From Acidobacteriota bacterium (GTDB taxonomy: Bacteria; Acidobacteriota; UBA6911; RPQK01; JAJDTT01), in NCBI GenBank assembly GCA_965217775.1, contig CBDCJH010000002.1:5888001-5952000 (forward strand): 64,000 nt of DNA, in the 5' to 3' direction. Each line of letters begins with the position of its first letter. Within the stretch, counting starts at the first letter, position 1. Under the pieces are notes generated by a model. The model ran no database searches, had not been told where the DNA came from, and saw only the letters and a list, made by a program, of their open reading frames with translations. Made by a program: the position numbers and the translations under genes. Shown here piece after piece: positions 1-64,000 of this stretch.

Positions 1-2
1 AG

Positions 3-1064
3 ACGGTCCGGCGATACCCGGTGGACGGCTTCGAGCTCAACCTGAACGGTTACCCCTATTTCTTCGCTCCTCACGGCATAGAGGAGGGGCGTCCCGTCCT
101 CACCGAGTGGGTGAAACGCGTCTCGGAGACGGTCCGAGGCAGCGGCGCCGGCCGGGAGCTGCTGGTGCGGGTGGCCACCAACCTGGCCGGCAACTACTCG
201 CTGGGAATGGACGTCGTGGAGTGGATTCGTCAGGGCCTGGTGGATGTCCTGGTGGTTCAGGACCGCCCGGGCGTGGTCAATCAGATGGCTGACTTCCGTC
301 CCCTGGTGAAGGCGGCGCGAGGAACGGGAACCCGGGTCGTGGCGGCGATCCAGAGCAGGGTGAACACCGACCGGCTGGACGTGGAAACCATCGAAATGCT
401 CCGGGCCACCGCCTGCAACTACTGGGCTCAGGGCATCGGCGGGATGGTCCTGGATCGGGGCTGGTTTCTGGACTGGCCCTACGAAGCCCCTTTCTACCAG
501 AAGCTCCGGGAGTTGCCCTATCCACGCGTGATGGAGACCCGGGACAAGCATTACCATCTGTTGACCCAGCCGGGCCCGGGGATCGAAGACACGGTCCTTC
601 AGACCCGGGCCCCGCTACCGGCCAAACTGGAGGAGGGCCGGCCGGTCCACCTCGATTTCACCAGCAGCGACGATCTGCCCCGTTGGGATTCGGTGGGACG
701 GGTTCATCGGGTCCTGCTGAGGATTCGGGTGAGGCAGACGACGGAGTTGGACCGCTTGCGGTTTCGACTCAATGGAAGGGAACTTCCCGCCAAATCGCTC
801 CGGAAGATCAATCACATGTACAAGATGCACGCCCCGCGCGAACGGATCTCAGGCTATTGGTTCGTCTACACGCTGGAGCGCGAGCATTGGCCCCGGCGGG
901 GCGCCAACCGGATGGAGATCACTCTGCTGGAGCGGGACCCGGAGGTGACGAAACCGATCACCGTTCGCGATTTGGAGTTGGAGACGCGGTACCTGATGGG
1001 AAAGAATTTCCACCGGGAATACGTGGACCCGGACCTGGGGCCCTACGAGTTCTCCACCGCCTGA
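3..1064 (+). CDS. Partial (5' truncated) glycoside-hydrolase-like TIM-barrel protein (GHL10-like) with C-terminal beta domain
   Basis: Frame is open from the window edge; 'YPVDGFELN..YPYFF' and 'GMDVVEWIRQGLVDVLV' resemble GHL10-like proteins. Confidence 0.55.
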   Translation, partial: TVRRYPVDGFELNLNGYPYFFAPHGIEEGRPVLTEWVKRVSETVRGSGAGRELLVRVATNLAGNYSLGMDVVEWIRQGLVDVLVVQDRPGVVNQMADFRPLVKAARGTGTRVVAAIQSRVNTDRLDVETIEMLRATACNYWAQGIGGMVLDRGWFLDWPYEAPFYQKLRELPYPRVMETRDKHYHLLTQPGPGIEDTVLQTRAPLPAKLEEGRPVHLDFTSSDDLPRWDSVGRVHRVLLRIRVRQTTELDRLRFRLNGRELPAKSLRKINHMYKMHAPRERISGYWFVYTLEREHWPRRGANRMEITLLERDPEVTKPITVRDLELETRYLMGKNFHREYVDPDLGPYEFSTA

Positions 1065-1081
1065 CGGGCGGGAGGGGGGAG

Positions 1082-1140
1082 GGGCGACATCCTTGTCGCC
1101 CGCCCGGAAGGGCGATTTCTAGTCGCCCATTCTTTCTTTT
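1082..1140 (+). terminator. Two REP-like GGGCGA..TCGCCC hairpins; the second is followed by a T-rich tail (probable intrinsic terminator)
   Basis: GGGCGACATCCTTGTCGCCC 1082-1101; GGGCGATTTCTAGTCGCCC 1110-1128 followed by ATTCTTTCTTTT. Confidence 0.6.
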
Positions 1141-1185
1141 CTCGGTTCGTTCCTGCGTCGGGTTTTTTTGGGAGGTCGGCTACGG

Positions 1186-1263
1186 GGCGGCTGGAAACCG
1201 CCGCTCCTGTTCGGCGGCTGGAAACCGCCGCTCCCTGTTCGGCGGTTGGAAACCGCCGCTCCC
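1186..1263. repeat. Three tandem 27-28 bp REP-like palindromic units
   Basis: GGCGG(C/T)TGGAAACCGCCGCTCC(C) at 1186, 1213 and 1241, joined by TGTTC, between convergent genes. Confidence 0.85.
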
Positions 1264-1281
1264 TGGCCGGCGGGACAGTTT

Positions 1282-2169
1282 CTATCGTGTCTCTACGACG
1301 ACCGTGTCCAGTTTGTCCTTCTCCCGCGCGACTCCGATGATCATCAGCTCCAGAGAAGATTCCGGACCGCTGTCAACGGAGTGAGCTTCGCCCAGAAGGA
1401 CCGGAACGGCGTCTCCCTCGGACACGGGAGCGGTTTCTTCCCGGTCGCCCGCACCGAGGCGGAAAGTTCCCGACCCTTGCATCACGTAGAACACTTCCTC
1501 CACGCCCTGGTGCCGGTGTTTCCCCAGCGAGGTTCCCGGGGGAAGAAGCAGGTGGTCCACGTAGGCCCAATTGGTTCGGAACACCTCCGGCGAGAGCGCC
1601 CGGCGGAAGAGCACGGTTCCGGTCCCGCCATGAAGTCTCTTCGTGGACTTGAGCAGGCGGCGGTCCAGCCGCATGGTCATGAAAACGGGTACCGGGTCTT
1701 TGGGAACGCCGACCCGGTCGTCCCCCAGGTCGAAGGCGTCATATTTGCGCTTGACCGCTGAGACGGCGATGTTCATCCACTGAGTCGGCCGATCCGTGGG
1801 GTTGTAGATGCCGTGCGAGCTCCCCTGGCGGCAGGGAGCTCCGGCGGGACCCTGAACCGTTGAGGTCCGCCCGTCGATGGTGAACTCGGCCTCATTGTCG
1901 AAGATGACGTACATCTCCTCCATCCGGTTGTGGAAATGGTGGCCGATGCCTCCCCCGGGATGCAGCACTCCCCGGTGGACGAACAGGAGGTTCGTGGTCA
2001 GTGCGTCCCGTCCCAGGAGGGTCATGTAGGCCATCTCCCCGGCACCGCCATGGACGGCTTGTATCGTCCGCAAGGCCTCGGGCGTGGTGTGTCCGATCCG
2101 TTCAGCAAGGGGCTTCATTTGGGCTGCGGCCGGAGTGAAGAACAAAAAAAGAAGGGGAACTACTCTCAT
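1282..2169 (-). CDS. Secreted bicupin-domain protein
   Basis: Signal peptide [17 protein letters not shown]; two cupin motifs ([12 protein letters not shown] and [13 protein letters not shown]). Confidence 0.8.
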
Positions 2170-2275
2170 GGCGAGATCCTCTCGAATGGATGCGGGCTGC
2201 TGAAATCGGCTGCAGGATGCCGAATAATCAAACGGGACATGAATCGCCGGAACGCCCACCGGAGACCCGGGGGCA

Positions 2276-2782
2276 TCACCAGCCGCGGCGGTTTCCCTCC
2301 AGAATGATTCGGCGGTAGACGGCGGGGGGCAGCTGAAAGTCGTGGAAGACCTTCAGCTTGTAGCGATCGTTCAAGAGGTTCTTCAACCGGATGTTCCGTT
2401 TCAGGTTCCTTCCCGGTGGCCGGGTCCGGTCAGCCTCGTCCCGGGCCTTCTGTTGAGCCCTTTTCCAGGCCTTGAAGATGTCTCGGCGAACCGAACTGTC
2501 CTGCGGGACCTCCGCGACGAAAGCGACGGGTCGCGCCACCGACTTGTGGACGTAGCGGGTCGCCCCGGAGAAGAGATGGATGGCGTACCAGTTGCCCTTT
2601 TCGTCCTCCAACTGGAAGACGTCGTTCCGTGCCGCCTTGGCGACGATTCCGGCGCCCCGCCGGGGGGCGTTGCGGACGTTGGCCACCCGGGTTCTGATCT
2701 CGACGTAGTGGGCCGCACTCAGCAGCGGTCCACTCAGCAGAAGCAGAATCAGTCCGAGGCAGACCGACGGCACGGGTCTCAT
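2276..2782 (-). CDS. Secreted bacterial SH3-domain protein
   Basis: Signal peptide; ANVRNAP...IVAKA...GNWYAI...RYVHKS SH3b pattern. Confidence 0.7.
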
Positions 2783-2789
2783 TCGCCCG

Positions 2790-3107
2790 CTACTCTCTCG
2801 AACGGGAATTGGTGTCGGTAGCGGATTCCGACTCTTGGGACTCGGCAGACGGTTTTCTGATTCGAGGTCTCATATGGGTCCCGGACCCCGGACCCATGGG
2901 CTTGAGATTACCCACCTCGTGAAAATGGAAGCCGATGGTTTCCGGCTCGGCCTCCTCCAACTCGGGGTCCTCGGCGTAATCGTAGCGATCCATCGGAGCC
3001 AGACCCTTCTTCCGGTCGAAACGCCGCTGACGCTTCAGGCTGGCCTTCTCCATTCTGCGCAGCTCTTTTTGCCGTTTGAGGTAGGACTGTCGAGACTTCC
3101 TGGCCAT
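2790..3107 (-). CDS. Small hypothetical protein with basic N-terminus and acidic centre
   Basis: GGAGG RBS before ATG 3107; MARKSRQSYLKRQKELRRMEKA. Confidence 0.65.
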   Translation of the reverse strand: MARKSRQSYLKRQKELRRMEKASLKRQRRFDRKKGLAPMDRYDYAEDPELEEAEPETIGFHFHEVGNLKPMGPGSGTHMRPRIRKPSAESQESESATDTNSRSRE

Positions 3108-3348
3108 ACGGAGAACCTCCGGGGGATTGGAAAACAGTGGTTTCGGGAGTTCCGCCCGGGAAAAATCAACTCTACATGGAACCGGGGAAATTTTCCAGCC
3201 GGCGACATCGACCGCCGGCCATGTCCCGCAGAGCATTCTCCCAGGTCCTTTCTGAAATCAGTCCCAGTCCCGCGGAGACACACACGAAAGACACCTCGAT
3301 CCCTACTTGGCCGCCGATTTCGTAGAGGTCCTTTCCGGGGACCGACAA

Positions 3349-3376
3349 GTGTGATAATCACATCATGATGTCACAC
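3349..3376. promoter_or_regulatory. Nested palindromic operator-like site between divergent genes
   Basis: GTGTGATAATCACATCATGATGTCACAC contains TGTGATnATCACA, ACATCATGATGT and outer GTGTGA..TCACAC. Confidence 0.45.
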
Positions 3377-3444
3377 AACCGGCAACTTCTCCCGGCCACC
3401 AGCACCTTGATGGCCGCGAGGCCTACCAGAGAAGGGACAGTGGA

Positions 3445-5640
3445 TTGACGCAATCTCGTTTCTTACGAGTCGGGAGGGGCTTTGGACCATGGGACCGGGG
3501 GCGGGCTTTCTGGTCTCTCCTGTTTCTCGTCCTGGCGTTTTCGGGATTCTCCCAAGCCCAGAAACGTAGTGTTCCCGAACGTGGACACCGGGACTGGCGG
3601 GTGTACGGGGGCACCGCGGAAAGCATTCGCTATTCGGCTTTGACTCAGATCCACCGCGAAAACGTTCAACGGCTCGAGTTGGCCTGGAAGCACGACACGG
3701 GCGATGCCTACGAAGACTCGGAGATGCCCTGCAATCCTATTGTCATCGACGGTGTCTTCTATGCCGTGACGCCGACGCTGCGGATCTTTGCGCTGGAGGC
3801 AGCCACCGGCAAGTTGCTCTGGCGCGTCGAACTTCCAGGGAAATTCACGCGCGCGCAACGGCGCAGCCGCGGAGTCGTCTGGTGGGGAGATGAGCGGGAA
3901 CAGCGCATCTTCGCCACCAAGGGGCCGTACCTCTATGCCCTGGACGCCCGCAACGGCCGGCTGATTCCGGGCTTCGGCGACTCGGGGCGAGTCGATCTGA
4001 GAGTCGGCTTGGGACGTCCGCTCGAGACTCTTCGAATCTGGGCCAGAACGCCCGGCGTGATCTACCGGGACCTCCTGATCCAGGGCAGCGTGATGAGCGA
4101 GGGCCTGCCTGCTCCGCCCGGAGACGTGCGCGCCTACGACGTGCGTTCCGGCGAGCTCCGCTGGTCTTTTCACACGATTCCCCGTCCGGGAGAGCCGGGT
4201 CACGAGACCTGGCCGGAGGAGGCCTGGAAATATGCCGGAGCCGCCAACAGTTGGGCGGGCATGAGCGTGGATCGCCGGCGGGGACTGGTCTTCATCCCCA
4301 CGGGGTCGGCCTCCTTCGATTTCTATGGGGCCAATCGCCACGGCGACAATCTCTATGCCAATTCTCTGATTGCACTCCGGGCCGGGACCGGGGAGCGCGT
4401 CTGGCATTTTCAGTTCGTCCGCCACGATCTCTGGGACCGGGATCTTCCGGCGCAGCCCTCACTGGTCACGGTGAAGCGGGACGGGCGGCTGGTCGACGCC
4501 GTGGCCCAGACCACGAAGTCGGGCCATGTTTTCGTATTCGACCGGGATCGGGGAACTCCCCTTTTCCCCATCGAGTACCGGCCAACGCCGGAAACCGACG
4601 TCGAAGGAGAACGGGTCGTCTCCAGCCAGCCGTTCCCCTTGAAGCCGCCCCCGTTTGCCCGGCAGCGGCTGACGGAGGAGATGCTCACGCGTCGCAGTCC
4701 CGAGGCCCACAAGGCCGTTCTGGAGCGATTCAGGAGCCTTCGCAACGAAGGACCCTTCACGCCTCCCAGTCTCCAGGGAACGGTGATCTTCCCCGGGTTC
4801 GACGGTGGAGCGAATTGGGGAGGAGCCGCCTTCGATCCCGAGACCGGACTGTTCTACGTCAATGCCAACGAGATGGCGTGGATCCTGCGGTTGGTGGAGA
4901 CGTCCCGCCCCGATCAACCGTTCGGCGGCCGGCAACTGTACCTGGACCGGTGTGCCGGGTGTCACCGGGAGGACCTCAAGGGGACTCCACCGGAATTTCC
5001 GTCTCTCGTCCACCTGAGGAATCGCTCCACGGAGGCGGAGGTCGTCCGCATGATCCGCGAGGGTGGAGGCCGCATGCCCGGTTTTCACCGGTTGGAACAG
5101 GACGAGCTTCGGGCGGTGGCCCGCTATCTCCTGAAGGGCGAGGATACTCCTCTGACCAGAGAGGGACGCAAGACCCGGGACCCGATCCTCCGTTACCGGC
5201 ACGACGGATACATCAAGCTGTTGGACCCGGACGGATATCCGGGTGTCCAGCCGCCTTGGGGCACTCTGACGGCTATCGATCTGGACCGGGGAGAGATCGC
5301 CTGGCAGATCCCCTTGGGAGAGTTCCCCGAGTTGGCCGCCCAAGGGCTCGGGAACACGGGGACCGAGAACTATGGCGGTCCGGTGGTCACCGCGGGGGGC
5401 CTCGTCTTCATCGGGGCGACCAACCATGACAGCAAGTTTCGAGCCTTCGACAAGGCCACGGGTCGTCTGTTGTGGGAGACGGGTCTTCCGGCGGGCGGGA
5501 ATGCCACCCCTGCCGTGTATCAGGTCGGTGGTCGCCAGTTCGTGGTCATTGCCGCCGGAGGTGGTAAATCGGGCGCGCCTTCCGGGGGCAGCTATTTGGC
5601 GTTTGCCTTGCCGGCCAGTGAAGTTGACGAAGCCCCCTGA
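3445..5640 (+). CDS. PQQ-dependent (glucose/quinate-type) dehydrogenase with inserted cytochrome c domain
   Basis: PQQ beta-propeller motifs (WRVYGG, HDLWDRD, PPWGTLTAIDL, GTENYGGPVVTAGG); heme motif CAGCH and MPGF axial Met. Confidence 0.9.
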   Translation: MTQSRFLRVGRGFGPWDRGRAFWSLLFLVLAFSGFSQAQKRSVPERGHRDWRVYGGTAESIRYSALTQIHRENVQRLELAWKHDTGDAYEDSEMPCNPIVIDGVFYAVTPTLRIFALEAATGKLLWRVELPGKFTRAQRRSRGVVWWGDEREQRIFATKGPYLYALDARNGRLIPGFGDSGRVDLRVGLGRPLETLRIWARTPGVIYRDLLIQGSVMSEGLPAPPGDVRAYDVRSGELRWSFHTIPRPGEPGHETWPEEAWKYAGAANSWAGMSVDRRRGLVFIPTGSASFDFYGANRHGDNLYANSLIALRAGTGERVWHFQFVRHDLWDRDLPAQPSLVTVKRDGRLVDAVAQTTKSGHVFVFDRDRGTPLFPIEYRPTPETDVEGERVVSSQPFPLKPPPFARQRLTEEMLTRRSPEAHKAVLERFRSLRNEGPFTPPSLQGTVIFPGFDGGANWGGAAFDPETGLFYVNANEMAWILRLVETSRPDQPFGGRQLYLDRCAGCHREDLKGTPPEFPSLVHLRNRSTEAEVVRMIREGGGRMPGFHRLEQDELRAVARYLLKGEDTPLTREGRKTRDPILRYRHDGYIKLLDPDGYPGVQPPWGTLTAIDLDRGEIAWQIPLGEFPELAAQGLGNTGTENYGGPVVTAGGLVFIGATNHDSKFRAFDKATGRLLWETGLPAGGNATPAVYQVGGRQFVVIAAGGGKSGAPSGGSYLAFALPASEVDEAP

Positions 5641-5732
5641 CCGGTAGATCGGCGACGGCTTCAGGTCTGATTCCGATCTGGACCGCTTCGCGGCATGGCT
5701 ATCGGGTTGGTTCAGGGAGTCCCGATTTTCTC

Positions 5733-6896
5733 ATGCGGATATCCACATCAATCATCATGTCGGCTCTGCTGCTGACCGTTTCTCAGGCGACGGCGGGAGA
5801 AATCATCCGTTATCCCATCGGCGGCAGTGGCATTCCCGGGGCGGTCCGTGTCGGAAGATCGGGTCTGGCTCACACTGGAATGCTCTACGGGTCCCCGGCT
5901 GGACAAGAGGCGTCTGGCTTTTTTGAGATCGCCGTACAGCTCAAAGCCATCGCCCGGCACTATGGAGCGACCCTTGGAGACGTAGCCAAATTGAATCTCT
6001 ACGTCGCGGACCCGAGTCCTGCCCTGATCCGGCGGATCGAAACTGAAATCGGGCAGGACTGGCCGCGTGAAGCCTGCCCCGCCCTCACGCTGATTCCATC
6101 GCCGATTCCGGGGGATGCCGCGGCCGTCGCTGCGGACGCCGTCATCGCCGTGCCCACGGATGACGATGCTGTGACCCGATTCTCCGGCCAGGCTGCCGTG
6201 ATGCCGGCCGGCCGCGACATCCTCTACGTTTCAGGTCGAGCAGCTTCCGGTGCCCTGGCGGAGGCCACGTCGGAGACCATGAGGCAACTCTTCGATGTGC
6301 TGGCGCACATGGGGAGCACCCAGGCCGATGTCGTGCAGGTCAAAGCGTTCATTCAGCCCATGTCCGATTGGGAGACCGTCCAACACGAAATCGACCGAGC
6401 CTTCGGTGACGCCGCGTCGCCGCCGGTGGTCTACGTCGCGTGGGCATCCCCCTCGCGAGCCACCGAGATCGAGTTGATCGCAGCGGCGCCCGGGCGGCAG
6501 GGGATGGAAGAAACCGTCAGCTACATCACTCCTCCCGGTGACAAGGCGTCCCCCGTCTACAGTCGCGTGGCGCGAGTCCACGCCGACGAAGTGATCTACA
6601 TCGGAGGCATCGTCGCTGGGGATGCGGCCACGCCGGAAGAGGAGGTCCGCTCGGTCCTCGAGGAACTGCGGAGTCTGGTCGAGGCGGCCGGGTCGAACCT
6701 CGGTCACCTGGCCAAGGCGACCTACTACGTCTCCGGCAAGCCGGTGTCGGCGATGCTGAACCAATTGCGGCCCGAGTACTATTCGCCGACACGGCCGCCT
6801 GCGGCGTCAAAGATCTCCGTGGCCACCATCGGTGTCGCGGACCGCACCCTGTTGGTGGACATGGTCGCGGTGCCTGCGGGTAGAAGGACGGAGTGA
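5733..6896 (+). CDS. Secreted protein with about three tandem RidA/YjgF-like domains
   Basis: Signal peptide; repeated Rid motifs (DVAKLNLYV, DVVQVKAFI, HLAKATYYV..RPPAAS). Confidence 0.75.
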   Translation: MRISTSIIMSALLLTVSQATAGEIIRYPIGGSGIPGAVRVGRSGLAHTGMLYGSPAGQEASGFFEIAVQLKAIARHYGATLGDVAKLNLYVADPSPALIRRIETEIGQDWPREACPALTLIPSPIPGDAAAVAADAVIAVPTDDDAVTRFSGQAAVMPAGRDILYVSGRAASGALAEATSETMRQLFDVLAHMGSTQADVVQVKAFIQPMSDWETVQHEIDRAFGDAASPPVVYVAWASPSRATEIELIAAAPGRQGMEETVSYITPPGDKASPVYSRVARVHADEVIYIGGIVAGDAATPEEEVRSVLEELRSLVEAAGSNLGHLAKATYYVSGKPVSAMLNQLRPEYYSPTRPPAASKISVATIGVADRTLLVDMVAVPAGRRTE

Positions 6897-6902
6897 AGCC
6901 GA

Positions 6903-7127
6903 TCAGTCGGCCGGTACTCCGGACGGAGCGAGTGAGCGGGATTCCCTCTCCCGGTTTGCCGCTTCGATGGAGGGGAAGTACTGAACGCCTTTCGGTGCTA
7001 CGGGTGGCGCCAGGCGGCACGAGAACTCCCAAAGCCGTCTGATGCGTTGGGCGAGCCGAGGATGAGTCGAGTCGGTCCAAAGAGCCCGGCGCGCATCGTC
7101 ATGGTTCTTGAACTTGGTTACAGGCAC
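6903..7127 (-). CDS. Small hypothetical protein (74 aa)
   Basis: GGAGGA RBS plus GTG at 7127; MPVTKFKNHDDARRALW...GVQYFPSIEAANRERE. Confidence 0.65.
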   Translation of the reverse strand: MPVTKFKNHDDARRALWTDSTHPRLAQRIRRLWEFSCRLAPPVAPKGVQYFPSIEAANRERESRSLAPSGVPAD

Positions 7128-7223
7128 TCTAGTCCTCCAACATGAACGTCCTGCGAAAAGAGTAGCATGACGAGCCTGTGGTAACGTGAGGTTCTCTCGG
7201 CTCAAACTTCCGGCAGGGTTCCG

Positions 7224-8873
7224 TTGTTGCGCAAGAAAAGGGTTCAGTTCGATCGCCGGCGATTCCTGGCCGGGACGGCCGGCGCCATGGGGCCCGCCAT
7301 CTTCGGACGACTGCCGCTCCCGCTGTTGGCGAGTCAAGGTGGTCCGCCCCCGGTTGCGGATTGGGATGCCGGCAGCGTGCGGCATGTCCTGCCCACCGTC
7401 AGCGATTCCCGGGTGCTGATCAAGGTCTCTTTCAACGGTCCGTTGCCGGCCTCGCCCAGACTGCGAATCGGATCTGCCGAGATTGCGGGCCGGATGACCG
7501 ACACGGCAGGCGTTTTCTGGCAGTTCCATGCCACTGGCCTCAAGCCGGATAGTCCGTATTCCCTGGCCCTTACGGGTAGCGACGGACGAGCCTTGTGCGA
7601 ACCGTGGACGCTCTCGACCTTTCCGGCTCCGGAGGCCCGACCCGAACGGTTCCGGCTGCTCTTTTTCACCTGTGCCGGCGGTCCGGGCGGGACCTATTCG
7701 GGGATCGGCAAAAGGAGCGGGTTCCTCCCCGCCGCCATCCGCAATCGGCTCCTCCGGCGCGCGCTGTCGTTCCGGCCGCATGCCGCCGTGGCCAACGGCG
7801 ACCACATGTATTGGGATCTCCACACCTGGTTGGGTGATGATGTCGGCGAGCTCAGTCCCGGCGGGCGGGAATCCAACTTCGATTTTTCGGCTTCGCCGTT
7901 CGGCGGCAGCAACGAAGCGGCATTGAAGGCGGCGGCCGGGCCACAGATCGTTCCGGTGTACGGCGTGGACTTCCGGTCGACGCCGGTGTTCTTCATCCAA
8001 GACGACCACGACCACTGGGAGAACGACGCCGCCAGCGACGAACTCGTCAACTTTCCCATCCCCTGGTTCCAGTTGCAGTTGGCCCGGGCGACCCAGCAAC
8101 TCTACTATCCGGAGTTTCTTCCCGATCTCCGGCGTCCGGCGGGATTACCGTGGTCGGGTGCCGGCAACCGGGGCGACCTGTCCGAGAGCTTCGGGACCAT
8201 CCGTTACGGGAGGCTCGCGGAGGTTCTGCTCTACGACGTACGCCGTACCCTGAGTCTGGCGGGACCCACCGCGGTCTTCGTCGACGGTCAGGTCGAGGAA
8301 TGGTTGGTAGAGCGTACCCGCTCGACCGAGGCGCGGCACCTGGTCCACGCTCCCTCGAATCCCTTCGGGTGGAGTGCGGGCAAGTGGGGCGAGTGGTATC
8401 CCGACGTGCTGAATTGGGAGGCGGGTGCCCTGACGACGGCTGTTCCGAAGCCGTACTGGCAATCGGGATGGCTCAAGCAACACGATCGGCTGGTGCAAGC
8501 GATTACCGCCCAGTCCAGCCGCGTCCCGCTGGTGGTCAGCGGAGACCTTCATGCCATCGGCGTGGGGCGGATGCATCGTGCCGGGAAGCTCGACCTGAAG
8601 GGCAACCCTTTGACCACCGTGCTGAGCGGGCCCATCGGCACCTCGATCCGGGGGTTTCCGTCGGTGGTCCGCGGCATCGGCGCCACGCCACCGGCACACC
8701 TGGACCTGGAGGAGACGGTCCCGCCGGTCGAGCAGCATGGGTTCACCCTGGCGGATTTTCTGGCGGACCGGATCGTCTTGCGGCAGTACAAATGGGACGT
8801 GAACAGTCAGCCGCTCGATGCCATCGACAACCTGGAGCCGTTCCAAACGACGGTGCTGGGAGTCGGTCGCTGA
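7224..8873 (+). CDS. Tat-exported PhoD-like metallophosphoesterase
   Basis: DRRRFLAG Tat signal; ANGDHMYWD, DDHD, SGDLH motifs. Confidence 0.8.
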   Translation: MLRKKRVQFDRRRFLAGTAGAMGPAIFGRLPLPLLASQGGPPPVADWDAGSVRHVLPTVSDSRVLIKVSFNGPLPASPRLRIGSAEIAGRMTDTAGVFWQFHATGLKPDSPYSLALTGSDGRALCEPWTLSTFPAPEARPERFRLLFFTCAGGPGGTYSGIGKRSGFLPAAIRNRLLRRALSFRPHAAVANGDHMYWDLHTWLGDDVGELSPGGRESNFDFSASPFGGSNEAALKAAAGPQIVPVYGVDFRSTPVFFIQDDHDHWENDAASDELVNFPIPWFQLQLARATQQLYYPEFLPDLRRPAGLPWSGAGNRGDLSESFGTIRYGRLAEVLLYDVRRTLSLAGPTAVFVDGQVEEWLVERTRSTEARHLVHAPSNPFGWSAGKWGEWYPDVLNWEAGALTTAVPKPYWQSGWLKQHDRLVQAITAQSSRVPLVVSGDLHAIGVGRMHRAGKLDLKGNPLTTVLSGPIGTSIRGFPSVVRGIGATPPAHLDLEETVPPVEQHGFTLADFLADRIVLRQYKWDVNSQPLDAIDNLEPFQTTVLGVGR

Positions 8874-8959
8874 CGCACGCCGGCGGGAAAGGCGCGTAGT
8901 ATACGCGTAGCGGGCGCAGGCGTCTTCTCTCTTTCCTGTTTCCTCTTTCCTCTCCCTCG

Positions 8960-9398
8960 CTACCAGTGGACCCGGAACTTGAGGATCCGGTGTCCCGCCT
9001 GAAGGAAGACCAGCCCCTCGTCTGTCCGGCTGACAGCCACCGCGTGGTGCCTCCCGCCGGCGTGGTCGAACCGCCCGTCACCTTTCCACCCGGTAACTGA
9101 AGATCAGGTGATCGCCCTGCACGTAGACGATGCTTTCGTCCAGCCGATTCAGGGCCAAGCCGTATCCGTGGGCGTGCAGGCCGGGCCGGGGCTTCCCGGC
9201 CGAGTCCTCTGCGCCGACGGCCCAGAGCCGGCGGCCGTCCCGGTCCAGTTTCACGAACCGATGGTTGCCGGTGTCGGCGACCAGGAGGTTCCCCTCGTAG
9301 TTCGCTGCCAGGGCCGACGGATTTCGGAATCCCGAGTCCCCATGACCACCCTCGATGGTGCACCACGTCGCCAGAAGACTGACCTTCGGTCGCCCCAT
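8960..9398 (-). pseudogene. Fragmentary NHL-repeat protein
   Basis: FRNPSALAANYEGNLLVADTGNHRFVKLD NHL repeat; ORF stops at 9078 while a similar blade (HAVAVSRTDEGLVFLQAGHRILKFRVHW*) continues in another frame to 8960. Confidence 0.55.
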
Positions 9399-9472
9399 GC
9401 CGGATCCTCGCGAGTCCAGCGAACCTGACCTCTGGCCCGGCGCCGGGAGGCCGAATCGTAACTGCGCTTCTC

Positions 9473-10039
9473 TCAGAGAGTCTCAGCCTCTCTTTTCAGG
9501 CGTCTCCATAGCCTGTGAAGTTCGAGGCGTCCGACCCAGTGTTCCAGGTAGTCATGGTCCAATGCGTCGTATTGGACCTCGAACACGCGCAGTGCATCTC
9601 GAAACTGCTTTTCGCTGCCGCCCGATGCCTTGGACCATCTTAATTTCATCAGGATGGTGTCCTCCGGACTGGAAACGTGGATTTGATGGTCGAAGAGTCT
9701 CTCGATCCGGCGTCGAGAAAAACGTGATCGGTCGAATGGATCTTCGGTCAGCGGCCAGAAGTCGACCTTGTCTCCCGAATTGAGGTCGATCAGGTTGAAC
9801 ATTGTCTTGCGGCGGACGGCTTGTCGGATACGTTCCGCACTGACGTAGAAGCCGGGCTGGGGAAACGCCTCCGCCAATCGTTTCGCAGCGGCGGCCCTCA
9901 ACTCGACCACCAGGTCGATATCGTGGGTGGCCCGCGGCTCGCCCTGCAGGCTGGAGGCAAGCGATCCGGTCAGCATGTACTCAACATCCAGCTTTCCCAG
10001 CTCCTTCACGACCCTTCTCAGTAATTCCTGTTGTGACAC
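9473..10039 (-). CDS. Pol-beta-like nucleotidyltransferase (AbiEii/DUF6036-like; putative TA component)
   Basis: YMLTGSLASSLQGEPRATHDIDLVV and SPEDTILMKL motifs. Confidence 0.8.
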   Translation of the reverse strand: MSQQELLRRVVKELGKLDVEYMLTGSLASSLQGEPRATHDIDLVVELRAAAAKRLAEAFPQPGFYVSAERIRQAVRRKTMFNLIDLNSGDKVDFWPLTEDPFDRSRFSRRRIERLFDHQIHVSSPEDTILMKLRWSKASGGSEKQFRDALRVFEVQYDALDHDYLEHWVGRLELHRLWRRLKREAETL

Positions 10040-10233
10040 AGAGACAGTCGATCCAGATAGAGTTGCTGAAGTTCTTCTTCGGACAGGTGGGGGAACCTGC
10101 GACGTAATCCGTCACGAAAAAGTTGCCGGACATTATCCGAGAGTTCGAACGCCTTGAGCAGCCGCTGCTCGGGGGACCTGCGGCGCAGGGCGGCCAGATA
10201 GATGCGATGATCAGGTTGCGGTTTCAACGGCAC
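10018..10233 (-). CDS. Small helical partner protein of the nucleotidyltransferase
   Basis: RRRSPEQRLLKAFELSD..RRRFPHLSEEEL; overlaps the NTase start; TGcTAGACT lies 8 nt upstream of the GTG. Confidence 0.7.
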   Translation of the reverse strand: MPLKPQPDHRIYLAALRRRSPEQRLLKAFELSDNVRQLFRDGLRRRFPHLSEEELQQLYLDRLSLCHNRNY

Positions 10234-10466
10234 CAAAGCCGAGTCTAGCACACGGAAAACGGGGCCATGAGAATCACCATTGCAAGCGGAGGGCGGCTTG
10301 CCGCCGGGGCGTCGGCGAAGCGGACGAGGATTCGTCAACTGGATCGAGTGAGATTTCCTTGTACTATACGGAACGGTTTCGTTCGTCGTAATGGAACCTC
10401 TGAAGATGGAGAGGCGCCGCGATGCCCATCAGCGGCGCCTCGTGTACCGGAAACTGGAGAAACGCC

Positions 10467-11651
10467 ATGCGCATTCTGATTTGCATCCTCGCCGTCTCGT
10501 TGCTACCGCCTTCCGGCGTCGCCTCGAGCCACAACACCCTCACCCCCGAAGAGGCCGCAGCCGGATGGATCCTGCTCTGGGACGGTAAGACCGAATACGG
10601 CTGGGAGTGGCACGGGGACGCACGCTGGAAGGTGGGCGACGGGGTGCTTCGATCCGACGGCGGCGGCTACGGATGGCTGGGCACCACCAGCAGGTTCGGG
10701 GACTTCGAACTCAAGTTGGAGTTTCGCACTGCGGAGGACGGGAACAGCGGCATCTTTCTGCGCTCGGCCCGCAGGGGGCCGCCCCACGAGACCGGCTATG
10801 AACTGCAGATCTACAACCGGCAGCCGCAGGGCTACAACACCGGCAGCCTGGTCTTCTACGTCAAGGCCGAACCCGCCCGGTTCGAGGGCGGCCAGTGGAA
10901 CCAATACGAAGTTCGCGCCGTGGGAAGCCGCTTTGTGGTCAAGCTCAACGGCAGGGAAGTTCTCGATGCCAATGACTCGTCGCATGCCTTGGGTGTGATC
11001 GGGCTGCAATACAACGTGGACAAACCCATCGAGTTCCGCAACCTCAAGCTCAAGCCGCTGGGGTTGAGCCCACTCTTCAATGGACAGGACCTGAACGGTT
11101 GGCGGAAGGTCGATCGCCCCAACCGGGACGACGTGCATGAATGGTCGGTGCGGGACGGCATTCTTCACGTCGAGAAAGGCGCCGGACAACTGGAGACCGA
11201 GAAGGAGTTCAAGAATCTGGTGCTGCAACTGGCAATCCGCACCAACCCGCCCCACGCCGGCCACCATCCCAACAGCGGCGTCTTCTTCCGAGGGGAGAAG
11301 GGGGTCTTCTGGAGCGGGTACGAATCCCAGATCCGGAACGAGTTCCGCAACGGCGACCGCAGGCAGCCCCATGACTTCGGCACCGGGGGGCTCTACTTCT
11401 ACGTCCCGGCCCGCGAAGTCATTCCCGAAGATGGAGAGTTCTTCTACAAGACGGTCGTCGCCCATGGCCGGCACCTTGCGGTCTGGGTCAACGGCGTCCA
11501 GACCAGCGACTGGGAAGACCCGCGGCCACCCGGGAACAATGCCCGGCGCCAAGCCCGCCTGGTTCCCGGCGTCGTCAGCCTTCAGGCCCACGATCCCACC
11601 ACCAATCTGGACTTCAGGAACATCCGGGCGGTCGAGTTGCCGGAGCGTTGA
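10467..11651 (+). CDS. Secreted tandem DUF1080 (3-keto-disaccharide hydrolase family) protein
   Basis: NTLTPEEAAAGWILLWDG, DFELKLEF, NSGIFLR, YELQI, LFNGQDLNGW, SLQAHD..FRNI. Confidence 0.9.
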   Translation: MRILICILAVSLLPPSGVASSHNTLTPEEAAAGWILLWDGKTEYGWEWHGDARWKVGDGVLRSDGGGYGWLGTTSRFGDFELKLEFRTAEDGNSGIFLRSARRGPPHETGYELQIYNRQPQGYNTGSLVFYVKAEPARFEGGQWNQYEVRAVGSRFVVKLNGREVLDANDSSHALGVIGLQYNVDKPIEFRNLKLKPLGLSPLFNGQDLNGWRKVDRPNRDDVHEWSVRDGILHVEKGAGQLETEKEFKNLVLQLAIRTNPPHAGHHPNSGVFFRGEKGVFWSGYESQIRNEFRNGDRRQPHDFGTGGLYFYVPAREVIPEDGEFFYKTVVAHGRHLAVWVNGVQTSDWEDPRPPGNNARRQARLVPGVVSLQAHDPTTNLDFRNIRAVELPER

Positions 11652-11723
11652 CCGTCCAAGTCGATGGTCGCGGCAGAGTCGGCGGGGGGCTCGCCAGGAA
11701 TCCCCTGATCGCGTGCGCCGGTC

Positions 11724-12515
11724 TCAAGCCACCGGTCCCTTTCCGGCGTTGATGCCGAGCTCTCGCCGATAGGCCTCAAGCGAGAGCAGATCCTCCGGCA
11801 TCACGTTCCCCACGTTCACCTCGGGGCCGAATCGATCCACCAGGTCGCGCCGCATCCGATGGATGTGGTGGGACTGAACACCGGGGATCCAGGGTCCCGG
11901 CAGCTCGAACATGACTCGATCGAACCCGACGGCCACGACCGTTTCGTCGACCTCGCGACCGGTCGCGTCGTCGGCGTGAACCAGTTCCGCGGCCTCCAAC
12001 AGAATGAGGCTGGCGCCGGCGTCGAGGCAGGCTCTGGCGTCGTCGGCGAATCTGGGACCGTGTGGGAGGCCCTCTTTTTTGCCGACTTCCCCCAAAACGC
12101 CCATTCCAAAGGCGGTAACCGCTTCCTCAATGACCCGGACCTTCCAATCCAGGGGGAGGTCAGCGACGTTGTTGGAGACCTCGACCCAGCGGTATCCGGC
12201 CCTTTGACAGGCCGGAAGGTAGAGATCCGCCTTCCCATGAACTTGGGCGTACTCGAGATACTGCCCTCCGGGGAAAGGCTCGATCCGGTGGGCCCGGTAG
12301 GCGTCGATCTTCTCGGCCAGGATTTCGTCCGTGAGCAGTCGTGACAGGCCGACGGCGATCTTGGCGAAGTCGATATAAGGCGCCGCGGTGGCGGTCAGGT
12401 CATTCTGCCGGCCGGATCCCAGGCCCCAATCCACCACCATGGTCAGGCCCGACGACCGGGGCTTCCGGCTGCGGGGAGTGCCGTCCAGGCCGGCGAAAAT
12501 GTGTCGTTCGTTCAT
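11724..12515 (-). CDS. comA: Phosphosulfolactate synthase (ComA family)
   Basis: KPRSSGLTMVVDWG, YIDFAKI, EVGKK, FGPEVNVGNV..LEAYR. Confidence 0.8.
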   Translation of the reverse strand: MNERHIFAGLDGTPRSRKPRSSGLTMVVDWGLGSGRQNDLTATAAPYIDFAKIAVGLSRLLTDEILAEKIDAYRAHRIEPFPGGQYLEYAQVHGKADLYLPACQRAGYRWVEVSNNVADLPLDWKVRVIEEAVTAFGMGVLGEVGKKEGLPHGPRFADDARACLDAGASLILLEAAELVHADDATGREVDETVVAVGFDRVMFELPGPWIPGVQSHHIHRMRRDLVDRFGPEVNVGNVMPEDLLSLEAYRRELGINAGKGPVA

Positions 12516-12542
12516 CTGGGATCAACGCCGAGCCGACGGGTC

Positions 12543-15044
12543 TTATCCGGTGAGTCTCCGGTTGCCGGGATCGTATCGGGGAAAGGACACGACCGTTGCG
12601 CCCTGGGGTTCCTCGAAGTAGTCGATCTCCAGACGGGTTCCCGGCTGCGAGACCTCCGTCGGCAGATAGCTGAACGCCAAGCTCTCCTGGACTGTGTGGC
12701 CGTAATCCGCACTGGTAACGTATCCCACCCGATTCCCGCCGAAGCGGACCGGCTCGGCGCCCATGAGCACCGTATCGGGGTCCTCCAGCCGGAGGCAGCA
12801 CCATTTCCGGCTCACCCCCTCAGCCGCGACCCTTTGCAGAGCGGCCCGCCCCAGAAAGTTCTCCTTGTCCATGCGTACGGCGAAACCGAGACCCGCTTCC
12901 AGCGGATTGTATTCCGTATGAACGTCGGCCCCCCAGAGCCGGTAGCCCTTCTCCAATCTCAGGCTCTCGAAGGCTCCCCCGCCGGCCGCCGCCACGCCCA
13001 AGGGACGACCCGCCGCCCAGAGCGTGTCCCAAAGATGCAAGCCGTATTCCGTCGGCGCGTAGAGCTCCCAACCCAGTTCCCCCACATAGGAGATGCGAAG
13101 AGCCAGCACCGGCACGTGGCGCACGTGGATCCGCCGGGCGGTCAGGTAGGGAAAGGTCTGGTCCGACAAGTCGTTCTCGCTGACGGATTGAACCAGCTCG
13201 CGAGCGGCGGGACCCCAGACGCCCAGGCAGCAATAGGCCGACGTCAGGTCCCGGATCTGTACCGGACTCTCCCGTTCAAGGTGAGAGCGTAGCCAAGCCA
13301 GGTCGCGCCTGCCCGTGGCGCCCCCCGTGATCACCCAGAAGCGCTCCTCCTCCAGACGGGTGACCGTGAGATCGGCCTCCATCCCTCCGCGGCGGTTCAG
13401 CATGGAGGTGTAGGTGATTCGGCCGGGAGGCCGGTCCATCTGGTTGGCGGCCAGGTGCTGGAGAAAGGAGAGCGAACCTGGACCCGCGACCTCCAGCTTG
13501 GTGAAGGGGGTCAGGTCGAAGAGGCAGACCCGCTCCCGGGCGGCACGATGCTCGGAACCGATCAAGGGGGACCAGAATCGAGCGCTCCAGCCCTGCCGTG
13601 TGTATCCGCCTTCGGGACCCGGAAGACGCTCGCTGGCGGCGAACCATTGGGGCCGTTCCCAGCCGGCGCTCTCGAACATCTCCCCTCCCAATTCCTCCAG
13701 GCGCGGGTGAAAGGGGCTCAGGCGCAACCGGCGCGGACGCTCGATCTGCTGGCGGGGATGGATGATGTCGTAGACCTCCCGGTATTGACGCCTTCCCCGA
13801 GCCAAGACGTAGGGGCGGCTGTGGACATGGGCGTGGAAGCGATTGCAGTCCAGGTCCCGCAGGTCCAACGGGGGAAGACCCTCCACCATGTACTGGGCGA
13901 TGGCCCGGCCCACGCCGCCGCCGTGAGTCAGCCAGACTCCCTCCGCCAGCCAGAAACCCTCCAGTTGAGCGGATCGTCCCAACAGAGACTGGGCGTCGGG
14001 AGTAAAGGCGAAGATCCCGTTGATTCGGAAGGGGAAGGACGCCCCCCGCAGGCACGGTAACAACTCCATGGAGTCGGCCAGGGCGTTCTCGAAGTGGTGG
14101 GATGGAAACGGACGGAGCGCGGGTTGGGGAGCACCCGACGGGTCCAGCCCCAATGACTCGACGTTCACCGGAAGAGGCTCGTGCCGGTAGGAGCCCACGC
14201 CGTAGCGGTCGAAGTCCTGCCGAGAGTACATGGAGCGATCCTGGTGGCGGAGGATCGGCTCTGTCACTTCCTCGCTTGCCCCGGCCAGAGCGGACAGTGG
14301 ACCGGTCCGGGCGTAGAGGTGCTGCATGGGCTGCATGGGAACGGGAACGCCCGCCAGCTTGCCGACGCGGGGACCCCAGATCCCCGCACAGAGGAGAACC
14401 GCCTCGGCTTCGATGCGGCCCTGGTTGCAGACCACTGCCGTCACCCGGCCATCGCGGGACTCGATGGCGGTGACTCTGGCGTTGGGGACGAAGAGCGCGC
14501 CCCGGCTTCCGGCCTCCCGGGCCAGGGCCTTCAAGATGCGGACGCCCTTTCCCAGGCCGTCGGAAGGGACGTGGTACCCGCTGTAGACTCGCCGGGTATC
14601 GATCTGGGGAATGAGGGACCCGACCTCTTCCGGGGTCAGGATCCGCGCCGGCAACCCCCAGGATCGGGCCAGGCCGGCGCGCCGCTTCAGTTCCTGGTGC
14701 CGTTCTCGGCTGCAGGCAACCTCGATACTTCCCGCAGGGTAGAAACAGGGACCTTCCGATGCGGTCCCCAACTCGCGGTAGAGCTGAACGGTCCACTGGG
14801 CCAGCCGGCAGACGGTCCGGGAAGGATTGGTTTGGAAGACCAGCCCGGGAGCGTGTGAGGTGGACCCCAGGACCTGGAACAGGGGCCCCTGGTCCAGGAC
14901 GACCACGTCGTCCCAGCCGTAGCGGGTCAGGTAGTAGGCCGCGCTGGAGCCCACCACGCCGGCGCCTATGATGACGACCCGGGCATGCCGGGGAAGCCGG
15001 ATGGGATCCATGGATGCGAGTGTCTTTGGGGGCGAAGCCTCCAT
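12543..15044 (-). CDS. FAD-dependent oxidoreductase with GcvT domain (dimethylglycine oxidase/dehydrogenase-like)
   Basis: IIGAGVVG, GSTSHAPG, FTPD, GWERPQWF, ISYVGELGWE, SLRLEKGY. Confidence 0.9.
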   Translation of the reverse strand: MEASPPKTLASMDPIRLPRHARVVIIGAGVVGSSAAYYLTRYGWDDVVVLDQGPLFQVLGSTSHAPGLVFQTNPSRTVCRLAQWTVQLYRELGTASEGPCFYPAGSIEVACSRERHQELKRRAGLARSWGLPARILTPEEVGSLIPQIDTRRVYSGYHVPSDGLGKGVRILKALAREAGSRGALFVPNARVTAIESRDGRVTAVVCNQGRIEAEAVLLCAGIWGPRVGKLAGVPVPMQPMQHLYARTGPLSALAGASEEVTEPILRHQDRSMYSRQDFDRYGVGSYRHEPLPVNVESLGLDPSGAPQPALRPFPSHHFENALADSMELLPCLRGASFPFRINGIFAFTPDAQSLLGRSAQLEGFWLAEGVWLTHGGGVGRAIAQYMVEGLPPLDLRDLDCNRFHAHVHSRPYVLARGRRQYREVYDIIHPRQQIERPRRLRLSPFHPRLEELGGEMFESAGWERPQWFAASERLPGPEGGYTRQGWSARFWSPLIGSEHRAARERVCLFDLTPFTKLEVAGPGSLSFLQHLAANQMDRPPGRITYTSMLNRRGGMEADLTVTRLEEERFWVITGGATGRRDLAWLRSHLERESPVQIRDLTSAYCCLGVWGPAARELVQSVSENDLSDQTFPYLTARRIHVRHVPVLALRISYVGELGWELYAPTEYGLHLWDTLWAAGRPLGVAAAGGGAFESLRLEKGYRLWGADVHTEYNPLEAGLGFAVRMDKENFLGRAALQRVAAEGVSRKWCCLRLEDPDTVLMGAEPVRFGGNRVGYVTSADYGHTVQESLAFSYLPTEVSQPGTRLEIDYFEEPQGATVVSFPRYDPGNRRLTG

Positions 15045-15121
15045 CCGGCCCGGATTCTATCGCCGGAGGGGTTGCCGGAACAACTCCCGCAAGGGGTTCC
15101 CCGGGATCGCCAATCGTTACC

Positions 15122-15175
15122 GTCGGCCGGATTGAAGCTCCGGTCGAGTGCCGTAGCCACTTTTGGTCCCGGCTG
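15122..15175 (+). mobile_element. Degenerate right half of MITE-A
   Basis: gtcggccggattgaagctccggtcgagtgccgtagccacttttggtcccggctg aligns to the MITE-A end; followed by CTAG. Confidence 0.65.
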
Positions 15176-15210
15176 CTAGAGTTGCCGTTCTTCTACGGGC
15201 ACCGAATCGC

Positions 15211-16722
15211 ATGATCATTTCCTTCGTCCTCTATCTGGTGATCCTGCTGGGGCTGGGCCTCTACGCGGCCCGCTTCATCAAGAGCCTGAAGGGGTTCCTG
15301 TTGGCCGACCGCTCCATGGGACCCTACGTCACCGCACTGTCCGCCGAAGCCTCCGCCATGAGCGGCTGGTTGCTGATCGCCGTCCCCGCCCGCGCGTTCA
15401 CCTACGGACTCTCCGCCATCTGGGTGGGAATGGCCTGTGTCATGGGGGACGCGGTGAGTTGGTTGTCCGTCTCCAAGCGTTTGCGGCGGCAGACGGAGCG
15501 GCTCCGGGCCCTGACCTTGCCCGAGTACCTGGAGAAGAGATTCCCCAAGGAAGGCGGCTACGCCGTGCAGCTGGTGGCCACCTCCGGAATCATGGTCTTC
15601 ATGCTGATCTATCTCTGGGCCCAATTCGTGGCCGCGGGAAAAGCCATGTCGGCCATTTTGGATTACGTTGACTACTCGGAAGCCACGCTGCTGGCTGCCG
15701 TCATCATCGTCGTGTACACCCTGATGGGAGGGTTCCGGGCCGTCGCCTGGACCGACTTCCTCCAGGGCTTCATGATGTTGTTCGCCCTCACGGCGTTGCC
15801 CCTGATCTGCCTGGCGAACGTGGGTGGATGGAACGCGCTCATGGGACACCTTTCCCAGGTCTCCTCCGAGATGCCGGGGACTGCCAGCGCGAACCTGGAT
15901 CACTGGTTCGCCGGGCTGACGGGACTGGTGCTGTTCACCTTTCTTTTCGAGGACGCCGGAGTGGGGGTCGGCTACGTGGGTCAACCTCAAATCTGCTCCC
16001 GCTACATGGCTGTCCGGAAGGTTTCCGACCTGAAGACAGCCTGCATGGTGTCCGTCTGCTGGAACCTCCTGGCCGTATCGGGAGCCGTGCTTCTGGGGCT
16101 GACCGCCCATTACTGGTATCGATTCGCGGCCGGGGCCGGCGGAACGGTGGAGTCCAGGCTGGATTCCGCCCTGGTCTTCAACGTGGAGCAGGTGCTGCCC
16201 ATGATGGCTCGCGAGGTTCTGGACCCTTGGGTCGCCGGAATTCTGGTCTCGGCCATGCTGGCTGCCATCATGTCCTCCGCCGACAGCTTTCTGCTTTCCG
16301 CCGCCAGCTCCATGACGCGGGACGTCTACCAGCGCATCTTCCGGCAACAGGCCTCGGAACGGGAACTGCTCAAGACGTCGAGAGTGGTGACCATCGTGCT
16401 GGGAACGGGAGCTTTGCTGCTGGCCCTCTCGACCGATCCCTGGGATCCTGAGGCCACCGTTTATCAGTTGGTCCTGTACGCTTGGGGCGGACTCTCCGCT
16501 TGCTTCACCGCCCCCCTCGTATTGGCCCTCTTCTACCGGAAAATGACGCGAGCGGGATGTCTGGCAGGGATCCTGACCGGCGCCGGGACCAGCTTGGTCT
16601 GGCGCAATGTCGAGGTCCTCTCCTCGGTCGCCTACGAATTGATCCCGTCGGTGATCATCTCGGGCTTTTCCATTTGGTTGATCTCCCGGCTGACCGGCGA
16701 AGGAGACCCCGAGAAACACTGA
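15211..16722 (+). CDS. putP: Sodium/proline symporter (SSS family)
   Basis: ALSAEASAMSGW, GGFRAVAWTD, AAIMSSADS; about 13 TM segments. Confidence 0.85.
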   Translation: MIISFVLYLVILLGLGLYAARFIKSLKGFLLADRSMGPYVTALSAEASAMSGWLLIAVPARAFTYGLSAIWVGMACVMGDAVSWLSVSKRLRRQTERLRALTLPEYLEKRFPKEGGYAVQLVATSGIMVFMLIYLWAQFVAAGKAMSAILDYVDYSEATLLAAVIIVVYTLMGGFRAVAWTDFLQGFMMLFALTALPLICLANVGGWNALMGHLSQVSSEMPGTASANLDHWFAGLTGLVLFTFLFEDAGVGVGYVGQPQICSRYMAVRKVSDLKTACMVSVCWNLLAVSGAVLLGLTAHYWYRFAAGAGGTVESRLDSALVFNVEQVLPMMAREVLDPWVAGILVSAMLAAIMSSADSFLLSAASSMTRDVYQRIFRQQASERELLKTSRVVTIVLGTGALLLALSTDPWDPEATVYQLVLYAWGGLSACFTAPLVLALFYRKMTRAGCLAGILTGAGTSLVWRNVEVLSSVAYELIPSVIISGFSIWLISRLTGEGDPEKH

Positions 16723-16728
16723 AGAAAA

Positions 16729-17646
16729 CTACGCCGATTCTTCGACCCGGGCACCGTGGGGGTCCAGATCCAGGACCCGGTATTGAGCGCGGGTCCCGGC
16801 CACCGCCAGAGTCCGGACCATCCAGGTGCCGATCTCCGCTTCCCGGCCGGCGGCCAGGGCGATTACGGTAGAACCCGAACCGCTGATGAAGGTGCCCAAG
16901 AGCGAGGCGCTCCAGTCGCGATCCGGGGGAGGTCCCGCGAGCACCTCCTCCAGTCCCGGGACCAGGCTCGCCCGGTAAGACTGGTGGAGACGATCCAACG
17001 TCGCCTCCCGCAGGAGATGGGCCTCGCCGGTGTGAAGCGCGTGCACCAGCAGTGATGAGCGCTGGATGTTGAACACGGCGGTGGCCAGATCATAGGACCG
17101 CGGCAGGATGGCGCGGGCTTCGGGTGTGGAGATGGCCTGGTCCGGGACGGCCACGACGAAACGGCAGCGCAGGGCGGAACGCAACCGCAGGGAGCGGACC
17201 CGGGATCCGGAGGTCCAGGAAAGGGCCCATCCGCCCAGCAGGCTGGCGGCCAGATTATCGGGATGGCCTTCCAGGGGATAGGCGATCCGGAGGGCGTCGT
17301 CGTTGGAAAAGCGCTCACCGGTGATCTGCTCGGCGATCTTGATCCCCGCGATAATGGCGGCGCCGCTGCTGCCCAGCCCGCGGGTGAGGGGGATGGGGTT
17401 GTCGATGCCGAGGCGAATCCCGGGCACCTCGACGCCCAGGGTGGAGAAGGCGACCCGCAGGGACCGGTCCAGGACGTTTTCCTCCAGGGGCAGGCTCCAA
17501 TCCGGAGGCCATTCCAGTCCGCCGCCTTCGATGGGTTCCACGCCGAGGGTCAGGTAGAGGCTCAGGGCTGCCGAGAGGGTATCGAACCCGGGTCCCAGGT
17601 TACTGGTGCTGGCCGGGACGCGGACCTGGAATGGCTCCCAGCTCAT
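16729..17646 (-). CDS. thrB: Homoserine kinase
   Basis: VPASTSNLGPGFD, IPLTRGLGSSGAA, EGHPDN, ISGSGST. Confidence 0.95.
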   Translation of the reverse strand: MSWEPFQVRVPASTSNLGPGFDTLSAALSLYLTLGVEPIEGGGLEWPPDWSLPLEENVLDRSLRVAFSTLGVEVPGIRLGIDNPIPLTRGLGSSGAAIIAGIKIAEQITGERFSNDDALRIAYPLEGHPDNLAASLLGGWALSWTSGSRVRSLRLRSALRCRFVVAVPDQAISTPEARAILPRSYDLATAVFNIQRSSLLVHALHTGEAHLLREATLDRLHQSYRASLVPGLEEVLAGPPPDRDWSASLLGTFISGSGSTVIALAAGREAEIGTWMVRTLAVAGTRAQYRVLDLDPHGARVEESA

Positions 17647-17656
17647 CCGGCTTTCG

Positions 17657-17896
17657 CCCGCATTTCTCCCCAGGGGGCGTGACGATCGCGCAGGATTTTC
17701 GCCCTCAGCGCGTGCTCGCGACCGAGAGCGTAGTGGTGACTACGTTTGAGGGAGCATGTGCGCGCTGAGGGCGAAAAGACCAGCGAGCGCGCGCCCAGCG
17801 CAGTCGGTCCCGGAGAAACCTTGGAAAAATTCGCGTAAATGCTCAAAAACAGATTATTTTTCATCATTCGCGTAGCGACCTGGTGAGAAATGCGGG
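17657..17896. mobile_element. MITE-B, long form (240 bp)
   Basis: TIRs CCCGCATTTCTCCCCAGG / CCTGGTGAGAAATGCGGG; internal 17-bp inverted repeat; homologous to 32099-32228 and 35498-35607. Confidence 0.85.
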
Positions 17897-19350
17897 CTAG
17901 CCAGATCCTGCGGGTGGCTCCGGACCAGTTCCAGCATGGCGTCCCGGTCCGGCTCCCGGCCCGTCCAGGCCGAGAACTGGAGCGCCGCCTGCTCTACGAA
18001 CATCTCCATTCCCGAGATGGTTCCAATGCCCTGACCAGCCGCCAACTTCAGGAGCTTCGTCTCCTCCGGCTGGTAGACCAGATCGTAGACCCATTCGAAA
18101 CGCAGGTCCGGCTCTGCCAGCAGCGAGGCGTCCACGTCGGGGGACTGGCCCACCGGAGTGGTGTTGACGCAGAGAAAAGCGGAATCGGGAAGTTCCGGGA
18201 GCAAGGTATGGGCACAGGCGTATCGGCTTGCGAACCGCGCAACCCGCTCCGGACTGCGTCCGGCTACCGTCACCCGCGCTCCGTGGCCGATCAAGGCCTC
18301 CATCACCGTGTGAGCGACGCCGCCGTTTCCCAAGACCAGAGCATCCTTTCCTCGAATGGGTGTCCTGGAGAGAAGTGGCTGCAGGAACCCGCGATAGTCC
18401 GTGTTCAATCCCTCCCACCGGCCGGCTTTGCGCACCAGCGTGTTGATGGCGGGCGCCGCGGCCGTGTCCCGGGAAACCAGGGCGGCGGCATCCTGCTTGA
18501 ACGGCAGCGTCACACTGAACCCCTTGAAGGAAAGACGGCTGCTTTCCAGGTAGCGGAACCACGGCTCCAGCTCGTCCAGCCGGATCGGGAGATAGAGCCG
18601 GCGGTCGAGATCGTGTCGCCTGAAGAGCTGATTATGGATCCAGGGAGATCTGGAGTGAGCCACCGGATTCCCCAGAACAGCGTACAGCTCGGGGGCCTGA
18701 TTCCAGGAATCGAGCCGGTAGAGATCCACCGCGGTTTCCAGGCTGAATTGACCTGGGGCCGTTCCCTCGCCCTCTTCCTCCGCCACGAAAGTCCAGGCGT
18801 TCCCCAGGAACGCCCCCAAAGCCCGGGAGGGCTGGCCGAAGTCCCCCATGCCCAGCAGCACGTATGCTGCCCCCTGGGGGACCGATTCCATCCAGCTCAA
18901 CAGGGTCACCAACTCCCGGGTGGAAGAGACCATCACGGCGATCTTGACCACATCGCCCTTCAAGGCGTCGAGTCTGGCGTAGAGCCGGTTCAGATCTCCG
19001 GGAAAGGTGTCGAAGGAGTGGAAAGAACGGATCAGTCGTGTCGTGTCGGGGAAGGGCGGGAGTTCCCGGACGTCATGTTCGACGTCCACCCAATGGAATC
19101 CGCTCCTTGCGGCCTCCAAGAGCAGGTTCAATCGATCCGCTTCCGGACCGGCATAACTCCCCCCCTCGCGCGGGGGGCGGCAAGTGGCGATGAACTCGGT
19201 CCGGGTTCCGGCCGGCAGGGGTGGGACTTGAGGTGTGGAAAGGCTATCCAGACGGCATTCGATGAGAGCCACCCGGCCCGCATATCGATGAACCTTTTCC
19301 AGCAGGCGCGACGGCGATTCCTCGCCCAGGGCGAGACAGAGTTTGGGCAT
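17854..19350 (-). CDS. aroE: Bifunctional type I 3-dehydroquinate dehydratase / shikimate dehydrogenase (AroDE)
   Basis: IECRLD, SFH, VVKIA, TAPGQ (AroD); GNPVAHSRSP, SVTLPFK, NTD, LGNGG, DLVY (AroE). Confidence 0.92.
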   Translation of the reverse strand: MPKLCLALGEESPSRLLEKVHRYAGRVALIECRLDSLSTPQVPPLPAGTRTEFIATCRPPREGGSYAGPEADRLNLLLEAARSGFHWVDVEHDVRELPPFPDTTRLIRSFHSFDTFPGDLNRLYARLDALKGDVVKIAVMVSSTRELVTLLSWMESVPQGAAYVLLGMGDFGQPSRALGAFLGNAWTFVAEEEGEGTAPGQFSLETAVDLYRLDSWNQAPELYAVLGNPVAHSRSPWIHNQLFRRHDLDRRLYLPIRLDELEPWFRYLESSRLSFKGFSVTLPFKQDAAALVSRDTAAAPAINTLVRKAGRWEGLNTDYRGFLQPLLSRTPIRGKDALVLGNGGVAHTVMEALIGHGARVTVAGRSPERVARFASRYACAHTLLPELPDSAFLCVNTTPVGQSPDVDASLLAEPDLRFEWVYDLVYQPEETKLLKLAAGQGIGTISGMEMFVEQAALQFSAWTGREPDRDAMLELVRSHPQDLASPHFSPGRYANDEK

Positions 19351-19360
19351 GGGCGTCTAA

Positions 19361-19520
19361 CAGTCCGTGGTGAAAGTCGCGCGTAGCACCGAGACCGGGG
19401 CTGCGCCCGCCGGACAAGGCGCGGTGAGGGAGCATATTCGACCATATGTGACCGAGGCGCAACGCAGTCCGCCGGGATGCAGACTCGGTCGAATGCCGCG
19501 ACGACTTTTGCCACGGGCTG
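19361..19520 (+). mobile_element. MITE-A full copy (160 bp)
   Basis: TIRs CAGTCCGTGGTGAAAGTCG / CGACTTTTGCCACGGGCTG; flanks CTAA/TCAG do not match. Confidence 0.9.
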
Positions 19521-19526
19521 TCAGGT

Positions 19527-20093
19527 TCACCCGTTCACGACCGAACCAGGGTCGGCGCCGCCGTCGATTCGGCCCCAGAACCTGCGGAAGTATTCGACCA
19601 TGGAAGCGCAGGCCAGAAACACGACTACCCACAACAGGATTTCTCCGGCGCTCGCCAGCCCGGCGGAACCCCGCTGTCCCAGAATCAGGCAGCTCACGCA
19701 CAGGACCTGGGTCGCCATCTTGGCCTTCCCCAATCGGGAAGCGTCGATGGTGACTCCCTGTGCCGAGGCGATGCTTCTGAGTCCGGTTACGGCAAGCTCG
19801 CGGCCGATGACCAGGATCACCATCCAGGCGGGAGCCACCCCCCACTCCACCAGTGCGACCAGGGCCGCCGATATGAGCACTTTGTCCGCCACCGGATCCA
19901 GGAGCTTGCCCAGCGTGGTCACCTGCAGCCGTTTACGCGCAAGGTAGCCGTCGAAATAGTCGGTTGCCGAGGCGGCAAGGAACACGATGAATCCCCACAA
20001 TTCCCGATCCTTGAACTTCCCCGTCAGCAACACCACGAGAAGCAGCGGGACCAGGAAAATTCGCGAAACCGTAAGGGCGTTCGGCAGGTTCAT
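19527..20093 (-). CDS. pgsA: CDP-diacylglycerol--glycerol-3-phosphate 3-phosphatidyltransferase
   Basis: MNLPNALTVSR, TDYFDGYLAR, GKLLDPVADK. Confidence 0.95.
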   Translation of the reverse strand: MNLPNALTVSRIFLVPLLLVVLLTGKFKDRELWGFIVFLAASATDYFDGYLARKRLQVTTLGKLLDPVADKVLISAALVALVEWGVAPAWMVILVIGRELAVTGLRSIASAQGVTIDASRLGKAKMATQVLCVSCLILGQRGSAGLASAGEILLWVVVFLACASMVEYFRRFWGRIDGGADPGSVVNG

Positions 20094-20167
20094 GGGTGGT
20101 TAAAGTAACACAATCTCCGAAAGAGTCACAAACGATTCCAAGGGGCTCCGAGCCCACTTCCCCCCAG

Positions 20168-20327
20168 TAGTCCGTGGTGGAAGTCGCGCGAGCACCGAGA
20201 CCGTTCCTGCGCCCGCCGGACAAGGCGCAACGGAGGGAGCATACCGAGAGTCTGTGACCGAGTCGCAACGCAGTTCGCGCACGATGCAGGGACGGTCGAA
20301 TGCCGAGCCCACTTCCCCCACGGGCTG
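20168..20327 (+). mobile_element. MITE-A full copy (160 bp) with CCAG target duplication
   Basis: CCAG at 20164-20167 and 20328-20331. Confidence 0.9.
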
Positions 20328-20452
20328 CCAGGTTCGACGATTCGCACTGGCGAATGGCGGGTCCGGACCGGCTGCACAGCCCGAGTAAGCGGAACTTGCG
20401 TCAAATATGAAACTTTTTCGGTTATCCGGAGTCTAAATTTCGTCTGAAGGGA

Positions 20453-20481
20453 TTGACAAAAAGCGCAGGAATTCGTCAAAT
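20453..20481 (+). promoter_or_regulatory. Putative sigma70 promoter of the 3D-domain gene
   Basis: TTGACA-17-TCAAAT. Confidence 0.4.
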
Positions 20482-20513
20482 AGGCGGCCCGGAGTTTGGA
20501 GAGAGGTTCCGGA

Positions 20514-20984
20514 ATGACCCGAGTTGGAAAAGTTGTCCTTATTTTGTCCACTACGCTGGTGCTTGGCGTCTCCGCCGGGATCGGTCTGCTCTTGGATCCC
20601 GAATCGGGCGCGCTGCTCGGAGGTTTCCGGCGGGAATCGGGTTCCCCGCGGCAGTTTGTGGGACCGCGGGATTCCGGATATCGTGTCTTTGTCGCCACCG
20701 CCTACTGCATCAAGGGAGTGACCCGTTCCGGCGTGCGTGTCAAACGGGGGATCGTGGCGGCCGATCCGTCCAGAATTCCTCTGGGATCGGTGATCCAGGT
20801 GAGGGCCGGCAGCTACAGTGGGATCTACAGGGTTCTCGACACCGGTTCCGCGATCAAGGGCAGAATCATCGACATCTACGTTCCCGACTACAACGAGGCC
20901 ATGCGGTTCGGCAGACAACGGGTTCAGGTCCGGGTTCTGCGCCACGGCTGGGATCGGGAAATTCCCACGGATACGCTGAGCTAG
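20514..20984 (+). CDS. 3D-domain (Asp-Asp-Asp) cell-wall protein
   Basis: ATAYC..GVTRSG..VAADPSRIPLGS..DTGSAIKGRIIDIY. Confidence 0.92.
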   Translation: MTRVGKVVLILSTTLVLGVSAGIGLLLDPESGALLGGFRRESGSPRQFVGPRDSGYRVFVATAYCIKGVTRSGVRVKRGIVAADPSRIPLGSVIQVRAGSYSGIYRVLDTGSAIKGRIIDIYVPDYNEAMRFGRQRVQVRVLRHGWDREIPTDTLS

Positions 20985-21018
20985 CGATCCTCTCAACAAC
21001 CGGGTCCTTCCCGCCGGT

Positions 21019-21027
21019 TGCTATAAT
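21019..21027 (+). promoter_or_regulatory. Extended -10 promoter of uvrC (probably leaderless)
   Basis: TGCTATAAT 8 nt before the ATG; no SD. Confidence 0.65.
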
Positions 21028-21035
21028 TCCGCTCG

Positions 21036-22856
21036 ATGAGTGAGGAGATTCTGGAGGCCCGGCTCGGGCACCTGCCCGACAAGTGCGGCGTCTACCTGTT
21101 CCGGGACGCCGAGCAGCGCATCATCTACATCGGTAAGGGCAAGAGCCTCAGGCACCGGGTGCGCTCCTACTTCCAATCCAGCCGGTCCTGGGACCAGAAG
21201 ACGGAAGTTCTGAAGCGTCAGATTCGGGATCTTGAGTTCATCGTCACCGATACCGAAGTGGAAGCCCTCATCCTGGAGAGCAACCTGGTCCGCAAACACA
21301 AGCCCAAGTTCAATGTGAACTTGAAGGACGATAAATCCTTCCTGCTGGTGAAGCTGACGGTGAACGAGGACTTCCCCAGGGTCCTGCTGACGCGGCGCAA
21401 GCTGCGAGACGGGGCCCTCTACTTCGGGCCCTTACTTCCGGCCTCTCTGGCCCGCAATACCATCAAGATCATCAATCGCCACTTTCTGCTCCGAACCTGC
21501 GACCTGGAGATCGACGGAAGTCTGGATCGACCCTGTCTCGAGTACTACATCAAACGCTGCCTGGGTCCGTGCGTAGCGGGTCTCTGCTCCCAGTCCCAGT
21601 ACACCGCGGCGGTCAGGGACGTGATCCTGCTGCTCGAGGGAAAGAACCAGGAATTGCTCCGGAATCTGACTCGCCGGATGCTCGCCGCCTCCGAGAAACT
21701 GCAGTTCGAGACGGCGGCCTTCTACCGGGATCGAATCCGCATGGTCCGGGAACTCAATGAGAAGCAGAAGATGATTCTGAGTGGGCCGTCAGACGTGGAC
21801 ATCTTCGCCTACTACCGGGAGGGGCCCCGATTGGCCCTCCAACTCTTCACCATGCGGAACGCCAGGATCGTCGGGAAACGGGAGTTCTACTGGGAGGACC
21901 TGGAGTATTTCCATCCCGCTCGTTTCCTGAGGGATGCTCTCCAGCAATACTACCTGAACTCCGGCTTCGTTCCCGCGGAGATCTATCTTCCCGCCGAGGC
22001 CGTGGACCAGGAACTGATCCGGACCTGGCTCGACAAACGGCGAACCATCGGACAACGGCGGCAGGTGCGCATTCTGGTGCCCCGGAGGGGGGACAAGCAC
22101 GACCTCCTGCTATTGGTCGAACGCAACGCCAAGGTGGCTTTCGAGCGCCGTTTCAAAGTTTTGAGGACGGCCCGATTGAAGGTCTTGGAGGAGCTCCGGA
22201 GTCTTCTGGCCCTGGAGGAGACTCCCGCTCGCATCGAGGCCTTCGATGTCTCCAACATCCAGGGAGAGGAGACGGTCGCCTCCATGGTGGTCTGTCTGGA
22301 GGGACGCATGGAGCATGGCGACTACCGGAAATACCGGATCAGGACGGTGTCCGGCCCCGACGACTATGCGGCCATGCGGGAGGCCGTCCGCCGGAGATAC
22401 CGGCGTCTGCTGGAAGAAAAACAGACCCTTCCCCATTTGATTCTCATCGACGGAGGCAAGGGACAATTGCACAGCGCGTATCAGGCGCTATCCGAGTTGG
22501 GGATCGAAGACACGCCCCTGATCAGCCTGGCAAAGCGGGAGGAGCACATCTTCGTCAAAGGGAGGGAGGATGCCCTCGTCCTGGACCGCGGCTCGCCCCT
22601 GTTGCATCTGGTCCAGGAGATCCGGGACGAAGCGCATCGTTTCGCGGTCAGCTACCATCGCAAGCGCCGCTCGATTCGGGATTTCGGCTCCGAGCTGGAC
22701 CGGATCCGCGGCATCGGCGAGAAACGCAAGAAGCGGCTGTTGCGCAACTTCGGCAGCGTCAATCGAATCCGGCGGGCCACCACCGAAGAGTTGGTCCCTT
22801 TCCTGGGAGAAAAGCTGGCCATCCGCGTCAAGGAGGGCCTGTCCGGATCAAGCTGA
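21036..22856 (+). CDS. uvrC: Excinuclease ABC subunit C
   Basis: GIY-YIG (GVYLF..IYIGK), IEAFDVSN, LIDGGKGQ, RDEAHRFA, HhH. Confidence 0.97.
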   Translation: MSEEILEARLGHLPDKCGVYLFRDAEQRIIYIGKGKSLRHRVRSYFQSSRSWDQKTEVLKRQIRDLEFIVTDTEVEALILESNLVRKHKPKFNVNLKDDKSFLLVKLTVNEDFPRVLLTRRKLRDGALYFGPLLPASLARNTIKIINRHFLLRTCDLEIDGSLDRPCLEYYIKRCLGPCVAGLCSQSQYTAAVRDVILLLEGKNQELLRNLTRRMLAASEKLQFETAAFYRDRIRMVRELNEKQKMILSGPSDVDIFAYYREGPRLALQLFTMRNARIVGKREFYWEDLEYFHPARFLRDALQQYYLNSGFVPAEIYLPAEAVDQELIRTWLDKRRTIGQRRQVRILVPRRGDKHDLLLLVERNAKVAFERRFKVLRTARLKVLEELRSLLALEETPARIEAFDVSNIQGEETVASMVVCLEGRMEHGDYRKYRIRTVSGPDDYAAMREAVRRRYRRLLEEKQTLPHLILIDGGKGQLHSAYQALSELGIEDTPLISLAKREEHIFVKGREDALVLDRGSPLLHLVQEIRDEAHRFAVSYHRKRRSIRDFGSELDRIRGIGEKRKKRLLRNFGSVNRIRRATTEELVPFLGEKLAIRVKEGLSGSS

Positions 22857-23080
22857 GGGAGCGACGGCATTCCTGCCGCCGAACGGGAGCGGCGACACGG
22901 TCCAGCCACCGCCGTCCGGATCGCTCATGAGCGATCCGGACGGCCCTATTTAAACAGACAAGCGGCGGCTTTCTTGCCGCCGAACGCCAGAGCAACGGCC
23001 AAGTGATGCGGGAGCGGGCGAAGAACGGACGCCCAACGGAAGGTGGAGAAAGATGGGGACAGGAATGTCCCCTCTCCTAC
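22857..23080. repeat. Cluster of REP-like hairpins plus a perfect 34-bp palindrome between convergent genes
   Basis: GGGAGCGACGGCATTCCTGCCGCCG (22857); palindrome 22911-22944; AGCGGCGGCTTTCTTGCCGCCG (22961); GGGGACAGGAATGTCCCCTCTCCTAC (23055). Confidence 0.75.
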
Positions 23081-23652
23081 CCGTACACGTGGGTGTTGTA
23101 GAAGGGGGCGAAAGCCGCGGTGAGAGCCAAGGCGTAGGACTGGTCCCGGTTGAGGAGCTCCTGGCTCAGGAGCATCCAGCCTTCCTGTCCGGATTGAAGC
23201 TGCCGAACTCGGCAGAATCGGTCGATGACGATCTCCAGCTCGATCCCTCGATCGATCACCGGATCGGCAATTCGAGATGGAACCGATATCCCGTTGCCGT
23301 GGCCGAAATAGCCGCTGTAACCGTCGGACACGTAGACCCAACTCTCCAGGACGACCTGCCGCCGAGCCCCCGAGGAAGCGATCACGTTGAATCCTTCCTC
23401 CAGCCCGACGTAGAAGTCGGCCTCGCTCCGCTCCCGCTTCAGCTGCATGGTGAGATGGTCCACACGACTCAGCACGCTCCAGGACAGGTCCGCCGAGGTC
23501 GTGGGGATCTTCGGAGCGTCGGTGGGGACGTCGTAACAGAGAAAGTCGACGCGATCATCGATCCCACGAGGCATCCGGTTCGCGAGCTGTTCCCAGATCT
23601 GCTTTACGGCATTCACCTTGGCGGGCCGAGTACTCCCAACGGCGACTCTCAT
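23077..23652 (-). CDS. DUF84 / inosine-xanthosine triphosphatase (YjjX)-like protein
   Basis: MRVAVGSTRPAKVNAV, ADFYVGLEEG, ALTAAFAPF. Confidence 0.75.
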   Translation of the reverse strand: MRVAVGSTRPAKVNAVKQIWEQLANRMPRGIDDRVDFLCYDVPTDAPKIPTTSADLSWSVLSRVDHLTMQLKRERSEADFYVGLEEGFNVIASSGARRQVVLESWVYVSDGYSGYFGHGNGISVPSRIADPVIDRGIELEIVIDRFCRVRQLQSGQEGWMLLSQELLNRDQSYALALTAAFAPFYNTHVYG

Positions 23653-23667
23653 CTCAATTCAGTCTAG

Positions 23668-23706
23668 CAGCCCATGGCGACTTTTTTCGATGCCGCATTC
23701 GATCCG
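23668..23706 (-). mobile_element. Degenerate MITE-A end
   Basis: CTAG followed by CAGCCCATGG...GCATTCGATCCG resembles CAGCCCGTGG...GGCATTCGACCG. Confidence 0.5.
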
Positions 23707-23715
23707 TTTCATACC

Positions 23716-24522
23716 TCACCGGCCTCTTCCACTCCTCCTCTTGGGTGATGCGGACTGCAGCATTTCGAGTAAGTCATGGTGAATCCGGCCATTGCTGGCC
23801 AGGACCGTCCGTTCCTCCAATTGGAACGGCGAACCGTCCAGATTGTTGACCCTTCCTCCGGCCTCCTCCACCACCAACCAGCCGGCCGCCATGTCCCAGG
23901 GACTCAGGCTCAACTCCCAGTAACCGTCATAACGCCCACAGGCGACGTAGCAGAGATCGAGCGCAGCCGAGCCATCTCGACGCACCGCCTGGACCTTGCG
24001 GGACACCTGTGCGAACAGGTCCAGGTTCAACTCCATCTCCCGGTAATCGTAAGAGAAACCGGTGGCGAGAAAGCCGTTTCGCAGATCGGATTGTTCGGAC
24101 ACGCGGATCGACTTGCCGTTGAGTTGCGCGCCGCTGCCCGACGTCGCCGAAAAGAGCTCTTCCGCCACCGGATCGTAGACGACTCCCAACTGGATCCGGC
24201 CTTCGACCCGATAGGCCACGGAGACGCTGAAAAAGGGGTACCGGTGGGAATAGTTGGTGGTGCCGTCCAAGGGATCGATCACCCATTGCCGCTCGCCCGC
24301 TCCATGAACGCCTGATTCCTCGGCCAGAATGGAATCATGGGGGAAATGGCGCCGGATGGTGTCGATAATGGTCCTCTCGGCGGCGAGATCGGCGTCCGTC
24401 ACCAAGTTTCTGGGACCCTTGGCGGACACCTCCACGCCGGAGTCCAGGTATTCCAGCAGGACTCGGCCACCCTCCAGTGCGGCGTCCCTGGCCACCGCCA
24501 TGATTGCGCTCGTTTCCATCAC
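23716..24522 (-). CDS. suhB: Inositol monophosphatase family protein
   Basis: WVIDPLDGTTNY, GSAALDLCYVACGRYDGYWE, PWDMAAG. Confidence 0.92.
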   Translation of the reverse strand: MMETSAIMAVARDAALEGGRVLLEYLDSGVEVSAKGPRNLVTDADLAAERTIIDTIRRHFPHDSILAEESGVHGAGERQWVIDPLDGTTNYSHRYPFFSVSVAYRVEGRIQLGVVYDPVAEELFSATSGSGAQLNGKSIRVSEQSDLRNGFLATGFSYDYREMELNLDLFAQVSRKVQAVRRDGSAALDLCYVACGRYDGYWELSLSPWDMAAGWLVVEEAGGRVNNLDGSPFQLEERTVLASNGRIHHDLLEMLQSASPKRRSGRGR

Positions 24523-25016
24523 GTGGCCCCGCCGGTCCGGACCAGGAGCACGACCGACTGAACGGCAATCCCCTCGCGGCGGCCGATCGTGCCGCAGCCT
24601 TCCATTGTCGTCGCCTTGAGGCCGATCCGTCCCGGCTCCACCGAAAGCAGCCTCGCCAGATTCGCCTTCATGGCCTCCACGTGGGGCTGGATCCGGGGGG
24701 CTTCCGCCAGCACGGTGATGTCCAGGTTGATGACGGCGAACCCCCGGTCCCGGACCAGCTCGTACGCCTTCTCCAAAAGCATCAGACTGGAGCTGTCGCG
24801 GTAAGCCGGATCGGAGTCGGGAAACCAGGTGCCGATGTCCCTCAGCCCGGCGGCGCCCAGCAGGGCGTCGGTCACCGCATGGAGCAGAGCGTCGGCGTCC
24901 GAGTGCCCCTGCAACCCCAGTGGGTGCGGGATCCGGACTCCACCCAGCAAGAGGCGCCGATCCTGTCCAAAAGGGTGAAAGTCGAATCCCAGGCCGACAC
25001 GAAATCCTTCCGTCAT
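24519..25016 (-). CDS. ispF: 2-C-methyl-D-erythritol 2,4-cyclodiphosphate synthase
   Basis: RVGLGFDFH, GHSDADALLHA, KATTMEG. Confidence 0.95.
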   Translation of the reverse strand: MTEGFRVGLGFDFHPFGQDRRLLLGGVRIPHPLGLQGHSDADALLHAVTDALLGAAGLRDIGTWFPDSDPAYRDSSSLMLLEKAYELVRDRGFAVINLDITVLAEAPRIQPHVEAMKANLARLLSVEPGRIGLKATTMEGCGTIGRREGIAVQSVVLLVRTGGAT

Positions 25017-25080
25017 GTCCGCACTCGGTTCCTTCGAAGGCCTGGAAGCGTTTCCGAACTGCCGCCCACCGTGCGGGATC

Positions 25081-25731
25081 TCACAGGTCCCCCTCGAATG
25101 TGACCTTGAGGTTCCTGGGGTCTCCCTCCACCGCCTGAATCTCCACTCCAATGCGCTCCACCAGGGAGGCTTCGTCGGTCCCGTAGAAGTCGTCCTGCCC
25201 GGCTTGCCGGACGGCCTCCCTGAGGACTTCGGCCGGAAATCCCTGCGGCGTCTGGGCCAAGCCCAGGCGCTCACGCTCCAAGGTTCGCTCCACCCTGCCC
25301 GAAACCACCTCCTTCACCGTGTCCCGAATCTTCAGGATAGGGACCGCAGCGCTCCCTCGGCAGACCGCCCGGATCACCCGGGCTATGAGCGGGGCATCAA
25401 CGAAGGGCCGGGCCGCATCGTGGACCAGGACGATCTCCACGCGAGGCGAGAGTAGTTGGAGACCCCTGGCCACGGTATCCTGACGGTGGCGCCCACCTGG
25501 GGCCACCCGTAACTTCTTGTCCCTGGAAGCCCCTGTCGACAGCTCCTTTCGGACCGTCTCGATCCAGTCGTCCGGCACCAGTATCACCGCCTCGTCCAGG
25601 AAGGGAAGGAAGGGATCGAGGGCCAGCCGATAAAGGCGCTCCCCTCCCATCCTCAAGAACTGTTTTGGGATCTGGGAGCCGAAACGGGAGCCCTTGCCGG
25701 CAGCCGCCAGAATCAGTCCGGTCAATGTCAA
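25081..25731 (-). CDS. ispD: 2-C-methyl-D-erythritol 4-phosphate cytidylyltransferase
   Basis: AAAGKGSRFG..PKQF, VLVHDAARP, QTPQGF; TTGA overlap with the radA stop. Confidence 0.93.
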   Translation of the reverse strand: MTLTGLILAAAGKGSRFGSQIPKQFLRMGGERLYRLALDPFLPFLDEAVILVPDDWIETVRKELSTGASRDKKLRVAPGGRHRQDTVARGLQLLSPRVEIVLVHDAARPFVDAPLIARVIRAVCRGSAAVPILKIRDTVKEVVSGRVERTLERERLGLAQTPQGFPAEVLREAVRQAGQDDFYGTDEASLVERIGVEIQAVEGDPRNLKVTFEGDL

Positions 25732-27095
25732 GGCCCGATTCCCGGGAACGCGATCGCTTCGAGGCACTCGCCGACCGTGGCCACGCCCTGCAAAGAGACC
25801 CCACGAACCGGTTCACTCAAAGGCAGGCTGTTGGCGGGCAGAATCAGGTTTCGAAATCCCATCATTGACGCTTCCTTGACCCGGTTTTGGGGGAAGCTGA
25901 CGGCCCGGATCTCACCAGCGAGGCCGACTTCTCCGAAGACGACCGTCGACTCGGGAAGAGGGTGGTTTCCCAGGCTCGACACGATGGCTGCAACGATGGC
26001 CAGGTCCACTCCCGGCTCGGTCAAGGAGAAGCCGCCGGCAACGTTGATGTAGACGTCGCTACCCAGAAGATCCAGCCCCAGACGCTTCTCCAGCATGGCC
26101 AGGAGCAGTGCCACCCGGTTGGAGTCGACTCCGTCCGTCATCCGCCTGGCGGCGCTGAAACCACTCTGGCTGACCAGAGCCTGGACTTCCACGAGAACCG
26201 GCCTCGAACCCTCCATGGTGCAGGTGACGGCGGATCCCGAAACTTGCTCGCTACGCTGGGACAGGAATAGCCTGGACGGATTCTCGACGCAGCGGAGTCC
26301 GCGGCTGGACATTTCGAAGATGCCCAGCTCGTTGGACGGACCGAATCGGTTCTTGACCGCCCGGACGATCTTTTCGTTCCGGTGACGAGTCCCCTCGAAG
26401 TAGAGCACCACGTCCACAATGTGCTCCAGCGCCTTGGGCCCGGCCAGAGCGCCGTCTTTGGTGATGTGTCCGATCAGAAGGATCGGAACACCCTCCCGCT
26501 TGGCAAAGACCAGAAGCTCGGCGGCGCAGTCCCGAATCTGGCTGATGCTGCCCGGGATGGAATCGGAGGCCTCGCTGAACACGGTCTGGATCGAGTCCAC
26601 GATCACCACCGACGGCCGGAGGCTCCCGATCTGGTCCAGGATCCGCTCCAGACAGGTCTCTCCCAGCAGGTAGAGCCGCGTCCCCTTGACCTGCAACCGA
26701 TCACCGCGAAGGCGAATCTGCTCGACGGACTCCTCTCCCGCCACGTAGAGGACAGGCTGGCCCTGGTTCGAGAGGCTCTCGGCCACCTGAAGCAAAAGGG
26801 TCGACTTGCCGATTCCCGGCTCTCCTCCCAACAGAATCAGGGAACCGGGCACGATCCCGCCGCCCAGGGTCCGGTCGACCTCCGAGTTGCCCGTAGTCAT
26901 CCGTTGCAGCCCGCTGCCCTGAATCTCAGCGTAAGCGTGCGCCGGCACGGCCGGTCTGGATTTACCCGAAGTGGAAACCTTTTCCTCCACCAGGGCGTTC
27001 CAGTCACCGCAAGAGGGGCAACGGCCGAACCACTTGGGACTCTGGAAGCCGCACTCGCTGCAGACGTGCAGGTGCTTGAGAGGGGCTGCAACCAT
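25728..27095 (-). CDS. radA: DNA repair protein RadA/Sms
   Basis: C4 Zn finger, GGEPGIGKSTLL, KNRFG. Confidence 0.97.
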   Translation of the reverse strand: MVAAPLKHLHVCSECGFQSPKWFGRCPSCGDWNALVEEKVSTSGKSRPAVPAHAYAEIQGSGLQRMTTGNSEVDRTLGGGIVPGSLILLGGEPGIGKSTLLLQVAESLSNQGQPVLYVAGEESVEQIRLRGDRLQVKGTRLYLLGETCLERILDQIGSLRPSVVIVDSIQTVFSEASDSIPGSISQIRDCAAELLVFAKREGVPILLIGHITKDGALAGPKALEHIVDVVLYFEGTRHRNEKIVRAVKNRFGPSNELGIFEMSSRGLRCVENPSRLFLSQRSEQVSGSAVTCTMEGSRPVLVEVQALVSQSGFSAARRMTDGVDSNRVALLLAMLEKRLGLDLLGSDVYINVAGGFSLTEPGVDLAIVAAIVSSLGNHPLPESTVVFGEVGLAGEIRAVSFPQNRVKEASMMGFRNLILPANSLPLSEPVRGVSLQGVATVGECLEAIAFPGIGP

Positions 27096-27109
27096 TGTGG
27101 GAATTCTAT

Positions 27110-27132
27110 CAGCCCGTGGTGAAAGTCGTCGC
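27110..27132 (-). mobile_element. Solo MITE-A terminus
   Basis: CAGCCCGTGGTGAAAGTCGTCGC is near-identical to the end at 48152. Confidence 0.8.
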
Positions 27133-27165
27133 TTCCGGTCCGGCAGAGGCTGCGCCGTCTCCGGG

Positions 27166-28515
27166 CTATGCGGGGTTCTCGAAACGGGTCCACTGATCCA
27201 CGAACGCCAGCTTCACCCGGCCAGTGGGACCGTTTCGCTGTTTGCCGATGATGATCTGGGCATAGCGGTCCTCGTCGTCCAGGTCCTCCTCTTTCTTGTA
27301 GAAGGACTCTCGAAAGATGAAGAGGACCACGTCGGCGTCCTGCTCGATGGAACCGGACTCGCGCAGATCCGACAGCAGGGGCTCGTGGTTCCCACGCCTC
27401 TGCTCCGGAGCCCGGCTCAACTGGGAGATGGCGATCAGAGGCAGGTTCAGCTCTTTGGCAAGAGCCTTCAGCGACCGGCTGATGGTGGATATCTCCTGCT
27501 GCCGGTTCTCGTGGCGCCGGCGTCCGGAGGCCTCTCCCGACATCAGCTGGAGATAATCCACGATGAGCAGATCCAGTCCCTGTTCCGACGCCAGCCGCCG
27601 GGACTTGGAACGCATCTCCAACAGGGAGATGCCGGGAGTGTCGTCGATGAAGAGCCGAGCCTGGGAGAGGCGGCTCAGAGCGCCGGCCATCAAAGTCCAG
27701 TCCTGTTTGGAAAGGAATCCGGAGCGCATTTTGTGGCTGTCCACCCGAGCCTCGGAGCAGAGCAGCCGCAGCGCCAACTGCTGGGAGGACATCTCCAGGC
27801 TGAATACACCCGCCACCTTCTGCTGCTGCACCGTCACGTGCTGGGCAATGTTCAGTGCCAGACTGGTCTTTCCCAGACCGGGCCGCGCCGCGATGATGAT
27901 GAGATCGGAGTCCTGCAGGCCCGACATCATCTGATCCAGTTGGGTGAAGCCCGTGGCGACCCCGGTGACCACTCCCTTGTGCTCGTTGAGGCGCTCCACG
28001 TGCCTGTAGGCCGAGGAAAGGAGTTCCTGCAGAGGGGCGAATCCGGTGCGGGATCTTTCTTGGCCGATCTGGAAAATGGCCTTCTCCGCCTCCTCCAGGA
28101 GGAGACCGGGATCCTCCTCGTCGGAAAAACTGCGATTCAGAATGTCATTGGCGGAGTGGACCAGCTTTCGAAGGATGGCCTTCTCCTTGACGATGCGGGC
28201 GTAGTGTTCGATGTTGGAGACACGGGGAACGCCGTCCACGAGAGAGGCGATATAGGAAACGCCTCCGACCGCGTCCAGGTCGGTGCTCCGCGCCAATTCT
28301 TCCCGCAAGGTCAGGATGTCGATGGCCCGGGACGCTCCGGCCAGGGAGACGATGGTGTCGTAGATGCGGCGGTGGCTTTCCAGATAGAAGTCTTCGCTGA
28401 CCAGCAACTCGGCCGCCTGGTCGAATACCTGGTTGTCCAGCAGCACCGCCCCCAGGACGGCTCGCTCGGCTTCGGCGCTGTGGGGGAGTGTCTTCTCCAG
28501 GGAGGAGGAATTCAT
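27166..28515 (-). CDS. dnaB: Replicative DNA helicase
   Basis: AARPGLGKT, IVDYLQLM, SQLSR, DLRESGSIEQDAD, KQRNGPTG. Confidence 0.97.
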   Translation of the reverse strand: MNSSSLEKTLPHSAEAERAVLGAVLLDNQVFDQAAELLVSEDFYLESHRRIYDTIVSLAGASRAIDILTLREELARSTDLDAVGGVSYIASLVDGVPRVSNIEHYARIVKEKAILRKLVHSANDILNRSFSDEEDPGLLLEEAEKAIFQIGQERSRTGFAPLQELLSSAYRHVERLNEHKGVVTGVATGFTQLDQMMSGLQDSDLIIIAARPGLGKTSLALNIAQHVTVQQQKVAGVFSLEMSSQQLALRLLCSEARVDSHKMRSGFLSKQDWTLMAGALSRLSQARLFIDDTPGISLLEMRSKSRRLASEQGLDLLIVDYLQLMSGEASGRRRHENRQQEISTISRSLKALAKELNLPLIAISQLSRAPEQRRGNHEPLLSDLRESGSIEQDADVVLFIFRESFYKKEEDLDDEDRYAQIIIGKQRNGPTGRVKLAFVDQWTRFENPA

Positions 28516-28595
28516 GTGCCCCGATTATATGGGGATTGGCGCAGGATGCGGAAGTCGGTCAACAAGCCCGACGCGATTGTCACGGCTGTGGTGGA

Positions 28596-28641
28596 CTGGG
28601 AGTCTGCGCGGTAGATCAATTTCTGCGGCGCAGGCTCCCAG
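28596..28641. terminator. Hairpin downstream of rplI
   Basis: CTGGGAGTCTGCGC...GCGCAGGCTCCCAG; no clear U-tract. Confidence 0.35.
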
Positions 28642-28646
28642 GAAAT

Positions 28647-29222
28647 CTACTGTTCACCGACTTCCGAATCGGGAGTTTCGATTCGGGTTGGTTTCAACTC
28701 ATCGACCAGGAACTCCAACTCGGCCACCAACCGGTTGGACTCGTCATCCTGCCGTTTCAGCCGCTGCAGCGGAGCCTCTTCCTCGGGAACGATGGAGACC
28801 AGAAGTTGGGCCGTGACCTCGGCGTGACACCGGATGTCCAACCGGTAGTTGCCGATGCTCTTGATGGGGTGCTCCAGCGTGATCTTGCGGCGATCCACTT
28901 CGATCCCGTTTGCGGAGAGCAGGTCGGAGACATCTCTCGACGTCACCGAGCCGAACAGCACTCCCGTTTCTCCCGCCCTTCGACTCAGCACTGCGTGCCG
29001 GCTCGTCAATTCTTCGGCCAGAAGCTCGGCCTCTGTCTTGTTTTTCGCCTCCCGCCGGGCCTGGGCCAGCCGCTGCGCCTCCACCAGCTTCAGGTTGGCC
29101 GGAGTAGAAAGCAGGGCCAGCCCCTTGGGCAGCAGGTAGTTTCGGCCGTAGCCATTGGCCACGCGAACCACATCGCCGCGCCGCCCCAGATGCTCGACGT
29201 CACCCACCAGAATCAGTTCCAT
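28647..29222 (-). CDS. rplI: 50S ribosomal protein L9
   Basis: LGRRGDVVRVANGYGRNYLLP, LFGSVT. Confidence 0.97.
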   Translation of the reverse strand: MELILVGDVEHLGRRGDVVRVANGYGRNYLLPKGLALLSTPANLKLVEAQRLAQARREAKNKTEAELLAEELTSRHAVLSRRAGETGVLFGSVTSRDVSDLLSANGIEVDRRKITLEHPIKSIGNYRLDIRCHAEVTAQLLVSIVPEEEAPLQRLKRQDDESNRLVAELEFLVDELKPTRIETPDSEVGEQ

Positions 29223-29258
29223 GGTCGTGCCCCTCAGTGGAAAAACAGTGGGCGGAGA

Positions 29259-29471
29259 TCAGTCCGAGACGTAGGGAAGGAGGGCCAGATGGCGAGCCCG
29301 CTTCAAGGCTCGCTTCAACTTGCGCTGGTGTGGCGCACAGACGCCGCTGAGCCTGCGGGGAGAAATCTTGGCCCGCTCCGGCACGTACTGATTCAGCATC
29401 CTCACATCTTTGAAGTCGATGTATTCGATCTTGTCGGCGCAGAACTTGCAAAACCTGCGTCTTCTAGGCAT
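29259..29471 (-). CDS. rpsR: 30S ribosomal protein S18 (Zn-binding form)
   Basis: [30 protein letters not shown]. Confidence 0.97.
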
Positions 29472-29862
29472 GGCTTGCTTCCCGGGACGTGGAACCCTCT
29501 GCCGGCGCTGGTGATTCCGGCTCAGTCTTCCGTCGTTCCTTCCTCCTCTTTCTACCTTCGGCGCGCTTTCGCTCCAAGTCGACGCGAATGGTGAGGAAGC
29601 GGATGATGGAGTCACTGACCTTGCCCCGCCGCTCCACTTCACGCACCGCGTCGTTGGTGTCGGCCCGCAAGGTGAAAATGACGTAGTGCCCGTCGGTGTG
29701 CTTCTTGACCGGAAAGGCCAAGCGCCGGCGCCCCCATCTGTCCACATTGGCCACCTCGGCCCCGCGTTCCTCGGCGGCCTGGCTAAGGCTGTCGATTATG
29801 GTCTGGATCTGCTCCTCGTCCAGCGTAGGAGCCAGAATGAAAATTGCCTCGTATTCCCTCAT
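29464..29862 (-). CDS. rpsF: 30S ribosomal protein S6
   Basis: [24 protein letters not shown]. Confidence 0.95.
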
Positions 29863-29971
29863 TCGACTGCTCGATCCTCTGTGGTTCGAACCATATTTTC
29901 GGAAGTTGCTCAGTGTAGCACAGCCCCGGTCTTTGCTGACAGCGTGGAGCCGTATCCACCGAGGCCGGCTA

Positions 29972-30028
29972 GCAGTCCGCCGGGATGCAGGGGCGGTCGA
30001 ATGCCGTGAGGACTTTTACCATGGGCTG
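29972..30028 (+). mobile_element. MITE-A right half abutting the hppA stop codon
   Basis: gcagtccgccgggatgcagg...gacttttaccatgggctg followed by CTAA. Confidence 0.85.
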
Positions 30029-32068
30029 CTAAACCAACAGCGGTGCGATCACCAGTGCGACGATGGACATGAGCTTGACCAGGATGTTCATGGACGGACC
30101 GCTCGTGTCCTTGAACGGATCCCCCACGGTGTCTCCCACCACGGCCGCCTTGTGGGCGTCCGAGCCCTTGCCTCCCAGGATGCCCTCCTCGATCATCTTC
30201 TTGGCATTGTCCCAGGCGCCTCCTGAGTTGGACATGAAGAGCGCCAACAGCACGCCCACCAGCATCGACCCGGCCAGCATTCCCCCCAGAGAATGGGGTC
30301 CCAGCACGAAACCGACGATGACCGGGGCCGCCACGGCGGTGATACCGGGAGCCACCATCTCCTTCAGAGCCGCCCGGGTGGAGATATCGATGCACCGAGT
30401 CGTGTCCGGTTCGGCCTCGCCCTCCATGAGCCCCGGAATCTCCCTGAACTGGCGCCGGACCTCCTCCACCATCTTGAAGGCCGCACGTCCCACCGAGGAC
30501 ATGGTGAGGTTCCCGATGAAGAAGGGGAGGGCTCCCCCGATGAAGAAGCCGACAACGACCCGGGGATCGATGAGATCCAGCTGAAGCTGTTTGCCGGGCA
30601 GACTCTGGGCCACGGTCTGAGCATAGGCCGAAAACAGGGCCAGAGCGGTGAGCGCCGCCGAGCCGATGGCGAAACCCTTGCCGATGGCGGCGGTGGTATT
30701 GCCCAGGGAATCCAGGCTGTCGGTGATCTTCCGGACGTCGGGCCCCAAGCCGCTCATCTCGGAGATCCCGCCGGCATTGTCTGCTATGGGGCCGTAGGCG
30801 TCGACCGACATGGTCACACCCACCGTCGCCAGCATGCCCACCGCGGCGATCCCGATTCCGTAGAGGCCTGCGAAGTTGTAGGCGACAAGGATGGTCCCGG
30901 CGATGGTCAGTATGGGGAGAGCCGTCGACTCCATCCCCACGGCCAGACCCGAGATGATGTTGGTGGCGACGCCGGTCTTGCAGGATTCGGCAATGCGACG
31001 GACCGGCTTGCCCGAGGTATACCACTCGGTAAGCAATCCAATGAGGACTCCTGCGACGGCCCCGACCAAGACCGCATAGAAGACGCCCGACTCGAGTTCC
31101 AGCGCACGGACCGCGACCCAGGTCCCCGCCAGCAGGAGCAGGGCGCTCACATACGTGGCATTGCGGAGCACCGCAGCCGGACTGAGATTGCGGAGCACGC
31201 GAATGGAAACCACACCGATGAGCGAAGCGATCAGGCCGATGGCGATGACCACCAGGGGAAACAGCATGTAACGGCTCTTCTCAGCGTCCCCGATCATGAG
31301 TATCTGACTGGTCCCGGCCGCCGCGATGGCAATAGTGGCGATCACCGAGCCGACGTAACTCTCGAAAATGTCCGCTCCCATACCGGCCGTGTCTCCGACA
31401 CAATCGCCCACGTTGTCGGCGATGGTGGCCGGGTTTCTCGGGTCATCCTCGGGAATTCCCGCTTCCACCTTGCCTACCAGATCGGCGCCCACGTCCGCCG
31501 TCTTGGTATAGATTCCGCCGCCCACTCTGGCGAAAAGTGCGATGGAGCTGGCGCCCATGGCAAAACCGTTGATGTCGCGCGCGGAAATGAAGCCGTTGCT
31601 GTAGAGCAGGAAGGCGATGCAGATGCCCAACATGCCCAGGCTGGCAACCGAGAGCCCCATCACGGCTCCTCCGGAGAAGGCCACGTTAAGGGCGTCGCCG
31701 ATACCGGAGGCTGAGGCGGCCTGTGTGGTTCGGACGTTGGCGCGGGTCGCCGCCTTCAAGCCGAAAAAACCGGCAATCATGGACAGGACCGCTCCGGCCA
31801 GAAAGGCCATTCCGGTTCCCGCCGAAAGACTCCACCAGAGCAGTAGGAAGACCACCACGACGAAGATGGCCAGAATCCCGTACTCCCGGCGCAGAAACAC
31901 CATGGCTCCGTCATGGATCGTGTCGGAGATGCGGCGCATCGTCTCGTTCTGAATGTCTATCTTGGTGATGAACCGGTAGATCAGGCCGGCTGCAAGGAGT
32001 CCGGCCAAGGCCACCACGCCCACCGCGGGAACCAGTTCTCCAGGAGAAAGAAAGTTCGCAAAGACCAT
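30029..32068 (-). CDS. hppA: Membrane pyrophosphatase, K+-dependent, probably Na+-translocating
   Basis: [44 protein letters not shown]. Confidence 0.95.
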
Positions 32069-32098
32069 CGAAAACCCACCTTTCAGTTCAGTGGTTAG

Positions 32099-32228
32099 CC
32101 CGCATTTCTCACCAGCGAGCGCGCGCCCAGCGCAGTCTGTCCCGGAGAAACCTTGGCAAAATTCGCGTAAACGCTCAAAAACAGATTATTTTTCATCACA
32201 CGCGTAGCGACCTGGTGAGAAATGCGGG
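32099..32228. mobile_element. MITE-B short form (130 bp) with TTAG target duplication
   Basis: Perfect TIR CCCGCATTTCTCACCAG / CTGGTGAGAAATGCGGG; TTAG at 32095-32098 and 32229-32232. Confidence 0.9.
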
Positions 32229-32807
32229 TTAGAGATCTTCGTATCTCCAACCATTGACCAAGTCCATGGCCCGCAAACAACCCTGGGTCAAAATCGTATC
32301 GACACCCAGGACCGCACGGTCCAATACGGAGTCCAGTACCAGACGCTCATCTCCGGAGAAGGGGGAAAGCAGATAGTCGGTCAGATCGCCTTTCACCGAG
32401 TCGCCGCCCACTCCGATTCGCAACCGGGGAATCTGTTTCGTTCCCACCATTCGAATGATCGATTCCATGCCCTTCTGTCCACCCGAACTGCCGGAACGCC
32501 GGACTCGCAATCGTCCCAACGGCAGCTGAACCTCGTCGTAGACCACCAGGAGCTCCTCAGGATCGACGCCATATTGAACAAGGAGCGAGCGAACCGCCAC
32601 CCCACTGAGATTCATGTAGGTTTGCGGTTTTGCCAGAATCAGGGATCCGCTCTCGCGCTCGACCCGGCAGACTCGAGACTGGCCGGCGGCGGGACCGAAC
32701 CGGGCGGCGCTCAAATCCGCCAAGCGGTCGACCAGCATGAACCCCGCGTTGTGTCGGGTCGCTGCGTACCGGCGGCCCGGGTTGCCCAGCCCAACGACCA
32801 GAAACAC
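32229..32807 (-). CDS. pth: Peptidyl-tRNA hydrolase
   Basis: VGLGNPG..TRHNAGF, KPQTYMNLSG, RLRIGVG. Confidence 0.95.
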   Translation of the reverse strand: MFLVVGLGNPGRRYAATRHNAGFMLVDRLADLSAARFGPAAGQSRVCRVERESGSLILAKPQTYMNLSGVAVRSLLVQYGVDPEELLVVYDEVQLPLGRLRVRRSGSSGGQKGMESIIRMVGTKQIPRLRIGVGGDSVKGDLTDYLLSPFSGDERLVLDSVLDRAVLGVDTILTQGCLRAMDLVNGWRYEDL

Positions 32808-32812
32808 CAGAG

Positions 32813-33469
32813 CTACTCCGCGGGTTGGCTTCCTTCCAACTGACCTTCTCCCGCGATTTCCGGTTCAGCGGTTTCGTCTTCCGGCATGATCTCATCGTCA
32901 GCCGTCTCGACCGATGGAGCCGCTATCGTCAGGACGGTCAGGTCCGGGTCGGAGAGGATTTTCACCTTGTCCGCATCCACGTCCAGTTGCTCCACCCGTA
33001 CCGAGTCTCCGATCTGCAGATCGGTCACATCGGCACGAATGTGATCGGGCAAGTTCCCGGGGAGACACTCCAGATGGATCTCGCGCACTACCAAATCCAG
33101 AATGCCCCCATGCATCGTCACACCGGCCGCCGTGCCCACGATCTCCACGGGGACGTCAAAGACCATGGTCCGGTCCATGGATACGGCCATGAAATCGGCG
33201 TGGAGGAACTCTTCCCCCACCGGATCACGCTGGTGCGCTCGAATCAGGACAACTCTCTCCTGGTCCTGGTACTTCAACTTGAAAATCGTGTTGCGGCCGG
33301 TATCGGAAAGCAGGATCCGGTCCAGGTCTTTGGGATCGACGGAGACGGCAACCGGCTCCATATTGCGACCGTAGACGATTCCAGGTACCCGCCCCGCGGC
33401 ACGGAGCCTCCGGTTGGCGTTCTTCCCGAACTCTTGGCGTATCTGCGACTCCACCGTCAATCGAGGCAT
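32813..33469 (-). CDS. rplY: 50S ribosomal protein L25/CTC
   Basis: GKNANRRLR..VPGIVYG, HADF, LQIGDS. Confidence 0.95.
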   Translation of the reverse strand: MPRLTVESQIRQEFGKNANRRLRAAGRVPGIVYGRNMEPVAVSVDPKDLDRILLSDTGRNTIFKLKYQDQERVVLIRAHQRDPVGEEFLHADFMAVSMDRTMVFDVPVEIVGTAAGVTMHGGILDLVVREIHLECLPGNLPDHIRADVTDLQIGDSVRVEQLDVDADKVKILSDPDLTVLTIAAPSVETADDEIMPEDETAEPEIAGEGQLEGSQPAE

Positions 33470-33549
33470 TTCCTCCAACTCCTCATTCCTGTGTTCGAAC
33501 CGCCCTGAGAAAACGGGCAACTCGCGCAACTCGGTTTTCGCATTCAGGA

Positions 33550-34491
33550 TCAGCTGACAAACAGCCGGCTGACCGAGGTTTCCTCGTGGATCGACCGTAT
33601 CGCCTCGCCCAACAGACCGGCGACGCTCAAGGTTTGAATCTTGGGAATCCGCTTTTCCGGACTGATCCACACCGTGTTGGTGACGACAATTCCTTCGAAG
33701 TGCGATTCGCGAAGGCGTTTCACGGCCGGCCCCGAAAGGACGGCGTGGGTGGCGGCGGCGAAGAGCCTCCGGGCTCCCTGCTTCCTCAGGGCGTCCGTGG
33801 CCTGAACCAGCGTCCCCGCCGTGTCGACCATGTCATCGATGATGACCACGTCCCGCCCGTCTACATCGCCGACGATGCGCATGACCTCAGCCGTGTTCAC
33901 CCCGACCCGGCGCTTGTCGATGACGGCCAGATTAGCTCCCATTCTCCGGGCGTAGAACCGGGCCCGCTCCACGCCTCCCGCGTCGGGTGAAACCACCGTG
34001 GGCCGGATCAACGACATCTTGTTCTTCAAATGGGAGAGGATGACCGGAGTGGCGAAGAGATGGTCCACCGGGATGTTGAAAAACCCCTGGATCTGCCCCA
34101 CGTGCAGGTCCATGGAAAGGAGTCGGTGGGTCCCGGCCGCCGTCAGCAGGTCTGCCACCAGCTTGGCCGAGATGGGCACTCGGGGTTTATCCTTTCGGTC
34201 CTGACGGGCGTAGCCGTAATAGGGAACCACGGCCGTGACTCGCCGTGCCGAAGAACGCCGAAAGGCATCCAGCATGATCAGGAGTTCCATCAGGTTTTCG
34301 CCCACCGGCGGGCAGGTGGGCTGAACCACGAAGACATCCTTTCCTCTCACGTTCTCGAGAATCTGGAAATTGACCTCGCCGTCGCTGAATCGGGTCAGGT
34401 TCGCCCGACCCAGCGGTTCTCCCAAATGGTGGCAGATCTCCTCCGTGAGAGGGGCATTGGCGCTGCCGGTAAAGATCTTCAAACTGGACAT
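33550..34491 (-). CDS. prs: Ribose-phosphate pyrophosphokinase
   Basis: FSDGE, PYYGYARQDRK, SPDAGGVERA, IDDMVDTAGT. Confidence 0.97.
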   Translation of the reverse strand: MSSLKIFTGSANAPLTEEICHHLGEPLGRANLTRFSDGEVNFQILENVRGKDVFVVQPTCPPVGENLMELLIMLDAFRRSSARRVTAVVPYYGYARQDRKDKPRVPISAKLVADLLTAAGTHRLLSMDLHVGQIQGFFNIPVDHLFATPVILSHLKNKMSLIRPTVVSPDAGGVERARFYARRMGANLAVIDKRRVGVNTAEVMRIVGDVDGRDVVIIDDMVDTAGTLVQATDALRKQGARRLFAAATHAVLSGPAVKRLRESHFEGIVVTNTVWISPEKRIPKIQTLSVAGLLGEAIRSIHEETSVSRLFVS

Positions 34492-34547
34492 GGAATCAAT
34501 CCCGCGCCGACACGCTTCCGGATCCCGTACGATCGGAACCGAAGTGG

Positions 34548-35483
34548 TCAGGCCAGAACGTCGAGCCCCGATTCTCTCAGTAGTTTCCTATAAAGTCTGC
34601 TGGAAAGAGTGGAGCAGAACAACAGTTCTCCGCCTTCCTGACAGGCGGGTGGCTTTTCCCCCCGTTGGCGCCGGTCCCGGCACCCCAAGCCCATGAGCGT
34701 CGAGCCGCTCCCACAAACCATGACTCTCTCGCAACCCGAGGCAATGAGGGCTTTTCTCGCCTCGTCGAGAAAGCCGTAGCGCTGGAACAGCAGCGTTTCG
34801 AAGTCGTTCTCCAGATGGGCCCAATGCAGACCGTCTCTGAAGCGTGAGAAGCGATGGATTGTATTCTTCGTCCAGGACCTTGTCAACCTTTCGCCGCCCT
34901 CCCAGACGCCCCAATTCCGCATGGAATACACCGCCTTCGTGGAGAGACCGCGGCCCGGATAAAGGAGCACGATGTCCACTGAGCGCCTGAGGTCGGGCAA
35001 GGGAGTGATGAGTTCTCCCCTACCTTCTCCCAGAGCGGATCCTCCGCGGAAGAAGAATGCGACGTCGGAACCCAGCTCTGCCGCCAACACAGTCAGTCCG
35101 GAGAGACTGAATCCGCAACCCCACAACTGGTTCAGTCCCAGGAGGGTCACCGCCGCATTCCCGGAACCGCCTCCGAGGCCGGCCCCCAAAGGAATTCTCT
35201 TGGTCAGGGTCAAATCCACTCCGGAGGACACGCCCGCCTTCCGCTTCAGCAGCCGGGCGGCGCGGTACACCAGGTTCCCGGGTCCGGCCGGTGCGGCCCG
35301 GCCACGAACCTGAATCCGAATTTCCGGATCTGCCGTGACCCGCAGGATCAGCTCGTCCTTCAGGTCCAGCATCTGGAAGACGGTTCGCAACTCATGGAAC
35401 CCGTCCTCCCGAAGGCCCAGAATCTTCAGGATCCAGTTGGTCTTGGCAAAGGAGGGGAGAGCAAGTGAAGACAACGCAACCAA
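34548..35483 (-). CDS. ispE: 4-diphosphocytidyl-2-C-methyl-D-erythritol kinase
   Basis: AKTNW..REDGFHEL, KRIPLGAGLGGGSGNAA, LGSDV. Confidence 0.93.
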   Translation of the reverse strand: MVALSSLALPSFAKTNWILKILGLREDGFHELRTVFQMLDLKDELILRVTADPEIRIQVRGRAAPAGPGNLVYRAARLLKRKAGVSSGVDLTLTKRIPLGAGLGGGSGNAAVTLLGLNQLWGCGFSLSGLTVLAAELGSDVAFFFRGGSALGEGRGELITPLPDLRRSVDIVLLYPGRGLSTKAVYSMRNWGVWEGGERLTRSWTKNTIHRFSRFRDGLHWAHLENDFETLLFQRYGFLDEARKALIASGCERVMVCGSGSTLMGLGCRDRRQRGEKPPACQEGGELLFCSTLSSRLYRKLLRESGLDVLA

Positions 35484-35497
35484 TCAGACCATGGAAT

Positions 35498-35607
35498 GAG
35501 CGCGCCCAGCGCAGTCAGTCGCCGACAGACCTTGGAAATAGCCGAGTAAATGATGAAAAACAAACGCTTTTTCATCATAAGCATAGCGGCCTGGTGAGAA
35601 ATTCGGG
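35498..35607. mobile_element. Divergent truncated MITE-B copy
   Basis: gagcgcgcccagcgcagtc...cctggtgagaaattcggg. Confidence 0.75.
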
Positions 35608-35638
35608 CTGGTGGATTTCCCGCGACGGCTGCCGCAGA

Positions 35639-37627
35639 TCACGGGGCTTTTGACGAGAGGCGCTGCTTCAGGTCAGCCACCTTCCGTTGCAGTCTTTGGA
35701 ATTCCTCGTCGGTGGCCACGCGCACGCCCCGCTCGTAATACTGAAGTGCGGTCTTGGGCTGACCGAGCTCGATGTACAGATCTCCCAGATGATCGAAGAT
35801 CGTCGGGTCCTCGATCAGCCGAGCCGCCCGTTTCAGATTGACCTCGGCCTCATCGAGGCGATCCAGCTTGAAGTAGACCCATCCCAGGCTGTCCAGATAG
35901 GCTCCGTTGTACGGATCCATTTCCGTCGCTTTTCTGATGTAGGCCAACGCTTCGTGGAGACGGATTCCCCGGTCCGCCCACATGTAGCCCAGATAGTTGA
36001 GGACGCCGGCGTGGTCCGGGTTGGACTCCAGAATCCTCTTGAATTCGGCTTCGGCATCAGGAAGCTTCTCCTGTCTTTCGTAGACGGACGCGAGGCGAAA
36101 CTTGAGGGGTTCACTCTCCGGCTTGAGACCGAGTCCTTCCTTGATGGCTTTTTCGGCTTTCCCGTAATTCTTGTGGTCCATGTAGAGTTGGCTGATGATG
36201 CGGTAATACGTCTCGGGATCCTGCTCACGGGGGAGCCGGCTTTGCACGAGATCCACCCCTTCCGACAGCCGGCCGCTTGCCGAGAGCATCTGGGCTCGCG
36301 TCGCAAGGGCGTCCGGGTCGCGCGGATGGTCCTGGAGCAACTCCCCGGCCAGGGAAAGTGCCTCATCCAGCTTTCCCGCATCCTTCAAGGCGTAGATGAG
36401 CATGGCCTTGTGACGGGGGTCGCCGGGTCGGCCCGCCAGCAACTCACGAAAAAGCCGAATGGCATCCTGGTACTGGCGTGATTCCTGGTGGACGTGGGCC
36501 AGCGTGGTTTGGACCTGCTCTCGAAACTCCCACTCTTCCTTCGACTTCGGGTTGTCCAGATCGGCAAGCAGGCGCTGCAACCGCCCGATGGCGCCCTCCC
36601 GTTCACCTCGAACGGCCTCGAGTCGAGACAACTCCAGGTTCGCCTGCATCTGCTTAGGATTGCTTTCCAGGATCCGGCTGAACAGCTCCGTGGCCTCTTC
36701 GTACTCGCGGGCCCGCATCAGCGCCCGGCCCAATTCAACCACCAACGCCGGATCCTGCGGATTCTGTGCCGTTCCCTTCCGCAGCAGATCGACAGCTTGG
36801 CCGTGACGGCCGTGTTGCCCCAGGAGCCTTGCAGTGTGCATCTGGAGTTGGGGGTCCGCCAGGAGCTGAGGGGCCGACAGATAGATCTCCACGGCCCGGT
36901 CCGGCCGTCCGGTCTTTTCGTACAACCGTCCCAGGGAGCGAATGACCTCGTAGTGATGCTTCTGGACGCTCAGCGCCTTTTCCAGCGCCTGGATGGCCCC
37001 AATCGGGTCGCCCAGCCCCTCCAGGGCTCCGGCATGTTGAAAGTGGGCCTCCACCAGACCCGGCCGCAACTCGACCAGACGCGCCAGGACGGGAGCCGCC
37101 TTCCGGTGCTCGCTCCGCCGCAGATGGAGATTCCCCAGTTGATAGAGAGCCTCGGCATGATCCGGATCCAACTCGATGACTCTGTTCAGTTCCGTGATTG
37201 CCTTCTCAGACAGCCTGTTTTGACCGCCGTGGTAGTTGGAATAGAGTTGGCCCAGGAAGTAGTGGGCAGCGACGCTGTTCGGATCCTTCTCGATGGCCTG
37301 TTCGACCTCGCTGACGGCCCGGGAGACCTCGCCTGACCTGACCAGGATGTGGGCAAATTCAATTCGGAGCTGGATGCTGTCCGGATCGAGTTTCAGCGCC
37401 TTCTCGAACTCGGTGATGGAGAGGCCGAAGTCCTTGTTGCCCGAGTGGAGCACACCCAGGACAAAGTGATAGTAGGCCTGGGCCTGACGGTTCGGCGGGG
37501 TCGGGACCGGTTCGACCGCCACAACGGTTCCGAGAATGACTCCGAATACCAATCCGGTCATAACGGCTCGACGGCTAACGGCAAGAAAATTCAGGCCGAT
37601 AGTACCCAACTCCGCGCGGGACGACAA
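35639..37627 (-). CDS. Exported tetratricopeptide-repeat protein (start uncertain)
   Basis: Many TPRs; C-terminal LNYLGYMWAD..AYLDSLGWVYF..DHLGD. Confidence 0.9.
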   Translation of the reverse strand: MSSRAELGTIGLNFLAVSRRAVMTGLVFGVILGTVVAVEPVPTPPNRQAQAYYHFVLGVLHSGNKDFGLSITEFEKALKLDPDSIQLRIEFAHILVRSGEVSRAVSEVEQAIEKDPNSVAAHYFLGQLYSNYHGGQNRLSEKAITELNRVIELDPDHAEALYQLGNLHLRRSEHRKAAPVLARLVELRPGLVEAHFQHAGALEGLGDPIGAIQALEKALSVQKHHYEVIRSLGRLYEKTGRPDRAVEIYLSAPQLLADPQLQMHTARLLGQHGRHGQAVDLLRKGTAQNPQDPALVVELGRALMRAREYEEATELFSRILESNPKQMQANLELSRLEAVRGEREGAIGRLQRLLADLDNPKSKEEWEFREQVQTTLAHVHQESRQYQDAIRLFRELLAGRPGDPRHKAMLIYALKDAGKLDEALSLAGELLQDHPRDPDALATRAQMLSASGRLSEGVDLVQSRLPREQDPETYYRIISQLYMDHKNYGKAEKAIKEGLGLKPESEPLKFRLASVYERQEKLPDAEAEFKRILESNPDHAGVLNYLGYMWADRGIRLHEALAYIRKATEMDPYNGAYLDSLGWVYFKLDRLDEAEVNLKRAARLIEDPTIFDHLGDLYIELGQPKTALQYYERGVRVATDEEFQRLQRKVADLKQRLSSKAP

Positions 37628-37633
37628 CCGTCC

Positions 37634-37712
37634 GGAATGGAAGTGGGAAGCGGGAAGTGAGGAGCGAGAAATGAGAGCGAAGAGTAGAGAAGAGAGAATG
37701 GTGAACTGGGAA
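37634..37712. repeat. Degenerate purine-rich heptamer tandem repeat
   Basis: AAGTGGG AAGCGGG AAGTGAG GAGCGAG AAATGAG ... AAGAGAG AATGGTG AACTGGG. Confidence 0.55.
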
Positions 37713-37724
37713 ACGGTTTCGGCG

Positions 37725-40637
37725 TCAATCGATGACCTGCGGAGGGATGATCGATAGCTTTTCGAGATCTTCCGTAAAGATGAGCTCCAACGCCACGATC
37801 GGTTGGTCGGACGACACGGTGATGGAACCGCCGATGGCCGCCGGCAGGCTGGGAAAGATCTCGTGAGCCATCCCGATCTGGCGGTGTCCCCTGTCCAAGG
37901 TCAGGGTCCTTTCCTCTACCAACGGGTTTCCACCGGTGGAGCGGACCGTCAGCTTCACCGTCGCCGTCGGGCCGGGACCGGGATAGAGAAACGCCAGACC
38001 GGTCCTGTACTTCTCGACTCCTCCGTGGGCAACATAGGGTAGAACATACTCCCTGGCCGGCGCCGACACGGCCGGGGTGCTGAGCATGCCCTTTCCGGAA
38101 AAGAGCTGCAATTCGGCACTGCCCACCAGCCCTGGCTGCGAGCCGTCGATCCGAATCCAGCCGGACACCAGCCCTCCCGTGTCCATGAGGTTCGGAAAGA
38201 TGGAGGCCATTTCCATGCGCAGGCCCTCGCCGGGAGCCAGCTCCAGCATCGGCGAAACCTCCACCGATTCCCCTTCATTGTCCATCAGGGAAAGTTGGAC
38301 CGTCATCTCGTCAGTGCCCTGGTGCACCAGGTTGACGTGGGTCTGGCTGCCTCCGAAGGTCACCGCCTGCGGCAGGTAGAGAGTCTCGGCCGGGACGACT
38401 CCCGGGGCTTCCACCACCAGTCCGTCCACCATGGCCATGCGCTCCTCATCGTACCAACGCTGGTAGGCCATGATCCCCTGCTCGCTCTCGACCGTGATGT
38501 AGGAGCCATCGTAGCCGTTGCTGGTCAAGGGCCGGCAGGTCGCCTGTTCAGGGTCCTCACAAGCGGCCAGACTGTCTTCGGCGCAGGGCTCCCCGTTGTC
38601 CGAGCAGGTTCCGCGCTGACAGAAGAAGTCGTCCAGGAAGATCCCGCCGGTGGTAAAGCATTCGAAGGCGAGTCCTTGAAAGAAACCGATCTCGGCTCCC
38701 AGAGGTCCCCGCAACACCAGGCCGCCGAGGGTGTCCCGGGTATCTTCGAGAACCAGATCTCCCTCGGCCGTGTAGAGGCGCACGGAGATCTCCGTGTTGT
38801 TGGAGTTGGGATTGAGCACGAAAAGCTCAGTGGTAAAGCCGTCCTTGACCCGGACTTCGGGCAGGACGACTTTCTGCGCCGTCGTGGAGTACAAGGAGGC
38901 TGCATCCAGACGGCGCCGTTCCCCGCGGTCCCCGACCCTGAAGAACCCCTGGGCCTGGGCCTGGTCATCGTCCAGCAGCATCCACCCTTCCATGAACTGA
39001 TTGCGGTCGGCGCTGACCACTTCCCGAACCGTGGTGGACAACTGTCCCCGGGGAACGATGGTCAGGTTGGTGGGATTCTCTCCGAACTCCACGATGTCTT
39101 CCGTATCGTTCAAATCCTGAAATCGGATCCCCCCCACGTTGACTCCCCGGGCCATGATGTCGCTGGTCCGGGAAGAGAGGTTGGTCAGGTTCACCGCGGT
39201 AAACCATTCCTGAGAACTCAACAGGTAGGGGAGGAACAGCCGGCGGCTGGGGCGCAACAGTTCGATGGTGCCGAGGTTGAAGTTCACCGCTGTGATCGCC
39301 TCCCCGTCGGGACTCACGGCCACGTCCAGAGGCGCTCCGGGAACCTGGGGACGGAGGTCCTCGCTGGCGCCCCGCAACTTCTGTCCCACCAATACGGGTT
39401 GCAGGAGTTCGCCCGTATTCAGCTTGAACTGCAGGAGGACGTCGTCCATGGGAGCACCCAGCATCATGGTGGTTCCGTCCAGGAAGACGGGACGGCTGGA
39501 GTCGCGGAAATCGGATGTCCGGGGCTGGAAGGTGACGACTTCCAGGCTGTCCGCATCGATGGTCCCGTTCTCATCGGGGACGGGAATCGGAACCAGTTCC
39601 AAGTTCAGATTGCTCAGCGCCACGAACCACTTGCCGTCCGGCGTCGGCACGATTTCGACCGGGACGCCGCCCACCTCGAAGATCTTCACCACCTGTCCCG
39701 TCTGGATGTCGAACAGAGTGGCCCGATCCCTCCCCAACTCGGCGAGGGTCTGCAGGGCCCCCAGTTGCCGGTCCGCCACCAGCCCGTACCGGCCGTCCGG
39801 AGAGATGGCGGCTCCCGCACCCACCTCGAAATCATGGGGAGGCACTTGCTGTTCCGGATCCGGAATGATGGTCGTCACCGGAGAGAAGGAAGCGGTGTCC
39901 ACAATGGTAATGGCGTCCCTTTCTTCCGCGGGAGTCAGCAGGGTCGACCCGACCGTGATGACGAAGAACCGGCTCCCATCGGGAGTCATACGGAGGGTCG
40001 TGGGCCGGGTTCCGCCCGGCATCTGGAGTCTGGGTTCCACTTCCTGGAGGGTCGTGGTGTCGAAGCGCAGGATCTCGTCGGTCCCGGACGAGGCCACGAT
40101 GCCCATGCCCCCGTCTCCGGAGAAGACCATGTTGTTGGCGACGGAGAAGAAAGCCTCCATCGCCAGGATCCGGACCTCCAAGGTGTCCACGTCGATGGCC
40201 GCGATCGCACCCTGAACTGGCTGCGTCTCTTCCTGGGAGGCGTCGGCCCTGAAGGCGTCGGCCCGGCCATTTTCGTTGATGAACGCGCACAAGACCGCGA
40301 CCCGGTTCCCGCCGGGCATGAGGGCGATATGGCCCGGGCTCTCGGGAACGTCCACGATGCCCAGGATGTCGCCGGTCTTGGGATTGAAGGCCAGGACCTT
40401 GTCCGAGAAGGTGTAGCTGACGAAGGCCTTGCTCGAGTCGGGAGTGAAGACCACATTGGGAGAGTAATTGAGATCGCTCTGGCCGGCCCCAAGTATCAGG
40501 GGCACTTCGTTGGGATCCATATGCAGCTCGTCCTCGGGCTGGCTGGGATCCAGCGTCATGAATACGCGCTGGCCGCGGAGTGCCGATCCCCCCAGGCTCA
40601 GCAAGACGAACAGAAGAATCACAAGCTGGCGGCGCAT
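37725..40637 (-). CDS. Large secreted protein: YVTN/YncE-like beta-propeller plus repeated beta-sandwich modules
   Basis: Signal peptide; FTPDSSKAFV, TPDGSRFFV, SPDGRY blades; repeated 'LP.....TxxxLxN' modules. Confidence 0.75.
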   Translation of the reverse strand: MRRQLVILLFVLLSLGGSALRGQRVFMTLDPSQPEDELHMDPNEVPLILGAGQSDLNYSPNVVFTPDSSKAFVSYTFSDKVLAFNPKTGDILGIVDVPESPGHIALMPGGNRVAVLCAFINENGRADAFRADASQEETQPVQGAIAAIDVDTLEVRILAMEAFFSVANNMVFSGDGGMGIVASSGTDEILRFDTTTLQEVEPRLQMPGGTRPTTLRMTPDGSRFFVITVGSTLLTPAEERDAITIVDTASFSPVTTIIPDPEQQVPPHDFEVGAGAAISPDGRYGLVADRQLGALQTLAELGRDRATLFDIQTGQVVKIFEVGGVPVEIVPTPDGKWFVALSNLNLELVPIPVPDENGTIDADSLEVVTFQPRTSDFRDSSRPVFLDGTTMMLGAPMDDVLLQFKLNTGELLQPVLVGQKLRGASEDLRPQVPGAPLDVAVSPDGEAITAVNFNLGTIELLRPSRRLFLPYLLSSQEWFTAVNLTNLSSRTSDIMARGVNVGGIRFQDLNDTEDIVEFGENPTNLTIVPRGQLSTTVREVVSADRNQFMEGWMLLDDDQAQAQGFFRVGDRGERRRLDAASLYSTTAQKVVLPEVRVKDGFTTELFVLNPNSNNTEISVRLYTAEGDLVLEDTRDTLGGLVLRGPLGAEIGFFQGLAFECFTTGGIFLDDFFCQRGTCSDNGEPCAEDSLAACEDPEQATCRPLTSNGYDGSYITVESEQGIMAYQRWYDEERMAMVDGLVVEAPGVVPAETLYLPQAVTFGGSQTHVNLVHQGTDEMTVQLSLMDNEGESVEVSPMLELAPGEGLRMEMASIFPNLMDTGGLVSGWIRIDGSQPGLVGSAELQLFSGKGMLSTPAVSAPAREYVLPYVAHGGVEKYRTGLAFLYPGPGPTATVKLTVRSTGGNPLVEERTLTLDRGHRQIGMAHEIFPSLPAAIGGSITVSSDQPIVALELIFTEDLEKLSIIPPQVID

Positions 40638-40693
40638 CACTGGACCTTCATGATATTCCGGCCGGAACCGGCCGCTCAATCCATAGACCCGAC

Positions 40694-41080
40694 TCAAGTG
40701 GAGCGATCTCCCGACCGGGAATGGAGCACCCGGAAATCCAGACTTCGGACCAGGGCCCGGTCCCAGAACCGGTTGACCTTAGATATCAGGGCCGGAGTCA
40801 TTCCCCGGAGTATCCCCTCCCATTCGGAGTCAGGTACTCCGATCTCCAGGATGCGGCCTCGGAGACGCAGAGGATCCGTCGATGCGGCCAACGGCGCCCC
40901 GACGATCCGAGGCCAGAACTCACGCAGGAAGATCACGGCCACTTGCTCGTCCCGAACGATCTCCCGCAGCCAGGGCAGAAAGAGAGATCCGACCGTTCTC
41001 ATCGGCGCCGTCCGTCTGCCCCCAGACAAAAGCGGCGCCTTCCGGCTCGGAACTCGATTTCCCGGGTCCGGTTGTCTCAT
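40694..41080 (-). CDS. DUF721/DciA family protein (start 41080 or 41002)
   Basis: WPRIVGAPLAASTDPLRLRGRILEIGVPDSEW..LISKVN. Confidence 0.75.
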   Translation of the reverse strand: MRQPDPGNRVPSRKAPLLSGGRRTAPMRTVGSLFLPWLREIVRDEQVAVIFLREFWPRIVGAPLAASTDPLRLRGRILEIGVPDSEWEGILRGMTPALISKVNRFWDRALVRSLDFRVLHSRSGDRST

Positions 41081-41141
41081 GACCGCACCAGTCTAGCAAA
41101 ATGAACTCGCGCCATGCCCTGATCTTTACGGATCAACCCTG

Positions 41142-41198
41142 GCAGTCCGCCGGGATGCAGACCCGGTCGAATGCCGCGACGACCGTTGCCACGGGCTG
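41142..41198 (+). mobile_element. MITE-A right half
   Basis: gcagtccgccgggatgcagacccggtcgaatgccgcgacgaccgttgccacgggctg. Confidence 0.85.
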
Positions 41199-41293
41199 TC
41201 AGGCCCGGCCGGACCCCGCCCCGCACCTGGCGTGACCCTGTTGTCGTTCCCGCCACCGGTCTTCGAGTGGTAGGGAGCTTCCGGATCCTCGAC

Positions 41294-41323
41294 TTGACAA
41301 TGGGCGGAAGCCTCCCTTACATA
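41294..41323 (+). promoter_or_regulatory. Putative sigma70 promoter of the HNH gene
   Basis: TTGACA followed 17-18 nt later by TTACATA. Confidence 0.4.
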
Positions 41324-41345
41324 TCGACCCGCGCTTCGTTGACAA

Positions 41346-41873
41346 GTGGAACACACTCTGGTTCTCAACGCCACCTACGAGCCTCTGCAGATCATCGGTT
41401 GGAAACGCGCCGTCCGCATGGTCTTCCAGGAGAAGGTCGAGGTGGTGGCCGAATACGACCGCGAGATCCGGAGTGTCTCGAACCGGATCCGCCTCCCCTC
41501 GATCCTGCGTCTTCTTCACTACGTCAAGCTCCGGCATGGGTGCCACCGGATCAAATTCAGCCGTGAAAACCTGTACGCTCGAGACAACTATCGTTGCCAG
41601 TATTGCGGCTTGAAGGCGCCTCTCAACCAGCTCACTTACGATCACGTGGTCCCCGTGGCCCAAGGGGGGATCAAAAGCTGGGAAAACATCGTCACCTGCT
41701 GTATCCAATGCAACCGGAAGAAGGGGAATCGCTCTCCGGCGCAGGCCAACCTGCGCCTGCTGAGAATCCCCAAGGCTCCCTCAGGTTTTCCCTACCGCGT
41801 CCGTCTCCTGTTCCGCCAGCCGGCCGTTCCCGAGAGTTGGAAGGATTACATCTTCTGGCCCGGGGGAACCTGA
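41346..41873 (+). CDS. HNH endonuclease (McrA-like small family)
   Basis: LVLNATYEPL, RDNYRCQYCG, TYDHVVP..WENIVTCCIQCNRKK. Confidence 0.92.
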   Translation: MEHTLVLNATYEPLQIIGWKRAVRMVFQEKVEVVAEYDREIRSVSNRIRLPSILRLLHYVKLRHGCHRIKFSRENLYARDNYRCQYCGLKAPLNQLTYDHVVPVAQGGIKSWENIVTCCIQCNRKKGNRSPAQANLRLLRIPKAPSGFPYRVRLLFRQPAVPESWKDYIFWPGGT

Positions 41874-42568
41874 TGGACGGATCTCTGGTGATCTTTTCCC
41901 GGTTTCCCCGACTGGGCCGGGTGAAGACCAGACTGGAGCCGGCGTTGGGGCAGCGGGGTTGCTTGGAACTCCACCGGGCGCTGCTTCTGGACACTGTCGA
42001 ACGGACGCGTTTCCTGTGCCGGCGGCACTACCTGTATCTGGGAGACTCGACCGCCCGGGAACGGGCCCGGTTCGCCGAAGCCTGGCGCCTGCCCGCGGAT
42101 CTGATCATCCGCGGACAGACGGGAGCGGACCTGGGAGAGAGATTGTGGGAGGCCTGCCGGCAGGTTGCCGCGGAATCGCAGGAGAAGCCCGTGGTCTTCC
42201 TGGGTGCCGACTCCCCTACGGTGCCGAGAAAATACATTCGCCAAGCCCTGGCACAACTTGCGAGACGGCCCGTAGTCCTGGGACCGGCCGAGGACGGGGG
42301 GTACTATCTCATCGGTCTTTCCCACCCTAGACCGGAACTCTTCTCGAATCTGGATTGGGGGACCGGTAAGGTTCTGGAAGAGACGCTTCAGAGATTGCGG
42401 CCGGAACAATATACGTTGCTGCCCACCTGGTTCGACGTTGACGACGGCGGCGATCTGGCTCGTCTCCACGCGGAGATCGAGGCCGAGCGACCCCACGTCT
42501 TCCGGAACACGCGCCGTTGCCTGCGCCGGCTGCTTCTCGATCCAGCTCTCCGTCCGGTTTTCGGGTGA
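41873..42568 (+). CDS. DUF2064 / TIGR04282 glycosyltransferase-A-like protein
   Basis: PRLGRVKTRL, QTGADLGERL, GADSP, VLGPAEDGGYYLIG, WFDVD. Confidence 0.85.
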   Translation: MDGSLVIFSRFPRLGRVKTRLEPALGQRGCLELHRALLLDTVERTRFLCRRHYLYLGDSTARERARFAEAWRLPADLIIRGQTGADLGERLWEACRQVAAESQEKPVVFLGADSPTVPRKYIRQALAQLARRPVVLGPAEDGGYYLIGLSHPRPELFSNLDWGTGKVLEETLQRLRPEQYTLLPTWFDVDDGGDLARLHAEIEAERPHVFRNTRRCLRRLLLDPALRPVFG

Positions 42569-42700
42569 CCCTTTCAGGGGAAATTCACGTCTCAAGAAGG
42601 TACGGTCGGATCGGGGTTCGGTTGACCCGATGCGGCCACCTTGACTAACATTGCAACAGGTGTGTGTCCGCGGAGAGCGTGAAGGGGTTTTGAACCGGCG

Positions 42701-43540
42701 GTGAAGGATTTCCTGGAACGGCTGTTGGGTCTGAAGGTCTCCGAGGCCCAAATGGAGGGGCCGCGAGACCCATATAACATCTATGAATGGGATCTCGACG
42801 ACCGGAGGCCGTTGGTGGTCGCCGCCATCCTGGCCATCCTCTTTCACGCCGTTTTACTGCTGATGGTCTTCCCCTCGTTCGGCAGGACGGTCCTGGTTCC
42901 GACGCAGCAGGTCCTGGTACTCAAAAACCTGGCGAAGCCGGCGGCTCTCGCCGGAGGCGGTGACCTGCCCAAGGCGACTCCGCCCAAACCCCAGCCGGTG
43001 CGGCCGAAACCCAAGCCGGTTCTGGTTCCCATCCCCGATCCAACTCCCAGAGACCCCGAACCCATTCGCAAGGAGGAACTGGAAGACATCCCCCAGGTCC
43101 TCAAGCAGATCGTCGCGGAATTGAACCTGGACGATATCCAGGCTCCGCCGGGTCGTCCGGGCCGGGGCGGTCAGGGTGAGAGCCGGGGCGAGGGCACGGG
43201 AACCGGACCGCTTGCCGGCTCGGGACCAGCGGCCGGAGACGGTAGCGGCATCTATCGATACGGGAGCGGAGTCACCAACCCCGTCCCCATCGTTCAAACG
43301 ACTCCCAGTTACACCGACGCCGCCATCAAAGCCAAGGTTCAGGGCGTGGTCTGGCTACAGGCCATCATCCGGAAGGACGGCAACGTCGACAGCTTCAAGG
43401 TCATTCGGGGATTGGGCCACGGATTGGAAGAACAGGCCATCCAGGAGATCGCCACCAACTGGCGCTTTCGACCCGGAATGCTCAACGGGAGTCCAGTGGA
43501 CGTCCTGGCGACCATCGAAGTCCAGTTCAACCTGAGATAG
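42701..43540 (+). CDS. TonB-family energy transducer
   Basis: TM helix with His, Pro/Lys-rich linker, PSYTDAAIKAKVQGVV..WRFRPG. Confidence 0.88.
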   Translation: MKDFLERLLGLKVSEAQMEGPRDPYNIYEWDLDDRRPLVVAAILAILFHAVLLLMVFPSFGRTVLVPTQQVLVLKNLAKPAALAGGGDLPKATPPKPQPVRPKPKPVLVPIPDPTPRDPEPIRKEELEDIPQVLKQIVAELNLDDIQAPPGRPGRGGQGESRGEGTGTGPLAGSGPAAGDGSGIYRYGSGVTNPVPIVQTTPSYTDAAIKAKVQGVVWLQAIIRKDGNVDSFKVIRGLGHGLEEQAIQEIATNWRFRPGMLNGSPVDVLATIEVQFNLR

Positions 43541-43571
43541 GCCAACGAGACTGGGTTGAAAAGGGATTATC

Positions 43572-43960
43572 ATGCTCGACACGCTTATGGCAGCCGATCA
43601 ACTCACTGCCGCAGGCGTCGAATCCCGCGCAGGCTAAACAGCCCGTGGTAAAAAGTCATCACGGCATTCGACCGTCCCTGCATCCCGGCGGACCGCGTTG
43701 CGATTCGGTCACAGACTCACGGTATGCGCCCTCATCGCGCCTTGTCCGGCGGGCGCAGGAACGGTCTCGGTGCTCGCGGGACTTTCACCACGGACGGTAA
43801 AGCCATTGTGGCTTTGTTTCGCTCCAGTGAAGAGGCTGCCGTCACTCGGACCGAACTGGAAGTGGCGTTGGCCCAACTGGAAACCAGGCTCTACAGGGCA
43901 CTCCTCGTGCAGACTTTCACCATTGGCGGGTTGGTTGTCGCCTTGCTCAAGCTCCTGTGA
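43572..43960 (+). pseudogene. DUF1640/CCDC90-like small coiled-coil membrane protein interrupted by MITE-A
   Basis: MLDTLMAADQLTAAGVES | MITE | KAIVALFRSSEEAAVTRTELEVALAQLETRL..LVVALLKLL. Confidence 0.75.
43639..43797 (-). mobile_element. MITE-A full copy (159 bp) with TAAA target duplication
   Basis: TAAA at 43635-43638 and 43798-43801. Confidence 0.92.
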
Positions 43961-43994
43961 GGGGTCTTTTCCGCAATCCGGTTGGGGGGATCCA

Positions 43995-44038
43995 TAAGGG
44001 TTGCCCCGACGAAGGGCAACCACAAGGGTTGCCCCGAC
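43995..44038. repeat. REP-like GGGCAACCACAAGGGTTGCCCC units (1.5 copies)
   Basis: aagggttgccccgacg occurs twice; palindromic GGGCAACC..GGTTGCCC. Confidence 0.7.
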
Positions 44039-44069
44039 GCCATCTTATCCCAGTATAATTCCGGCTCTT

Positions 44070-46841
44070 GTGGGTGAAAAACTCGACCTGAAAGGAACCA
44101 TCAACCTTCCCAGAACCCGTTTCCGGATGAAGGCGAATCTGCCCGTTCTGGAGCCGCGGATTCTAAAAACTTGGGAGGAGTCGGGGATTTACGGGAAGAT
44201 CCGCGAGTCGCGGAAGGGCCGGCCCCTCTTCATCCTTCACGACGGCCCCCCCTACGCCAACGGCCATCTCCACGTGGGACACGCAATGAACAAGATCCTC
44301 AAGGATCTCATTGTCCGTTCCAAGACCATGGAGGGTTACGATTGTCCTTACGTGCCGGGGTGGGACTGCCATGGGCTGCCCATCGAGATCCAGGTCATGA
44401 ACCGAAAGCGGGCCGACCTGGACCCGTTGGAAGTGCGCCGGCGATGCCGCCGGCACGCCGGCAAGTTCGTGCGCATCCAGGGGGAAGAGTTCCGCCGCTT
44501 GGGTGTCACGGGAGATTGGACCGCGCCCTACCTGACCATGAGCCGTTCCTATGAAGCCGAGACGGCTCGGTTCCTGGGTGATTTCGTCCGTCGGGGAAAC
44601 GTTTACAAGGGTCTGAAGCCGGTTCATTGGTGCATTCACTGCGAGACGGCTCTGGCCGAGGCCGAAGTGGAGTATTCGGAACATGTCAGCCCCTCGGTCT
44701 ACGTCCGGTTTCCGGTGACGGGAGGACTTCACGGGGTGGATGTCGGGGCCCGGCCCGTCTCGGTTCTGATCTGGACCACGACCCCTTGGACCCTCCCCGC
44801 CAACCTGGGTCTCTGCTTTCATCCCGACTTCGAATACGCGTTGTTGGAAACCGGGGACGACGTTTTCATCCTGGCTGCCGATCTGGTTCCCCGCGTCTCC
44901 AAAGAGTGTGATTTGGGCGACTATCGGATCCTGGGACGGCTCCGGGGAGCCGCCCTCGGCGGTCTCGAGTGCCGTCACCCATGGATTCCGCGCCGGTCCG
45001 CGGTCGTCTTCGGAAATCACGTCACCCTGGATCAGGGCACCGGAGTGGTTCATACCGCGCCCGGACACGGAGAAGAGGACTACCGTCTGGGGGTCGACAA
45101 CGGTCTCGAGATCTATTGTCCGGTGGATGACTCGGGCCGGTTCCTGCCGGAAGTGGCTCACTTCGGGGGCATGCCCGTGTTCGAGGCCAACCCCTCCATC
45201 AACGGCTTTATGGCCCGGGAAGGCCATCTGGTCCGGGAAGGACCGTTCCGGCACAGCTATCCTCATTGCTGGCGCTGTCACAACCCGGTCATTTTTCGCG
45301 CCACGTCCCAGTGGTTCATCAGTATGGACCGGGAAGACCTGCGCGGCCGGGCGTTGCGCGAGATATCCAGGGTGCGGTGGCTTCCCTCTTGGGGCCGGGA
45401 GCGGATCCACAACATGATCTCCAGCCGGCCCGACTGGTGCATCAGCCGGCAGAGAACCTGGGGCGTTCCAATCGTCGCCTTCTACTGCAAGATCTGCCGG
45501 AAGATCCTCTTGGAGAGCGACATCATCGAACATGTGTCTCAGGTCTTCGAGCGGGAGGGAGCCGACGCCTGGTACCGGAGGCCTGCGCCGGAGCTTCTCC
45601 CGGAAGGCACCCGTTGCGACTGTGGAAGCGAAGAATTCGAGAAAGAAAAAGACATACTGGATGTCTGGTTCGACTCGGGGGTCAGTCATCACGTGCTGCG
45701 GAATACGCCGGGACTCGACTGGCCGGCGGATCTCTACCTGGAGGGTGGAGATCAGTTCCGGGGTTGGTTTCACAGTTCCTTGCTGGTCGGAGTCGGCGTC
45801 AGCGACGGTGCTCCCTACAGGTCGGTCCTGTGCCATGGTTGGACGCTGGATGCCGACGGGAAGGCCATGTCCAAATCCAGAGGCAACGTCATTTCTCCCC
45901 AGGAGATCATCAAGCGGGACGGCGCCGAGATCTTGCGTCTCTGGGTCTCGTCCATCGACTACACCGAAGACGTCCGCCTGGGGGAAGAGATCCTTTCCCG
46001 TCTCCGGGACGCCTACCGCAAGCTGAGAAATACGAGCCGCTTCCTCTTGGGCAACCTTCACGACTTCTCTCCGGAACTGGCGGTCCCGGACGGGGAGCTG
46101 CTGGAGTTGGATCGTTGGGCTCTGGCTCACACCGCCGCCACGGCACGGCGCGTGGAGGAGGCCTACCGGAATTTCGAGTTCCACACCGTCTACCATTCCC
46201 TCTACCACTTCTGTGTGGTGGGGCTTTCCAGCTTTTATCTCGACGTTCTGAAGGATCGCCTCTACGTCTCGGCGGCCGATTCCAGAGAACGAAGGTCGGC
46301 CCAGACGGCCCTGTTCCGGATCGCGGACGCATTGGTTCGGCTGCTGGCTCCGATGCTGCCCTTTACCACAACCCAGATCTGGGAAGAACTTCACGGTCAG
46401 AATCCTCCGGCCGAGTCGGTCCACATGGCCGAGTTCTCCCGGGAACTGGACCGGTATGCGAACCTCGAGCTTCTGGAGCAATGGGAGCCGCTCCTGCAAA
46501 TTCGCAACCAGGTCAGTAAATCACTTGAGGAATGCCGGCAGGAGAAGGTCATCGGGAACTCGTTGGAGGCGACGGTCAGGATCGAGGCCGGTGCGGAGAC
46601 TTACAAGACCCTCAGCCGGTATTCGAAGGATCTGGCCTCCGTCTTCATCGTCTCCGAAGTTGAACTCGGACTGAGAGAGGACATGGCGGCGGATGAGACC
46701 GAGATCAGGGTGACCAGAACCCGGGCGGAGAAATGCGCACGGTGCTGGAATCATAGACGCTCGGTGGGGACCCATGCCGATCTCCCGCAAGTCTGCTCCC
46801 GCTGCCATTTGGTGTTGAAACAGATCGGTGCCCTCAGTTGA
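44070..46841 (+). CDS. ileS: Isoleucine--tRNA ligase (type 1)
   Basis: DGPPYANGHLHVGH, WCISRQR, AMSKS, C-terminal KCARCW..VCSRC. Confidence 0.97.
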   Translation: MGEKLDLKGTINLPRTRFRMKANLPVLEPRILKTWEESGIYGKIRESRKGRPLFILHDGPPYANGHLHVGHAMNKILKDLIVRSKTMEGYDCPYVPGWDCHGLPIEIQVMNRKRADLDPLEVRRRCRRHAGKFVRIQGEEFRRLGVTGDWTAPYLTMSRSYEAETARFLGDFVRRGNVYKGLKPVHWCIHCETALAEAEVEYSEHVSPSVYVRFPVTGGLHGVDVGARPVSVLIWTTTPWTLPANLGLCFHPDFEYALLETGDDVFILAADLVPRVSKECDLGDYRILGRLRGAALGGLECRHPWIPRRSAVVFGNHVTLDQGTGVVHTAPGHGEEDYRLGVDNGLEIYCPVDDSGRFLPEVAHFGGMPVFEANPSINGFMAREGHLVREGPFRHSYPHCWRCHNPVIFRATSQWFISMDREDLRGRALREISRVRWLPSWGRERIHNMISSRPDWCISRQRTWGVPIVAFYCKICRKILLESDIIEHVSQVFEREGADAWYRRPAPELLPEGTRCDCGSEEFEKEKDILDVWFDSGVSHHVLRNTPGLDWPADLYLEGGDQFRGWFHSSLLVGVGVSDGAPYRSVLCHGWTLDADGKAMSKSRGNVISPQEIIKRDGAEILRLWVSSIDYTEDVRLGEEILSRLRDAYRKLRNTSRFLLGNLHDFSPELAVPDGELLELDRWALAHTAATARRVEEAYRNFEFHTVYHSLYHFCVVGLSSFYLDVLKDRLYVSAADSRERRSAQTALFRIADALVRLLAPMLPFTTTQIWEELHGQNPPAESVHMAEFSRELDRYANLELLEQWEPLLQIRNQVSKSLEECRQEKVIGNSLEATVRIEAGAETYKTLSRYSKDLASVFIVSEVELGLREDMAADETEIRVTRTRAEKCARCWNHRRSVGTHADLPQVCSRCHLVLKQIGALS

Positions 46842-46899
46842 AGTCTGGGATGGTGGGAAACGATTTCTTTCGGAAGCGATTATTGCGCTGGAGAAGACG

Positions 46900-48330
46900 A
46901 TGAAACTCCTGGCGATCGGAGTGGCGGCAGTGGTGCTGGCGCTGGATCTCCTCACCAAGTGGTGGGTCAAGAACACCGCCTGGCTGCACTACTACAAGGT
47001 CATCGACGGATTCTTCACGATCCACTTCGTCCGCAACGAGGGCATTGCATTCGGCTTGTTCCATTCCAATCCATCGGCCTGGAAACCGGTGATCCTTTCT
47101 TTCCTGGCCGTCGCAGCGGCGATCATGGTGCTGTATTACATCTGGACCAGTCCTCCCGGGGAAAGAGGCGTCCAATTGTTTCTGGGGCTTCTGTTGGGAG
47201 GGATCCTGGGGAATTTCTGCGACCGGCTGTCACGTGGGTATGTCGTCGATTTTCTGGAGTTTCATTGGCAGGACCGTTTCGCTTGGCCGACCTTCAATCT
47301 GGCCGATGCCGCAATTACCTGCGGAGTCGCGGCGATTCTCTACCAGGGCTTTTTCGGAACGGGAAGCGGGGACCGGGCCGCGAACCGTCCCCGCCCGAGA
47401 AACTCCGGCACCTTGGGTGCGATTCTTCTGGCAGGTATGCTCTCGGCGCCCCTGCTGGGACAATCGTCCTCCCCCGGGGCGCTGGAAATCGTGGACCGCG
47501 TCCAGGAGCGGTACGAACAGGTCGAAAGCTTCGCCGCCGATTTTCGGCAGGTTTTCCAGTCGCAGGGGGTCTATTTCGAGAGCGACTGGGGAGAGGGGAT
47601 TCTGCTGATGAAGCGCCCTGGAAAGATGTACTGGGAATACCAGCGTCCCACCAGGAAGCTGTTCGTAGCCGACGGCAAACAGACCTTCTTCTACGTCCCC
47701 AGTGAGAATCAGGTGACGATCTCCGATCTGGACCCGGAGACCGCGGATACGCCGCTGCTTTTTCTGCTGGGACCGAAACGGATCCGGGATGATTTCCTGG
47801 TGCAATTCGAGACCGGGGAAGGGCCGTTGGACGAATCCAACCTCCTCCTTCGCTTGACGCCCATTCGGGCCCGGCCTGAATTCAGCTACCTGCTGTTGGA
47901 GTTGTCACCGAAGACTTATCTCATCCAAAGATTGTCCGTAGTCGAGCCTATCGGGAACCGGAACGACTACATCTTCAGCCGTTTCCGGGAGAACGTGAAG
48001 ATTCGAGACAAGCAGTTCCGCCTGGAGTTGCCGGACGGAGTGGAGATCATCCGAATCGGATCGAGCGCCGGTTTCAGGCCGGAGGAAGATCCCGGCCGGT
48101 CTCCCCATCGAAGTCGGCTCGTCACCGGGATGGAGAGGACAGGTACGTTAACAGCCCGTGGTGAAAGTCGTCACGGCATTCGACCGTCCCTGCATCCCGG
48201 CGGACGGCGTTGCTATCGGCTCACATACTCCCGGTATGCTCCCTCATCGCGCCTTGTCCGGCGGGCGCAGGAACGGTCTCGGTGCGCGCGAGACTTTCAC
48301 CACGGACTGTTAAGGAGAGTGCCGATTTGA
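46900..48330 (+). CDS. lspA: Fusion of lipoprotein signal peptidase II and LolA-family lipoprotein carrier, with a MITE-derived C-terminal tail
   Basis: LDLLTK, NEGIAFG, GNFCDR..VVDF, FNLAD (LspA), then FAADFRQ, KRPGKMYWEY, VADGKQTFFYVP, F..P.GVEII (LolA), with no intervening stop. Confidence 0.9.
   Translation: MKLLAIGVAAVVLALDLLTKWWVKNTAWLHYYKVIDGFFTIHFVRNEGIAFGLFHSNPSAWKPVILSFLAVAAAIMVLYYIWTSPPGERGVQLFLGLLLGGILGNFCDRLSRGYVVDFLEFHWQDRFAWPTFNLADAAITCGVAAILYQGFFGTGSGDRAANRPRPRNSGTLGAILLAGMLSAPLLGQSSSPGALEIVDRVQERYEQVESFAADFRQVFQSQGVYFESDWGEGILLMKRPGKMYWEYQRPTRKLFVADGKQTFFYVPSENQVTISDLDPETADTPLLFLLGPKRIRDDFLVQFETGEGPLDESNLLLRLTPIRARPEFSYLLLELSPKTYLIQRLSVVEPIGNRNDYIFSRFRENVKIRDKQFRLELPDGVEIIRIGSSAGFRPEEDPGRSPHRSRLVTGMERTGTLTARGESRHGIRPSLHPGGRRCYRLTYSRYAPSSRLVRRAQERSRCARDFHHGLLRRVPI
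48152..48309 (-). mobile_element. MITE-A full copy (158 bp) with TTAA target duplication, in frame within the lspA-lolA ORF
   Basis: TTAA at 48148-48151 and 48310-48313. Confidence 0.92.
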
Positions 48331-49331
48331 GCGAGATTCGGGCGAACATAACGGCCGTGGGGATGTACGTTCCGGAGAAGCGCGTCACGAACCAGGACTT
48401 GAGCCGGGTTCTGGACACTTCCGACCAGTGGATTCGAGAGCGAACCGGGATCTCGGAACGCCGGATTGCCGGCAAGGACGAGGCCAACAGCGACCTCTCG
48501 GTTCGAGCCATCCAAAACGCTTTGGAAGGCACGCCGCATCGCCCTGAAGACATCGACCTCATCATTGTCACCACCGTCACTCCGGACATGATGTTTCCTT
48601 CGACCGCCTGCCGGATCCAGGAAAAGATCGGGGCCAGGAACGCGTGGGGATTCGATCTGTCCGGCGCCTGCTCCGGGTTCCTTTTCGGCCTCTCGACGGC
48701 TGCGCAGTTCATTCGGACGGGAACCCACAAGAAGGTCCTGGTGGTGGGAACCGACGTGATGAGCTCCATCATCGACTTCAAGGACCGGGCCACCTGCGTT
48801 CTCTTCGGAGACGGCGCCGGGGCCGTTCTCCTGGAGCCCACCGAGGAGGAGGAGACGGGCATCCTGGACACGACCCTGGGGTGCGACGGGTCAGGAGGGA
48901 AATTCCTGTTCATGCCCGCCGGAGGGAGTCACCGCCCCGCGAGCCACGAAACCGTGAACAAGCGAATGCACTATGTCCATCAGGACGGCAGGAACGTCTT
49001 CAAGTTCGCGGTCCGGGTCATGTGCCAAACTTCGGTCGGATTGCTCCGGCGAAACGGCATTCCCACCGATGAGCTGTCGCTTTTCGTCCCCCACCAGGCC
49101 AACCTGCGAATCATCAAGTCGTCCATGACGCGCCTGAAATTGAGAGAGGAGCAGGTTGCGGTCAACATCGACCGCTATGCCAACACCACGGCGGCGACCA
49201 TCCCCACCTGTCTGGCCGAAGCTCACCGGCAGGGACGATTGAAGAAGCGGGACAAGATCCTCATGGTCTCCTTCGGAGCGGGATTCACCTGGGGGGGGAT
49301 TCTTCTCGGCTGGGGAATGGATCCGCCTTAG
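48327..49331 (+). CDS. fabH: 3-oxoacyl-ACP synthase III
   Basis: DTSDQWIRERTGI, GACSGF, LFGDGAGA, PHQAN, ANT, FGAGFTWG; AAGGAG RBS plus TTG. Confidence 0.95.
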   Translation: MSEIRANITAVGMYVPEKRVTNQDLSRVLDTSDQWIRERTGISERRIAGKDEANSDLSVRAIQNALEGTPHRPEDIDLIIVTTVTPDMMFPSTACRIQEKIGARNAWGFDLSGACSGFLFGLSTAAQFIRTGTHKKVLVVGTDVMSSIIDFKDRATCVLFGDGAGAVLLEPTEEEETGILDTTLGCDGSGGKFLFMPAGGSHRPASHETVNKRMHYVHQDGRNVFKFAVRVMCQTSVGLLRRNGIPTDELSLFVPHQANLRIIKSSMTRLKLREEQVAVNIDRYANTTAATIPTCLAEAHRQGRLKKRDKILMVSFGAGFTWGGILLGWGMDPP

Positions 49332-49382
49332 GCCGCATTTCTTGGCGGGCGTATCTCCAGTGAGATACTCGGGCTGATGGCG

Positions 49383-49907
49383 TCAGATGAAGAGTTCCTC
49401 TTCAGGCGACTTGGTTCCGGTCTTTTTCCCTCGCCGCCCCAGTAGAAACGATAGTCCCGACCGGACCCCTTTGAAGAAGGAACCGATTTCCAGAATGGGT
49501 CTCAAGACGTCCTTCTGAATCACTTCGCTGGTCTGCTCGAACTTTTCGACGGTGTCGGTGACCAGGCCGTCCACTCTCTGGGCCTGATCGTGGCCCAGCC
49601 GAATCACTTCCTTCACCAGGCCATCCACCTCTTCGGTGGTTCTTCGGAAAGCGCCCATTACGAAGCGGACATTGTCGTTGAACTCGTTGCCGAGCTGCCG
49701 CACCGGCTCCAGACTCTCGGACACTTGGGTCAATTTGCTGCTGACGGACTCGACAGCCGCTTGAAGTTTCCGGGTCTCCTGCTGCAGTTCCTCGGCCATC
49801 TTTCGAACCGTCTGGGCCGCCCGCCACACGGCTAGGGCTTGAAGGGTCATGGAGAGGGCGGTAATGCCGATGAACAGGATGAGCAGGAGTTCAGCGCTCA
49901 AGTGCAT
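49383..49907 (-). CDS. DUF948/YoxC-like membrane-anchored helical protein
   Basis: N-terminal TM followed by an amphipathic coiled coil; adjacent to YtxH. Confidence 0.65.
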   Translation of the reverse strand: MHLSAELLLILFIGITALSMTLQALAVWRAAQTVRKMAEELQQETRKLQAAVESVSSKLTQVSESLEPVRQLGNEFNDNVRFVMGAFRRTTEEVDGLVKEVIRLGHDQAQRVDGLVTDTVEKFEQTSEVIQKDVLRPILEIGSFFKGVRSGLSFLLGRRGKKTGTKSPEEELFI

Positions 49908-49985
49908 TCCCCACGGTTAGGACCGGATCGAACGAGGGACGGTGCTCCGTCCTCGGAATCAAGACGCGTTGTCTTCGTCCGGACC

Positions 49986-50321
49986 TCAGTCGGCGGACTC
50001 TTCCTGCGTCTCCGTCTCGCCCCGATAGGTCCGGCGTGCGGCATCCAGGACGACTCCGAGTTGCTCCTTCTTCTTCCGGAGACTCTCCCTTTCCCGGTTC
50101 AGGGTCTGACTGGCCTTGCCGGCAAGCTCTCGCCCCCTCTCCTCCAATGTGTCCCTGCCTTCCCGGAGCCTTCGACCGGCCTTGTCGGCGCCCTCTCGAG
50201 CTTTGCCTTCCAACAGGCCCCGAGTCTCTTCACCTGACTGGGGGGCCAGCAACAGCGCCACGCACGCGCCCACAAAGCTGCCGATGAGAAAATAGACCAG
50301 CTTGTCTCCACTTGAGGCCAT
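49986..50321 (-). CDS. YtxH-domain protein
   Basis: FLIGSFVGACVALLLAPQSGEETR. Confidence 0.9.
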   Translation of the reverse strand: MASSGDKLVYFLIGSFVGACVALLLAPQSGEETRGLLEGKAREGADKAGRRLREGRDTLEERGRELAGKASQTLNRERESLRKKKEQLGVVLDAARRTYRGETETQEESAD

Positions 50322-50545
50322 AGCCGTTACTCCTTCCGGTCCCGGTCCGGATCCATCAGGTCAAGGTTATCATAGGCAGGATGAGGCGTGGCGAAGGAGG
50401 AGAAGGCGCGGGAACGGGATGTGCCCGGCAGAACGATATGGTGTCTGCTTCCTGCTACTCCGCTCGATGAGCTCCCTCTGCGGCCGGGTTTGTGGAGGCA
50501 GACGGGTCTCGGGTAGAATACCGGGCGTTACGGAAGGAAGCTGCG

Positions 50546-50788
50546 GTGATCAAGGATTTGCTGCCCAGACAGGTCGTGTGCAACGAGAGAAATGCCAAGG
50601 GCAAGCCCTGCCACGGCAAGTTGAAACGATATTATCCGTTTGCCGGATACTACAACGAGCCCGATAAAACGCTCCGGCAGGAAATCGAGAGCGAGTTCGG
50701 AAAGAAAAAGACTTTGGTGCTGCTCAAGTGCGAGGAGTGCGCCGTCGTATTCCGGCTGCCTGGGGAATTGAAGGTCAAGTTCGGCTGA
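50546..50788 (+). CDS. Small putative Zn-binding hypothetical protein
   Basis: AAGGAAG RBS plus GTG; C-x9-C ... CEEC. Confidence 0.65.
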   Translation: MIKDLLPRQVVCNERNAKGKPCHGKLKRYYPFAGYYNEPDKTLRQEIESEFGKKKTLVLLKCEECAVVFRLPGELKVKFG

Positions 50789-50896
50789 ACCGAGTCCGGA
50801 CCCCGCACCAATTACTGCGTAGTACTTATTCTGCTTTCATCTCACGGGACTGCTGGCCGAGTCTGCCAGCGGCCCCTGTCTGCCGTCGTGCTCCAG

Positions 50897-51511
50897 ATGC
50901 AGATTTACACCGATTTTGACGGAACCATTACCGATCGGGACTCTATCGTCCTGCTGGTCCAGGAGTTCGGAGGCGGCGACCGCTATCGGCGAGACCTGCT
51001 GGCCGAATTCGAGAACGGGACCCTGTCGGCGGCCGAGGTGATCGCCGAGGAGATCGCCTCGGTCGACGCCTCGTGGGAAGAGGTCGCCGCCTGTCTCAAG
51101 CAAATGGTCCGAGTCGACCCCACTTTTCCCGGGTTCGTGAACTGGTGCCGCGAATCTTCGATTCCTCTCCGTGTCGTCAGTTCGGGGCTGGAGCAGATCA
51201 TCAACTTCATGATCGGAGACCTGGGGTTGCCTGTCGTGGCGCATACGGCCCGGATCGACGGTCGGAGTTGGCGCTACTATCGGCGGCCGGAGTCGGAGAA
51301 GGAGTCGGTGGTGCGGGCGGCGAGCGAGGCCGATGAGGTCACCTTCATCGGCGACGGCATATCGGATATCTGTGTTCTCCCCTATGTGGATCGCGTCTTT
51401 GCAAAACGCTACCTGGAAAAGTATTGCCGGAAACGGAGTATCGACTTTTTCCCCTACGACACCTTCCAGGACGTCCGGAACCAGTTGCAGGCCGAGTTCC
51501 AATCGGACTGA
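50897..51511 (+). CDS. HAD-IB phosphatase (MtnX-like)
   Basis: TDFDGTIT, VVSSG, FIGDGISD, VFAK. Confidence 0.88.
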   Translation: MQIYTDFDGTITDRDSIVLLVQEFGGGDRYRRDLLAEFENGTLSAAEVIAEEIASVDASWEEVAACLKQMVRVDPTFPGFVNWCRESSIPLRVVSSGLEQIINFMIGDLGLPVVAHTARIDGRSWRYYRRPESEKESVVRAASEADEVTFIGDGISDICVLPYVDRVFAKRYLEKYCRKRSIDFFPYDTFQDVRNQLQAEFQSD

Positions 51512-51513
51512 TT

Positions 51514-52542
51514 TCACACTGGCCAGTACGGGCTCAGGACGGGACGGAGCTGATCCATATAGGGCACTGAATTCGGACTGGGTTCCAGCTCGGGACCGGC
51601 TTCCGGCGGGTCCATGCCGGCGGCCACCGTAGTCCCCACAGAGGCGGCCAAGGCCTTCAGGTTGTAGCCGCCTTCCAGCACGTAGAGAATCCTGCCGCCG
51701 CAGATCTTCCCGGCGGCACGGTTCAGATCCACCGCCATCCTGGCGTAGCCTCGCTCATCCAACAGCATTCCGGCCAGGGGATCATCCCGGTGGGCGTCGA
51801 ATCCCGCGGAAACCAGAATCAACTCGGGCTCGTAGCTGACCAGGACGGGCAGCACCATGCCGAGCAGCAGGGAGGAATAGAAGCCGTTGTTCTGACCGGC
51901 GGGAATCGGGAAATTGACCGTCATCCCCTTGCCTTTCCCCACGCCCACTTCGGTGTAGTAGCCGGTTCCCGGGTACAGAGGGTGCTGGTGCATGGACACG
52001 TAGAGAACGTCGTCCCGGTGGTAGAAGGCGGCCTGGGTGCCATTGCCATGGTGGACATCGAAGTCGACGATGGCCAAGCGCCGAACCAGACCCTGGTCCA
52101 GGGCCCACTGGGCGCCCACGGCCACGTTGTTGAAGAGGCAGAAACCCATCGCCTTCCCCGGTTCGGCGTGGTGGCCGGGTGGCCTGACGGCCGCGAACCC
52201 GGAGTCGAGGTCTCCTCGAAAGAGAAGCTCGATCATTCGAATGACGCTCCCTGCGGCCAGCAGCGCCACGTCAGGGGAAGCTCCGCCCGAATAGGTGTCC
52301 CAGTCCAGGGGATGGAGCGGTTGATATCGTGTCCCCCGGATATTGGCCACGTGGTCTTGCGTGTGGACCCGGAGGACGGCCTCTTCGGGTGCGGGCACGG
52401 GCGCCACTTGCACTAAACGGTTGAATGCCGAGTGAGCGGACAGTCTCTGGGAGATGGCTCGGAGCCTGTCCGGACGTTCGGGATGCTCAGGTGGGACCTG
52501 GTGTTCGAGGAAGACCGGATCCGACACCAGGCCATAGCGCAT
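51514..52542 (-). CDS. Histone deacetylase family (class II-like) amidohydrolase
   Basis: HPERPDRL, RPPGHHA, GFCLFNN, DFDVHHGNGTQ, SAGFDAH, LEGGY. Confidence 0.95.
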   Translation of the reverse strand: MRYGLVSDPVFLEHQVPPEHPERPDRLRAISQRLSAHSAFNRLVQVAPVPAPEEAVLRVHTQDHVANIRGTRYQPLHPLDWDTYSGGASPDVALLAAGSVIRMIELLFRGDLDSGFAAVRPPGHHAEPGKAMGFCLFNNVAVGAQWALDQGLVRRLAIVDFDVHHGNGTQAAFYHRDDVLYVSMHQHPLYPGTGYYTEVGVGKGKGMTVNFPIPAGQNNGFYSSLLLGMVLPVLVSYEPELILVSAGFDAHRDDPLAGMLLDERGYARMAVDLNRAAGKICGGRILYVLEGGYNLKALAASVGTTVAAGMDPPEAGPELEPSPNSVPYMDQLRPVLSPYWPV

Positions 52543-53216
52543 CAGACCCCTCTCGTCTCGGCTCCCCAGAAGATCTTGTGCAACTGCACCTGGATCCGGA
52601 CGGGAAGACCGTCCTCCAGGATCCAGCGGGCCAGCCGCCCGGCCTCCATGCGATTCCATTCCGGCGAAAACAGGACCAGGTGCCTCCGGGTCAGTTCCAG
52701 CTCGAGGGTCTTCCGTTTGGCCCACTCGTAGTCGTGCCGCGTGGAAATCACGAACTTGATTTCATCGTGCGGTCGCAGGTGATCCAGGTTCTCCCAACGA
52801 TTTCGTCCCTCCATGAGGCTGTCCGGACACTTGATGTCGTAGATCAGGACCGCTCTGGGATCCACCGGACGGATGTCCAGGCTGCCCCCGGTCTCGATCA
52901 GGACCCTTTTGCCCGCGTTCAGAAGCCTCTCTACGAGGGTGTGCGCCCGGGAGTGAAGCAGGGGCTCTCCTCCCGTGATCTCCACCAGGTCGGTAGGGTA
53001 CTGCTCCAATCTGCCGGCGATCTGCGACAGCGACATCCGGATGCCCCCCTCGAAGGCGTATTCGGTATCGCAGTAGTTGCACCTGAGATTGCAGCCGGTC
53101 AGCCGCACGAACGCGCAGGGTTGCCCGCTGTAACTGGATTCTCCCTGGATGCTGAAGAAGATCTCGGTGACGGGGAGAGTCCCGGTCTTTCGGTCTGTCG
53201 AGGCGGCGATGCTCAT
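52542..53216 (-). CDS. queE: Radical SAM 7-carboxy-7-deazaguanine synthase
   Basis: EIFFSIQGE, CNLRCNYCDT, ITGGEPL, QLHK. Confidence 0.9.
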   Translation of the reverse strand: MSIAASTDRKTGTLPVTEIFFSIQGESSYSGQPCAFVRLTGCNLRCNYCDTEYAFEGGIRMSLSQIAGRLEQYPTDLVEITGGEPLLHSRAHTLVERLLNAGKRVLIETGGSLDIRPVDPRAVLIYDIKCPDSLMEGRNRWENLDHLRPHDEIKFVISTRHDYEWAKRKTLELELTRRHLVLFSPEWNRMEAGRLARWILEDGLPVRIQVQLHKIFWGAETRGV

Positions 53217-53312
53217 CAGTGCCTCCCGTAGTATACCCGGGACGAAGAGGACAGGAGGAAAAGAGGACGGAGATAAGAGAATGGGAGGCGGCGGCATGGG
53301 AAGGATGGGCGC

Positions 53313-53340
53313 ATGCCGTGACGGATTTCACCTGAGGCTG
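53313..53340 (+). mobile_element. Degenerate MITE-A right end
   Basis: atgccgtgacggatttcacctgaggctg followed by CTAG. Confidence 0.6.
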
Positions 53341-53374
53341 CTAGAATCGGAAAAAAGATCAAGGAGACACCCAG

Positions 53375-55120
53375 ATGAGTTGGAGTGGCCGGATGGCCGT
53401 CGGCGTGGTTGCGGTCGCGGCGTTTTCGTTCGTATTTCCCCGGGTCGGCAGGGAAATTCGGGACGAGTACGTTCAGCGTTTCGAGAACAAGGCGGTCTTT
53501 CTGAAGGTTCCGGTCCGCGGACTGCAGCAGGTGGTCCACGTCTTGGATTCCGGCGCCAAGCTCGACCGGGGGAACCTGAACCAACCGGTGAGCTTCAAGG
53601 TCGGGGATCAGGTTCGGATCATCGACGTGAATTTCAGGGACAAAATGGTCCGGTTCCGATTCTCATCCGTGGACACGACCCGTGAGGGTTCGTTGGAATT
53701 CCGGTTTCCCGTCTCGACACAACAAACTTTCCCCCAGAGAGAGAACTTCGAAAAAAGCCTGGCGAGCAGCCTGACCGAAGGACTTTCCTACAAGGAGTTG
53801 GAATCCGCCAAAGGAGAGTTCATCCGGGGGCAGGTGAAGACTCTGGTCCGCGAATTCGCCACGACCACCAACACTCCGGATGAGGTGGTGCTGCGGACCA
53901 TCGTGGAGGACAGCCCTCAGTACCAGGCTCTGGAGCGGGAGTATTCTCAGATCCAAAAGAAAAACCAGGTCCTCGATCGGGACGTGTCCCGGTTGGGACG
54001 GGCCAGTCGAGAGCAACGCGCGCAGATCGCGGACATGACGGTCGAACTGGACCGTCTCAGAACCCAGGTCCGGGAATTGGAGCGGGACCAGAACCTGGCG
54101 ACCAGGACCCGGCGATCTCTGGAAGGGCAGTTGAAGGACGCCCAGGTCAAGATGCACGAGCTCTTGGGCAGCCTCAATCTCGAGTCGGCCTCGAACGCCG
54201 AGCTGGACAACCGGATGCAGTCGTTGAGCGCGGGCATCGAGTCGGCGCGCCGGGAGCGGGAGAAGCTCTCGGAGGATTTGGCACAGGCCCGCGCCGACTT
54301 GAACGAGCGGGAACATGCCAATTCGAAGCTCACCGCCGACTTGAAGAAGGTCCGGGACCGGAACCGGCGGCTCTCCTCGGAACTCCGGAGTCTGACCTCC
54401 AACAAGGACAGCATTCAGTCCCAGTTTCTGCAGGCCAAACGGCAGAGCGACGCCTTGGAGATGGCCTCTCGCCTGAGCGCCGGCCTGCGTCTGGAGAGGT
54501 CGTTCCAGGAGCTGGAGGGACGGCCTTTGGAAATTGCCGACCTCTATTTGCTTTCCAAACGGGTCGGCCGGTTTGAGATCGAGACTCCGGATCATCCAGG
54601 ACAGATCTGCAGGATTAAGTTTCTGATGGAGTCTCCGGACCGGGTGGAATTCCAGGAGGAAGAACGGGTCCTATTCGATTCCCTGGGAGAACGTTTCAAG
54701 ATTGAGCCATCCTGGTCCTTTGCGGGTGACCGGCTGAGGGCGGTTCTCATGGAGGGGGAGGCGGCCAGGGAGGCCAAGCCCCGCGAGGCGGTCGAGTGGA
54801 CCTGGATTTTGGAAGGTGAAATCTCGGAACCGGAGCGGGCTCAGTTGCGGGTTCTATTCGTCAACTCGGACGATCAGAAAATCTCTCTGGATCCCCATGA
54901 GTTCTATTTGACGCCACCGGGGCTGATGTCCTATCTGATCCGTAGCTTTTCGCCCGTCTCCCTGGGGGCGGGCGTGTTCCTGGGTCTGGTTTTCGCCGGG
55001 GTTGCCGGACTCTTCCGGAGACGTTCTTCTTCCAAGTCTTCCAAACCTTCCAAGCGCAGGCCGACTCAGCCGGCTCCGGAAAAGCCCGATCGCGAATACG
55101 TGATCAAGAAAAAGCTTTAG
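53375..55120 (+). CDS. Exported long coiled-coil protein with C-terminal TM anchor
   Basis: N-terminal hydrophobic segment, roughly 190-aa heptad region, C-terminal TM plus basic tail; AAGGAG RBS. Confidence 0.75.
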   Translation: MSWSGRMAVGVVAVAAFSFVFPRVGREIRDEYVQRFENKAVFLKVPVRGLQQVVHVLDSGAKLDRGNLNQPVSFKVGDQVRIIDVNFRDKMVRFRFSSVDTTREGSLEFRFPVSTQQTFPQRENFEKSLASSLTEGLSYKELESAKGEFIRGQVKTLVREFATTTNTPDEVVLRTIVEDSPQYQALEREYSQIQKKNQVLDRDVSRLGRASREQRAQIADMTVELDRLRTQVRELERDQNLATRTRRSLEGQLKDAQVKMHELLGSLNLESASNAELDNRMQSLSAGIESARREREKLSEDLAQARADLNEREHANSKLTADLKKVRDRNRRLSSELRSLTSNKDSIQSQFLQAKRQSDALEMASRLSAGLRLERSFQELEGRPLEIADLYLLSKRVGRFEIETPDHPGQICRIKFLMESPDRVEFQEEERVLFDSLGERFKIEPSWSFAGDRLRAVLMEGEAAREAKPREAVEWTWILEGEISEPERAQLRVLFVNSDDQKISLDPHEFYLTPPGLMSYLIRSFSPVSLGAGVFLGLVFAGVAGLFRRRSSSKSSKPSKRRPTQPAPEKPDREYVIKKKL

Positions 55121-55131
55121 TCTGATGCTCT

Positions 55132-55782
55132 ATGGTCAACCGTAAGGAAGCCCGTCGCGTCTTTGAGATCATCCGCCTCCTGGAGCAGGAGTACGGAGAG
55201 GCCGAGTGCGCTCTCCATCACGAGGACGCCTACCAACTCCTTGTGGCCACCATTCTCTCCGCCCAGTGCACCGATGCCCGGGTGAACATGGTGACTCCGG
55301 CCCTCTTTCGCCGATTTCCCGATCCCCACGCTCTGGCCCAAGCGGAGCTGGACGAACTCCAGGAAATCATACGCAGCACGGGATTCTTCAGGAACAAGGC
55401 TCGGAGCCTTCAGGGATCCGCCAGAAGGCTGGTGGACGAGTTCGACGGAGAAGTTCCATCGAACATGCCGGACCTTCTGAAGCTGCCCGGAGTGGCCCGG
55501 AAGACGGCCAACGTGGTTCTGGGCACCGCTTACGGCATCGCCACCGGAGTGGTGGTGGATACGCACGTAGGCCGTCTCTCCAGACGATTGGGGCTGACCT
55601 ACGAAAAGACTCCGGTGAAGGTGGAAAAGGATCTGATGGGCATGATTCCCCGTGAAGAGTGGATCAACTTCGCACACCGTCTGATCCACCACGGGAGGCG
55701 GGTCTGCCAGTCTCGACGTCCCCGCTGCGGAGAATGCGCTTTCGCCGACCTCTGCCCAAGAGTTGGAGTGACGATTTCCTGA
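55132..55782 (+). CDS. nth: Endonuclease III
   Basis: ILSAQCTD, LPGVARKTAN, VDTHV, C-x6-C-x2-C-x5-C. Confidence 0.97.
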   Translation: MVNRKEARRVFEIIRLLEQEYGEAECALHHEDAYQLLVATILSAQCTDARVNMVTPALFRRFPDPHALAQAELDELQEIIRSTGFFRNKARSLQGSARRLVDEFDGEVPSNMPDLLKLPGVARKTANVVLGTAYGIATGVVVDTHVGRLSRRLGLTYEKTPVKVEKDLMGMIPREEWINFAHRLIHHGRRVCQSRRPRCGECAFADLCPRVGVTIS

Positions 55783-55790
55783 GACGAATT

Positions 55791-55819
55791 GGGCGCCCAC
55801 ACACACGGGGCGCCCCTAC
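55791..55819 (-). repeat. GTAG-type REP overlapping the thiD stop
   Basis: Minus strand GTAGGGGCGCCCCGTGTGTGTGGGCGCCC. Confidence 0.7.
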
Positions 55820-56631
55820 GCGCTCCCCTCTTGGCCCCAGAGAGCGTGGAAGTGTCCCAGCGGTCCGCTACCCGCTCCCAGCCGCAGGGAATGGCGAATC
55901 GCCTCGGTGACGTACTCCTTGGCGCGGCGAACCGATTGCTCCAGTCCACTTCCCCGGGCCAGATGTGCGGCGACGGCGGAGGCGAAGGTGCAGCCGCTGC
56001 CGTGGGTGTCTCGGGAGGGAAGACGGGGTCCCTCCAGCCGAACCTGGCCGGTTTCGGTGAAGAGCAAGTCGGTCGAACTTTCCGGATCCCTGAAGTGGCC
56101 CCCCTTGATGACGACGGCTCGGGGGCCCATGTCCAGCAGCGATCGAGCCGCTTGGGCGGCATCGTCCTCGGAACGGATCTCTCGTCCGGCCAACTGTTCC
56201 GACTCGTGCAGGTTGGGAGTCAGGACCAGGGCGAGGGGGAAGAGGAGGGACTTCATCCGGGATACGGCTTCCGCGCTGGCCAGCGCATGGCCGTAGCCGC
56301 TCTGAATGACCGGGTCCACCACGACCCGCTCCAGACGGTGGCGCCGGATCCGGTCCGACACCGCCTCAACGGTTTCGGGAGTCGGGATCATCCCGGTCTT
56401 GACGGAGTCGACTCCTGGGTCCCGGACGGCGGCATCGATCTGGCGGGCCACGTGCCCGGCGGGAAGCGGATACACTTCATGCACGCGACAGGTGTCTTGC
56501 ACCGTGGTCGCCGTGATCGCGCTCATCCCATGCACACCGAGCGCGGCGAAGGTCTTCAGATCGGCCTGGATTCCGGCACAGCCGCCGCTGTCGGAGCCGG
56601 CGACGGTAAGTGCGCAGGGAATCGACCTCAC
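55816..56631 (-). CDS. thiD: Hydroxymethylpyrimidine/phosphomethylpyrimidine kinase
   Basis: ALTVAGSDSGGCAGIQADLKT, VKTGM, TPNLHE, THGSGCT; GTGA overlap. Confidence 0.95.
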   Translation of the reverse strand: MRSIPCALTVAGSDSGGCAGIQADLKTFAALGVHGMSAITATTVQDTCRVHEVYPLPAGHVARQIDAAVRDPGVDSVKTGMIPTPETVEAVSDRIRRHRLERVVVDPVIQSGYGHALASAEAVSRMKSLLFPLALVLTPNLHESEQLAGREIRSEDDAAQAARSLLDMGPRAVVIKGGHFRDPESSTDLLFTETGQVRLEGPRLPSRDTHGSGCTFASAVAAHLARGSGLEQSVRRAKEYVTEAIRHSLRLGAGSGPLGHFHALWGQEGSA

Positions 56632-57839
56632 CGGCGGCGAGTCCCGCTCCGGCCGCTCCCGTCCCGCAGCCGCTGGAGCCGGCTTCGAGCCTCCGCCAAC
56701 ACGTCCATGGTCTTGCAGAAGGCGAAACGGATGAGTCGCTTTCCCTGCTGCTTGCCAGGCCGGTAGAAGCTGCTGCCGGGGACGGCCGCAACCCCGTAGT
56801 CCCGGACCAGCTCGGCGGCGAAGTCGACGTCGTCCTTGTCGGTCACCCGGGAGATGTCGGCCATGATGTAGTAGGCTCCGGCCGGCTTCCAGATTCGGAA
56901 CCCCACTTCGACCAGCGTCTCCATGAGAAAGTCCCGACGTTCGAGATAGTCGTGCGCCAACTGCCGGTAGTAGTCGGATTCCATGGCCAGAGCCGTGACT
57001 CCCGCCTCCTGCAGGGGCGCCGGGGAGCCCACCGTCAGAAAGTCGTGCATCTTCCGGATGGCTCCGGCGAGGTGGCCCGGTGCGATGGTGTACCCGACGC
57101 GCCATCCAGTCACGCTGAAGGTCTTGGAGAGAGCGCTGATGGTGACGGTTCTCTCTTGCATGCCCGGAAGCAGGGCGATGGGCTGGTGGACGTGCCCGTC
57201 ATACAAGATGTGCTCGTAGATCTCGTCGGTGAACACGTAAAAGTCGTACTTGACCGCCAACTCGGCGATCCGGTTCAGCTCGTCGCCGTTGAAGACCTTT
57301 CCCGACGGGTTGTTGGGAGAGTTGAGGATGAGGGCCCGCAGCCGGCCGCGATCGCAGGCTTCGCGGATGGTTCCTTCCAACACGTCGAAATCCAGAGCCC
57401 AGTCGGTTTCGGAATCCAGGGAGACATAGATGGCAGAAGCCCCGGCAATGATGGAATCGGGGCCGTAGTTCTCGTAGAAGGGTTCGAACACCAGGACCTG
57501 TTCGCCGGGATTGACCAGGGCCAGCATGGTGGAAATCATGCACTCGGTGGAACCGCAGGCAACCGTCACCTCCACATCGGGGTCGACGTCCCAACCGTAG
57601 TCCCGGCGGTACTTTTCGGCCACGGCCCGGCGGAAGGACGGGGCCCCCCAGGTGACGGCGTATTGATTGATGTCCTCCTGGATCGCCCGGCAAGCGGCAT
57701 CCTTGACGACTTGGGGCGCAGCGAAATTGGGGTAGCCCTGGGCCAGGTTGATGGCGCCGTGTTCGTACGCCAGACGGGTCATCTCCCGGATCACCGACTC
57801 GGTGAATCGGGAGGCCTTCTCACCAATGTATTGTTTCAA
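56628..57839 (-). CDS. PLP-dependent aminotransferase class I/II
   Basis: INLAQGYP, NSPNNPSG, DEIYE, SKTFSVTGWRVG, IRFAFCK. Confidence 0.95.
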   Translation of the reverse strand: MKQYIGEKASRFTESVIREMTRLAYEHGAINLAQGYPNFAAPQVVKDAACRAIQEDINQYAVTWGAPSFRRAVAEKYRRDYGWDVDPDVEVTVACGSTECMISTMLALVNPGEQVLVFEPFYENYGPDSIIAGASAIYVSLDSETDWALDFDVLEGTIREACDRGRLRALILNSPNNPSGKVFNGDELNRIAELAVKYDFYVFTDEIYEHILYDGHVHQPIALLPGMQERTVTISALSKTFSVTGWRVGYTIAPGHLAGAIRKMHDFLTVGSPAPLQEAGVTALAMESDYYRQLAHDYLERRDFLMETLVEVGFRIWKPAGAYYIMADISRVTDKDDVDFAAELVRDYGVAAVPGSSFYRPGKQQGKRLIRFAFCKTMDVLAEARSRLQRLRDGSGRSGTRRR

Positions 57840-58057
57840 ATCAGTTGCCTCGGGTCCGGTTCACATGGTCCCGAAAAGCGACACGCTTCGGGAACCTGCC
57901 GGAAAGAGTACGCTTGCGACGGTCCGTCCCGCAAGAGCCGGCCGGGAGCGGGTCCGTGGACGGCAATCGCCGCCGCCGAAACTTGACTATTCCTCTCCCG
58001 GTTGGCTATGTCATGGGCGGAAACGCGGTCGATGGGATCGGTCTACGGAGAGATGTC

Positions 58058-59194
58058 ATGATGAACCTGACGATACTGGGGGGAGGGAACACCGCTTTTG
58101 CCGTCGCCGCCAACTTGAGCCTCCGCGGCTTCCAGGTGACGATCTGCGAGCACCCCGACTTTGCTCATACCCTCGACCCGGTCCGAGCCGAGGGAAGGAT
58201 CCTGCTGGACGGCGTGGCGTCTCGCGGCCGAGCCCGTATCCACGCCCTGACCACCGATTTCCAGGAAGGTCTGGAAAACGACCTGCTCCTGCTCATCGTT
58301 CCCGCGTATGCCCACCGTCCCTTCGCCCTGGCCTGCTCCCCCTACCTGAGAGAGGGGCATACCCTGGTCCTGCTTCCGGGAACCCTGGGGACTTTGGAGT
58401 TCCACACCCGGTTGCGGGAGGGAGGCCGGAACTTGTCCGGGATCACGCTGGCCGAAACCGACACGGCTCCCTACGTCTGCCGAAAGCTGACCCCCGACTC
58501 GGCCCACATCTGGGGGGTCGTCTCCTCGTTGGGTCTCGGGGTCCTGCCGAAGTCGGAGACGGACCGGACCAGGGACCTGCTGCGGTCCATCTTCACTGTC
58601 GACGGTCTGGGTGAGCCCGGCGGGGAAGACGATTCCGCAGTCACCTGCTACGGCAATGTTCTGGAGTGCGGTCTGAGCGCCATGAACCCGGTGGTCCACC
58701 CTCCCGGTGTGCTCATGAACGCCGGCCGGGTGGAGTATTCCAGGGGAGATTTCTACTTCTACGAAGAGGGAGTCACGCCGGGGGTGTGCAATGCCATCTA
58801 CGGCGTCGACCGGGAGCGCCGCGAGGTGGGCCGGGCACTCGGATTCGAGCTGTCGGTCGTGGAGGAGGCCTTTTTCTCCGCCGGGTTCGGTCCCAAGGGC
58901 GATCTCTGGAGCACCATCAACGGCAGCCGCATGCTGACCCAGTTGAGGGCTCCGGGCGAGCTGGGCAGCCGCTGGTTGACCGAAGACGTGCCCTATGGAC
59001 TGGGAGCGTGGAGCTCGCTGGGCCGCCACTTGGGTGTAGCGACCCCGCTCATGGATGGTCTGGTGGCGCTCGCGTCCGCGGCGCTGAGAGAGGACTTCAG
59101 GGCCTCCAGCCGGACCGTCGAGCGGCTGGGAATTGCCGGAATGGGGCGGGACTCCTTGCTTCGCTTCGTGGAAACCGGGGAGCTGCCGGCATGA
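58058..59194 (+). CDS. NAD/NADP octopine/nopaline (opine) dehydrogenase family protein
   Basis: ILGGGN, AETDTAPY, NPVVHP, RWLTEDVPYGL. Confidence 0.88.
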   Translation: MMNLTILGGGNTAFAVAANLSLRGFQVTICEHPDFAHTLDPVRAEGRILLDGVASRGRARIHALTTDFQEGLENDLLLLIVPAYAHRPFALACSPYLREGHTLVLLPGTLGTLEFHTRLREGGRNLSGITLAETDTAPYVCRKLTPDSAHIWGVVSSLGLGVLPKSETDRTRDLLRSIFTVDGLGEPGGEDDSAVTCYGNVLECGLSAMNPVVHPPGVLMNAGRVEYSRGDFYFYEEGVTPGVCNAIYGVDRERREVGRALGFELSVVEEAFFSAGFGPKGDLWSTINGSRMLTQLRAPGELGSRWLTEDVPYGLGAWSSLGRHLGVATPLMDGLVALASAALREDFRASSRTVERLGIAGMGRDSLLRFVETGELPA

Positions 59195-60237
59195 GAGCGT
59201 GCCGGATCGCCGAGGCCAGCGTCGGCGGGATCGAGAGCCTGGTCCTGGAGAACGAGCACCTGGAGGTGGTCGTGCTGGTGGGGAAGGGGACGGACATCTT
59301 CTCCTTCCGCCACCGGGCCAGCGGCACGGACTTTCTCTGGAAGGCCCCCTGGGGAGTGAGAGATCCCGCCACCACCATCCAGGACACGGCCAATTCGGCT
59401 TCTTCCTTCCTCGATTATTATTTCGGGGGCTGGCAGGAGCTCTTTCCCAACGCGGGAGCCGGCTGCACCTATCGGGGTGCCGAGTTGGGGGTTCACGGCG
59501 AGGCCTGCAAGGTGCCCTGGTCCTGGCAGATCACGGAAGAGACCTCCCGCAGGATCTCGGTCCGCTTCCGGGCCCGAATGGTGCGGACGCCTTTCCTGCT
59601 GGAAAAGCAGCTGACTCTGGAGGCCGGCCGGGCCGTGCTCCTGATCGAGGAGACGGTCACCAACGAGGGTGCGGATGCAGTCGATTTCATCTGGGGACAC
59701 CATCCGGCCCTGGGAGCTCCGTTCCTGAGCGGCCACTGCCGACTCTATACCCCGGCTCGGGTCGTGGAGACGGATGACTCCAACCTTTTCCTCGCCCCCC
59801 GACGGCGTTTCGAGTCCTATCCCATGATCGAGACTGTGGATGGAGCGCCCTTCGACGTCTCCCGGATTCCGCCCCCGTCGGCGCGGGTCACCATGCAGAG
59901 CTTTCTGCGGGAGTTGGCGGAGGGTTGGTACGCTCTGGTCAACCAGGAGAGCGGACTCGGGTTCGCCCTGTCCTGGGACCTGGAGGTGTTTCCCTGTCTC
60001 TGGCTCTGGGAGGAACTGTGCGGGTCCGCGGACTATCCGTGGTGGGGACGATGTTACGTGGCCGGAATCGAGCCCAACAGCACGCCCACGGGCGGGGGTC
60101 TGGCGGAGGCGGTGGAGAACGGGACCCAACACCGGTTGCCGGCGGGGAAATCGCTCCATTCCATTCTGTGCGCCACGGCGTTCGAGACCCAGGGGGAACC
60201 GCGGCGCGTCGACCCCGAAGGCCGGATCGAGTACTGA
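59191..60237 (+). CDS. Aldose 1-epimerase-like / DUF4432 protein
   Basis: LVLENEHL..GKGTDI, GGWQELFP, HGEA, WGHHPA, GIEP; ATGA overlap. Confidence 0.8.
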   Translation: MRACRIAEASVGGIESLVLENEHLEVVVLVGKGTDIFSFRHRASGTDFLWKAPWGVRDPATTIQDTANSASSFLDYYFGGWQELFPNAGAGCTYRGAELGVHGEACKVPWSWQITEETSRRISVRFRARMVRTPFLLEKQLTLEAGRAVLLIEETVTNEGADAVDFIWGHHPALGAPFLSGHCRLYTPARVVETDDSNLFLAPRRRFESYPMIETVDGAPFDVSRIPPPSARVTMQSFLRELAEGWYALVNQESGLGFALSWDLEVFPCLWLWEELCGSADYPWWGRCYVAGIEPNSTPTGGGLAEAVENGTQHRLPAGKSLHSILCATAFETQGEPRRVDPEGRIEY

Positions 60238-60300
60238 CCCGGAGGTTGCCATCATCTGCCGTCGGCACGGGCGGCTTCGAGGCGCAAAAAGGAGGATCTG

Positions 60301-61824
60301 ATGCAGAGTAGAACCGGGCTTTCCCTGCTGGGCGGTTTGTTGTTTCTGACCGGCTCGGCCGAGGTTTCGGGCGGTGAGATTCGACACCTCGGCGGTCGGC
60401 TGCAACTGTTTCTGGATGACTGGCTCGTCGACTCCAGCGACAACATCCGCTGGGTACTCCACAGTCCCGAGCGCCGCGAGGCGGCGATTCGCGTCGACCG
60501 CCCCTGGGAAGACATTTACATGTACAACCCGGTGGTCATCAAGGACGGTCATCGCTACCGCATGTGGTATCGGGCCAAATACGTGGAGAGGCCCTTCCTG
60601 ACGGCTTACGCCGAGAGCCTGGACGGCATCCACTGGGTCAAGCCCAGTCTGGGTCTCATCGAATTCGACGGCTCCCGGGACAACAACATCATCTGGCCCA
60701 TTCCCGGGGCGGACGGGAGGTCGTTCTCCGTCTTCAAGGACGAGAATCCCGATGCGCGGGCCGACGCGCGCTACAAGGCCATTACCAATCTGAACGAGGT
60801 CACTGCGTCGGGGAAGCGGCGGGCGGTGATCTACGGACTCGCTTCTCCCGACGGCTTGCGCTGGCGCCATCTCCAGAAGGAGCCGATGGTGAAGGCCCTG
60901 GTGGAGGATCCCCAGTTCGATTCCCACAACATCGTCCTCTGGGACTCGGTCCGCCGGCACTACGCCATCTATGCCCGGGGCTGGTACCGGAAAGGCCTGC
61001 CTCCCCCGGGTTCGGAGCGGGTGGGCCGCACCGCGGACACCGTGACCATGAAACTCCCCTCGGGAGAGACCCGGGAACTGGTCCACATCCGGGACATCCG
61101 CCGCTACGTCTCCAAGGACTTCGCGAACTGGTCCGCGCAGGAGTACATCGGATTGGGCGAAGCGCCGTTGGAGCACCTCTACAAGAACTCCGCGACTCCC
61201 TACTATCGGGACCCGGGCCTCATCTTCATGTTCCCGAAGCGTTTCCTTCCCACCCGAAAAGCCGATCCGGACTGGGAACACGTCGGTCTTTCCGACATCG
61301 TATTCATGTTCAGCCGGGATGGCCTCAACTTCGACCGCCTTTACATGGAAGCCTTCCTCCGGCCGGGCCGGAACCCGTTGGCCTGGCACGAACGTTCGAT
61401 CCACGTGGGCACCGGCCTGGTCCCCACCGGAGAACGGGAGATGTCCCTCTACTTCATCGAGCATGGCAAGACCGCTCAGATGGTCATTCGGCGGGGAGTG
61501 TTGAGGGTGGACGGCCTGGCTTCGCTGCGGGCGCCCTATGCGGGAGGGACGGTCCTGAGCCGTCCCCTGACCTTTTCCGGTTCCCGACTGGTGCTCAACT
61601 ATTCCACCTCGGCCGCCGGCCAGATTCGGGTGGAGGTCCAGGACGAAGCGGGGGCGGCGTTGCCTGGATTCAGGATGCAGGACTGTCCCGAGATCTATGG
61701 GGATGAGATCGAGCGGGTCGTCTCCTGGCGGACCGGTTCCGACCTGACCTCCTTGGCGGGGCGCACCGTGCGTCTCAAGATCGAGATGAAGGATGCCGAC
61801 CTCTACTCCCTCCGGTTCCGGTAG
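60301..61824 (+). CDS. Secreted five-bladed beta-propeller glycoside-hydrolase-like protein
   Basis: LQLFLDDWL, YAESLDGIHWVKP, SPDGLRW, SRDGLNF, LRVDGLASL, ADLYSLRF. Confidence 0.75.
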   Translation: MQSRTGLSLLGGLLFLTGSAEVSGGEIRHLGGRLQLFLDDWLVDSSDNIRWVLHSPERREAAIRVDRPWEDIYMYNPVVIKDGHRYRMWYRAKYVERPFLTAYAESLDGIHWVKPSLGLIEFDGSRDNNIIWPIPGADGRSFSVFKDENPDARADARYKAITNLNEVTASGKRRAVIYGLASPDGLRWRHLQKEPMVKALVEDPQFDSHNIVLWDSVRRHYAIYARGWYRKGLPPPGSERVGRTADTVTMKLPSGETRELVHIRDIRRYVSKDFANWSAQEYIGLGEAPLEHLYKNSATPYYRDPGLIFMFPKRFLPTRKADPDWEHVGLSDIVFMFSRDGLNFDRLYMEAFLRPGRNPLAWHERSIHVGTGLVPTGEREMSLYFIEHGKTAQMVIRRGVLRVDGLASLRAPYAGGTVLSRPLTFSGSRLVLNYSTSAAGQIRVEVQDEAGAALPGFRMQDCPEIYGDEIERVVSWRTGSDLTSLAGRTVRLKIEMKDADLYSLRFR

Positions 61825-61840
61825 GCGCAAGGAATTCTGA

Positions 61841-63490
61841 ATGAGTGCAGTGATGCGATTCCACCACCGAGTTGGGGCCGAAACCCAAGTGGCCGGCGTC
61901 GGGAGTTCCCGGGGGAGAAGGGCCTTCTTGAAGGCCGCGGGCCTCGGGATCTTTGCCGTTGCTCACGAACATCTGCGGGCCCAGGTTCGTGGCCATGAAG
62001 GCCCGGCCTGGTATCCGCTGGAGGATCTCTACCGTCGCATCCGGCGATTGGGCCGTGAGCATGGAGACTTTCTGAAGCTGGAGGATCTGGGCAGGAGCGT
62101 CCAGGGGCGTCCCCTGATCGCGGTCCGTCTGAGCGACTGGTCGATCGCGGACGAGCACAAGGAGCATGTGCTCCTCACGACGCTCCACTCGGGCGGGGAG
62201 CGGATCGGTCCCAGTGCCATATTGGAACTGGTGGAGTGGCTGCTCTCCGGGCATCCCCGGGCCCGGCGAATTCTCGCCCGCCAGCAGGTCGTGTGCATCC
62301 CCATCGTCAATCCGGACGGGTACGTGGCCGGCAGCTTTCACAATGCCAACGATCTGGACCCCTACAACAGCTGGACCTTGGAGGGTCCGGTGCAACCGGA
62401 AAAACATCCTGAGGCCAGTGCCGTCCAGCGGCTCATGGATGACCTGCAGCCCGAGGTGCACGGAGACCTGCACGGCTCCTTCCTGGAGTTCTACGGATCC
62501 ATCCACGCCGATACGGCGGCCGCTTACTCGAACGTCTCCCTGCGGCCGTATCATCACGAGATCATGCGTCTCATGAACGAGGCGGCTCTGGAGGAGGGCT
62601 ACCCTGCCGATTGGCTGGAGGAGGATTCGGAACGCATGTTCTGGGGCCCCGATCTGGAGCCGATGCGGGAGAAGACATGGAAAGGCCGGCCGCGGGTCTA
62701 TGCCGCCACGTATTGCTACAACCGCTACCACTCGCTGGTCACGGCCAACGAGAATGCGTGGGAACGAAGCGCGCTGCTCCGGTATCGCCGGCTGCTCGAA
62801 GTGGGGAACGAGGTCTGGCCGGGAGAGTATTACCCCGGGTACCCGACCCGGGTGATGATGGGCAACGACCTGCATCGCCTGACCGCCTATGGAACTACTG
62901 CGGGAGCCCGCCGGAGGAGCCGGGTGGAGCTGTGGAACAAGCTTCGTCAGCTCAGTTTCGGCTTCGACTGGCCGGAGGTCGAGGGCATGGCTCTTTGCGT
63001 CTGTGCCACCTCCCGGGAAGCGGCCCGCAAGTGGTTGGGGGACAACACCCTCCTGGACCTGCTCTCTCGAATCGAACGTCATCCGGGGATGAACCTGGAG
63101 CCCATCCGGCGGCTGGTCCATCGTCATCCCTTGGACGACGGCAAGCGCCCGGCGCGATTTCTGGTGGAGGGGGGAGGCGCCAAGTTCTACCGGCAGGACT
63201 CCGGACCCGACCGTCTGGAGGCGGGGGACAGTGGCCCCGTCCGTCACGGAATCTGCGTGCGGCTGCGAATCCCCTACCAGAACGCCCGCATCCTCGATCT
63301 CAGGCTCAACGGGCACGTCGTGGATCCGTCCCAAGCGGACGGTTACGTCACCTGGGTGGCCCGGGGGTTCACTCATGTCCAGATCGCCATTCCTCCCCGC
63401 ACGACACAGTCGGAGGAGATCTTCCTGGTGACCTGTGAATACGACCCCCGCGAGAGGCGCCGGCAAGGGAAGATCCGCTTCACGAACTGA
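61841..63490 (+). CDS. Tat-signal M14-like zinc carboxypeptidase family protein
   Basis: GRRAFLK; GRSVQGRPL, LHSGGE, PIVNPDG, PEASA, DLHG. Confidence 0.75.
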   Translation: MSAVMRFHHRVGAETQVAGVGSSRGRRAFLKAAGLGIFAVAHEHLRAQVRGHEGPAWYPLEDLYRRIRRLGREHGDFLKLEDLGRSVQGRPLIAVRLSDWSIADEHKEHVLLTTLHSGGERIGPSAILELVEWLLSGHPRARRILARQQVVCIPIVNPDGYVAGSFHNANDLDPYNSWTLEGPVQPEKHPEASAVQRLMDDLQPEVHGDLHGSFLEFYGSIHADTAAAYSNVSLRPYHHEIMRLMNEAALEEGYPADWLEEDSERMFWGPDLEPMREKTWKGRPRVYAATYCYNRYHSLVTANENAWERSALLRYRRLLEVGNEVWPGEYYPGYPTRVMMGNDLHRLTAYGTTAGARRRSRVELWNKLRQLSFGFDWPEVEGMALCVCATSREAARKWLGDNTLLDLLSRIERHPGMNLEPIRRLVHRHPLDDGKRPARFLVEGGGAKFYRQDSGPDRLEAGDSGPVRHGICVRLRIPYQNARILDLRLNGHVVDPSQADGYVTWVARGFTHVQIAIPPRTTQSEEIFLVTCEYDPRERRRQGKIRFTN

Positions 63491-63579
63491 AAATCACGAA
63501 TAATGGAAAGCGGAGAGACGAGATAGGTCTTTGAGGAGCCTGGTCCTTGGCAACCCCGGTTGCCCGGGGCTTGGGCTCA

Positions 63580-63592
63580 TCACCACGGACTG
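63580..63592 (-). mobile_element. MITE-A terminal remnant
   Basis: TCACCACGGACTG is identical to the 48297-48309 terminus. Confidence 0.5.
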
Positions 63593-63651
63593 TTGAGATT
63601 CCGCGTCGATCGATCCGCACGAGCTGACCCCATCGAAATAAAGGTTGAATC

Positions 63652-64000
63652 GTGGCTACGAGCGCGTCCAAGAACAGCATCATCGCCTTCCTCTTCGAAA
63701 ACTCCATCTTCCTGCTCGCCGGGGCCTTCGGCGCCCTGCTGTGGGCCAATCTGGACCACGACTCTTACCACCACCTGGTCCACCTGAAACTGTTTGAGGA
63801 CACGTTGTTCGGAACGTTGAAAGCCGACGGCACGCGGGTCCTCGACCTCCACTACTTGGTCAACGACATTCTGATGGCGTTCTTTTTCGCCATCGCCGGC
63901 AAGGAGGTCTGGGAAGCCACGCTTCCCGGAGGCCCCCTCAGCAGCCCCAAACGGGCCGCCGTTCCCCTTGTCGCCGCCGTGGGCGGAATGGTGGCGCCGG
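63652..64000 (+). CDS. nhaA: Na+/H+ antiporter NhaA (5' part, runs off the window)
   Basis: My translation: ...GALLWAN...LHYLVNDILMAFFFAIAGKEV...AAVPLVAAVGGMVAP. Confidence 0.9.
   Translation, partial: MATSASKNSIIAFLFENSIFLLAGAFGALLWANLDHDSYHHLVHLKLFEDTLFGTLKADGTRVLDLHYLVNDILMAFFFAIAGKEVWEATLPGGPLSSPKRAAVPLVAAVGGMVAP

Follow-up and report, generated by a model that had tools for sequence, protein, structure and literature searches.

The window, a 64,000-nucleotide stretch of DNA from an Acidobacteriota bacterium, contains one open reading frame in which a complete lipoprotein signal peptidase (signal peptidase II, LspA) runs in frame into the periplasmic lipoprotein carrier LolA. The two domains are joined by a basic linker and a hydrophobic segment that corresponds to a former LolA signal peptide, now placed behind a whole membrane enzyme. 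The same architecture is kept in three families of the order, and in this genome there is no other lspA and no other canonical lolA. We cautiously favour a reading in which the internal signal peptide is cut and LolA is released.

The fused reading frame

The frame is open on the forward strand, without interruption, from 46828 to 48330. Its probable start is ATG 46900, which has GGAGAAG 6-12 nt on its 5' side and gives a product of 476 aa. The upstream neighbour is ileS (ORF 44001-46841) and the downstream neighbour is fabH; lspA typically lies downstream of ileS in bacteria, and the same order is found here. The fabH start is probably TTG 48327: the Shine-Dalgarno motif AAGGAGAG is found at 48312-48319, ahead of fabH, and in an alignment the motif and the start (AAGGAGAG...TTGAGC) are conserved in four genomes. 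The features of the locus are as follows.

46900-48330, forward strand: lspA-lolA fusion ORF, 476 codons plus TGA (ORF and translation; both domain scores exceed the curated cut-offs; relatives share the single frame)
46921-47352, forward strand: LspA (signal peptidase II, peptidase A8) domain, aa 8-151 (Pfam match, AF2 helices, structure matches)
47221-47223, forward strand: Asp108 codon GAC in the GNxxDR motif, first catalytic aspartate (D108 and N105 invariant in 76/76 fused sequences)
47305-47307, forward strand: Asp136 codon GAT in the FNxAD motif, second catalytic aspartate (N133, A135 and D136 invariant in 76/76 fused sequences)
47359-47412, forward strand: cytoplasmic linker, aa 154-171, including the basic n-region DRAANRPRPRN, aa 158-168 (modelled as disordered, pLDDT <50 for residues 155-170)
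47413-47460, forward strand: junction hydrophobic segment L172-G187 (LGAILLAGMLSAPLLG), the h- and c-regions of the former LolA signal peptide, now internal (aligns with stand-alone LolA signal peptides)
47479-48051, forward strand: LolA domain (periplasmic lipoprotein carrier), aa 194-384 (TIGR00547 above cut-off, structure matches, confident AF2 model)
48052-48327, forward strand: variable Arg-rich C-terminal tail, aa 385-476, outside LolA (length 11-91 aa within the genus)
48141-48311, no strand assigned: MITE-like palindromic repeat, 171 nt (57 codons), in frame in the tail (alignment with empty sites)
48327-49331, forward strand: fabH (ORF; the probable TTG start at 48327 overlaps the fusion TGA, 48328-48330)

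The original prediction had described a single ORF encoding a complete LspA, a basic linker, a hydrophobic stretch and a full LolA, and both the translation and the profile matches agree with this description. The hydrophobic stretch had been placed at 47413-47460, exactly where L172-G187 falls. The claim that the junction holds no stop, and no ATG or GTG ahead of the n-region, was borne out as well, and could be extended to TTG: from LspA helix 4 up to TTG 47413, none of these three codons occurs in frame. The 3' end had to be corrected. The predicted end, 48060, is approximately that of the LolA domain (aa 384, nt 48051), and the frame remains open for 92 codons further, to the TGA at 48328-48330.

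These additional codons belong to a tail that is variable in length, measuring 11, 31, 31, 31, 34, 42, 44, 91 and 91 aa in nine genomes of the same genus. The 171-nt repeat within it is present at this locus and in genome G006, and absent in G007 and G008. The repeat hairpin gave a value of -104.1 kcal/mol (z = -4.84). A second copy lies at 43652-43802, the genome contains 467 first-look candidates, and the depth over the repeat was 30,000-95,000, compared to ~50-150 in the flanks. An Rfam scan of 43000-49500 returned no match.

The LspA and LolA domains

The N-terminal half matches Pfam Peptidase_A8 (PF01252) over aa 8-151 with E 8.3e-38 and 130.2 bits against a cut-off of 25, and NCBIfam lspA (TIGR00077) with 113.5 bits against a cut-off of 73.95. 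In the AF2 model, this half has four membrane helices, comprised of residues 2-25, 62-83, 89-112 and 134-152, and it matches 5dir_A with a TM-score (normalised to the target) of 0.86 and an rmsd of 2.3. Matches to solved LspA structures had E 8.9e-20 (5dir) and E 6.2e-20 (9emz). Both GNxxDR and FNxAD, which we take to be the motifs carrying the LspA catalytic aspartate pair, are intact. Like stand-alone LspA (5dir, 6ryo/6ryp, 9emz), the N-terminal 153 residues of the fusion form a complete four-helix LspA with invariant motif residues, but from the short cytoplasmic C-terminus the chain runs on through a basic loop and a fifth hydrophobic segment to a periplasmic domain. The fused gene gives the sole Peptidase_A8 match of the genome and is its only lspA. 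The product is predicted to act as a signal peptidase II, an enzyme that cuts diacylglyceryl-prolipoproteins in front of the lipobox cysteine.

The C-terminal half matches Pfam LolA (PF03548) over aa 207-375 (E 1.5e-27, 96.8 bits against a cut-off of 23.6) and the NCBIfam equivalog lolA (TIGR00547; 124.3 bits against a cut-off of 112). LolA folds as an open beta-barrel with a helical lid, and this half matched the LolA structures 6f3z_B, 2w7q_A, 4ki3, 8orn_A and 1iwl with E 1e-13 to 1e-16 and TM-scores (normalised to the target) of 0.78-0.85, the first four lying at 0.80-0.85. The block MKRPGKMYWEY is invariant or nearly so. One strong LolA match was found in the genome, again the fused gene, together with one weak match to a LolA-like secreted paralog at L014 1360-2064; the fused gene is the sole canonical lolA of the genome. 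While residues 194-384 share the family model and the fold with stand-alone LolA proteins (1iwl/1ua8, 2w7q, 4ki3, 8orn, 6f3z), the fused LolA differs from these in lacking a separate start codon and N-terminal signal peptide; the signal for its export is internal, behind a whole membrane enzyme. The LolA of this genome further differs in bearing the accidental tail of 92 residues.

Distribution and conservation of the fusion

In an order-wide survey, the fusion was found in 34 of the 73 genomes that had a match. It is present in all examined genomes of three families (f1, 15/15; f6, 16/16; f12, 3/3) and in none from 13 other families. ORF-level checks showed that 21 of 38 relatives' loci are fused, and G064 and G065 are fused as well. 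In protein databases, ~94 clusters at 90% identity contain both Pfam domains, down to 41% identity. At the level of 50%-identity representatives, the best 150 include three fused entries, one of full length (P0040) and two fragments (P0081 and P0095), which shows that very few 50% clusters cover the fused clade. In a contig scan with LspA patterns, lolA was found beside lspA in 5 loci among the matches listed (at least 80 loci), 2 of them fused and 3 split, all in Acidobacteriota.

Across nine genomes of the same genus, no stops or indels occur, and selection is purifying, with dN/dS at 0.22 in LspA, 0.43 in the junction and 0.14 in LolA. The stretch 47215-47563 is bridged by contigs of two independent studies that differ by nothing more than substitutions, without a stop or an indel, and a contig from an RNA library covers 46906-47712. 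The RNA runs considered carry the label sponge metagenome. The original prediction had called for a search for a stop at the junction in reads or close relatives; none was present in the contigs of the two studies, in the nine same-genus genomes or in the loci of close relatives. Separate genes do occur in some relatives, though these belong to other families, and the close relatives are all fused.

An assembly or base-calling error, or a recent loss of a stop codon without functional meaning, is therefore extremely improbable as the source of the fusion. The 3' tail of the ORF has clearly been lengthened by accident, through the in-frame insertion of the repeat. The junction, however, is shared by 34 genomes of three families and by the ~94 protein clusters, it is crossed without indel or stop by the contigs of two independent studies, the catalytic residues are invariant, and selection on the gene is purifying.

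Origin from an abutting gene pair

In the split sister families, lspA and lolA lie end to end or overlap, and LolA begins with a Met and an n-h-c signal peptide of its own. Split pairs from sister families of the same order (e.g., G020, G024, G026 and G035) have the same gene order as the fusion and encode orthologous proteins that are 42-64% identical, and the signal peptide of their LolA shares homology with the junction segment of the fusion. They differ in that a stop ends lspA and lolA starts at its own Met, usually in a different frame. In three genomes (G021, G032 and G041), lspA and lolA are parted only by one or more in-frame stops. Since the split genes abut and the LolA signal peptide aligns with the junction segment, the fusion can be traced to an ancestor in which lspA and lolA were tightly abutting genes and the stop of lspA was lost; it was then kept in the three families. 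The tree requires two changes of state, although one is also possible.

The junction segment

The junction segment aligns with the signal peptides of stand-alone LolA from the sister families and, by inspection, fits an n-h-c layout, in which a basic n-region precedes a hydrophobic core (7-15 residues) and a polar c-region, the latter having small amino acids at -3 and -1. Among 76 fused sequences, the net charge of the 10 residues ahead of the core is positive in 52, zero in 16 and negative in 8. The predicted signal peptidase I site is G187/Q188, that is, nt 47460/47461. All 18 genus-level clusters and all 9 genomes have Leu at -3 and Gly at -1, while within the genus -2 (L/S/W) and +1 (Q/E/A/K/G) vary. 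In E. coli LolA (1iwl, 182 residues in the chain), residue 6 aligns with residue 201 of the fusion, which leaves ~8 residues from G187 to the LolA fold. The junction as a whole is 79-134 residues long across fused members, and always in frame.

Many fused members have textbook c-regions (VNA/S, VRA/Q, CSA/Q, AEA/A and SRA/Q, the slash marking the cut), located ~9 residues before the LQxxY helix, the same place as in several split LolAs. In some others the c-region is poor, Pro being found at +1 or -3, and the site at this locus, LLG/Q, is acceptable without being a classic AxA; together with a hydropathy like that of helix 3, these features speak against cleavage. Lipoprotein-type processing of the junction could be ruled out, as there is no Cys or lipobox in the junction at this locus.

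Neither a general cleavage rule nor hydropathy distinguished the junction from ordinary membrane helices. A site conforming to the rule (A/G/S at -1, A/G/S/T/V/C/L/I at -3, no Pro at +1, within 12 residues after the hydrophobic core) followed the junction core in 67 of 76 sequences, but it also followed LspA helix 1 in 61/76 and helix 3 in 76/76, both of which are uncleaved, so that the rule is non-discriminating. Likewise, the best 19-residue Kyte-Doolittle window was 1.41 for the junction, compared to 1.43 for the true helix 3, and hydropathy does not separate the junction from real helices. With a hydrophobicity no lower than that of helix 3, the segment could form a stable fifth helix. The AF2 model shows the junction as a helix of only 11 residues (171-181), of low confidence and with disordered flanks (pLDDT <50), and the pTM of the model is 0.54. 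No confident packing of the junction segment or of LolA onto LspA was seen in this single-chain model.

Fate of the junction in the membrane

In the mechanism that we favour, the gene would be translated as one polypeptide, and the four LspA helices would insert into the inner membrane with both ends cytoplasmic. The positively charged loop (aa 158-168) would remain in the cytoplasm, and L172-G187 would insert N-in/C-out as an internal Sec signal sequence, drawing LolA into the periplasm. Signal peptidase I would then cut after L185-L186-G187, giving a soluble LolA that starts at Q188 and an LspA that retains a fifth, C-terminal helix. Both products would do their ordinary jobs, LspA cleaving prolipoproteins and LolA taking lipoproteins over from a LolCDE-type transporter and bringing them to the outer membrane. 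The topology is that argued in the original prediction, in which four LspA helices with a cytoplasmic C-terminus allow a fifth, N-in/C-out segment to export LolA, and the four-helix model is in agreement with it. That prediction had left two mechanisms unranked, a tethered machine and a polyprotein split by signal peptidase I. The evidence leans to the latter, and we consider it somewhat probable that the internal signal peptide is cut by signal peptidase I and soluble LolA set free.

Several observations point this way: the homology of the junction to stand-alone LolA signal peptides and its n-h-c layout, the invariant Leu and Gly at -3 and -1 next to variable -2 and +1 positions, the distance of ~8 residues to the LolA fold, the textbook c-regions in many fused members, and the weak 11-residue helix in the AF2 model. 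Furthermore, with only one canonical LolA in the genome, a diffusible LolA would be expected. The genome encodes two signal peptidase I genes, Lnt and two Lgt; a LolC/E-like gene scored 323.6 bits, below the cut-off of 362.45, and no match to LolB was found in the genome. A similar logic is known from the FbcH cytochrome b-c1 precursor, in which an internal signal sequence comes after the cytoplasmic C-terminus of a polytopic membrane protein and leads into a periplasmic partner that signal peptidase sets free. The proteins of Bradyrhizobium FbcH are unrelated to those described here, and for LspA-LolA the processing is a prediction.

If the junction were instead uncleaved, it would be a permanent fifth transmembrane helix and would keep LolA attached to LspA on the periplasmic side of the inner membrane, where LolA would work locally instead of shuttling. 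We regard this as rather unlikely, even though the hydropathy of the junction and its uncharged run (median 19 residues) are within the range of real LspA helices, and the retention of the fusion in 34/34 genomes of three families could reflect a benefit of physical coupling. Membrane-bound LolA domains are known elsewhere, for example in a 797-aa protein with BlaR1-type M56, GWxTD and LolA domains, and the weak secreted LolA-like paralog could in principle serve as a mobile carrier. A tether of ~8 residues, however, is too short for reaching the outer membrane, and the genome has no other canonical LolA. The segment is homologous to cleavable signal peptides, with small or aliphatic residues invariant at -1 and -3 in the genus, and the AF2 model, with its pTM of 0.54 and a pLDDT <50 on either side of the short helix, does not place the segment or LolA on LspA with confidence. 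A tethered LolA could serve as a fixed acceptor beside LolCDE, or it could hold lipoproteins that have just been processed. It is doubtful that trafficking in this organism proceeds via a LolA anchored to the inner membrane through LspA, without a free canonical carrier or LolB; an uncut junction would mean either a direct hand-over from signal-peptide removal to sorting or another, still unknown periplasmic carrier.

LolA might also be made separately, by initiation at TTG 47413 or an equivalent codon, with a short signal peptide of its own and the read-through fusion a minor or irrelevant product. TTG is found at codon 172 in 9/9 same-genus genomes, the equivalent position is Met in cluster P0008 and Val in P0017, and several distant fused members have a Met right before the hydrophobic stretch, possibly a remnant of the former lolA start. 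In cluster P0014, however, the position is Trp. There is no Shine-Dalgarno motif 5-10 nt upstream of TTG 47413, whereas the starts at 46900 and 48327 have GGAG-type motifs, and the product would be without any basic n-region. Internal initiation would also account neither for the absence of the upstream stop from all 34 genomes of the three families nor for the in-frame evolution of the linker, with a dN/dS of 0.43. We consequently consider this explanation quite improbable.

Significance of the fusion

LspA and LolA are essential in model Gram-negative bacteria, and both are antibiotic targets. To our knowledge, they have always been treated as separate proteins that act at different steps of the pathway. 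The original prediction held that the architecture was undescribed. This stands for the literature covered by our search, in which no description of an LspA-LolA fusion was found, including by a term search of PMC9963962, although sequence databases already contain the fusion under automatic names such as "lipoprotein signal peptidase/chaperone LolA".

A natural fusion that is the sole copy of each protein and is kept across three families is a clean test case for two questions: whether bacteria can use internal signal peptides to obtain two products, one a membrane enzyme and the other periplasmic, from a single chain, and whether LolA must be free to work. If the chain is cleaved, it would show that operon neighbours can fuse at no cost, and that a signal peptide works internally too. 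If it is uncleaved, the Lol pathway in Acidobacteriota would depart from the textbook scheme. In either case, the conserved linkage of lspA and lolA across the whole order provides a new context for the evolution of the Lol pathway outside Proteobacteria.

The lspA-lolA Reading Frame

A single forward-strand frame extends without interruption from 46828 to its TGA at 48328–48330 (ORF scan). The ATG at 46900, with GGAGAAG 6–12 nt upstream, is the start that matches the N-termini of relatives, and gives a product of 476 residues. Pfam places Peptidase_A8, the LspA (signal peptidase II) domain, at residues 8–151 (E = 8.3e-38) and LolA, the periplasmic lipoprotein carrier, at residues 207–375 (E = 1.5e-27). 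Both halves pass their NCBIfam equivalog models, lspA with 113.5 bits (cut-off 73.95) and lolA with 124.3 bits (cut-off 112). The gene and its surroundings include the following features:

44001–46841, ileS ORF, on one side of the fusion gene, with fabH on the other
D158–N168, + strand, basic linker DRAANRPRPRN between the LspA and LolA domains
47413–47460 (L172–G187), + strand, hydrophobic junction segment LGAILLAGMLSAPLLG, ahead of QSSSPGA and helix 1 of LolA

Pfam, NCBIfam and the translation agree exactly with the original prediction of LspA, a basic linker, a hydrophobic stretch and LolA in one ORF. Its claim that the ORF has no stop, and no ATG or GTG ahead of the basic n-region, is borne out: the translation has no in-frame stop between the two domains, and the sequence has no in-frame ATG, GTG or TTG from LspA helix 4 up to the TTG at 47413. 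The predicted end at 48060, on the other hand, falls near the end of the LolA domain and not at that of the ORF, which stays open for 92 further codons.

Distribution and Conservation

Residues 1–390 were used as the query in a census of 76 genomes of the order, 73 of which matched at E ≤ 1e-20. The two halves are fused in 34 of these 73, comprising all 15 genomes of family f1 (this genome included), all 16 of f6 and all three of f12. A single unbroken match over residues 1 to ≈385 was found in 31 of the fused genomes. G073 is represented by a contig-end fragment (residues 79–385), G064 and G065 have one stop each, at the end of a fused 377-residue frame, and G040 gave two matches within one 486-residue frame with a long linker, confirmed at the ORF level. 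The 39 unfused genomes belong to 13 other families: 34 have two separate matches, two (G021 and G041) have in-frame stops between the halves, and three (G054, G055 and G059) have one half only, at a contig end. The unpublished G016 is among the 39 and enters the match tallies only. Inspection of 41 loci at the ORF level gave 23 fused and 18 split.

A search of a protein collection found both Pfam domains in about 94 of 105 matches (E ≤ 1e-10), down to 41% identity. The named fused entries are from Acidobacteriota and are labelled “signal peptidase II” by NCBI and, in some JGI records, “lipoprotein signal peptidase/chaperone LolA”. Only three fused forms were present among the best 150 entries of a 50%-identity library; the architecture is therefore restricted to a single, rather narrow clade.

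Contigs from two independent studies (public sequencing runs X1 and X5) bridge 47215–47563 and differ by substitutions only, with no stop at the junction; no insertion or deletion before 48215 is listed in the public-run contigs. In an RNA library (X8), one contig spans 46906–47712, from the LspA start into LolA; such contigs are silent on transcript ends, and RNA libraries may contain DNA. Across nine genomes of the same genus, codons 1–385 contain no stops or indels. The LspA-LolA fusion is real, conserved and lineage-specific.

An alignment of 76 fused sequences shows no variation at LspA residues N105, D108, N133, A135 and D136, nor in a block of LolA residues. The motifs FNxAD..I and PGxMxWEY are 79–134 residues apart in 94 fused clusters, always in frame. 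In the nine same-genus genomes dN/dS is 0.14 in LolA and 0.22 in LspA, against 0.43 in the junction, which is under looser constraint yet is still read in the fusion frame.

Origin of the Fusion

In split relatives, lspA and lolA abut or overlap at the ORF level; a short charged tail precedes the lspA stop, and lolA has its own Met, n-region, hydrophobic core and c-region. When fused and stand-alone forms are aligned, the signal peptides of stand-alone LolA fall on the junction segment. In three split genomes lspA and lolA share a frame and are parted by stops only: one stop at locus L025 (G032), one at L121 (G041) and three at L018 (G021). Such pairs show a route to fusion by a single change.

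In a maximum-likelihood tree of concatenated LspA and LolA domains (38 rows), genera g2 and g1 of family f1, with six and nine genomes, share one starred group, and 16 of the 17 split rows form a group with support of 88/92. The fused state requires two changes on the best tree; the well-supported branches are also compatible with one.

Structure and Proposed Processing of the Junction

AlphaFold2, given the alignment of 76 sequences, produced a model (mean pLDDT 82.5, pTM 0.54) in which LspA has its four helices and LolA is a confident domain at residues 192–386. The junction was modelled as an 11-residue helix only (171–181), with pLDDT < 50 at residues 155–170 and 182–187. With a modest pTM and each domain confident alone, nothing in the model indicates a fixed LspA-LolA interface. 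In Foldseek, the LolA part matched solved structures of LolA with TM-scores of 0.78–0.85 and the LspA part matched 5dir_A with 0.86 (normalised to the target); a PDB sequence search agreed.

LspA structures have four helices with both ends cytoplasmic, and the model is consistent with this. Given that arrangement, the junction would form a fifth, N-in/C-out segment that places LolA in the periplasm. The ten residues ahead of the hydrophobic core carry a net positive charge in 52 of the 76 fused sequences, zero in 16 and a negative charge in eight. The segment may then be cut, with the predicted site at G187|Q188.

Several observations argue for such a cut. The junction descends from a cleavable signal peptide, and many fused members keep classic c-regions (VNA|S, VRA|Q, CSA|Q, AEA|A, SRA|Q) about nine residues before the LQxxY helix, a spacing equal to that in several split LolAs. 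All 18 clusters and all nine genomes of the genus have Leu at −3 and Gly at −1, with variation at −2 and +1, the pattern that would be expected of a signal peptidase I site. The genome (97.9% complete) has two Lgt, Lnt and two signal peptidase I genes, and the fusion is its only Peptidase_A8 gene and its only strong LolA gene. Only about eight residues separate G187 from the start of the LolA fold (residue 6 of the 182-residue E. coli 1iwl aligns with query residue 201), so that LolA, if left uncut, would be held at the inner membrane. Permanent tethering of this kind is less likely than cleavage. Several points are neutral or speak against cleavage: sites satisfying the (−3,−1) rule are as frequent after the uncleaved LspA helices as after the junction, the hydropathy of the junction falls among the values of real helices, and some fused members have poor c-regions. 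Separate initiation at the TTG at 47413 is improbable. This codon is conserved in the nine same-genus genomes, but it has no Shine-Dalgarno motif, its product would not have a basic n-region, and in one cluster its residue is replaced by Trp. Weighing these points, we lean towards cleavage of the junction segment.

The C-Terminal Tail and fabH

The tail is 91 residues long here, and 11, 31, 31, 31, 34, 42, 44 and 91 in eight other genomes of the genus. It contains one insert, identified by genome comparison:

48141–48311, MITE-like insert in the tail, 171 nt (57 codons), in frame, creating no stop

The insert is present here and in G006 and absent from G007 and G008. It is a palindromic, high-copy repeat (hairpin −104.1 kcal/mol, z = −4.84), with TTAA-like ends, and has no Rfam match. 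The tail is thus an insertion accident, outside the design of the protein.

A second copy of the repeat, 91% identical, lies upstream of ileS at 43652–43802, so that the two copies bracket ileS and lspA-lolA; shorter copies in reverse orientation occur in the window near 15119, 19464, 20271, 29972 and 41142. The full 476-residue query gave 467 first-look candidates and 39 scored matches in this genome, the extra matches listed all falling within query residues ≈380–476, and the same search revealed further copies in genomes of the genus. In the public runs the repeat reaches a depth of 30,000–95,000, compared to about 50–150 in the flanks. A separate 122-nt direct-repeat family has three copies, at 17779–17900, 32111–32232 and 35490–35611, two of them 95% and 76% identical to the reference.

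Within 48312–48330, the likely TTG start of fabH at 48327 overlaps the fusion TGA as TTGA, 7 nt downstream of a conserved AAGGAGAG motif. Four same-genus genomes retain this overlap regardless of tail length, which suggests that fabH translation is coupled to lolA.

Other Lol Pathway and LspA Proteins

Among the further genes that the original prediction had named, lnt is present. From lolCDE there is a LolC/E-like gene, but it scores just below the model cut-off. For an additional lolA, the genome offers a weak LolA-like protein (29 bits to Pfam LolA) and no second strong one. No LolB was found in the genome. The weak protein (234 residues; locus L014, 1360–2064, or G000:C2, about 5315260–5315964) begins with a signal peptide and lacks a lipobox. 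Its gene adjoins one for an ABC-transporter ATPase on the opposite strand, and the protein may be a paralog of the sorting proteins.

Two proteins in the representative library have other arrangements. P0144 (797 residues) combines a BlaR1-type peptidase M56 (18–308), GWxTD (437–527) and LolA (616–782), a different membrane-tethered LolA architecture, and P0133 (358 residues) has two tandem Peptidase_A8 domains, an LspA-LspA duplication fusion.

Precedent and Significance

The LspA and LolA halves are ordinary members of their families; the novelty lies in the architecture. A literature search of listings and abstracts found no published description of an LspA-LolA fusion, and a term search of a PNAS 2023 article on Lol-pathway evolution (PMC9963962) returned nothing on Acidobacteria, fusion or LspA. 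Within these sources, the original remark that the architecture was not recognised as described still holds. Mechanistically, the nearest precedent known to us is the cytochrome b-c1 precursor of Bradyrhizobium, a protein cut in two at an internal signal peptide; for LspA-LolA the corresponding cleavage is predicted, and the processing mechanism is plausible. As it stands, the fusion is of moderate interest, which would become considerably greater if LolA does stay tethered.
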